A DNA stretch of 34,713 bases from Candidatus Micrarchaeota archaeon (GCA_964559795.1 CAZLIX010000001.1:1-34713); one strand, 5' to 3'; positions 1 through 34,713 are shown, numbered from the stretch's first letter. Numbers and translations: made by a program. The notes: generated from the letters alone by a model not told the origin.

Positions 1-1398
1 CAATTAAAAGAGGAATGCGGAGTTGCAGCGATAATCCTTAATGAGAGAAAAGATATTTCTTATATGATATATGAATCTCTTTTATCATTACAGCACCGCG
101 GGCAGGATGCTTCTGGATTTGTTGTTTATGATAATGAAAAATTAGAAAGAAGGATAGGGCTTGGACTCGTATGCGAAATATTTAATGAAAATGATTTGAA
201 AATAGATGGAACTATTGCAATTGGGCATACGAGATACCCAACTACTGGAAGATGTAAAATAGAGGATGTACAGCCAGTTTATTATAACAATATGGCGCTC
301 GCGCATAATGGGCACATATCAAATTATTTGGATTTAAAAAAAGAGCTTGAAAAAAAAGGGTATGTGTTTTGTGGGACTGTTGATAGTGAGCCTTTGCTTT
401 ATATTCTTGATTATGAATTAAAACAAGGAAAAACAATCGAGCAATCTATTGAAGTTTTAATGAAAAAAGTTATCGGCTCTTATTCAGTGGTATGGATTGT
501 AAATGGGCAGCTTGTTGTTTTTCGAGATCCTCACGCAATACGGCCCCTTGTTTGGGGAAAATCAAATAATGGATATTCTTTTGCATCAGAATCTGTTGCA
601 CTTGATATAAATGGCTTTGAGTATTGTGGGACTATAGGTGGAGGAGAAATGGCGCTTATAAAAGATAATAAATTATATAGAAAAAGTATTTTACAAAAAG
701 AGAGAAAAAATTGTATGTTTGAATATGTATATTTTTCAAGGACCGATTCTATTATAAACGATAAATCTGTTAATGAAGTACGAAAAAAACTTGGAGAAAT
801 TCTTGCAAAAGAGCATCCTGTGGATGCAGATATTGTTGTTCCTGTACCAGACACTTCAAGAACAGCAGCGCTTGCCTTTTCACAAAAAACAAAAATTCCA
901 TATGAAGAAGGGCTCATAAAAAATAGATATATTGGAAGGACATTTATTATGAACTCGCAGGAAAAACGAAAAGGGGCGGTTAAAAGAAAATTAAACCCAA
1001 TAAAAAGCGTTCTTAGTGGAAAAAGAATTGTTCTTTTTGATGATAGTATTGTGCGCGGCACTACAATGAAAGAAATTGTAAAAATGGTAAAAAACGCTGG
1101 GGCAATTGAAGTTCATTTAAGAATTACCTGTCCTCCTGTAAAAGCGCCTTGTTTTTATGGGGTGGATATGCCATCTTATAAAGAACTAATAGGGAGCCAA
1201 AAAAGCATTCAAGAAATAAAAGAATATTTGGATGTTGAAAGCCTTGGCTATATTAGTATTGAGGGGCTTATCGAGGCAGTTGGAAAAGAATGTTGTTGTG
1301 GCTGCTTAAATGAACAATATTTTTCAGAATATGTTTCAAATCTTGCAAAAAAAGTTAAGGAAAATGAGGTTATTTTATATGGCTGTAATAAATGTTGA
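1..1398 (+). CDS. purF: Amidophosphoribosyltransferase (glutamine-PRPP amidotransferase), 5' end cut by window edge
   Basis: Frame 1 is open from nt 1 (QLKEECGVAAIILNE...), so the nucleophile Cys-Gly motif lies upstream of the tracked Met at 64. Also HRGQDASG, the PRTase loop VLFDDSIVRGTT and a C-terminal Cys cluster. Confidence 0.9.
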   Translation, partial: QLKEECGVAAIILNERKDISYMIYESLLSLQHRGQDASGFVVYDNEKLERRIGLGLVCEIFNENDLKIDGTIAIGHTRYPTTGRCKIEDVQPVYYNNMALAHNGHISNYLDLKKELEKKGYVFCGTVDSEPLLYILDYELKQGKTIEQSIEVLMKKVIGSYSVVWIVNGQLVVFRDPHAIRPLVWGKSNNGYSFASESVALDINGFEYCGTIGGGEMALIKDNKLYRKSILQKERKNCMFEYVYFSRTDSIINDKSVNEVRKKLGEILAKEHPVDADIVVPVPDTSRTAALAFSQKTKIPYEEGLIKNRYIGRTFIMNSQEKRKGAVKRKLNPIKSVLSGKRIVLFDDSIVRGTTMKEIVKMVKNAGAIEVHLRITCPPVKAPCFYGVDMPSYKELIGSQKSIQEIKEYLDVESLGYISIEGLIEAVGKECCCGCLNEQYFSEYVSNLAKKVKENEVILYGCNKC

Positions 1399-2929
1399 TG
1401 CATCTTATTTGGAAAAAAAGACAAATAAAAAAAGAGAGGAGATTGGTAGGATTTTGGGGCTTTTGGGTTTACCAAATGAATTAGATGGGGAAAAATTTGT
1501 AATAGAGGTCACTCCAAATCGGCCGGATTGCTATCTTGCACAAGGAATTATTAGGGTTATAAACTCCTATTTTAAAAAAAATGAAAAATATAAATGTAAA
1601 GATTTAGATTATTTAATAAAGGTTGAAAAAAATATAAAAAAAATAAGGCCATATATAAGCGCGTGTGTAATAAAAAATGTAGAATTAAATGATAATGAAA
1701 TAGAAATGCTTATAGATGCGCAGGAGAAAATGCATGATACTTTTGGAAGAAAAAGAAAAAAACTTGCGATCGGAATTCATAATTTAGATGTTATTAACTT
1801 TCCTTTGATATATGGTTGTGTAAAAGAGTTTAATTTTACTCCTTTGGATTTTGAAAATAGGATGAGCATTGGAGAAATTCTTGAAAAGCATCCAAAAGGA
1901 ATAGAATATGAAAAACTTGTTTTGAAAGGAAAATATCCTTTAATTTATGAGGAAAATAGTAAAGAAGTAATCTCTTTTCCACCAATAATTAATGAGGAGA
2001 GAACAAAATTAAAAAAAGGAGTAAAAAATATTTTTATAGAAGTTACCGGAACCCATAAGGAAAGTGTTGAAAGCGCGATGAATATACTTTGCTGTTCTAT
2101 AAAAGATATTGGAGGAGAAATATATTTTGTAAAAATAAATGATGAAAAGCATCCTAAACTAGAGTATAAAAAAGAAAAAATAAATAAAAATAAGATAAAT
2201 AAAGTGCTTGGATTAAAATTAAATGAAAAAGAAATATCATCTGCCCTTGAGAAAATGGGATATTTTATTGAAGGAAAAACAATTTTAATTCCTCCTTATA
2301 GGGCAGATATCATAAATTATATAGATATTATTGAGGATATTGCTATTGGATATGGATATGAAAATTTTAAGCCTACTATCCCAGATTTTTATTGTAGTGG
2401 GGTTTTGGGTAAAAAAAGCATTATGGAAAAACAAATTAGAGAAATTATGAATGGCCTTGGTTTTATTGAGGTTATGAATACTGTTTTGGTTGATAAGCCT
2501 GCAACAGATAAGGCAATAAAAATAATTAATCCGTGTACTTTAGATGTTGCATATTTGCGGGATAATTTGTTTGAATCAATTATGCGAAATTTAAATGATA
2601 ATAAAATGAAGGGTATTCCTCAAAAAATTTATGAAATTGGAATAGATTATGAAGATAGAATTGAAAGAAAAAAGATTTCTTTTGGGATAATGGATAAAAA
2701 AATAGATTTTAATGAAATAAAAAGTTTTTCACAAAAAATTATTTTTGAATTGGGTTTGAAGGACAAAATTTCTTTTGAAAAATTAGAGAGTAATAAATTT
2801 AATGAAGGTGCTGCTTCCTTATTTTTTGGAAAGGAAAAAATTGGAGAATTTGGGGAGGTTTCAAAAAAAGAGCTAGAAAGAAGAAATATTGAATTTGAGA
2901 TAGGGTTTTTTGAAATGAATATAAACTGA
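1379..2929 (+). CDS. pheT: Phenylalanine-tRNA ligase beta subunit, archaeal type
   Basis: MAVINVDASYLEK..., EVTPNRPDC (B3/4 domain), IPPYRADI and archaeal-length architecture. The likely start is ATG 1379 rather than the tracked 1310, and it overlaps the purF stop. Confidence 0.85.
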   Translation: MAVINVDASYLEKKTNKKREEIGRILGLLGLPNELDGEKFVIEVTPNRPDCYLAQGIIRVINSYFKKNEKYKCKDLDYLIKVEKNIKKIRPYISACVIKNVELNDNEIEMLIDAQEKMHDTFGRKRKKLAIGIHNLDVINFPLIYGCVKEFNFTPLDFENRMSIGEILEKHPKGIEYEKLVLKGKYPLIYEENSKEVISFPPIINEERTKLKKGVKNIFIEVTGTHKESVESAMNILCCSIKDIGGEIYFVKINDEKHPKLEYKKEKINKNKINKVLGLKLNEKEISSALEKMGYFIEGKTILIPPYRADIINYIDIIEDIAIGYGYENFKPTIPDFYCSGVLGKKSIMEKQIREIMNGLGFIEVMNTVLVDKPATDKAIKIINPCTLDVAYLRDNLFESIMRNLNDNKMKGIPQKIYEIGIDYEDRIERKKISFGIMDKKIDFNEIKSFSQKIIFELGLKDKISFEKLESNKFNEGAASLFFGKEKIGEFGEVSKKELERRNIEFEIGFFEMNIN

Positions 2930-2949
2930 CACCCTACACTTCCACTATT

Positions 2950-3186
2950 TTATAGATCTTCAATAAATTTGGTTTGTAATTTATATACTTCAATATCTGG
3001 TTTGAAAGAAACAAAAAAAGAATCAATAATTTGTTCTATTTCAGGAGGAACTACGAGAACAGATTTTGTTTTCCAATATGATTTTTTTAGATTTAATTTA
3101 TTAAAATGGTAATAAAACCTTCGTTTTAATTTGTTGTATTCTTTTGGATTTTTTGGTTTTAAATCATAAAAATAAACATAAAACAT
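2950..3186 (-). CDS. Small hypothetical protein, candidate Cas2/VapD-like ferredoxin fold
   Basis: 78 aa. It has an N-terminal beta-strand ending in Asp (MFYVYFYDL), a basic helix (KEYNKLKRRF), then KSVLVVPP and EVYKL strands, resembling the Cas2 pattern. Weak, by eye only. Confidence 0.35.
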   Translation of the reverse strand: MFYVYFYDLKPKNPKEYNKLKRRFYYHFNKLNLKKSYWKTKSVLVVPPEIEQIIDSFFVSFKPDIEVYKLQTKFIEDL

Positions 3187-3215
3187 AATAGTATTTAATT
3201 AAATAAATATATAAA

Positions 3216-3231
3216 TGTAACTATGGTTACA
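3216..3231. promoter_or_regulatory. Inverted repeat TGTAAC-N4-GTTACA in the divergent Cas2-like/hef intergenic region
   Basis: Read directly. It is the only non-AT-only symmetric element in the 142-nt spacer. Confidence 0.2.
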
Positions 3232-3328
3232 ATTATTTTTTAATAATTATAAAAATAATTAGTTATTTAATTATGGAACTTTGGCCCCCTACTACTATTT
3301 TATTTTTTTGCATATCTTAATCTTATTA

Positions 3329-4804
3329 ATGATAACCACACCACGAGAATATCAAACAAATATCTATACCTCTATTCTCAGACACGGCAATACTCTTGTT
3401 GTTCTTCCAACTGGCCTTGGAAAAACTCTTATTGCAATAATGCTTATTGAAAAAAAACACCTCGTTGGAAAAATACTTTTTCTTTCCCCAACAAAACCAT
3501 TAATTGAACAGCATTTTAATTCAGTTACTCAAGAACTAAACGATCTAAAAGATTTTGTAACTATAGTTACAGGAAACACCCAACCTTCAAAAAGAAAAAA
3601 AGAATATGAAAAAAAAATCATCCTTTCAACCCCACAAACAATAAGAAATGATATTAATAATGGTCTTTTTGATCCAAATTCTCTTTCACTTGTAGTTTTT
3701 GACGAAGCACATAGGGCAGTTGGGGACTATGCATATACCCAAATTTCAAAAAAACTAACCACACAAACCCTTGTTCTAGGGCTTACTGCATCCCCCGGCG
3801 GGAAAAAGGAGCACATAGAAGAGGTTTTATCAAATCTTAATATTTCAAACATAGAGCTTAAACTTTCAACAGATAAGGACATTCTCCCATATATTCATAA
3901 AACCACTATCAATTGGGAATTTGTAAACCTTCCACCAAAATATTTAGAATTTAAAATAGAGCTTGATGATTTAATTAAAAAATATTCAAAAACACTAGCT
4001 CTTTTTGGTTTTACACCAATAATAAAATCAAAAACCCTATTTCTCCAATTACAAAACAAAATAATAAATTCCAAAAACAACAAAAAATATCTAATATTAA
4101 TGTATTATTCTATTCTTTTAAATTTGCTTCATATGGTTGAACTTCTAGAAACACAATCACTTTCAACTCTTAAAAAATATCTCTTAAAATTATCTGAAAA
4201 AGAATCAAAATCATCAAAAATTTTATTAAATAACCCAACAATAAAAAAAATCATAAAAGAAGAGGATATATTACACCCAAAACTTATTTTACTAACAAAT
4301 ATTGTAAAAGAACTATCCAAATCAAACAAAAAAGGAATAATTTTTGCCCAATACAGAGAGCAGGTAAAACAAATTTCAACACACCTAAACAATAATTCTA
4401 TTTTGGCAAAGGAATTTATGGGAAAAAAAGAGGAATATACAAGAAAAATGCAGGAAGAAACGATAAGAGAATTTAGGGAAGGCAAATTCAATTTTTTATG
4501 TTCTTCTTCAATTGGAGAAGAAGGCCTAGATATCCCATCTGTGGATGTAGTAATATTTTATGAGCCGATACCAAGCGAAATTCGTTCAATACAACGCAGA
4601 GGCAGAACAGGTAGGTTTTCCCAAGGTCAAGTATATATTTTAATAACAAAAAACAGCAGAGATGAATATTTTTATTGGGCATCAATAAATCGGGAAAAGA
4701 AAATGAAATCAATTCTCACATCTTTTGATAAAAAAACAGAAAAAGAGGAAAAACAACCCATACGCGGAAAAAAAATAGGACAAACTAAATTGGATTTATT
4801 CTAA
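3329..4804 (+). CDS. hef: Hef/FANCM/Mph1-family SF2 helicase, helicase module only (no ERCC4 nuclease domain)
   Basis: REYQ, LPTGLGKTLIA (Walker A), VFDEAHRAVGDYAY (DEAH), GLTASPG, SSSIGEEGLDIP, IQRRGRTGR. The likely start is ATG 3329 (tracked start 3281 is TTG). It ends in GQTKLDLF. Confidence 0.85.
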   Translation: MITTPREYQTNIYTSILRHGNTLVVLPTGLGKTLIAIMLIEKKHLVGKILFLSPTKPLIEQHFNSVTQELNDLKDFVTIVTGNTQPSKRKKEYEKKIILSTPQTIRNDINNGLFDPNSLSLVVFDEAHRAVGDYAYTQISKKLTTQTLVLGLTASPGGKKEHIEEVLSNLNISNIELKLSTDKDILPYIHKTTINWEFVNLPPKYLEFKIELDDLIKKYSKTLALFGFTPIIKSKTLFLQLQNKIINSKNNKKYLILMYYSILLNLLHMVELLETQSLSTLKKYLLKLSEKESKSSKILLNNPTIKKIIKEEDILHPKLILLTNIVKELSKSNKKGIIFAQYREQVKQISTHLNNNSILAKEFMGKKEEYTRKMQEETIREFREGKFNFLCSSSIGEEGLDIPSVDVVIFYEPIPSEIRSIQRRGRTGRFSQGQVYILITKNSRDEYFYWASINREKKMKSILTSFDKKTEKEEKQPIRGKKIGQTKLDLF

Positions 4805-5085
4805 ACATTTATCCCTTTTTTTATTTTTTCTTGTAATAAACTAAGATCAAAAGGTTTTCCAACAAAATCACATCTACCCAACCCAGAAATTTTTATTCTT
4901 GATGGATCGTGGTTTCCACTCATAAAAATTATCGGAAGGTCTTGAACTGCACTTTTTTTAATTCCTAAAACCATTTCAATACCATTCATATTTGGCATAT
5001 CTATATCTGTAATTACAACCCCAATCTCTTCTTTTAATCTTTTAAAATTATTTAAACCTTCAATTCCATCTTTACAAGAAATCAC
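4801..5085 (-). CDS. Stand-alone CheY-like response-regulator receiver domain (tracked ORF begins at GTG 5085; the domain continues in frame upstream)
   Basis: ITDIDMPNMNG (phospho-acceptor Asp), IIFMSG (Ser/Thr position), VGKPF (Lys). The upstream in-frame codons read KTVLLVDDELSIRTVLGFFLKGEGFR. Confidence 0.75.
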   Translation of the reverse strand: MISCKDGIEGLNNFKRLKEEIGVVITDIDMPNMNGIEMVLGIKKSAVQDLPIIFMSGNHDPSRIKISGLGRCDFVGKPFDLSLLQEKIKKGINV

Positions 5086-5304
5086 TCTAAATCCCTCTCC
5101 TTTTAAAAAAAATCCTAAAACAGTTCTAATACTTAATTCATCATCAACTAAAAGAACAGTTTTTCTATCACTAAGAGGTATCTTATCTCTAAACTCTCTT
5201 TTAACCAGTACCCGTTCGCTTTTTTTACTACCACTAATTGATTGAAATTTATTTATTTAATCACCTAAATTTGACTAATCGCTTTTAATTTATTATGATA
5301 ATAT

Positions 5305-5318
5305 CTATTTTAAAATAG
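5305..5318. promoter_or_regulatory. Perfect 14-bp palindrome CTATTTTAAAATAG in the divergent receiver/ribB intergenic region
   Basis: Read directly; self-complementary. It could be a symmetric TATA/BRE element or an operator. Confidence 0.35.
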
Positions 5319-5339
5319 GAATTACTATTTTTTTGGTAG

Positions 5340-5357
5340 TTACTATTTAAATAGTAA
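5340..5357. promoter_or_regulatory. Perfect 18-bp palindrome TTACTATTTAAATAGTAA 24 nt upstream of the ribB ATG
   Basis: Read directly. The half-site TTACTATTT is also repeated at 5322-5330. The central TATTTAAATA is TATA-box-like and correctly spaced for a near-leaderless ribB transcript. Confidence 0.4.
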
Positions 5358-5380
5358 TATTTTATATATACATCGATATT

Positions 5381-6022
5381 ATGCATCTTGAAAAAGCACT
5401 TAGTTCTCTTAGAAAGGGAAAAATAATCCTAGTTTATGATTCTGACGATCGCGAGTGTGAAGCAGATATGATGTTTAATGCAAAATTCATATCCCCTAAA
5501 AAAATAGAAACCCTGCGAAAAGATGCCGGAGGCCTTATATGTCTTGCAATTTCAAAAAAAATTGCAAAAAAACTTGGCCTTGAATTTTTCAGCGACATTA
5601 TTGCAAATTCAAAATCAAAATTAAAACAAATGGATTGCAAAAAAACAGCATACGGAGACAAACCCGCATTTTCAATTGCAATAAACCACAAAAAGGTTTA
5701 CACGGGAATTACTGATAATGATCGCAGCCTAACAATAAAATCATTTTCCAAATTACTAAATTCAAAAAATCCAAAAAACAAATTTTTTAAGTCATTTTAT
5801 ACACCCGGCCACGTATTTCTTTTAATTGGAAGAGGAATTGAAAAAAGAAAAGGCCACACGGAACTGTCTTTAGAGCTTGCAAAAAAAGCAAATCTTCCAG
5901 AAATTATGGTTTTATGTGAAATGCTTGGAAAAGGAAAAGCGCTCAAAAAAGAAAAAGTAAAATTATATGCAAAAAAAAATAACCTGGAATATTTAAGTGG
6001 ACGTGAAATATATGAAAAATAA
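5381..6022 (+). CDS. ribB: 3,4-dihydroxy-2-butanone-4-phosphate synthase
   Basis: GKIILVYDSDDRECEADMMF, DAGGLICLAIS, PGHVFLL, GHTE. Confidence 0.9.
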   Translation: MHLEKALSSLRKGKIILVYDSDDRECEADMMFNAKFISPKKIETLRKDAGGLICLAISKKIAKKLGLEFFSDIIANSKSKLKQMDCKKTAYGDKPAFSIAINHKKVYTGITDNDRSLTIKSFSKLLNSKNPKNKFFKSFYTPGHVFLLIGRGIEKRKGHTELSLELAKKANLPEIMVLCEMLGKGKALKKEKVKLYAKKNNLEYLSGREIYEK

Positions 6023-6911
6023 TAAGATAAAAATAGGATTAGTAGATACAATGTTTTCAAGGGTAAATATGGGGAAAATTGCAATAGATGAACTTGAAAC
6101 AAAATATGGAGATAAAATTGAAATAAAAAGAAAAACGGTTCCTGGGATAAAAGATCTTGGCGTGGAATGCAAAATTCTTTTAGATGGTGGTTGTGATATT
6201 GCAATGGCACTTGGTATGGTTGGCGGAGCACCAATAGACACCCAATGCGCTCATGAAGCATCACTTGGTATCCAACAAACAAAACTTTTGACAAATAAAC
6301 ATATAATTGAGGTGTTTGTCCATGAAAATGAGGGTTGGAATGAACAAGAATTTTTCGAAATATGCAATAATCGGATAAGAAAGCACGCTCAAAATGCAAT
6401 ACTGATTTCAACAAATCCAGATAAATTAATTTCTCTTGCAGGAAAAGGAATAAGACAAGGAAAAGAAGATGAAGGAGAAATAGTTGAAAAATGCAACATG
6501 CCAATTACAATCTCAATTGCCATCTCAGATTTTAATGAAGAAATAACAAAAGAAATGGAATTTAGTGCAGTTGAATATGCAAAAAAACAAAACATAACAA
6601 TCTTTCAAATAATCCATGTTCCAGGGGCTTATGATATTCCACTTGCAGCAAAAAAATTACTGTTAGACAAAAAAACCGATGCTATAGTTACCCTTGGCGC
6701 AATAATAAAAGGAGATACAAAACACGATGAAGTAATCGCCAATTCAACAGCAATTTCTTTGACTAAATTATCTCTTGAAGCAAATAAGCCAATTGCACTT
6801 GGGATAATAGGTCCTGATGCAACAGAAAAACAAGCAAAAGACAGGGCAAAAGAATATGCAAAAAGAGCAGTTGATGCTGCCATAATTCTTGTAAAAAGAT
6901 TGAGAAGATAA
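6012..6911 (+). CDS. ribC/ribH: Fusion protein: archaeal-type riboflavin synthase (N-terminal half) + 6,7-dimethyl-8-ribityllumazine synthase (C-terminal half)
   Basis: The N-terminal half matches archaeal RibC (IGLVDTMFSRVNMG, RKTVPGIKDL, CAHEASLG, TNKHIIEVFVHE, AGKGIRQG). The C-terminal half, from Met at nt 6498, matches RibH (ISIAISDFNEEIT, HVPGAYDIPLAAKKLL, DAIVTLGAIIKGDTKHDE, LGIIGP). There is no stop between the halves. Confidence 0.85.
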   Translation: MKNNKIKIGLVDTMFSRVNMGKIAIDELETKYGDKIEIKRKTVPGIKDLGVECKILLDGGCDIAMALGMVGGAPIDTQCAHEASLGIQQTKLLTNKHIIEVFVHENEGWNEQEFFEICNNRIRKHAQNAILISTNPDKLISLAGKGIRQGKEDEGEIVEKCNMPITISIAISDFNEEITKEMEFSAVEYAKKQNITIFQIIHVPGAYDIPLAAKKLLLDKKTDAIVTLGAIIKGDTKHDEVIANSTAISLTKLSLEANKPIALGIIGPDATEKQAKDRAKEYAKRAVDAAIILVKRLRR

Positions 6912-6925
6912 GAGAGTTGAGAAGA

Positions 6926-7492
6926 ATGATAAAACCAATCGCAAAAGCAAAATTTCCATCATCTTTTGGGAAATTTACGCTCTATGCGTTTAAGGAGGAA
7001 AACAAGGAGCACCTTGCCTTAGTTTGTGGAAAATTAAAAGAGCCTGTACTAGTTCGGGTTCATTCAAAATGCCTTACAGGAGATAATCTTCATTCATTAA
7101 GATGTGATTGCAACGCCCAATTAGAATATTCTCTAAAACAGATAGGAAAAAAAGGAGGAATTTTGATTTATTTAGATCAAGAGGGCAGGGGCATAGGCCT
7201 TCTAAATAAAATAAAAGCCTATTCTCTTCAAGACCAGGGTTTTGATACAGTTGAAGCCAATCATCAATTAGGTTTTCAGACGGATGAAAGAACATATAGA
7301 ATAGTTAAGGAAATTTTGGATTTTTTTCAAATTTCTTTGATATTGCTTCTTACAAACAACCCAGAAAAAATAAACCAAATAAAACAAAACGGAATAAAAA
7401 TAGCAAAAAGAATGCCAATCATAATTCCCAAAACCAAATATAATAAAAAATATCTCGAAACAAAAAAGAAAAAAATGGGCCATCTCATATGA
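6926..7492 (+). CDS. ribA: GTP cyclohydrolase II
   Basis: VRVHSKCLTGD, LRCDC, YLDQEGRGIGL, NKIKAY, DTVEAN. ATG 6926 is preferred over the tracked TTG 6917. Confidence 0.9.
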   Translation: MIKPIAKAKFPSSFGKFTLYAFKEENKEHLALVCGKLKEPVLVRVHSKCLTGDNLHSLRCDCNAQLEYSLKQIGKKGGILIYLDQEGRGIGLLNKIKAYSLQDQGFDTVEANHQLGFQTDERTYRIVKEILDFFQISLILLLTNNPEKINQIKQNGIKIAKRMPIIIPKTKYNKKYLETKKKKMGHLI

Positions 7493-8550
7493 AAAAACAA
7501 GAAAAATGCTTCATGTCTATCGCCCTATACCTTGCAGATAAGGGTTTTCCTTCTCCAAACCCTTATGTTGGTGCAGTTTTAGTAAAAGACAATAAAATTA
7601 TAGGAAAAGGATTCCATAAAAAGGCAGGTATGCACCATGCAGAAATTGAAGCAATAAACTCAGTTAAGAATAAATCAAAAATAGCAGGATCGACGTTATA
7701 TGTAACCTTAGAACCCTGCTCTCATTATGGCAAAACTCCTCCATGCACAGATGCAATCCTAAAATATAAAATAAAAAAAGTTGTTTTTGCAGCAAAAGAC
7801 CCAACAAAAAAAATAAAAGGCGAAGAAATTCTAAAAAAAAATAAAATAATTGTCGTTTCTAAAGTATTAGAAAAAGAAGCAAAAAAACAAAATGAAATTT
7901 TTTTTCACTATTCCAAAACAAAAAAACCATTTGTCGCCATAAAGGCAGCATCAACTAAAGATGGTTTTATAGGTTGCATTCATAAAACTAGAAAAATAAC
8001 AAATAAATTATCTGATAAATTTTCCCATAAGTTAAGGTCAAAATATGATGCGATTCTAGTAGGTGCAAACACAGTAATTTTAGATAATCCGTATTTAACC
8101 TCCAGAGTTTTACCCTATAAAAATCCTTTACGTATAGTACTAGACAATTCCCTAAAAATACCCCCAAATTCAAATATTTTAAAAGATAAAAATGTTCTTG
8201 TTGCAACAACAAATAGAGCAGATGAACGCAAATTATTATTTTTAAGAAAAAAAGGATTTGAGGTTGCAGTTTTAGGAAAAAATATAGTGAATCTAAGAAA
8301 ACTCCTAGTTTATCTTGGAAAAAGAGGAATAACCTCTCTTTTAGTTGAAGGAGGCTCAAAAATACATGAGGCATTTTTAAAAGAACGCTTAGCAAATAAG
8401 ATATATTTATTTATTTCAAAAAAACAGCTTAGGCAGGGCGTGTTATTATTTAACAATTATCAATTGAAAGATTACTATACAGATCAAATCCAAATATTTG
8501 GTTCAGATACGTTAAATATATTATATCCAAAAAATCCAAATCTATCTTAA
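7489..8550 (+). CDS. ribD: Bifunctional diaminohydroxyphosphoribosylaminopyrimidine deaminase / 5-amino-6-(5-phosphoribosylamino)uracil reductase
   Basis: CDA zinc motifs HAEIEAI and TLEPCSHYGKTPPC, then a reductase half (ILVGANTV, LLVEGGSKI). The ATG overlaps the ribA TGA (ATATGA). Confidence 0.9.
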   Translation: MKKQEKCFMSIALYLADKGFPSPNPYVGAVLVKDNKIIGKGFHKKAGMHHAEIEAINSVKNKSKIAGSTLYVTLEPCSHYGKTPPCTDAILKYKIKKVVFAAKDPTKKIKGEEILKKNKIIVVSKVLEKEAKKQNEIFFHYSKTKKPFVAIKAASTKDGFIGCIHKTRKITNKLSDKFSHKLRSKYDAILVGANTVILDNPYLTSRVLPYKNPLRIVLDNSLKIPPNSNILKDKNVLVATTNRADERKLLFLRKKGFEVAVLGKNIVNLRKLLVYLGKRGITSLLVEGGSKIHEAFLKERLANKIYLFISKKQLRQGVLLFNNYQLKDYYTDQIQIFGSDTLNILYPKNPNLS

Positions 8551-8590
8551 ATTTCAAAAAGATTCAAATCCAAATAATTTAAAGGTATTT

Positions 8591-9700
8591 ATGCTATCTT
8601 TATCTATGAGATCTAATCTTCTGGAAGATGCAATAAAAAATAAGGAGAAAATCTTGGTTGCTCAAATCGCTCCTGCAGTGCGCGTAAGCATCGGAGAATG
8701 TTTTGGAAAAAAACCAGGAGAAATAATGACAAAAAAACTTATTTGTGCGCTAAGAAAAATAGGTTTTGATTATGTTTTTGACAAAAGCTTTGGCGCAGAT
8801 GTTGCAATAACGGAGGAATGCGCAGAATTTGAAGAAAAATTAAAAAAAAATGGGCCGTTTCCAATGATAAATTCTTGTTGCCCCGGAACAGTTTCATTTA
8901 TAGAGCATTCCTACCCAGAACTTATTCCTAACGTAGCAACTGTAAAAAGCCCGATGGAAATCGTAGGTTCATTAATTAAAACAGTGTTTTGCAAAGAAAA
9001 AAACATATCTCCTGAAAAAATCTGCTCTGTTGCAATAATGCCCTGTACTATAAAAAAAGCAGAAGCGCTAAGGCCTGAATTAAGAATGGATGGAAAATTA
9101 GTTATAGATGGGGTCTTAACTACAAAAGAGTTAGCAGAAATAATAAAAGAAAAAAAAATCGATATTGAAAAATGTTCTGATTCTGAATTTGATCAAATGC
9201 TCGGTGTAGCTTCTGGAGGAGGAATTATCTTTGGCTCAAGCGGAGGGGTATGTGAGGCAAGCATTAGAAAATATGCTTCAAAAAACAACTTTCCAATAGA
9301 AAAAATCGAAACGAAAAAGCTTAGAAGTTCTGATGGTATTAGGGAAATATTTTTTGATATCTGCGGAAAAAAAATAAATGTTGCAATAATAAACTCCCTT
9401 AGAAACGCCGCAATCTTGTTAAACGACAAGGAAAAAATAAGCAGATTTCATTTTATTGAAATAATGGCCTGCCTTGGGGGATGTGTAGGAGGAGCAGGTC
9501 AGCCCATATCCACGCTTGATGCAATAGAACAAAGAAGAAAAGCGCTCTATTCTATTGATTCAAATTTAAAAATAAAAACATCAGATGAAAATCCAGAAAT
9601 AAAACTATTATACGAAAAATATTTGGGCGCACCTGGAGGCAGAAAAGCCAAAAAAATATTGCATACCGCATTTGATAAAATATGTACGGATTGCTGTTAA
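8591..9700 (+). CDS. hydA: [FeFe]-hydrogenase-like H-cluster domain protein, minimal (no F-cluster domains)
   Basis: AQIAPAVRVSIGE, FGADV, NSCCPG, MPCTIKKAE, GGVCEA, EIMACLGGCVGGAGQP, and a small-subunit-like tail ENPEIKLLYEKYLG. Confidence 0.85.
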   Translation: MLSLSMRSNLLEDAIKNKEKILVAQIAPAVRVSIGECFGKKPGEIMTKKLICALRKIGFDYVFDKSFGADVAITEECAEFEEKLKKNGPFPMINSCCPGTVSFIEHSYPELIPNVATVKSPMEIVGSLIKTVFCKEKNISPEKICSVAIMPCTIKKAEALRPELRMDGKLVIDGVLTTKELAEIIKEKKIDIEKCSDSEFDQMLGVASGGGIIFGSSGGVCEASIRKYASKNNFPIEKIETKKLRSSDGIREIFFDICGKKINVAIINSLRNAAILLNDKEKISRFHFIEIMACLGGCVGGAGQPISTLDAIEQRRKALYSIDSNLKIKTSDENPEIKLLYEKYLGAPGGRKAKKILHTAFDKICTDCC

Positions 9701-10233
9701 ATAAAAAATCACTTGAAAATCCATGCAGCGAATGCAATGCGCTCTGCTGCAAAAATTATGCAGTAACATTAACTTCATTTGATATTTTAAGGATTTATAA
9801 AAAAATTTCTTCTTTTGATTTTATAGATTTGGTTAATTCTGATAATTTTGATACATGCCTTGCTCAAAACATTATTTTTTTTGAAAAAAAAATCCCAAAA
9901 GAATATTATCTTACACTTAAAAGAAAAAGGAACGGGAGCTGTATTTTTCTAGGCAAAGATAATCTTTGCACAATTTATAAAGAAAGGCCAATGGTCTGCA
10001 GATTATATCCTTTTAAGTTTGAAAATGGAGAAATTCTTGCAAAAGAGCAAATACGCTGTCAGCATAATTGGCAGCTTAGTTCTGAAATGAAAAAAAATCT
10101 TTTCAAAATAAAAGAACAGCAGCAAAAAGAGCTTAAATTATTCGGGATTTTAGCTAGAAAATGGAATTCTGCTTTCTCAAAAGAAGGAAATCTTTCTTCT
10201 TTTTTAGAATTTATTTTTTCAGAAAAGATATAA
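9682..10233 (+). CDS. YkgJ/UPF0153-family Cys-cluster (Fe-S or Zn) protein
   Basis: CSECNALCC near the N-terminus, then GSCIFL...CTIYKERPMVCRLYPF. Overlaps the hydrogenase ORF by 19 nt. Confidence 0.7.
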   Translation: MYGLLLNKKSLENPCSECNALCCKNYAVTLTSFDILRIYKKISSFDFIDLVNSDNFDTCLAQNIIFFEKKIPKEYYLTLKRKRNGSCIFLGKDNLCTIYKERPMVCRLYPFKFENGEILAKEQIRCQHNWQLSSEMKKNLFKIKEQQQKELKLFGILARKWNSAFSKEGNLSSFLEFIFSEKI

Positions 10234-10258
10234 ATCCAATCTACCAAGTTTAATTTAT

Positions 10259-11212
10259 ATGGCAATTGTTGCAATAGTTACATTATTAGCTTCTATAATT
10301 ATTCTTTCAAAATCAGCCAGCATAACTGTTTCAAGCGCTTCAAAAATTGCAAATTATTTCAAAATAAGCTCTCTTGCAGTAGGGTTCATTTTAATTTCTT
10401 TTTCAACAACCCTCCCAGAGCTTTCAGTTTCAATAATTTCTTCAATGTCAGGAGATGGTGCGATTGCTGCAGGAAATGCATTTGGCTCAGTTATAACTGA
10501 TATTTTTTTCATATTAGGTCTTGGCGCGTTTTTATACGGCTTTAAAATAAGCAAAGAAAATTCAAAAGAAGTGGATTTGATACTTTTAATTACTGTAATT
10601 CTTTCAGTTTATATAATATTCATTACTTCTGTTAGAAAAAATGCCCTTGGAGTTTTCGAAGGTGCGATTTTGATTTTTTCATATATTATTTATCTGTTTT
10701 ACGTATTAAAATCAAACAAAAGAAATAATGAAGAAGAACAATATGTTCAAAAACCACAGGCAATAAATTCTATTTTGTATTTTTTAGCATCCATAATACT
10801 TGTTTTAATAAGCTCAAGCTTTGTTGTAAGTTCTTCAATCGAGCTTGCAGAATTATTCAATCTAAGCGAAGGATTTATAGGAGCAACAATAATTGCAATA
10901 GGAACTTCTCTGCCAGAGGCATCAATATGCCTTCAGGCGATTAGAAAAAAACAATATGGCATCGCCCTTGGAAATGCAACAGGTGCAAGCGTTGCAAATT
11001 TGACATTTGTCATAGGAGTTGCTGCAATAATAAATCCAATATATCTTGTAATGCCAGTTTTTATAACTGCCCTTCTTTTTGCAATCCTTGCAGCAGTTTT
11101 CCTTTTATATATCACAGCAGTAAACAAAAAAATGGGAAGATTTGGAGGCGCCATATTCCTTTTTATTTATCTGTTATATTTGGCATCAATGTTTTATTTT
11201 CAATTTTCATGA
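10259..11212 (+). CDS. Ca2+/Na+ (CaCA family, YrbG/NCX_Mj-like) antiporter
   Basis: Polytopic membrane protein with two alpha-repeats: GNAFGSVITDIFFILG and GNATGASVANLTFVIG, each preceded by TSLPE/TTLPE. Confidence 0.85.
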   Translation: MAIVAIVTLLASIIILSKSASITVSSASKIANYFKISSLAVGFILISFSTTLPELSVSIISSMSGDGAIAAGNAFGSVITDIFFILGLGAFLYGFKISKENSKEVDLILLITVILSVYIIFITSVRKNALGVFEGAILIFSYIIYLFYVLKSNKRNNEEEQYVQKPQAINSILYFLASIILVLISSSFVVSSSIELAELFNLSEGFIGATIIAIGTSLPEASICLQAIRKKQYGIALGNATGASVANLTFVIGVAAIINPIYLVMPVFITALLFAILAAVFLLYITAVNKKMGRFGGAIFLFIYLLYLASMFYFQFS

Positions 11213-11260
11213 GTTTAGTGCATATTTTTAAGTAATTATCAGTAGATATATTACCTGCGC

Positions 11261-11360
11261 GGGCCCGTAGCTCAATCTGGATAGAGCTTTCGGCTTCGGA
11301 AGCCGACTCCAAATTGCTGGAGAAACCGAAGGGTTGCGGGTTCAAATCCCGTCGGGCTCG
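11261..11360 (+). tRNA. tRNA-Arg(UCG): tRNA-Arg (anticodon UCG at 11296-11298) with a 25-nt intron (11300-11324) at the canonical 37/38 position
   Basis: Hand fold:
- acceptor GGGCCCG/CGGGCTC (one G-U)
- D arm GCTC-AATCTGGATA-GAGC
- anticodon stem TTCGG/CCGAA, interrupted by extra sequence
- variable loop GGGTT
- T arm GCGGG-TTCAAAT-CCCGT
- discriminator G; no encoded CCA. Confidence 0.85.
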
Positions 11361-11364
11361 AAAC

Positions 11365-11377
11365 TTTTTTTATTTTT
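11365..11377 (+). terminator. T-rich tract (T7-A-T5) immediately after the tRNA, archaeal-type oligo-T terminator candidate
   Basis: Sequence tttttttattttt starts 5 nt after the tRNA 3' end. Confidence 0.4.
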
Positions 11378-11419
11378 GCTTTAAGCTCTATTTTTATTTT
11401 TTTCCAAAATAATATACTT

Positions 11420-12673
11420 ATGAAAAAAATATTTTCAATTTTCGTATTATTTTGTTTATTTTCAGGAATTTTTGCAGCAGTAAGCTGCAATACAACATAT
11501 ACAGATGAATTAACCGTAAGGGCCCTTGATGCAAGCAATAGGCCATTAACTAATGTTTCAATAACCCTTACTTATCAATTAAGCGATTCAACAGGAAAAG
11601 GCTATGCTACAACAGTGCCAAAACTTACTGGAATTGACGGCACAGCAAAAATAAAAATCCAAAATTTGGAAACACAAGAAGATAAAATTAAATGTGATAT
11701 TACGATAATTGCAAATTATGATGGTGTACAGGTAAAAAAAATAGTCTATGCAAATTCACATGAATCAATAATTGATCTTTCATTTCCAGCGCATAATCTT
11801 ATTGTAACAGTTAGAGATCAGGATAATAAAAAAGTAAGCGGAGCAACTGTTGTTATAGGAGAATTCACGAAATTAACTGATGAAAACGGGGTTGTTGGTT
11901 TTAGCGTATGCGAAGGAGAAAAGTATGTTTTTGCATCTTATGAGGGGGCAAAAAAAGATGCAGTATTCCCAGTTTTTTCTGATACAAGTTATTCGCTCTC
12001 TTTTTATGTTTCCGACCTAATACTCCATATTGTAGACGATGAAGGAAATCCTATCGATGCAAGTGCAACTTTTTTTGGTGAAACCTATAACTCTTCTCTT
12101 GGAAAAATAATCATCCCAGAAGTAGGAATTTCAAATCCTCAAATAACAGTAACATATAATGGCATAAAAAAATCTCCACAAATCAATCTAGATCTTTCAA
12201 ATGAGTATACAATTATTTTTGATAAAACCCCCCCACAGCTACTTTCAATAATTGATGAAAAAGATGAAAAATATACCAACCTTTTAATTACATTAAAAGA
12301 TCCCGGTTCAAATCCTTCTGGAATAAACGAATCAACCCTCTCAGTTATTTATGATTATGGCAAAGGATGGAAAAATGCAAAAATTTTCCCCAAAGGATCC
12401 GGCCTATATATCGCCCAAATGGATCCAATAAATTTTGATACGATTGTTTTCTTTTCAATTTATGTAGAAGATAAAGATGGTAACACTATTACAATACCAG
12501 GGCAGTATGAGATCTTTACTACTACTTCTATTCCTGAAGAAAAACCACAGCAGGAAGAGGGCAATAATTGGATTTCAGACCTCTTTTTTACTTTAATATT
12601 GCCTTTAATTATAATTATTGCAATCCTTGCTGGCGCATTCTTTTTATATCTTCGGTTTATAAAAAAAGAATAG
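11420..12673 (+). CDS. Secreted, C-terminally membrane-anchored surface protein with carboxypeptidase-regulatory-like beta-sandwich repeats
   Basis: - N-terminal signal peptide (MKKIFSIFVLFCLFSGIFAAVSC).
- Three repeats of the type LxVxVxDxxxxPxxxAxV...TDxNG (ELTVRALDASNRPL, NLIVTVRDQDNKKVSGATVV...TDENGVVGF, LILHIVDDEGNPIDASA).
- Acidic linker, then a C-terminal TM helix followed by RFIKKE. Confidence 0.6.
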   Translation: MKKIFSIFVLFCLFSGIFAAVSCNTTYTDELTVRALDASNRPLTNVSITLTYQLSDSTGKGYATTVPKLTGIDGTAKIKIQNLETQEDKIKCDITIIANYDGVQVKKIVYANSHESIIDLSFPAHNLIVTVRDQDNKKVSGATVVIGEFTKLTDENGVVGFSVCEGEKYVFASYEGAKKDAVFPVFSDTSYSLSFYVSDLILHIVDDEGNPIDASATFFGETYNSSLGKIIIPEVGISNPQITVTYNGIKKSPQINLDLSNEYTIIFDKTPPQLLSIIDEKDEKYTNLLITLKDPGSNPSGINESTLSVIYDYGKGWKNAKIFPKGSGLYIAQMDPINFDTIVFFSIYVEDKDGNTITIPGQYEIFTTTSIPEEKPQQEEGNNWISDLFFTLILPLIIIIAILAGAFFLYLRFIKKE

Positions 12674-12754
12674 CACTATTTGCGTGAATAACTAAAGCTT
12701 TATAAATATTAGTTTCCATAATATATGTATATAAAATAACAATAATAAACACAA

Positions 12755-13507
12755 ATGGTGAAAATTATGCCCAGAGGAAAGAGAATTAATATCGATATAA
12801 ATATTGATGATGAGATTATTGACAAATTTAAGCATATTGATCCTGAAAATATAAAAAAATCAAGAAGCAGGGTTGAAAAATCATTATCTAGTTCAGTAAA
12901 TTCTGTATTTGAATCTGCACAAAAATTATATAAGGTAAAAGCGACAGAAGATGATATACAAAAAAATAGGCTTTATTCTGTTCAGGATGCTTATGATTAT
13001 TTGAAAGGAAAAGGTCTTTATATTTCTTTTAGGGCATTTGGTGGAAGAATTGAAAGAGGAACAGTCCCATTTGTTAAAATAGGAAGAAAAAGATATATCC
13101 CACAGGCAGTTTTAGAGGATATTTTAAGCCTTGGTTCTGATTTTTACACAGTAAGAGATGCATTTGAAGAATATAAAAAATTCAATAAAAAAATAAATTA
13201 CAGGGCATTTATAGGAAGGGTTGAAAAAGGTTCAGTTCCTTCTGTAAAAATCGGCACAAGAAGATTGATTCCAAAAGATGCAGTAGAAGCATTAACACAT
13301 GTAAGCAAGGATTATTATTCTGTTTCAGAATCTTTGGACAAGCTTCACAAGAGCGGGATTAAAATCAGGAGAAACGCATTTGAAAGAAGGCTTGACAGAG
13401 GAAGAATACCACATACAAAAGTCGGCGGGAGAAGATTTGTCAGAAATGATGTATTAGACAAGTTAATCCAGCTTGAAACAGAGCTTCGCGAAAGAAAATT
13501 AAGATAA
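12755..13507 (+). CDS. DNA-binding protein with three tandem excisionase/MerR-type helix-turn-helix modules
   Basis: Three 50-aa modules with a 57-aa period (aa 74-123, 131-180, 188-237), each Y(S/T)V..(A/S)...L......I..RAF..R(I/V/L)(E/D)(R/K)G.(V/I)P..K(I/V)G.RR.(I/V)....(L/V)..L. Confidence 0.6.
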   Translation: MVKIMPRGKRINIDINIDDEIIDKFKHIDPENIKKSRSRVEKSLSSSVNSVFESAQKLYKVKATEDDIQKNRLYSVQDAYDYLKGKGLYISFRAFGGRIERGTVPFVKIGRKRYIPQAVLEDILSLGSDFYTVRDAFEEYKKFNKKINYRAFIGRVEKGSVPSVKIGTRRLIPKDAVEALTHVSKDYYSVSESLDKLHKSGIKIRRNAFERRLDRGRIPHTKVGGRRFVRNDVLDKLIQLETELRERKLR

Positions 13508-13537
13508 TCTTTTATTTTATTCTTTTCATTTCCTTTT

Positions 13538-15916
13538 ATGGAAAAATCTTTTTTTATAGACCTAAACCAAAAAATCCTTGAAAACAAATCTTATGCAGAA
13601 TTTATCTTTAAATCAGAAGATGGCAGAATAAAAAATCTTTTATTTCAATACGATCCATATTTTTATGTTCTTTGCAGTGAAAAAGAAAAACAGGTTCTTG
13701 AAAAGCTTTCTGTAAAATCAAAAACAGGAGAGTTAGTTTCTCCTAAAAAAATAGAATTTGTAAAAAAAGAATACGAAGGAGAACAAAAGACAATTGCAAA
13801 AATTTCATGCAATTTCCCCTTTGATATCCCTATCCTAAGGGATGCAATACCTTTTCCATGCCTTGAATCTTCAATTTTATATACAAAAAGGATTATGCTT
13901 GATTTTGAGCTAAAGCCCTTCTCATTAATCTCATATATTTCAGACGGAAATTTTATAAAAGAAATAACCTCTATTTCAAAAAGAGATGGAGCAGATCTGT
14001 CCTATTTTTCATTTGATATTGAAACCTATAATCCTTTAGGTGCCCCAAGGCCTGAAAAAGATCCGGTAATAATGATCAGCTATTGCGATAACGTATCATC
14101 TGGCGTTTTGACATACTCAAAAAAGACCAAAAAAGAATTTGTGCATCTATTTGAAACAGAATCTCAGATTATTTCAAAACTTTGCGAACTAATATCAAAA
14201 AAAGACCCAGACATTATTTTTGGATATAATACAACCAATTTTGATATCCCCTACCTTTTGCAAAGGTCAGAAATATCAAAAATTGATTTCGAGCTTGGGC
14301 GCTGGAACAGCGATTTAAAAAAACTAAAAAAAGGCCTTAATTCTGGGGTATCGCTAAATGGGAGAATACATCTTGATTTATATCCAATGGCAAGATTTTT
14401 GGGAATAATCGGGGTTTTAAAATCAAAAAAATATACTCTAGAAGCGGTTTATAACGAGCTTAGCACAAATAAAAAGAAAATGATCGAGCGTCTTGATATT
14501 TGGAAGATGTGGGATAGCAACGACATAGAAGATTTATGTGTTTATTCTTTAATGGATGCAAAAACAACTTACGAACTTGGAACAATAATGTTGCCTCTTT
14601 TTATTGAGCTTTCAAAAGTAACGGGCCTTTCTCTTTTTGAAACGAGCCTTTCAACAACAGGCCAGATGGTAGAATTTTTACTAATGCAAGAAAGCGTTAA
14701 AAAAAATATGATTATACCTTCAAAACCAAAAGATTCTACAATTTCCCAAAGGCTTTCAAATCCAATAGAAGGAGCATTTGTTAAAATTCCAAACCCAGGC
14801 ATATATGAAAACATTGTCGTAATGGATTTTAGGGGTCTTTATCCTTCAATAATAATTTCATATAATATAGATCCATATACATTGACAGAATCGAAAAATA
14901 ATTCACACAATTCTCCTCTCGGCTGGAATTTTAAAAAATCCCCAACCGGACTAATCCCAGGAGTTTTAAAAACACTTGTCTTAGAAAGGTCAGTTCTTAA
15001 AAAAGAATTAAAAAAACTAGATAAGCTTTCAGAAAAGTACAAATCAATTGAGGCTAAATCACAATCATATAAGATTCTTTCAAATTCCTTTTATGGTTAT
15101 ATGGGGTATGCTCGTTCAAGATGGTATAATAGAAAATGCGCAGAATCTGTCACAGCATGGGGAAGATTGCACATTCAAAATACAATAGAAAGCGCAGAAA
15201 AAAACGGGTTTAAGGTTTTATATGGGGACACTGATTCGGTTTTTCTATTGCAGGAAAACAAATCAAAGCAAGAGGTTTTAGAATTTTTAAATACTGTTAA
15301 TAAGAACCTTCCAGAAGATATGGAATTAGAGCTTGAAGGATTTTTTTCATCAGGAGTTTTCGTCGGCAAAAAAGCCGAGGAAAAAGGAGCAAAGAAAAAA
15401 TATGCTCTTTTAGCAGAAGATGGCTCAATTAAAATACGAGGCTTTGAACTTGTAAGAAGAGATTGGTCAAATATTGCAAAAAAAACGCAAAAAAAAGTAC
15501 TCGAAATTATTTTAAAGGAAAAAAACAAGGAAAAAGCTGCAAAAATAGTTAAAGATACTATTTTTGATTTAAAGTCTGGAAAAATAGAGCTTTCAGATCT
15601 TGTAATTTTTACGCAAATAAGCAAGGATCCAAAAAAATATGATTTGATAAGCCCAGAAATATCTGCTGCAAGAAAAGGAATAGGAAGAGGATTAGCAATA
15701 CAAAAAGGAAGCCTTATCGGTTATATAATAACAAAAAAAGGAAAAACCATTTCTGAAAAAGCAGAGCTTTTAGAATTTGCAAAAGACTACGATGCAGATT
15801 ATTATATAAATAATCAGGTTCTTCCATCAGTCTTAAAAATATTAAAAGAGCTTGGATTTTCTAAAGATGATTTAAAATCAGAAGGAAAACAAACTGGTCT
15901 TGGCGGTTTTTTCTAG
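13538..15916 (+). CDS. polB: Family B DNA polymerase
   Basis: Exo I FDIETYN, Exo II YNTTNFDIPYL, Exo III YSLMDA. Pol A DFRGLYPSII, Pol B KILSNSFYGY, Pol C YGDTDSVF. C-terminal PIP box QTGLGGFF. Confidence 0.95.
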   Translation: MEKSFFIDLNQKILENKSYAEFIFKSEDGRIKNLLFQYDPYFYVLCSEKEKQVLEKLSVKSKTGELVSPKKIEFVKKEYEGEQKTIAKISCNFPFDIPILRDAIPFPCLESSILYTKRIMLDFELKPFSLISYISDGNFIKEITSISKRDGADLSYFSFDIETYNPLGAPRPEKDPVIMISYCDNVSSGVLTYSKKTKKEFVHLFETESQIISKLCELISKKDPDIIFGYNTTNFDIPYLLQRSEISKIDFELGRWNSDLKKLKKGLNSGVSLNGRIHLDLYPMARFLGIIGVLKSKKYTLEAVYNELSTNKKKMIERLDIWKMWDSNDIEDLCVYSLMDAKTTYELGTIMLPLFIELSKVTGLSLFETSLSTTGQMVEFLLMQESVKKNMIIPSKPKDSTISQRLSNPIEGAFVKIPNPGIYENIVVMDFRGLYPSIIISYNIDPYTLTESKNNSHNSPLGWNFKKSPTGLIPGVLKTLVLERSVLKKELKKLDKLSEKYKSIEAKSQSYKILSNSFYGYMGYARSRWYNRKCAESVTAWGRLHIQNTIESAEKNGFKVLYGDTDSVFLLQENKSKQEVLEFLNTVNKNLPEDMELELEGFFSSGVFVGKKAEEKGAKKKYALLAEDGSIKIRGFELVRRDWSNIAKKTQKKVLEIILKEKNKEKAAKIVKDTIFDLKSGKIELSDLVIFTQISKDPKKYDLISPEISAARKGIGRGLAIQKGSLIGYIITKKGKTISEKAELLEFAKDYDADYYINNQVLPSVLKILKELGFSKDDLKSEGKQTGLGGFF

Positions 15917-15966
15917 ACCTTTTTGAAATTTAAACATTTATATACCCTTTCTATCAATTTTAAATA

Positions 15967-16650
15967 ATGGTAAAAATGAAAATTTCAACAAAAAAAACAA
16001 CTAGCTGCATAAATTTTTTTAAAAAAACCGCTCTTATAGCATTAGGAGCTGTTTTCATTTCCTGTTCTTTTAAATCTTACGACACAATTCAAAAATTAGA
16101 TTTTGAAATCAAGAGCAAGACTTCTGCAAGGCTTGAAGGGTTATTTGATGAATTTGATAAATATAAAAAAAATGACGATGTAATATCCCAAATAATAATC
16201 TGTAAGGATATTGCAACAATTCTTGATATGGAATCAAATAGTGATGATCCTGTAATTAAAAATATTGCTTCAAAATACTATCCTGACGCAGTGAATAATT
16301 GCGGTTTTTTTGATTTTAGGCTATTAAATATAATTGAAAATGCAATGCAGAGCAATTCAAAAGAGATAAGAATCAACTCCTCAAAATCAATCCCAATCCT
16401 CGTTTTTCATTTAAAAACATCTTTTCCTGATTCAGAAATTTGTTTTTGGTCAAATTTATTTCTTTCAAATCCAAACTATTTCAAACCAAATAAAATAAGA
16501 TTTGGATTTAATCAAAAGGATAGCATCTATAAAATTTTTTCAATTCTATCCATTGCATCAAATGATCAGACTATAGAAGTAAGGGATAATCTTAATGAAG
16601 CAATAAGGATTCTTTTCAATTCAAATCCAAATAGTATATTAAAAGATTAA
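15967..16650 (+). CDS. Hypothetical protein with N-terminal signal/lipobox-like anchor and HEAT/ARM-like helical repeats
   Basis: Hydrophobic segment ALIALGAVFISC followed by a helical repeat-like sequence (SNSKEIRINSSKSIPILV, SNDQTIEVRDNLNEAIRILF). No recognisable catalytic motif. Confidence 0.45.
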   Translation: MVKMKISTKKTTSCINFFKKTALIALGAVFISCSFKSYDTIQKLDFEIKSKTSARLEGLFDEFDKYKKNDDVISQIIICKDIATILDMESNSDDPVIKNIASKYYPDAVNNCGFFDFRLLNIIENAMQSNSKEIRINSSKSIPILVFHLKTSFPDSEICFWSNLFLSNPNYFKPNKIRFGFNQKDSIYKIFSILSIASNDQTIEVRDNLNEAIRILFNSNPNSILKD

Positions 16651-16724
16651 TTTTTTAAAAAAACAACATATTTTTAAATACTAATCCTTATTATTATTTC
16701 CACAAATTTCCTATCAGTGATAAC

Positions 16725-17234
16725 ATGGATTTAGAAGAACCAAAAGACGAAATAAAAAAACTTGAAGAAAGAAAAATCTTTCTAATACAATCTATAAAAA
16801 GGCTCAATGATAGGAAAAAATATAAATCATACGAGCAAAAAGCATTAGAGCCATTCGTTGAAAAAACAAAAGATGTCAGAACAGGGGAGATAAGAAGAGG
16901 AATAAAAACCCTCGAATTTCGAATAACAACCCAGGCATACACTCCAAAAAAAGAAAAGGATTTGATAAAAGAACTAAAAAAACTTGAATCAGACTATTCA
17001 AAAGTAAAAGAGGTCGAAAGGGCAAGAAGAAAGCTTTCATTGGTTTCTTCTGATTTAATCCAAATAGATGCAGAAATTTTGAAAATAGAAGAAGAACTTA
17101 AAAAAATAAGAGGCGTTCTTCAAGAGCATTATAAAAAGCAAAAATTCAATAAGTTTGCAAAAAATAAGAGCGTTACAATAGGAAAGCAGGAAGAAGAGTT
17201 TTCATTAATGGATCTTGCAGGTCTTGAAAATTAA
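16725..17234 (+). CDS. Archaeal coiled-coil protein (COG1340-like)
   Basis: Highly charged heptad-rich sequence with the central LEFRITTQAYTPKKEKDLIKELKKLE segment typical of this archaeal family (from memory). Confidence 0.5.
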   Translation: MDLEEPKDEIKKLEERKIFLIQSIKRLNDRKKYKSYEQKALEPFVEKTKDVRTGEIRRGIKTLEFRITTQAYTPKKEKDLIKELKKLESDYSKVKEVERARRKLSLVSSDLIQIDAEILKIEEELKKIRGVLQEHYKKQKFNKFAKNKSVTIGKQEEEFSLMDLAGLEN

Positions 17235-17288
17235 TACATTTCCAAACTTATTTAAACACTTTCTTATGTTATAATAAATTAGATAGTT

Positions 17289-18518
17289 ATGATTACAAGT
17301 AATGAAATAATATCACTTATTTATAATGGTGAAACACAAAAAATAATGGACCGCGGTATAGAATCAGCGGATTTATTATTTGAAATATTAAAAGATCCTA
17401 CTGCAATCATATGCTATTCCTTGTATTATAATACTTCTAGTGGGGCTATTAATTTTCAAGTAAATAATATACTTGCTCAAATCGCAAAAAAAGAAGATGC
17501 TGTTTTTTTAAAACTAATACATAACCTCAAATCCGAAAATTATCCTCTAATAAAAAACAGCATAATCGTCCTTGGCATAGTGGCAGATAAAAGAGCTACT
17601 ATCCCATTGCTAGTCTCATTTTTAAATTTAAGTGAGAATCATCAAAGTGAAATAATCCAGTCTCTTGGAAAAATTGCAAAATGCAATGAAGAATCCTTTA
17701 ATTTTTTACACAAAATATTTTTTGATTTAGAATTCATCCATTTCAAAAAACTCGGACCATTTTGTGCGCTTGCTCTTGGGCTTTGCGGATTTTCAGAGGT
17801 TTCGAACTATCTTTTTTCCAATAAATTTGAAAATGGCAATCTAGATAATCTGCGCGATGGTGCTATAGCTGAAATATGTAAAAATGACCCAAATACATTT
17901 AGAAAGGTTATAGAGGGGCTTTTTGAAGAAAACCCCAAAAGCAGCATGTGCACACGTATTTTGCTCATTTTATATCACGATCCACAATGCAACTTTTCGA
18001 GCCTTTTTACAGGATTTTTAGATGAAAATAATACTCTTTCTCAAAAATGCCTATTGCTTCTTGAAAAAAAAGGCCTTTTTTTAGAACATGCGAAAATATG
18101 CGCAATTCGTATTCTTGCAAACCTCAAAGATAAAACCTCTGTTGATCTTTTGATTTCACTGATGCTAAAAAAAGATAGGGATCTTTCACATGAGGCTGCA
18201 AAGGCACTTGAACAAATAAATGATTCGAAAGGATTGTCATTAAAGAAAATTATTTATGATAAGGACAAGGAATATATCAGAATGGTCGGACTCAAACATT
18301 CAATAGTGGTACTCTGCGAGTATCTTCATATAATAGAGGGATGCATTACAAAAGAAGAGCAAAATTTGATTAAAATAGAATTCTTATCTCTTTTTAGAAA
18401 TTCAATCAACAGTTCAGTAAAAAACAAATCTGAACTTGATTTACTCCATTCTTCCATAAGAAGAAAACCACCAATATTACATAACAGGGCATTACGTATG
18501 CGTTCTTGCAATTTTTAA
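17289..18518 (+). CDS. HEAT-repeat (PBS-lyase-like) protein, function unknown
   Basis: Repeated pattern such as [23 protein letters not shown] and [41 protein letters not shown]. Confidence 0.5.
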
Positions 18519-18577
18519 AATTGCAGGCATTTGGTTTATATATTTTTTCCCATCCAAATACTATTAAGAGGTTACAT

Positions 18578-19459
18578 ATGCAAGATAAAGACTTTTTATT
18601 AAAATCTGGCTTAGCTCAAATGCTAAAAGGCGGGGTAATAATGGATGTTACAAACTCAGAGCAGGCAAAAATTGCAGAAAAAGCAGGCGCAGTAAGCGTT
18701 ATGGCGCTTGAAAGGGTTCCAGCAGATATAAGGGCCCAAGGAGGAGTTGCAAGAATGTCTGATCCAAAAATGATTCTTGAAATAAAAAAAGCAGTAACAA
18801 TTCCAGTAATGGCAAAATGTAGGATAGGCCATTTTGCAGAAGCGCAGGTTCTTGAAGCAATAAAAGTAGATTATATAGATGAAAGCGAAGTTTTAACCCC
18901 TGCAGATGATAAATACCATATTCAAAAATATAAATTTAAAGTTCCATTCGTATGTGGCGCAAGAAATTTGGGAGAAGCCCTAAGAAGAATAAATGAAGGG
19001 GCGGCAATGATAAGAACAAAAGGAGAAGCAGGATCAGGAAATATCGTTGAGGCAGTAAAACATATAAGAACAATAAAAGAAGAAATAGAATCCCTTGAAA
19101 AAATGTCTGCAAAAGAACTCGAGAAGTGTGCAAAAGATTATAAGGTTCCATTAGAATTGGTAAAAAAAGTCAAAGAATTAAAAAGGCTTCCAGTAGTAAA
19201 TTTTGCAGCAGGAGGAATTGCAACCCCTGCAGATGCTGCGCTTTGTATGCAGCTTGGCGTTGATGGCGTTTTTGTTGGTTCTGGAATTTTTAAATCACAA
19301 GACCCGCAAAAAAGGGCAAAGGCAATAGTTGATGCAACAGCCCATTTTAATGATCCTTTAAGTGTTGCAAAAGCTTCAGAAGGCTTAGGAGATGCGATGA
19401 GAGGGCTTGATATTGCATCAATGAAAGAAGAAGACAGGCTTGCAAAAAGAGGAATCTGA
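18578..19459 (+). CDS. pdxS: Pyridoxal 5'-phosphate synthase, synthase subunit
   Basis: [74 protein letters not shown] 18578 is preceded by AAGAGG; the tracked 18506 start is an upstream extension. Confidence 0.95.
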
Positions 19460-20219
19460 ATTGAAATACTATTCTTTTTTAAAAAAGCTTACCTTTGATG
19501 CAGGAAAGATAATTGAAAGAGGGTATTTTGGAAAAATAGAATACAGTGAAAAAAACCCACAAGACTATGTTACTCAATTTGATTTTCAAACTGAAAAATT
19601 CCTAAAAGAAAAAATCGCAGAAAAATTTCCATACCACGATATTCTTGCAGAGGAAAGCGGACAAGAAAATATTTCTTCAAAATATCAATGGATAATAGAT
19701 CCAATAGATGGGACAACTAATTTTATTCATAAAATTCCATTGTGCGCAATTTCAATTGCACTTGAATATAAAAAAACCCCTATTGCAGGCGCAATATACA
19801 ATCCCATAACAAAAGAACTATTTTATGCAGAAAAAGGAAAAGGCGCATATCTAAATGGGAAAAAAATTCATATAAAATCAGATAAAAAAATGGAAAACTG
19901 GTTTCTTGCATGGTGTTATCCAGATTCAATGCGAAATGAAAAAAATGTAAAAAAAATATTTCGGCTTTTTTATCCAAAATGCCTTAGGGTTACAAAGCTT
20001 GGAAGCGCTGCAATTGAGCTTGCTTATGTTTCTTCTGGAAGAATAGATGGTTATATTTCAATAGGCCTGAAAAAATGGGATTATGCGGCAGGAGAGCTTA
20101 TAGTTTCTGAGGCAGGCGGAATTCTTTTAAAAGAAAAGCTTGGAAAAGACACCCTTTTCATTGCTTCTTCAAAAGAAAACGCCAAGAAAATACTTCGGAT
20201 GATTAAAAATGGAATTTAA
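19440..20219 (+). CDS. suhB: Inositol monophosphatase / fructose-1,6-bisphosphatase family phosphatase (start uncertain: TTG 19440 or TTG 19461)
   Basis: [27 protein letters not shown] motifs. There is no in-frame ATG near the 5' end. Confidence 0.85.
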
Positions 20220-20772
20220 GATCGGAATTTTAGCTCTTCAAGGAGATGTAATAGAGCATATCAATGCAACAAAAAATGCAATAAAAGAACTAGGTATTGA
20301 TGCAAAAGCAATTGAAGTAAGAACAAAAAAAGATCTTGAAAATTTAGATGCTCTTATAATTCCAGGAGGAGAAAGCACAACCCTAATGAAGCTTCTTGCA
20401 AGAGAAGATATGATTGAAAAAATCAGAAAAATAAAAAACATCTTTGGAACCTGCGCTGGCGCAATTTTAATTTCAAAATCTCATCTCAACCTTATGGATA
20501 TTGAAATTGAAAGAAATGCCTATGGTTCGCAGCTTGATTCATTTTCAAAAAAAATCTGGTCTGTTTTTGGAGATATTGAAGGTATTTTCATAAGGGCTCC
20601 GAAAATAAAATCATTTTGTAGCAGTGTTACAATATTTGCAAAAGATAAAAATGAGGTAGTTGGAGTCGAACAAGAAAAAAATGGCAAGTACTATCTTGCA
20701 ATTGCATTCCACCCCGAACTGATAAACACCTCAGTCCATAAGTATTTTCTTAGAAAAATAAAAGGAAATTAG
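20209..20772 (+). CDS. pdxT: Pyridoxal 5'-phosphate synthase, glutaminase subunit
   Basis: IGILALQGDVIEH, LIIPGGESTT, GTCAGAILIS (catalytic Cys), FHPEL. Confidence 0.9.
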   Translation: MEFKIGILALQGDVIEHINATKNAIKELGIDAKAIEVRTKKDLENLDALIIPGGESTTLMKLLAREDMIEKIRKIKNIFGTCAGAILISKSHLNLMDIEIERNAYGSQLDSFSKKIWSVFGDIEGIFIRAPKIKSFCSSVTIFAKDKNEVVGVEQEKNGKYYLAIAFHPELINTSVHKYFLRKIKGN

Positions 20773-21611
20773 TTAATTGGCTTTATAGGAATTAATACTG
20801 CGCATCCTACATTTTTTGCAACGCTGCTTTGTATAATTTGTAAAGAATACTCGCTGTCAAAAACATGTATTTGTGCATCTTTTTTAGGATACTTTTCTTT
20901 TAGTTGTATAATCGCGTTGCCAATAGGGCGCAAGCTTGTCACCCCAACAGCAATTTTTAATGGATCTTCTGTTGCTTTAAATAAATGTTTTAGAACATTA
21001 ATTGTAATTTGTGAAATATTTTCCGGTATTTCTCTTTTATAAAAGCCATTTACAAGCCTTATTGCAGGCCTTTCGCCATTATTAAGTGAAATAATATCAC
21101 TAATCATTTTATATGTCTCTTTTAGATATATTGTTGGTAAAGTTATTCCAATAAATTTATAAAATTCAATTAATCTTGGAAGCATATTTGAAATAAATAA
21201 TATTTGATCATTTTTTTCGCAATCAATCCAACAGTTCATATTATTATTCTTACATCCATTTAATATCTCAGTTAAATTTGCGATGGTATTTTTCTTTCTT
21301 TCTTCATAACCTTGTAATGAAAAGCCAAGTTGCGAAAGCCTTAAAGAAATTGAAATATCTTCAATTTTGTTAGTAGAAATATGATCTATTGTGGTTTGAT
21401 ATTTTGCGCATACTCTTTTAATTTGCTCGTTGCCGTATAAATTTTCATCTTCTATTGTAAGTATAGCCTTTCCACCAATTTCAGTTATCTTTTTTGCCCT
21501 TTCTAAAGCAGCATTAAGGGTTTTTTGCATATATTTCTCATTAACTAAAGAAAGATAAGGTACCCCTGCCTTTAAAAATAATGTTCGTCCAGTTCCTGGT
21601 TTAAATTTCAT
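20769..21611 (-). CDS. Hypothetical protein, possibly a divergent proline-dehydrogenase-like TIM barrel
   Basis: Weak by-eye resemblance to PF01619 landmarks: AILTIEDENL (cf. iDmEd), IGITLPTIYLKETY (cf. gvvlQaYL) and AIRLVNGFYKRE (cf. vRLVKGAY.E). Confidence 0.3.
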   Translation of the reverse strand: MKFKPGTGRTLFLKAGVPYLSLVNEKYMQKTLNAALERAKKITEIGGKAILTIEDENLYGNEQIKRVCAKYQTTIDHISTNKIEDISISLRLSQLGFSLQGYEERKKNTIANLTEILNGCKNNNMNCWIDCEKNDQILFISNMLPRLIEFYKFIGITLPTIYLKETYKMISDIISLNNGERPAIRLVNGFYKREIPENISQITINVLKHLFKATEDPLKIAVGVTSLRPIGNAIIQLKEKYPKKDAQIHVFDSEYSLQIIQSSVAKNVGCAVLIPIKPIN

Positions 21612-21675
21612 AAAAAAACCTCAACGTTAATGTGTTTGGAAATGTTTTAATATTTACTCTTTTTTAGTAAATATG

Positions 21676-22575
21676 CTATTTAGTTAATATCTCAGCACCA
21701 TTTTTAGTTATATATAACGTATGTTCGGCCTGTGATACAATCCCATCCCCAGAATCCTTTAAAATAGGGTAAGCCCTGATTATTTGTTCTCTTAATAGCT
21801 CTTTTAATGCAGCAGAAACAGCAAGCCTTGATGGGAATTTTTTATTCAGCCATCTTTCAGAAAAAGGCAAAAGCCCGTATTCATTGATAATATGATTTAA
21901 AATTTGTCTCGATTGCCTCATTTTCACAGTGTTCATTGAATATAAGCTAAATATTTCAACTTGGTCTAAATCTGAAACAAATCCAGACCCCGTGCTTGCA
22001 AAAGGCTCAATTGCATAAACTTCTCCTTCTTGTATTTCATAAGGATCACTTGTCTTGACATTTGGAACATCAATTCCTGCATGCAAAAGGCCTGTTATTA
22101 TCTTATGTCCAGTGAGATTTGAAATAGGCTTAAAACCAAAAGATTTTATTTTTTCTTCTACAACCCCACCAATTTCCCCTATTTTTACTCCTGGTTTTAA
22201 AAATTTTATTGCCTCATCAAGGGCCTCTTTTGATGCATTGACCAATGTTTCGTATTTTCCAGATAAATCAATAGTATATGCAGTATCTCCTAATCCTCCA
22301 TTTACATCTACTCCCAAATCTATCTTGACAACATCTTCATCTTCAAGCAATTTTTCATATGTTTTTTCAGGTGTAAAATGTGCAGCAAATGAGTTTATTG
22401 AAATATTTACAGGAAATGCTGGCCTTCCGCCTTCATCAAAAATCATTTTTTCAATGGTTTCTGCAATATCCAAAATACTTTCACCAGGCATTATAAGCTT
22501 TTTGCTTTCCTCTCTTATTTGGCTCGCAATTTTTCCAGCACTCCTAAAATCATCTATATTAATTTCATCATTCAT
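21676..22575 (-). CDS. map: Methionine aminopeptidase, type 2 (archaeal)
   Basis: FRSAGKIASQIRE, AFPVNISIN..AAHFTP, KIDLGVDVNG, GHKI, YAIEPFAS, QAEHT. Confidence 0.9.
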   Translation of the reverse strand: MNDEINIDDFRSAGKIASQIREESKKLIMPGESILDIAETIEKMIFDEGGRPAFPVNISINSFAAHFTPEKTYEKLLEDEDVVKIDLGVDVNGGLGDTAYTIDLSGKYETLVNASKEALDEAIKFLKPGVKIGEIGGVVEEKIKSFGFKPISNLTGHKIITGLLHAGIDVPNVKTSDPYEIQEGEVYAIEPFASTGSGFVSDLDQVEIFSLYSMNTVKMRQSRQILNHIINEYGLLPFSERWLNKKFPSRLAVSAALKELLREQIIRAYPILKDSGDGIVSQAEHTLYITKNGAEILTK

Positions 22576-22624
22576 AATAATCCAATATATCTTAGGATAG
22601 AAAAATATTAAATTAGATTTAAAT

Positions 22625-23941
22625 TTAAATATTTGATTTTATTAATTCAAAAATGCATCTGTGCATCTCATAAAGTTTTTTGTCATCTTTATATTCCATA
22701 GTTAATCTGATATATGGTTCTGTTCCAGAAGCCCTTATCAAAAACCAGCCGTCTTTTTGGTCGATTCTTATGCCATCATCGACCCTTTTTTCGCCTTCAA
22801 TATTTATTTTTCCTTTTATTTTTTCAACTACTTCATATTTTTTTGAATTTTCACATTCAAATTTTTCTCTTACTATTGGGTGCTGCGCATACTTTTTGAT
22901 GAGCTTTGAAAATTTGCCACACCTGCAAAAAATTTCTGCAAATTTTGCCCCGGTTAAAATTCCATCAGGAGAACTGACCCCATTTTTAAATATATACTCT
23001 CCACAAGGTTCTCCTCCAAATATTCCATTATCTTTTTTCATTTCCTTTGATACAAATATGCTTCCGACAGGGGTTATTGCATATTCTGCGTTATTTTTTT
23101 CAATAGCCTCTTTCACAATTAAGGATGCTTCTATAGTAGTCACTACCTTTTTTTCCCCAGCTAATCCTGCAATTTCATTTTCTATTATTAATGCCAATTG
23201 AACATCAAAAGGAAGAATGCAGCCAGTTTCATCAACAACTATTGCCCTGTCCGCATCCCCATCATACCCAATCCCAAAATCCGCTCCAGTTTCAATTACT
23301 TTTTTCAAAAGACCAGATAAATTTTTTTTATTTGGTTCAGAGGCCCTTTCAAATTTTTCAATGGAAGTGTTTATTGGAATAACCTTGCATCCTATCTCTT
23401 CCATTAATTTAGGAGCTATTAAAGATGCAGGCCCATTGCAATCAAGAACTACTTTTGGATTTTTCTTTTTTATTAAATCAATATCAATCATTTTTTTTAT
23501 TAGTTTTATATGGTCTAAAACAGCATCTTCATATTTTTGTATTTTTCCAATTTTATTCCAACTGCAAAATGCAATATCCTCATTTTTGTATTTTTCTGCA
23601 ATTTCAAGTTCTCGTTCCTTTGGAATTTCCCCTCCTTTAAAAAAAAATTTTAATCCATTATATTCAGGAGGATTATGCGAAGCAGTGATCATTATTCCAT
23701 CGCAATTCATATTTTTTGATGCTAATGCAAGCGTAGGGGTTGTTGCAATTCCAATGTCTATCACATCATATCCTTTTGATAGTATCCCAGATATTAATGC
23801 CATTGATAATGTTTTTCCAGATTTTCTAATATCTCTTGCAACAACTACTGTTTCTTTTGGGAAAATATTTCCAATTTTTACTGCTAATTCCTCATTAACT
23901 TCTTTTCCATAAATTCCACGTATACCTGAAGTTCCAAACAT
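22625..23941 (-). CDS. glmM: Phosphohexomutase family enzyme (phosphoglucosamine mutase / phosphomannomutase)
   Basis: MFGTSGIRG, ITASHNPPEYNGLK (phosphoserine loop), GIGYDGDADR (Mg site), GGEPCGE, RASGTEP. Substrate specificity is not decidable by eye. Confidence 0.85.
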   Translation of the reverse strand: MFGTSGIRGIYGKEVNEELAVKIGNIFPKETVVVARDIRKSGKTLSMALISGILSKGYDVIDIGIATTPTLALASKNMNCDGIMITASHNPPEYNGLKFFFKGGEIPKERELEIAEKYKNEDIAFCSWNKIGKIQKYEDAVLDHIKLIKKMIDIDLIKKKNPKVVLDCNGPASLIAPKLMEEIGCKVIPINTSIEKFERASEPNKKNLSGLLKKVIETGADFGIGYDGDADRAIVVDETGCILPFDVQLALIIENEIAGLAGEKKVVTTIEASLIVKEAIEKNNAEYAITPVGSIFVSKEMKKDNGIFGGEPCGEYIFKNGVSSPDGILTGAKFAEIFCRCGKFSKLIKKYAQHPIVREKFECENSKKYEVVEKIKGKINIEGEKRVDDGIRIDQKDGWFLIRASGTEPYIRLTMEYKDDKKLYEMHRCIFELIKSNI

Positions 23942-24043
23942 AAAATATTGCTCCTATAAAAACAATATGATATTGCAAATTTAAAACATTTCGCTCTTAT
24001 GGAACTAATCTTTATAAATATGCTCCATACAGTATCAATCTAG

Positions 24044-25102
24044 TTAAAAAAGATTTTTAAAAAAGTGCGCAAGCAAATTAAAATTAATCATTTTAGAAGG
24101 TTTATCCATATCTCCATTATATGAGATATATTCATCTAATTTATATCTTTTTATAAATCTGGCAATGCCTGTCAATTCCTTCCAGTTCCTTTTTTCTAAA
24201 AACTTTTGGGCAAAACTATGCATTTTAAATTCAAAACCTAACTTTTTTCTCCACTCCTTTTCATATTTTATAGGATCATTTGCATAAATCCCTGCAATTT
24301 TTGCGCAAGTTCCACCCAAAATAACCCCGCCACCCGTAGTTGATTTTACCTGTCCGGCCGCATCTCCAACCAATATAATATTTCTATTTTTGATTTTTAT
24401 CCCAGTTTTAATTCTCGTTTTTATAGGTATTATAGAATAATTTATTTTCTCGCATCTAGCTCCTATTTTTTTTTCAAAATTTTTAAAAACTCCATAAATA
24501 TTATTTGGAAGGACTGTTCCGCACCCAATCTCGCATTCTTCTTCATTTTGTGGTATAATCCATCCAAAAAAACCATTAAACATTTCATTAGAATAATACA
24601 AATAAACTTTATTTTGGTCATTCGCCTTGTATTTTATTTTTGATTTTGCAGCAGATATAAATTTTTCAATTTTTGGAAAATTAAAAAACTCTGCAACATT
24701 AGAATTTGGCCCGTCAGCTCCAATTATATTTTCAAACCTGTTAAAATCAACAATTCTTTCATTTAATTTTATTTTTACCCCTTCTTTTTCAGCATTTAAA
24801 TAAAGGCCGTTATCAAATTCGCTTCTTGGAATAAGATATGCAACATCTTCTTTTTTTTCAACAATTATTTTTTCATCAGCAAGATCTATTACTGCCCCAT
24901 TAAATCTATTTTTTATTAATTTTTTATAATCTATGAATTCTTTAAGTGTTTCAAGGCCGGTTTTTGAAAAAAGCCCGGAGCAATTTTCACGTTTACCGCA
25001 AAAATCATGCTCCTCATATATAATCGGGCTAAACCCATTTCTTATTGCAGAAATTGAGCTTATAAGCCCAGAAGGTCCTGCCCCAATTATATTAACTTCC
25101 AT
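24044..25102 (-). CDS. Geranylgeranyl reductase family FAD-dependent oxidoreductase
   Basis: N-terminal dinucleotide fold NIIGAGPSG, GADGPNS, LVGDAAGQVKSTTGGGV. Confidence 0.8.
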   Translation of the reverse strand: MEVNIIGAGPSGLISSISAIRNGFSPIIYEEHDFCGKRENCSGLFSKTGLETLKEFIDYKKLIKNRFNGAVIDLADEKIIVEKKEDVAYLIPRSEFDNGLYLNAEKEGVKIKLNERIVDFNRFENIIGADGPNSNVAEFFNFPKIEKFISAAKSKIKYKANDQNKVYLYYSNEMFNGFFGWIIPQNEEECEIGCGTVLPNNIYGVFKNFEKKIGARCEKINYSIIPIKTRIKTGIKIKNRNIILVGDAAGQVKSTTGGGVILGGTCAKIAGIYANDPIKYEKEWRKKLGFEFKMHSFAQKFLEKRNWKELTGIARFIKRYKLDEYISYNGDMDKPSKMINFNLLAHFFKNLF

Positions 25103-25187
25103 AAAAAAATATCTAATATATTAATAAAAATGAATATGAAACAAGAAAAACAAACCTTTTTTAAATATTTTTTATAACATTCTAATT

Positions 25188-26081
25188 ATGTATAAGCAAC
25201 TTGAACTGCCCCTAAAACAAAAAAATAATACAGGAGATACAAAAGATATAAGAAAAACTATTCAAAGCGAAAAGCTTGGAAAAAAAGCAACCTTTTTTGC
25301 GATGGCTTTTTTAGCATCTGCTGTTATTTCTGGTCTTTGCTGCTCTATTTACGACATTACGCATAGCACAAAAAGATATTCAAATTCATCCACAGCGTCA
25401 AATTCATCCATCTGTTTTTTTAACGGTTTTGAATTTAACTTTAAGCAAAAAATAGAAGGAACATCCGATTTGGAATTATATTTGCAAAGGCTCCCCTATT
25501 CAATTAATTTAGAAAATCCATTTGTTTTAGAGGTGCTTGCGCAATCAGATTTTTATCTTTCAACTGTTCCACTTGGCTATTCTGAAAACAGTGGCAATAC
25601 AACTGTTTTGGGGCTGTGGTCTTATGATGATAAAAAAATAACCCTATTTAATGAGTCATTATATTACCATTCAAAGGAAAATGTTGCAGTGCATGAATTT
25701 TTGCATGCAATTTATAGTAATTTTGAAGAAAGCAAAAGGGAAGAATTAGATTCAATGCTGCTTTACTTAAAATGGCTTACAACTCAATTTGAAAATAATT
25801 CAATAGCTATTCTTGAAGAAAAAATGGGAAAATTAAATCCAATGGAAATATTATTTTTTCAAAATTTGAAAAATCTTTTAAATAAATACTCTGACGCTTC
25901 GCATTGTACAGAAATGTATGCAAATTTCGGTGAAGATATAGATATTGGGATACCGCTTCCTATTTTAGGTTTTTACAATGATATTCTTTCAGAGCAGTAT
26001 CTTTCAAATCACCTTTCAAATCCAAAAATACGATTTGATGAAATATTTTTTGAATATTTTAAAAGAAAACAATGTCTTTGA
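25188..26081 (+). CDS. Membrane-anchored hypothetical protein with HExxH motif (putative Zn metalloprotease)
   Basis: One TM helix (ATFFAMAFLASAVISGLCCSI) followed by a ~240-aa domain containing VAVHEFLHAIY. Confidence 0.35.
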   Translation: MYKQLELPLKQKNNTGDTKDIRKTIQSEKLGKKATFFAMAFLASAVISGLCCSIYDITHSTKRYSNSSTASNSSICFFNGFEFNFKQKIEGTSDLELYLQRLPYSINLENPFVLEVLAQSDFYLSTVPLGYSENSGNTTVLGLWSYDDKKITLFNESLYYHSKENVAVHEFLHAIYSNFEESKREELDSMLLYLKWLTTQFENNSIAILEEKMGKLNPMEILFFQNLKNLLNKYSDASHCTEMYANFGEDIDIGIPLPILGFYNDILSEQYLSNHLSNPKIRFDEIFFEYFKRKQCL

Positions 26082-26597
26082 TTAAATCATTTCTATTTTT
26101 TTTGTTGAATGTATATCCATTGCATTAGGGATATCCATTTTTGCAAAAATAAACCATTCAATTTTCGCATCATCATAATCATAATTGTGCTTTGTTTTTT
26201 TGGCCTCATATGGAATCTCAAATTCGATGGCAAAACTATCGCTTGAAAATTTACCATTAACATTTATCCTCTTTTTTTCAGAATAAACTGTTTCTATTTT
26301 TTCATAATACGTCGTTCTAAGATTTGTCGATCGCGGAATCCCAGTCTCTTTATCAAGCCTGTAATCATATTGATCCATCTCCCGGTGGCTTTTTTCTCTT
26401 TTTGTTTGGACGCAGTTTAATGAAATTTCAAGCGTTCTTGCTCTTATTTCCCCTGCAAGCTTTAATTCTATATCTGCATTTATTATTTCCCCAGGAGAGT
26501 ATTTCTCATAATCAGTGCTTATTTTTATACTGCTTTTGATAATATTTAGGTGTCTCATTATTTTTGATCCTGCAGCATCTATTATTCTTTTTGGCAT
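26082..26597 (-). CDS. Hypothetical protein, Spo0M/arrestin-N-like beta-sandwich candidate
   Basis: YSPGEIINADIELKLAGEIRARTLEISLNCVQ resembles the start of Spo0M/arrestin-fold proteins. Weak. Confidence 0.3.
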   Translation of the reverse strand: MPKRIIDAAGSKIMRHLNIIKSSIKISTDYEKYSPGEIINADIELKLAGEIRARTLEISLNCVQTKREKSHREMDQYDYRLDKETGIPRSTNLRTTYYEKIETVYSEKKRINVNGKFSSDSFAIEFEIPYEAKKTKHNYDYDDAKIEWFIFAKMDIPNAMDIHSTKKIEMI

Positions 26598-26684
26598 AAT
26601 CTATTTTTTATGCATATTTTTTTATAGCTGTTTATATTTTTATAAAAAAGATACTATTTAATTTTTATAATATTATATCTATTT

Positions 26685-27179
26685 ATGACCGGTTCATGTG
26701 AAGTTTGCGGAAACAGAGAGGCCAAATTCGTTATTTTAATACACCAGGCAAAGCTTTCAGCCTGCGGTGTTTGCGCAAGAGAAGGAAAAATCCTGTTTTC
26801 ACTAACCGATAATCCTTCTGAAAACCAGGAACTTCTAAATTATTCAAGGCCACCACGGGATCTAAAAGAAGAGGAAACTCCAATTGAAAACTTTGGAAAA
26901 ATAATGCTATCTGCAAGAAATAAGGAAAATATTCGAATAGAAGATCTTGCAAAAGAAATAAATGAAAAGGCAAGCTATCTTGAACATATTGAAAGGGAAA
27001 GTACAACCCCCCCGATAAAAATACTAAAAAAAATAGAGAAGAGGCTTGGAATAAAACTTGTTGAAAAATCATCAATTTCACTTGTAGATGATCTTAGTCA
27101 TTTAAAGCAGTCACAAAAAAAAGATTTTACATTGGCAGATGCCTTAGAATTTGAAAAAAACAAAAAGAAAAACAGGTAA
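26685..27179 (+). CDS. mbf1: Archaeal multiprotein-bridging-factor-1-type transcription factor (Zn ribbon + XRE HTH)
   Basis: CEVCGN...CGVCAREGK zinc ribbon, then an HTH (IMLSARNKENIRIEDLAKEINEKASYLEHIERE). Confidence 0.85.
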   Translation: MTGSCEVCGNREAKFVILIHQAKLSACGVCAREGKILFSLTDNPSENQELLNYSRPPRDLKEEETPIENFGKIMLSARNKENIRIEDLAKEINEKASYLEHIERESTTPPIKILKKIEKRLGIKLVEKSSISLVDDLSHLKQSQKKDFTLADALEFEKNKKKNR

Positions 27180-27183
27180 TTTA

Positions 27184-28221
27184 ATGGGCGTTGATATAGG
27201 AGATCTTGCATTAAAAAACCCAGTAGATCTTAATTCCTTTTCAGGAAAAACAATAGCAATTGATGCATTTAATTCAATCTATCAATTTTTGGCATCGATA
27301 AGACAGCCGGACGGAACGCCATTACAGGATTTTTCAGGAAATATAACTTCTCATCTTTCAGGTTTGTTTTATAGAACTTCAAAATTTTTAGAATCAGGTA
27401 TAAAGCCCGTTTATGTTTTTGATGGAAAGCCGCCAGAATTTAAAAAAGGAACAATCGAAGAAAGAATTAAAAATAAAAAAGAAGCCGAAGAAAAATGGAA
27501 AAAAGCAGTAGAAGAAGAAAGATATGAGGACGCAAAAAAATATGCGCAGGCAACATCAAGGCTTACCAGCGATATGGTTGATGAATGTAAAATTCTTCTA
27601 GATGGAATGGGTGTACCATACGTACAGGCAAAAAGCGAAGGAGAAGCACAGTCTGCGCTAATGGCAAAAAAAGGGATAGTGCATGCGTCTGCTTCTCAGG
27701 ATTACGATTCCCTTTTGTTTGGTGCCCCAATTCTTTTAAGAAATCTTTCATTGACAGGAAGAAGAAAAGTTCCAGGAAAAGACAAGTATGTTCTTGTAGA
27801 GCCAGAACAAATAATTCTTTCAGAACTTCTTGAGAAAAATAAATTAACAATTGAAAAGCTTATTTGGATAGGAGTATTATGCGGAACAGATTTTAATTTC
27901 GGAGTAAAACGGGTCGGTCCAAAAACAGCACTAAAAATAGTTTTAGAATTTGATGATTTTTCAAAAATAAGAAAACACGTAGAAGAAAAATATTCCCATT
28001 CATTTGAGATAGAGCCTGAAAAAGTAATAGATTTTTTTAAAAACCCGCCATATCTTGAAATAAAAAAAATCTCGTTTGGAAAAATAAATGAAAACGCGAT
28101 AAAACATATTTTATGTGAAAAGCATGATTTTTCAGAAGACAGGGTTGGAAAAACAATAGAAAATTTAACCAAGATTTCAGATGAGGTTTCAGGGCAAAGC
28201 AAGCTCGATTCCTGGTTTTAA
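27184..28221 (+). CDS. fen: Flap endonuclease 1
   Basis: MGVDIGDL, IAIDAFNSIYQFL, VYVFDGKPPEFK, EGEAQ, SQDYDSLLFGAP, H3TH GTDFN, and a C-terminal PIP box QSKLDSWF. The tracked 27151 start is an upstream extension. Confidence 0.95.
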   Translation: MGVDIGDLALKNPVDLNSFSGKTIAIDAFNSIYQFLASIRQPDGTPLQDFSGNITSHLSGLFYRTSKFLESGIKPVYVFDGKPPEFKKGTIEERIKNKKEAEEKWKKAVEEERYEDAKKYAQATSRLTSDMVDECKILLDGMGVPYVQAKSEGEAQSALMAKKGIVHASASQDYDSLLFGAPILLRNLSLTGRRKVPGKDKYVLVEPEQIILSELLEKNKLTIEKLIWIGVLCGTDFNFGVKRVGPKTALKIVLEFDDFSKIRKHVEEKYSHSFEIEPEKVIDFFKNPPYLEIKKISFGKINENAIKHILCEKHDFSEDRVGKTIENLTKISDEVSGQSKLDSWF

Positions 28222-28301
28222 ATAAATTTTATATAAAAGCAAAAATACTAAAAAAATTAAAAACAAATCCTTTATAATGCTTTTTTATAATTTATATCCG
28301 A

Positions 28302-29213
28302 ATGTCAAACTTAAACATTAATCTTGGAAAATTAGAACTTGAAAATCCAACCATACTTGCCTCAGGGATACTTGGCACAACAAAACTAATTCTTATGCGG
28401 GTTGCAGAATCAGGAGCAGGGGCAGTAACCTCAAAATCAATCTCAATTGAAGAAAGGTCAGGGCATAATTCCCCAATAATTGCTGAATTTAATTGCGGGC
28501 TTTTGAATGCAGTAGGATATAAAAATCCAGGATTAGAAAAAGCGCTTTTAGAATTTTCAAATTGGAATTTGAAAAAACCACTAATAATAAGCATTGTTGG
28601 AAAAGATCCAAAAGAATTCGCGTTTCTTGCAAAAAGCGTAAAAAAAATAAAATGTTCAGCACTAGAAGCAGTGCTTTCCTGCCCACATACCCCAGGTTTT
28701 GGTACGCTTGCAGGACAAAATAAGCCTGAAATAACTTATGAAATCACAAAGAGCATAAAAGAAAATACAAATATTCCGTTGATTGTGAAATTATCTCCAA
28801 ATTCTCCAGAGCTTGTTAAAACCGCAACAGAAGCGCAAAGAGCAGGGGCAGATATAATAAATATGGGAAATACATCAGGACCAGGAATGATTATCGATAT
28901 TGAAAGAAAAAAACCAGTTCTTCATTTTGGCTTTGGGGGAATGTCAGGCCCTGCAATCAAGCCGCTTGCAATAAGATGCGTTTATGATATTTATGAATCA
29001 GTTAAAATCCCAATAATTGGAACAGGTGGCATTACAACAGGAAAAGATGCAATTGAAATGTTGATGGCAGGTGCAAGTGCGATAGGTGTAGGCTCAGCAG
29101 TATACTATGAGGGTATTGAAGTATTTTCAAAAATAAATAAAGAAATTTTAGATTGGATGAAAAAACACAATTACAAATCAATCGATGAACTTACAGGTGC
29201 AGCCCATGTTTGA
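28302..29213 (+). CDS. pyrD: Dihydroorotate dehydrogenase (class 1B) catalytic subunit
   Basis: LELENPTILASG, GAGAVTSKS, NAVGY.NPG, LSCPHT, KLSPN, GGMSGPAIKP, IGTGGI. Confidence 0.9.
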   Translation: MSNLNINLGKLELENPTILASGILGTTKLILMRVAESGAGAVTSKSISIEERSGHNSPIIAEFNCGLLNAVGYKNPGLEKALLEFSNWNLKKPLIISIVGKDPKEFAFLAKSVKKIKCSALEAVLSCPHTPGFGTLAGQNKPEITYEITKSIKENTNIPLIVKLSPNSPELVKTATEAQRAGADIINMGNTSGPGMIIDIERKKPVLHFGFGGMSGPAIKPLAIRCVYDIYESVKIPIIGTGGITTGKDAIEMLMAGASAIGVGSAVYYEGIEVFSKINKEILDWMKKHNYKSIDELTGAAHV

Positions 29214-29946
29214 AATGCAGACAATGAAAATAAAAAAAATCATAAAAGAAAATTATCGCATAAATTCAATTGTTTTAGATGGCAAATTAAATGCAAAACC
29301 AGGCCAATTCCTAATGGTCTGGATTCCGGATTTGGATGAAAAGCCCTTTGGCATTGCAAATTCAAATCCGTTGACTCTTTCAGTTGCAAATGTAGGTCCA
29401 TTTAGCTCAAAAATACATTCATTAAAAGAAGGGGATTTTCTTTCATTTAGAGGCCCGATTGGAACCTCATTTAATTTAAAAAATGAGAAAAAAATCATTT
29501 TAGTTGCAGGAGGGTACGGAGTAGTCCCGCTTTATTTTCTTGCAAAATCTGCAAGTGAAAATAAAATAAAGTGCACAGTGATCCTTGGCGCAAAAACAAA
29601 AGAAGATCTAGTTTATGCCAACTATTTTGAAAATCTTAAATGCAAAGTAGCATTATGCACAGATGATGGCTCTTGTGGCGAAAAGGGTTTTGTAACAAAT
29701 TACCTAGATATTCTTTTAAAATCCGAAAAATTTGATAAATTGTTTTCCTGTGGTCCAAACCAAATGATGAAACAGGTTGGGAAAATATGCAATACCTATA
29801 ATCTTCCTTTTGAATTTAGTCTTGAAGCATATATGAAATGCGGAATGGGAATATGCGGAACCTGCGTAATTGGGAATAAATTGGTTTGTAAAGACGGCCC
29901 TGTTTTTAATGAAAAAGAATTGGAAGATTTAGGATTTTTCAAATAA
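29206..29946 (+). CDS. pyrK: Dihydroorotate dehydrogenase electron-transfer subunit (FAD/2Fe-2S)
   Basis: PGQFLMVW, EKPF, LVAGGYGVVPL, and a C-terminal CGMGICGTC...C cluster. ATG 29206 overlaps the pyrD stop. Confidence 0.9.
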   Translation: MFEMQTMKIKKIIKENYRINSIVLDGKLNAKPGQFLMVWIPDLDEKPFGIANSNPLTLSVANVGPFSSKIHSLKEGDFLSFRGPIGTSFNLKNEKKIILVAGGYGVVPLYFLAKSASENKIKCTVILGAKTKEDLVYANYFENLKCKVALCTDDGSCGEKGFVTNYLDILLKSEKFDKLFSCGPNQMMKQVGKICNTYNLPFEFSLEAYMKCGMGICGTCVIGNKLVCKDGPVFNEKELEDLGFFK

Positions 29947-29987
29947 TTAATTGTTTAATCAATTTATATATAAAAAAATAAAAAAAA

Positions 29988-31376
29988 TCAAACATTAAAA
30001 TACATATCAATTTCTGAAGGCGATACGGTATTTTCAAGTTTTGAAATTTCATCTAATTTTAATTCCATGTAATCTGCAAGCATTTCAGATGGGACAACCC
30101 CTTTAAGGAAATTGTCATCGCTTTGGAGCGCTTCAAGCGCTTCAAGAAGGGTTGATGGAAGAGGCCTTATTTTATTTTCTCTTCTCTCTTTTTCATTCAT
30201 CTGGCTTATCCTTTTTGATACAGGCTCCCCGCATTCAGTCTTGTTTTTTATTCCATCTAATCCTGCTGCAATTATTATTGGGTATGCAAGGTATGGATTC
30301 ATTGCGCAATCCCCGCACATAAATTGTATTTCTTTTTCAATATCATTGTTTTGGATAGTATTGGTAATTTTAACAATCGATTCAACATTATTTTTGCTCC
30401 ATCCAGAATAATACTTTTCAGATTTTAGCCTTTTATATGAATTAGATGTCGGATTTGTAAAAGCGCATATCGCAGAGGCATGCTCTAAAATTCCTCCAAT
30501 ATAATACCTTGCATTTTGGCTTATCTGTGCGTATTTATCTGCTGCATCATAGAAAATATTTCTGTCTTTTTTCCATAAGCTTTGGCTTACAACCTGCCCG
30601 TTTCCATTAGAATCAGAAAGGGGAAGAGGCATGAATGTTGCAAGTGAATTTGCAACAATCGAAGCATTTCTTGCAATATATTTTAATGTGGCTATTGCAT
30701 CAGCGGATTCTGAAAGAGAAAGAGAGCCTGTCCCGATTTTTTGTTGGCCTGCCCTTCCTTTCGAATGGCAGTGATATTCAACTGGATAAGAAAAATTTTC
30801 CATCATAGTTTCTGCAATTTGGGCCCTTAATAAAGAATAAGTATCATAAGGCTGATTTAAATAAATCCCTTTTTTATTTCCAGAAAAAGGAGTAGGGTTC
30901 CAGTATCCTTCTCTTGAATCTATACTATAGCTTGATGATTGCGGCAAAACCCCTTTATCTATTGTAACACCGTCAAACATATAAAATTCAATTTCAGATG
31001 ATACTCTTGCGGTTGTAATTCCAGCTGCCTTTAAATTAATATTCATATGCTCTGTAACATATCTTGGATCTTTTAGATATTTTTCCATTGAAAGAGCAAC
31101 GGAAACATCGCTGATCATTCGCGCAGAGTTTGTTTCCCATGGTATTCTTGCAAATGTTTGGGAATCCGGGACAAGAACAATCTCTTTTTCAATGTCATTT
31201 CCAAAAACCTCTTCAAGATTTGGTCCATCTACCCCTTTCCTAAAAGATTGTTCTGTTATTGAAACTCCTGAAACACTAAACCTATATAATTTTCCTAAGA
31301 TATCAGTAAACTGCAAATCCATCCATTTTATATCGTTTGAATTTATAAATTTTATTACATTTTCCTGGCTTGGCAT
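29988..31376 (-). CDS. Glutamine synthetase type I homologue with a degenerate active site (GS-like, probably not a canonical GS)
   Basis: Clear GS-I landmarks: LQFTDILGK, SSEIEFYMFD, ATFMPLP, TNPTSNSYKRL, NPYLAYPIIIAAGLDGIKNK. The catalytic motifs are altered (see findings). ATG 31376 is preferred over the tracked TTG 31409. Confidence 0.8.
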   Translation of the reverse strand: MPSQENVIKFINSNDIKWMDLQFTDILGKLYRFSVSGVSITEQSFRKGVDGPNLEEVFGNDIEKEIVLVPDSQTFARIPWETNSARMISDVSVALSMEKYLKDPRYVTEHMNINLKAAGITTARVSSEIEFYMFDGVTIDKGVLPQSSSYSIDSREGYWNPTPFSGNKKGIYLNQPYDTYSLLRAQIAETMMENFSYPVEYHCHSKGRAGQQKIGTGSLSLSESADAIATLKYIARNASIVANSLATFMPLPLSDSNGNGQVVSQSLWKKDRNIFYDAADKYAQISQNARYYIGGILEHASAICAFTNPTSNSYKRLKSEKYYSGWSKNNVESIVKITNTIQNNDIEKEIQFMCGDCAMNPYLAYPIIIAAGLDGIKNKTECGEPVSKRISQMNEKERRENKIRPLPSTLLEALEALQSDDNFLKGVVPSEMLADYMELKLDEISKLENTVSPSEIDMYFNV

Positions 31377-31490
31377 AAAAACACCCAGTTTATATACAAT
31401 AATTAACAATATATATTTTTGGTTAGCTTTTTGTATACAATTTAAACCATCAAAGATAACTTTTTAAATCGTTATATCGCTTATATTTAT

Positions 31491-33095
31491 ATGCATTTTA
31501 TCAGAGCGGCTAGTCAAAGCGATCTATCTGTAAAAAGAAATTCATTCCTAAATCTTTTGAAAAATAAGGTTCAAGTCTCAAGCCTTACAGAGCAGACAAA
31601 GGAAAAATACTGGACTATTTATGGTGAAGGTTCTATTGGCGCAAAAGCAGAAGAATTGCTTAAATGTGAATGGGCAATTCATATGGCTGGCTTTGAGCCA
31701 GGACCGAGGGCTGTTCTTGCAATGGGTTTTTTTGATGATTTCCTTGGAAGATGCGGACTTTCATTTGATGCGAAAATCGAATCCGCTGATGCATGCAAAA
31801 AAATCAATGAAACTCCATTTAGCGATTCTGAAGAGAAAATCTTCGTTGAAATATTAAAAAATTTTGGAAAAACACCTATTGCAGTGCGCTCTTCAGCCCA
31901 TAAGGACAGTTCCGGAACAGGGGTTTATGAAAGCGTATTCCATCCGCCGGTGGAAGATGAGGAAAAAAACATCCAGTTTTTTATACGCGATATAAAAAGA
32001 GTGCTCAAAAGCCATTTTAGTCCGGGTGCTATTGCATATCGGAATAAACTTGGAATCCAATGCGGAATTGCAGTTTTAATAGAACCTGTATTCGGCAGAT
32101 ATGTTAAGGATTCCTGCGGTGGTTTGCCATTGTTCGGGCCTGACTACGGCGGAATTGCATTCACCTCTTATGGAAAATCAAAAAGGGCAAGGCTGTCTCT
32201 TTCTTCCGGCCTGCCTACAAAAGCAGTGAAAGGGGAATCATTTCTCGTTTTTGAATGCGATGAGAGGAATATGAGTAAAATAATTCGCGATATTCTGGAT
32301 GCATCAACCTCAATAGATGAGATGTACGCTCTTACCTCTATTACCCAAAAAGGAGATCTCATACATCCGTACTACGACATGGACTATTCTCATTATCTGC
32401 TGTCAGAAAACCCAAACGAATGGTATTTTCATAAAACTAATTTAGCCGGTGTTTTTGAAAAAATAAGAATGCTAAAATCTTATCTTGGAAAAGACAAATA
32501 TCTTGAAATTGCATTGATTTACGAAGATAACTCATTTAGGACAAAAGTATTGCAGATTTCGGATTTTTCTTTGCCGCAAAACCATATAGAGGTTGTCAAA
32601 TCAGAAAATACCCTGCTTAGCGCAACAAGGGTTTTTGGCAGGGAAGGACACCAAAAAGGGCGTTATCTTGTCAGTGTCAGAACGGAAGATGACCTTAGGG
32701 CATTAGGCCAATTTAATAATGCATACAAAGACTACTGCGTATTTATCCCAGACAGATTAATTTCGCAAAATCAATGGGTGGGATATGAAAGTATCTCAAA
32801 TTCTTTAGTTGTAGTGGAGTACTCAGCATCTGACTATGGTTTTTGCCATACTGGCAAAGTCGAGTCCCATATTTCAGGATTTTTAAGTGAAATGAAAATA
32901 ACCTATCTTCTGACCTTTGATATCACTCCTTTAAAAATCGGCAATATTTTTTCCAAACCCCAAATTTTTACATACGATGATTGCCATTGCACAGCAAATT
33001 TGCAATATGTAGACCTGCCCTTTGAGGCATATTCAAATCTTTCAGACCAGATGGCAGTATTGAATCTTTTGCCGGATTTGGGCAAAAAAGAGTAG
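31491..33095 (+). CDS. PEP-utilising-enzyme family protein: PPDK_N-type ATP-grasp domain plus ~170-aa C-terminal domain, no TIM-barrel PEP/pyruvate domain
   Basis: YGEGSIGAKAEELL (cf. GGKaanL), PIAVRSSAHKDSSGTGVYESVF (cf. vAVRSSAtaED..fAG), LEIALIYEDNSFRTKVLQISDF (cf. iEwai.dgklyilQsRP). Confidence 0.65.
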   Translation: MHFIRAASQSDLSVKRNSFLNLLKNKVQVSSLTEQTKEKYWTIYGEGSIGAKAEELLKCEWAIHMAGFEPGPRAVLAMGFFDDFLGRCGLSFDAKIESADACKKINETPFSDSEEKIFVEILKNFGKTPIAVRSSAHKDSSGTGVYESVFHPPVEDEEKNIQFFIRDIKRVLKSHFSPGAIAYRNKLGIQCGIAVLIEPVFGRYVKDSCGGLPLFGPDYGGIAFTSYGKSKRARLSLSSGLPTKAVKGESFLVFECDERNMSKIIRDILDASTSIDEMYALTSITQKGDLIHPYYDMDYSHYLLSENPNEWYFHKTNLAGVFEKIRMLKSYLGKDKYLEIALIYEDNSFRTKVLQISDFSLPQNHIEVVKSENTLLSATRVFGREGHQKGRYLVSVRTEDDLRALGQFNNAYKDYCVFIPDRLISQNQWVGYESISNSLVVVEYSASDYGFCHTGKVESHISGFLSEMKITYLLTFDITPLKIGNIFSKPQIFTYDDCHCTANLQYVDLPFEAYSNLSDQMAVLNLLPDLGKKE

Positions 33096-33147
33096 TTTTT
33101 AATTTCCTTCTACTTAAATAAACCTATACGTATTTTTGGTGATATTT

Positions 33148-33891
33148 ATGAAGATAGTTATGAATGAAGCGCCTTTTTTAAAATCAGCAATAGATTCAGT
33201 AGTAAATTTGGTTGAAGAAGGAGTATTTGAAGTAACAGAGAAAGGAATAACCCTAAAAGCAATGGACCCATCGCAAATTTCAATGATTTCATTTTCAATG
33301 GAAAAATCCTCGTTTGAAACCTTCGAAATTTCAGAGCCAAAAAAGCTTGGCCTTGACATTGCCCAATTTTCAAACATCCTTTCAAGAGGAAAAAAAGGGG
33401 AAAAAGTAGAGCTTTCTTTAGATGATGGAAGGCTATCTGTGTGTTTTCTTGGGGAAAATAAAAAAAGGACATTCAAAATAAATCTTTTAGATATCGGTTC
33501 TGGGGTTCAAAAAGAGCCTGCAATACAATTTGAAAATAATGTAACATTAAATGCTGATGCGTTTAAAGAAATCCTAAAAGATGTAAAATTGATAAGTTCG
33601 CATGTAAAATTAATGCTAAATGCAGAAGAATTTGTAGTAGAAGTTAAAGGAGATACAGGGCATTTAAAAGATGAGTTTGCAAAAGGAAGCCAGGAAGTAA
33701 TCGAGCTTAATTGCAAAAATAACACAAAATCAACATTTCCTCTCCAATATTTAGAGGATATGGTAAAGGCAACTTCTGCTTCAACGCCACTTACAATATA
33801 TCTTGAAACAGATAAGCCATTAAAAGTTTTTTACGAGCTTTTTGGCGCAAAAATTACATATTATCTTGCACCAAGGATTGAAAATGAATGA
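33148..33891 (+). CDS. pcn: DNA polymerase sliding clamp (PCNA)
   Basis: MKIVMNEAPFLKSAIDSVVNLVEEGVFEVTEKGITLKAMDPSQISMI, LGLDIAQFSNIL, STFPLQYLEDMVKA, YYLAPRIE. The tracked TTG 33136 is probably an extension. Confidence 0.9.
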   Translation: MKIVMNEAPFLKSAIDSVVNLVEEGVFEVTEKGITLKAMDPSQISMISFSMEKSSFETFEISEPKKLGLDIAQFSNILSRGKKGEKVELSLDDGRLSVCFLGENKKRTFKINLLDIGSGVQKEPAIQFENNVTLNADAFKEILKDVKLISSHVKLMLNAEEFVVEVKGDTGHLKDEFAKGSQEVIELNCKNNTKSTFPLQYLEDMVKATSASTPLTIYLETDKPLKVFYELFGAKITYYLAPRIENE

Positions 33892-34148
33892 CCTCTATTG
33901 AAGAAAGAATAAGAAAAATCGAAGAGCGCAATAGAAAAGTTGAAGCAGATAAATCTTGGGAAATATCTATTACAAGAAGAATGCTTTTAGTTCTATTTAC
34001 TTATCTTGCAATAGGAATTTATCTTTCTGCAATTTCAATTAAAGATCCCTGGCTTAACGCAATAGTTCCTGCATTTGCATTTATGCTTTCAACATTAACA
34101 TTGCCTTTTTTTAAGAGAATGTGGCTCAAATACTTTTATAAAAATTAA
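33888..34148 (+). CDS. Small two-TM membrane protein, function unknown
   Basis: Charged N-terminal helix (IEERIRKIEERNRKVEADKSWE) followed by two hydrophobic helices. The ATG overlaps the PCNA TGA (ATGA). Confidence 0.5.
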   Translation: MTSIEERIRKIEERNRKVEADKSWEISITRRMLLVLFTYLAIGIYLSAISIKDPWLNAIVPAFAFMLSTLTLPFFKRMWLKYFYKN

Positions 34149-34163
34149 CCTCTTTTATTCTAT

Positions 34164-34634
34164 ATGAAAGATCCGATGGCAATTGCAATAAAAAAGGCAG
34201 AATTAGGATTAAAAAAAGGAAATTCTCCTTTTGGTTGCGTAATTATTGATAATAAAACAAAAAAACTAATTTCTACCGGAAACAGCACTGTTCTTGAAAA
34301 AAATGATTCTACAAATCATGCTGAAATAAATGCAATTAGGTCTGCATGCAAAAAACTAAATACTTTTAAGCTTGAAAATTGTATTTTATATTCCACAACA
34401 GAACCCTGCCCCATGTGTTTTTCTGCAATCCATTGGGCAAAAATAAAAACAATTTATTTTGGAACAAATATAAATGATGTAAAAAAATTAGGCTTTTGTG
34501 AACTTGCAATTTCAAATGAAAAAATGAACTCTCTTGGAAAATCAAAAATAAGAATAATCAAAGGATATCGCCGAAAAGAATGCCTGCAACTTCTTAAAAA
34601 ATGGGAAAAAAATAAGAAAAGGAAAACATACTAG
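34164..34634 (+). CDS. CDA-fold nucleoside/nucleobase deaminase (guanine/cytosine-deaminase or TadA-like)
   Basis: Zinc motifs HAEINAI and EPCPMCFSAIHWAKI. Confidence 0.8.
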   Translation: MKDPMAIAIKKAELGLKKGNSPFGCVIIDNKTKKLISTGNSTVLEKNDSTNHAEINAIRSACKKLNTFKLENCILYSTTEPCPMCFSAIHWAKIKTIYFGTNINDVKKLGFCELAISNEKMNSLGKSKIRIIKGYRRKECLQLLKKWEKNKKRKTY

Positions 34635-34638
34635 TTTC

Positions 34639-34713
34639 TTACATGAATTCTTTTACTAGTTCTTTTATATCTATTTTTGAAATATCCTGATCCGCAAGCT
34701 CTGCTTTTTTTAA
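34639..34713 (-). CDS. 3' end of an unidentified minus-strand gene running off the window
   Basis: The reverse-strand frame is open to the window edge, reading ...LKKAELADQDISKIDIKELVKEFM then stop (TAA, complement of 34639-34641). Too short to identify. Confidence 0.25.
   Translation of the reverse strand, partial: LKKAELADQDISKIDIKELVKEFM

Follow-up and report, generated by a model that had tools for sequence, protein, structure and literature searches.

Does a short open reading frame (ORF) on an archaeal contig encode an [FeFe] hydrogenase that has no accessory F-cluster domains, and is the cysteine-rich protein encoded by the gene that overlaps it a partner of this enzyme? These questions arise from a window of 34,713 nucleotides, the whole stretch of DNA analysed in this study, which comes from Candidatus Micrarchaeota archaeon (CAZLIX010000001.1). 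The initial annotation of this window had described a 369-aa ORF that resembles the H-cluster domain of [FeFe] hydrogenases, followed by a second ORF that overlaps its end by 19 nt, and both ORFs are present as described. Taking the evidence together, we consider it highly probable that the first ORF encodes a monomeric, M1-type group A HydA of the archaeal minimal A1 clade, which would release H2 with electrons from ferredoxin, and that the second, ykgJ, lies beside it by gene packing.

Results

Organization of the hydA-ykgJ locus

The hydA gene occupies positions 8591-9700 and the ykgJ-family ORF, which encodes 183 aa, positions 9682-10233; both genes and every element given below with window coordinates are on the plus strand. 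They overlap by 19 nt (9682-9700), and the ATG of ykgJ spans the I364 and C365 codons of hydA (ATA TGT). The longest hydA ORF has 369 aa, and its true start is likely to be the second ATG, at 8606 (M6), which would give a protein of 364 aa, a length like that of its homologues. In the clade alignment these homologues begin with MRPxLL, which aligns to M6 of the window HydA. The gene upstream is ribD, and the spacer between ribD and hydA is only 40 nt long. This gap is too short to hide an N-terminal ferredoxin domain destroyed by a frameshift, a possibility that was therefore ruled out. The spacer contains a TATA-box-like element, ATAATTTAAAG (8574-8584), a possible promoter of hydA itself, and the element AATAATTTAAAG is also kept in the locus of a sister species (L010, 7965-7976). 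Its TTTAAA starts 28 nt upstream of ATG 8606 (window) and 31 nt upstream of ATG 8001 (L010); judged from this spacing alone, hydA probably has its own promoter. In the window lineage, hydA is flanked by a riboflavin operon on one side and by ykgJ and a Na/Ca exchanger gene on the other. A scan for sigma-70 promoters and terminators showed no enrichment, and sigma-70 models are not relevant to archaea. A PHROGs scan gave a marginal match only. Rfam matched a tRNA in the window, and ARAGORN found none.

Domain composition and fold of HydA

The H-cluster match along the ORF, which had been proposed from a comparison by hand, is borne out by a profile search, in which PF02906 (Fe_hyd_lg_C) covers aa 20-302 (8648-9496) over its full model (1-245 of 245, E 2.1e-81). 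The small-subunit-like C-terminal segment, a typical element of group A enzymes, is likewise found at aa 310-361 (9518-9673; PF02256 Fe_hyd_SSU, model 2-53 of 56, E 1.7e-18) and aligns to the C-terminal part of both CpI, the enzyme of Clostridium pasteurianum, and T. kivui HydA. With the H-domain beginning at aa 20, the F-cluster domains are absent, as had been claimed. The curated model TIGR02512 'FeFe_hydrog_A' also matches the protein (E 1.5e-103), at model positions 77-374 of 375. The scores nevertheless stay below the curated NCBIfam cut-offs, with 346.6 bits against 405.95 for TIGR02512 and 420.9 against 765 for NF040763. HydA aligns only to the H-domain part of these group A models, and the shortfall arises because the N-terminal F-cluster domains are missing, rather than from divergence.

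Structural comparisons give the same picture. The top PDB matches are HydA of T. kivui HydABC, HydA2 of HDCR and CpI, with 298-306 bits over aa 9-363, and CpI and HydABC HydA are found at E about 1e-88. The AF2 model of HydA has a pLDDT of 89.2 and a pTM of 0.90, and Foldseek superposes it on the H-domains of CpI, CbA5H and HydABC with TM 0.90-0.93 and an rmsd of 1.8-1.9 Å (for CpI, TM 0.92 and 1.8 Å over about 365 columns). Between the window and the sister species, HydA is 77% identical with a dN/dS of about 0.12, values near those of PolB (80%, 0.08). These results confirm the prediction that the ORF encodes an intact group A [FeFe] hydrogenase H-domain with a small-subunit-like tail and without F-cluster domains.

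Catalytic residues and the proton path

The closest comparison with a well-defined structure is that with CpI (group A1, M3 type; PDB 4XDC), to which the window HydA is about 41-42% identical across the H-domain and the C-terminal segment, according to Foldseek and phmmer alignments of HydA aa 9-363 with CpI 212-574. All the motif strings listed in the initial annotation are present, L1 and L2 at the positions given there and L3 one residue later. L1, NSCCPG (8870-8887; aa 94-99), holds C96, equivalent to the proton-relay residue C299 of CpI, and C97, equivalent to C300, a ligand of [4Fe-4S]H. In L2, MPCTIKKAE (9038-9064; aa 150-158), M150, C152 and K155 correspond to M353, C355 and K358, and in L3, EIMACLGGCVGGAGQP (9458-9505; aa 290-305), M292, C294 and C298 correspond to M497, C499 and C503, of which C503 forms the bridge to [2Fe]H in CpI. 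The three motifs fit the signature patterns xSCCPxx, MPCxxKxxE and ExMxCxxGCxxGxGQP. This residue-by-residue alignment shows no misassignment and places all four cluster-ligating Cys and the proton-relay Cys where they had been proposed. The L1, L2 and L3 cysteines, K358, M353, M497, E279 and E282 are thus identical in the two enzymes. The five Cys and the equivalents of K358, M353, M497 and P324 are invariant in all 29 members of the clade to which the window HydA belongs, and the equivalents of E279 and E282 are kept in 28 and 26 of them.

The window HydA differs from CpI in several respects. The N-terminal 210 residues of CpI, with FS4A, FS4B, FS4C and FS2, are missing from it, it has an extra C-terminal CxxC tail, and it has Ala for S319, Lys for R286, Met for Q325 and Ala for S232. 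The canonical E279-S319-E282(-R286) proton path is therefore incomplete: E76 and E79 are kept, and S319 and R286 are replaced by A116 and K83. Given the S319, R286 and Q325 substitutions, rates or proton routing may differ from those of CpI. The S319 column is variable across the 29-member clade, with Ala in 11 proteins, Cys in nine, Ser in four, Val in three and Gly in two, and we regard Ala at this position as a deviation inside the group A family and not as a ground for exclusion from it.

Proteins of the Nar1 family have an N-terminal ferredoxin-like Cys cluster. No such cluster is found in the window HydA, where the only Cys before aa 96 are C37, C52 and C77, none of them conserved in the clade, and the H-cluster residues are all kept. 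A Nar1/NARF-like identity, which the initial annotation had named as a possible objection, was rejected on these grounds.

Placement of HydA among archaeal and bacterial enzymes

In a neighbour-joining (NJ) tree, built without the published archaeal A1 reference sequences or HydDB, about 28 proteins of 336-368 aa form one clade with the window HydA nested inside. The names that NCBI gives to members of this clade are Iainarchaeota, Micrarchaeota and Diapherotrites, and the clade is separate from group A matches of 440-640 aa from bacteria and Woesearchaeota. A representative search found H-domain-only forms in several lineages.

An H-domain-only architecture is also known from HydA1 of Chlamydomonas reinhardtii (M1 type; PDB 3LX4, 6GM5). 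HydA1 is a eukaryotic protein of 457 aa, about 90 residues longer, and its genome encodes HydEF and HydG. phmmer aligns the two proteins in two separate stretches, a sign that HydA1 has an inserted segment with no counterpart in the archaeal protein. Direct electron supply from ferredoxin to [4Fe-4S]H is established for HydA1, and we infer it for the window HydA.

The overlapping ykgJ gene

The identity that had been proposed for the second ORF holds, since its product matches PF03692 (CxxCxxCC) with E 5.9e-13 and 49.8 bits against a cut-off of 23 and contains the motif CSECNALCC. The sister-species orthologue is named 'YkgJ family cysteine cluster protein' at NCBI. Like other YkgJ / UPF0153 / COG0727 proteins, it appears to be a small soluble protein with an N-terminal CxxCxx(x)CC motif and further conserved Cys; unlike typical PF03692 members, its spacing is CxxCxxxCC and it is extended at the C-terminus by a helical part with a conserved KWN motif. 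This KWN-bearing extension is common to a subfamily that occurs in several contexts, archaeal ones among them. Eight Cys (C15, C18, C22, C23, C87, C96, C106 and C126) are invariant in the four closest sequences (alignment A2). The next-closest proteins, P0124 and P0125, are 38-41% identical in A2 and 37% identical by BLASTP and are encoded on contigs of about 1 kb. At P0125 the overlap arrangement is not kept, because its neighbours are on the opposite strand. The AF2 model of YkgJ from a 4-sequence alignment is poor (pLDDT 54), and a PDB search with the YkgJ profile returned nothing meaningful (best E 0.5).

Discussion

Relation to the minimal group A1 enzymes

Archaeal [FeFe] hydrogenases of a 'minimal group A1', on average 363 aa long and consisting of the H-cluster domain only, have been reported from Iainarchaeota, Micrarchaeota and Nanoarchaeota (Greening et al., Cell 2024, PMC11216029). 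The window HydA matches this class in length, architecture, taxon labels and position in the NJ tree, the published references being compared by their description. Like 'Mu' (Micrarchaeota UBA95) and 'Ia' (Ca. Iainarchaeum andersonii), it is an H-domain-only protein without F-clusters; its own length is 364-369 aa, against the class average of 363. It also shares with the archaeal minimal A1 enzymes a single hydA without hydB or hydC, a Micrarchaeota host, the five Cys, the lack of maturase genes nearby and the variation at proton-path residues. The window gene comes from a different species, and its closest relative found is the 77% identical HydA of L010. The kinship with recently reported DPANN enzymes that the initial annotation had suggested is therefore correct, and the class has to be changed: it is the minimal group A1, of about 363 aa, and not the 'ultraminimal' group E, of about 286 aa. 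Group E enzymes, such as that of Ca. Forterrea multitransposorum (Fm), are alike in having a DPANN host, a monomeric form and a single [4Fe-4S] plus [2Fe]. However, they average 286 aa, have shortened loops and find their closest characterised homologue in group C at 28% identity (PMC11216029), whereas the window HydA has a full-size H-domain with a small-subunit-like tail and groups with group A. The class itself, and activity within it, were reported in 2024; the window gene adds another species to it.

Proposed mechanism and maturation

The following steps are deduced from the sequence and from CpI. C97, C152, C294 and C298 would hold the [4Fe-4S] subcluster, with C298 bridging to the [2Fe] subsite, and C96 would hand protons to the bridging amine, with K155, M150 and M292 as the second sphere. 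Without accessory F-clusters, the cubane should lie open to the solvent and be reduced directly by a soluble carrier of low potential, most likely ferredoxin. Surplus reductant from fermentation would then be released as H2, the presumed direction of catalysis in vivo; ferredoxin re-oxidation is also the role predicted for archaeal A1 enzymes (PMC11216029). As had been noted initially, the window contains no hydE, hydF or hydG: among the 33 ORFs taken as genes from a list of those of at least 90 aa, a Pfam scan found no HydE/HydG radical-SAM or HydF-like ORF. Nor is there a ferredoxin-type Cys motif in any real ORF of the window. The full HydEFG set is absent from 125 of 130 genomes in the archaeal survey (PMC11216029), and the [2Fe] subsite would be made either by HydEFG from genes outside the window or by a different route, such as has been proposed for most archaea that carry hydA.

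Other readings of HydA

The nearest long-form relatives of the window HydA among the matches listed are mostly bacterial group A proteins, at 42-50% identity, with some labelled Woesearchaeota, and this might suggest that an error of assembly or binning has placed bacterial DNA with hydA in an archaeal contig. The probability of this is negligible. The closest relatives of HydA, at 52-77% identity, include proteins on contigs labelled as Micrarchaeota, Iainarchaeota or Diapherotrites, other close matches being nameless. The informational genes of the window, according to Pfam, encode a family B DNA polymerase, PCNA, FEN1/XPG, an archaeal-type PheRS beta and a Hef-like helicase, and GC across the locus is flat at 0.30-0.34. 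Moreover, 14 genes around hydA keep the same order in an independently assembled contig of a Candidatus Micrarchaeia MAG from another sample (JBAZMS010000001.1, 408 kb). The archaeal context that had been claimed is therefore upheld and the contig is not chimeric here. A second concern is that the window HydA might be non-catalytic, whether Nar1/NARF-like, sensory or degenerate, binding the cluster without useful H2 turnover. The natural Ala at the S319 position gives this idea some weight, since the S319A mutant of CpI keeps only 6% of its activity (PMC6226526), as do Lys at R286, Met at Q325 and the absence of maturase genes from the window. We nevertheless find it very unlikely. The H-cluster ligands, the relay Cys and the K358, M353, M497, E279 and E282 equivalents are all retained, with little or no variation in the clade, sequence and structure searches both rank genuine catalytic group A enzymes first, and the low dN/dS indicates strong purifying selection. 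Archaeal enzymes differ in their proton-transfer residues and are still active (PMC11216029). Two group A1 enzymes, from Micrarchaeota and Iainarchaeum, evolved H2 after loading with [2Fe]adt, one of them at half the rate of CrHydA1, and the Micrarchaeota member was highly active (PMC11216029).

If HydA is catalytic, its main task could still be to scavenge H2 given off by a host or partner, and not to release H2 in fermentation. [FeFe] hydrogenases are bidirectional in vitro, an archaeal group E enzyme gave both currents (PMC11216029), and neither a PFOR nor a ferredoxin gene lies within the window to tie HydA to fermentation. On the other hand, a bias to proton reduction is seen in those archaeal enzymes that have been characterised, their hosts are predicted from the genomes to be obligate fermenters without respiratory reductases (PMC11216029), and no gene nearby encodes a module that would accept electrons from H2 oxidation, so that a main role in uptake is improbable.

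Is YkgJ a hydrogenase partner?

The initial annotation had further proposed that YkgJ is co-translated with HydA and substitutes for the missing F-domains. As a dedicated partner with eight Cys, YkgJ could relay electrons to the exposed [4Fe-4S]H or join an H-cluster assembly independent of HydEFG, and for the latter some further helper is to be expected, because most hydA-bearing archaea lack HydEFG (PMC11216029). In the sister species both the 19-nt overlap and the place of the ykgJ ATG are kept (the same arrangement occurs in L010 and L006), the eight Cys are invariant in the four closest sequences, and ykgJ is under purifying selection with a dN/dS of about 0.15. Also, the window lineage differs from most of its relatives: a hyd6TM-like gene lies beside hydA at 10 of 15 other archaeal loci, and it is missing here. 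These points suit the partner idea, but the distribution of the pairing does not. It recurs only in one sister species, and since this species and the window are collinear over the entire 17-kb neighbourhood, the recurrence carries no independent weight. An adjacent ykgJ gene is found in none of the 15 independent archaeal minimal-hydA loci (about 178 kb), and among 79 other metagenomic loci of YkgJ relatives none has hydA within 4 kb; some of these lie beside gatD/gatE-like genes on high-GC archaeal contigs, and many are low-GC with small unassigned ORFs. One locus, L172, does have a PF03692 gene 2.6 kb from hydA. However, this distant gene is only 20% identical, belongs to another subfamily and lies on the strand opposite to hydA, with three genes in between, and we judge, without a measured background rate, that one such gene per about 178 kb is within chance. 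We know of no PF03692 member that is a hydrogenase subunit, nor of a demonstrated link between this family and hydrogenases. The main text of Greening et al. (PMC11216029) mentions no PF03692 hydrogenase subunit either.

The overlap itself is of a kind common in this compact genome, as overlaps of 4-89 nt occur in 9 of the 26 co-directional gene pairs of the window, functionally unrelated pairs included, for example pdxS / inositol monophosphatase / pdxT. YkgJ is also less conserved than HydA between the two species (55% against 77% identity). The initial annotation had named a lack of the adjacency in related genomes as a refuting observation, and this is largely what is seen. Because the pairing is absent elsewhere and overlaps are common, these comparative data do not support the partner idea, and a dedicated partnership appears unlikely. 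A more elaborate possibility is that the hyd6TM-like neighbour was lost and YkgJ recruited as an Fe-S partner, either as a detachable electron-entry module or for HydEFG-independent maturation, perhaps docking on the conserved, flexible CxxC tail of HydA through a shared or bridging metal site; this we hold to be decidedly unlikely. The ykgJ gene is almost certainly co-transcribed with hydA, and the most plausible reason is the packing of genes in a compact genome, not a dedicated partnership. The way in which the two neighbours exclude each other, with a hyd6TM-like gene in most lineages and ykgJ in this one, may still deserve a specialist's look.

Implications and the C-terminal CxxC tail

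The locus adds one more intact Micrarchaeota minimal [FeFe] hydrogenase under purifying selection and leaves the overall picture unchanged. A natural Ala at the 'strictly conserved' S319 position amounts to a natural experiment on the proton pathway, and an H2 catalyst as small as about 40 kDa is of practical value as another candidate for biotechnology. A further feature of the protein is its C-terminal CxxC tail (C365-T-D-C368-C369; 9683-9697), which extends past the end of CpI and is specific to the clade. It is present in 18-19 of the 29 clade proteins and at 13 of 14 archaeal loci, in contrast to 5 of 227 long-form group A matches, and AF2 models it with a pLDDT of about 52. Being conserved in most of the clade, the tail may also deserve a specialist's look, and together with the neighbour pattern it may bear on electron supply and H-cluster assembly in archaea without HydEFG.

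HydA is a minimal archaeal [FeFe] hydrogenase

The hydA ORF (8591-9700, plus strand; 369 codons from the longest-ORF start) encodes a complete H-cluster domain (Pfam PF02906, aa 20-302, model positions 1-245 of 245, E = 2.1e-81) followed by an iron-hydrogenase small-subunit domain (PF02256, aa 310-361, E = 1.7e-18). NCBIfam group A models also match strongly, such as TIGR02512 with an E value of 1.5e-103, over the H-domain portion of the models only, and HydA scores below their curated cut-offs because these presuppose the N-terminal F-cluster domains. The AlphaFold2 model, computed from an alignment of 29 short HydA proteins of its clade (about 360 residues), has a mean pLDDT of 89.2 and a pTM of 0.90. 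Foldseek superposes it on the H-domains of CpI (the Clostridium pasteurianum enzyme, our residue-numbering reference), CbA5H and the HydABC HydA subunits with TM scores of 0.90-0.93 (query-normalised) and an rmsd of 1.8-1.9 Å over ~365 columns. Only ~55-60% of the target structures is covered, which is consistent with HydA having none of their N-terminal cluster domains.

In the residue alignment with CpI the offset is constant at +203 up to residue 230. The [4Fe-4S]H ligands C97, C152 and C294 are equivalent to CpI C300, C355 and C499, the ligand bridging to [2Fe]H, C298, to C503, and the proton-relay residue C96 to C299. Second-sphere residues K155, M150, M292, P121 and F214 correspond to K358, M353, M497, P324 and F417, and the proton-pathway residues E76 and E79 to E279 and E282. 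The Pfam matches, these ligand equivalences and the H-domain fold thus bear out the minimal archaeal [FeFe] hydrogenase proposed in the initial annotation, whose motif positions were also correct apart from L3, located at aa 290-305 and not 289-304.

HydA differs from CpI in having Lys for R286 (K83), Met for Q325 (M122) and, at a proton-pathway position, Ala for S319 (A116, window 8936-8938). S319 has been termed strictly conserved, and the CpI S319A mutant retains 6% of activity (PMC6226526). Among the 29 short relatives this column holds Ala in 11, Cys in nine, Ser in four, Val in three and Gly in two, and Thr or Ser occupies the following position (T117 in HydA) in 28 of them and might substitute for S319. 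We regard the alanine as part of clade-wide variation in the proton path and not as a sign of inactivity, because archaeal hydrogenases are active despite differing proton-transfer residues (Greening et al. 2024, PMC11216029). Such a natural S319A-type proton path would be one residual novelty of HydA.

About 30 proteins from a large protein search, 336-373 aa long and carrying only PF02906 and PF02256, share 41-76% identity with HydA and are named Candidatus Iainarchaeota, Micrarchaeota or Diapherotrites in their sources. The next matches are multi-domain group A enzymes of 440-640 aa from bacteria and Woesearchaeota (42-50% identity). A neighbour-joining tree built on the H-domain region unites all but one of the short proteins in a single clade, with HydA and its 76% relative nested inside. 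One representative-library match, P0126, is a predicted protein of 4122 residues with seven separate H-domain-like stretches, which could come from a eukaryote or from faulty gene prediction.

By its sequence features, HydA matches the published description of the archaeal 'minimal group A1' hydrogenases, which average 363 residues, occur in Iainarchaeota, Micrarchaeota and Nanoarchaeota, and are predicted to re-oxidise ferredoxin in fermentation; two representatives made H2 once loaded with [2Fe]adt (PMC11216029). It is not a member of group E, to which the label 'ultraminimal' belongs (~286 aa; PMC11216029). This class of minimal archaeal enzymes is thus already published and biochemically validated, and HydA adds another member. 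As the initial annotation had it, hydE, hydF and hydG are absent from the window ORFs (Pfam scan, 35 kb), which is the expected state, since a full HydEFG set was found in only 5 of 130 hydA-carrying archaeal genomes (PMC11216029).

Start, promoter and C-terminal tail of HydA

The N-termini of homologues (MRPxLL) align to M6 of the ORF, so the true protein probably has 364 aa and starts at ATG 8606. A TATA-like element, AATAATTTAAAG (8574-8584, plus strand), is kept in the window and in the collinear sister-species locus L010; the distance from the first base of its TTTAAA core to the start codon is 28 nt in the window (ATG 8606) and 31 nt in L010 (ATG 8001). Counted from the same base, the first ATG, 8591, follows after only 13 nt. 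The conserved element and the homologue starts suggest that hydA probably has its own promoter and a leaderless or near-leaderless transcript.

At the other end HydA carries a CxxC tail (9683-9697, aa 365-369, plus strand), an extension of the archaeal minimal enzymes, since CpI ends before it. The clade mostly ends in ...LHTxFxKxCxxC(F/Y/C), with the CxxC one to three residues from the terminus, a tail found in 18-19 of the 29 proteins and at 13 of the 14 archaeal loci compared (among them, besides the window, L001, L003, L004, L007, L008, L010, L011, L013, L015, L039 and L044), against 5 of 227 long-form group A matches. AlphaFold2 confidence is low here. The main text of Greening et al. 2024 (PMC11216029) makes no mention of this tail, which could be a metal, dimerisation or docking site and would be another residual novelty of the archaeal minimal HydA.

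Genomic context and the YkgJ question

Around hydA lie genes for family B DNA polymerase, PCNA, FEN1/XPG, archaeal-type PheRS beta and a Hef-like helicase, together with a riboflavin operon and pdxS/pdxT, and GC at the locus is 0.30-0.34 with no step. Scanning the GTDB species representatives brought up L010 (contig JBAZMS010000001.1, 408 kb, 'Candidatus Micrarchaeia archaeon isolate SO_2017_LW4_49'), which shares with the window a collinear run of 14 consecutive genes, beginning at purF and ending with the ORF that follows polB, at 35% to 92% amino-acid identity (HydA 77%, PolB 80%, YkgJ 55%). This collinearity places the window in Micrarchaeota, and the identical order in an independent assembly excludes the chimeric join that had been considered possible.

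The second ORF, ykgJ (9682-10233, plus strand; 183 codons), matches the YkgJ-family 'CxxCxxCC' model PF03692 above the gathering threshold (E = 5.9e-13); judged by their scores, the profile matches of both proteins are far above chance level. Its ATG sits within the I364-C365 codons of hydA, and the 19-nt overlap noted in the initial annotation is confirmed. Rough dN/dS values against L010, with synonymous sites saturated, are ~0.12 for hydA and ~0.15 for ykgJ, which indicate that both are clearly under constraint. YkgJ has eight invariant Cys in the alignment; a PDB sequence search found no solved relative, and its AlphaFold model was too poor for use.

Is YkgJ then a dedicated partner of the hydrogenase, as had been proposed? 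The two genes are very likely co-transcribed, and the overlap is identical in L010 and L006. Both loci come from the sister organism, and since its gene order matches that of the window throughout this region, the recurrence is no independent evidence of linkage. The overlap itself is normal gene packing, since 9 of the window's 26 pairs of adjacent co-directional ORFs overlap, by 4-89 nt (longest-ORF starts), with pdxS / inositol monophosphatase / pdxT among them. Across 15 independent archaeal minimal-hydA loci (L001, L003, L004, L007, L008, L011, L012, L013, L015, L039, L044 and L170-L173; ~178 kb in total), checked by precomputed Pfam lists, tblastn, motif search and an HMM from 37 YkgJ relatives, no YkgJ gene adjoins hydA. 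The only other co-occurrence seen is in L172 (CAZILS010000001.1, another archaeal MAG), where a PF03692 gene (2383-3411, minus strand) lies 2.6 kb from the minimal hydA, with a Na/Pi cotransporter gene and a hyd6TM-like pair in between. It is encoded on the strand opposite to hydA, belongs to another subfamily and shares 20% identity with YkgJ. With one such gene in ~178 kb, we judge this to be probably chance. Conversely, among 80 metagenomic loci encoding YkgJ relatives, hydA lies within 4 kb only in the sister contig (79 of 80 without it). Elsewhere the relatives neighbour gatD/gatE-like genes on archaeal contigs of high GC, or are surrounded by small unassigned ORFs in low-GC DNA. The partner idea thus fails the comparison with related genomes that the initial annotation had proposed, and a dedicated HydA-YkgJ functional partnership is not supported, which leaves it a low probability in this one lineage.

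By eye, these low-GC contexts appear phage- or mobile-element-like; about 17 of them (GC 0.26-0.31, within L094-L124) share a conserved neighbourhood of small ORFs around the YkgJ homologue, some of which look NUDIX-like or P-loop kinase-like. Elsewhere in the window, an inositol-monophosphatase-family gene lies between pdxS and pdxT (18506-20772, plus strand) with overlaps of 20 nt and 11 nt, joining functionally unrelated genes.

In 10 of the 15 other archaeal loci hydA has a different neighbour. This gene, as a rule transcribed divergently from immediately upstream, encodes a conserved multi-pass membrane protein of ~180 aa that matches no Pfam family and probably corresponds to the 'hyd6TM' described by Greening et al. 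It is on the minus strand in L004 (5448-6002), L007 (5409-5951), L008 (5411-5950), L171 (5398-5952) and L172 (5395-5952), on the plus strand in L003 (10443-10997), and is also beside hydA in L011, L013, L039 and L044; an 84-aa ORF adjoins it in L171 and L172. No such gene occurs in the entire window or in L010. Alternative hydA neighbours, hyd6TM in most lineages versus YkgJ here, may thus be one further residual novelty.

Other features of the window

A 100-nt tRNA (11261-11360, plus strand) was detected by Rfam with 52 bits and missed by ARAGORN; on visual inspection it resembles an archaeal tRNA, possibly Arg(UCG), interrupted by an intron of ~25 nt that follows the anticodon loop. A 304-aa ORF (5997-6911, plus strand) with two DMRL-synthase-like stretches corresponds to two ORFs in L010 (5432-5893 and 5912-6316), and is either a fusion or lumazine synthase and archaeal riboflavin synthase merged by the longest-ORF rule.
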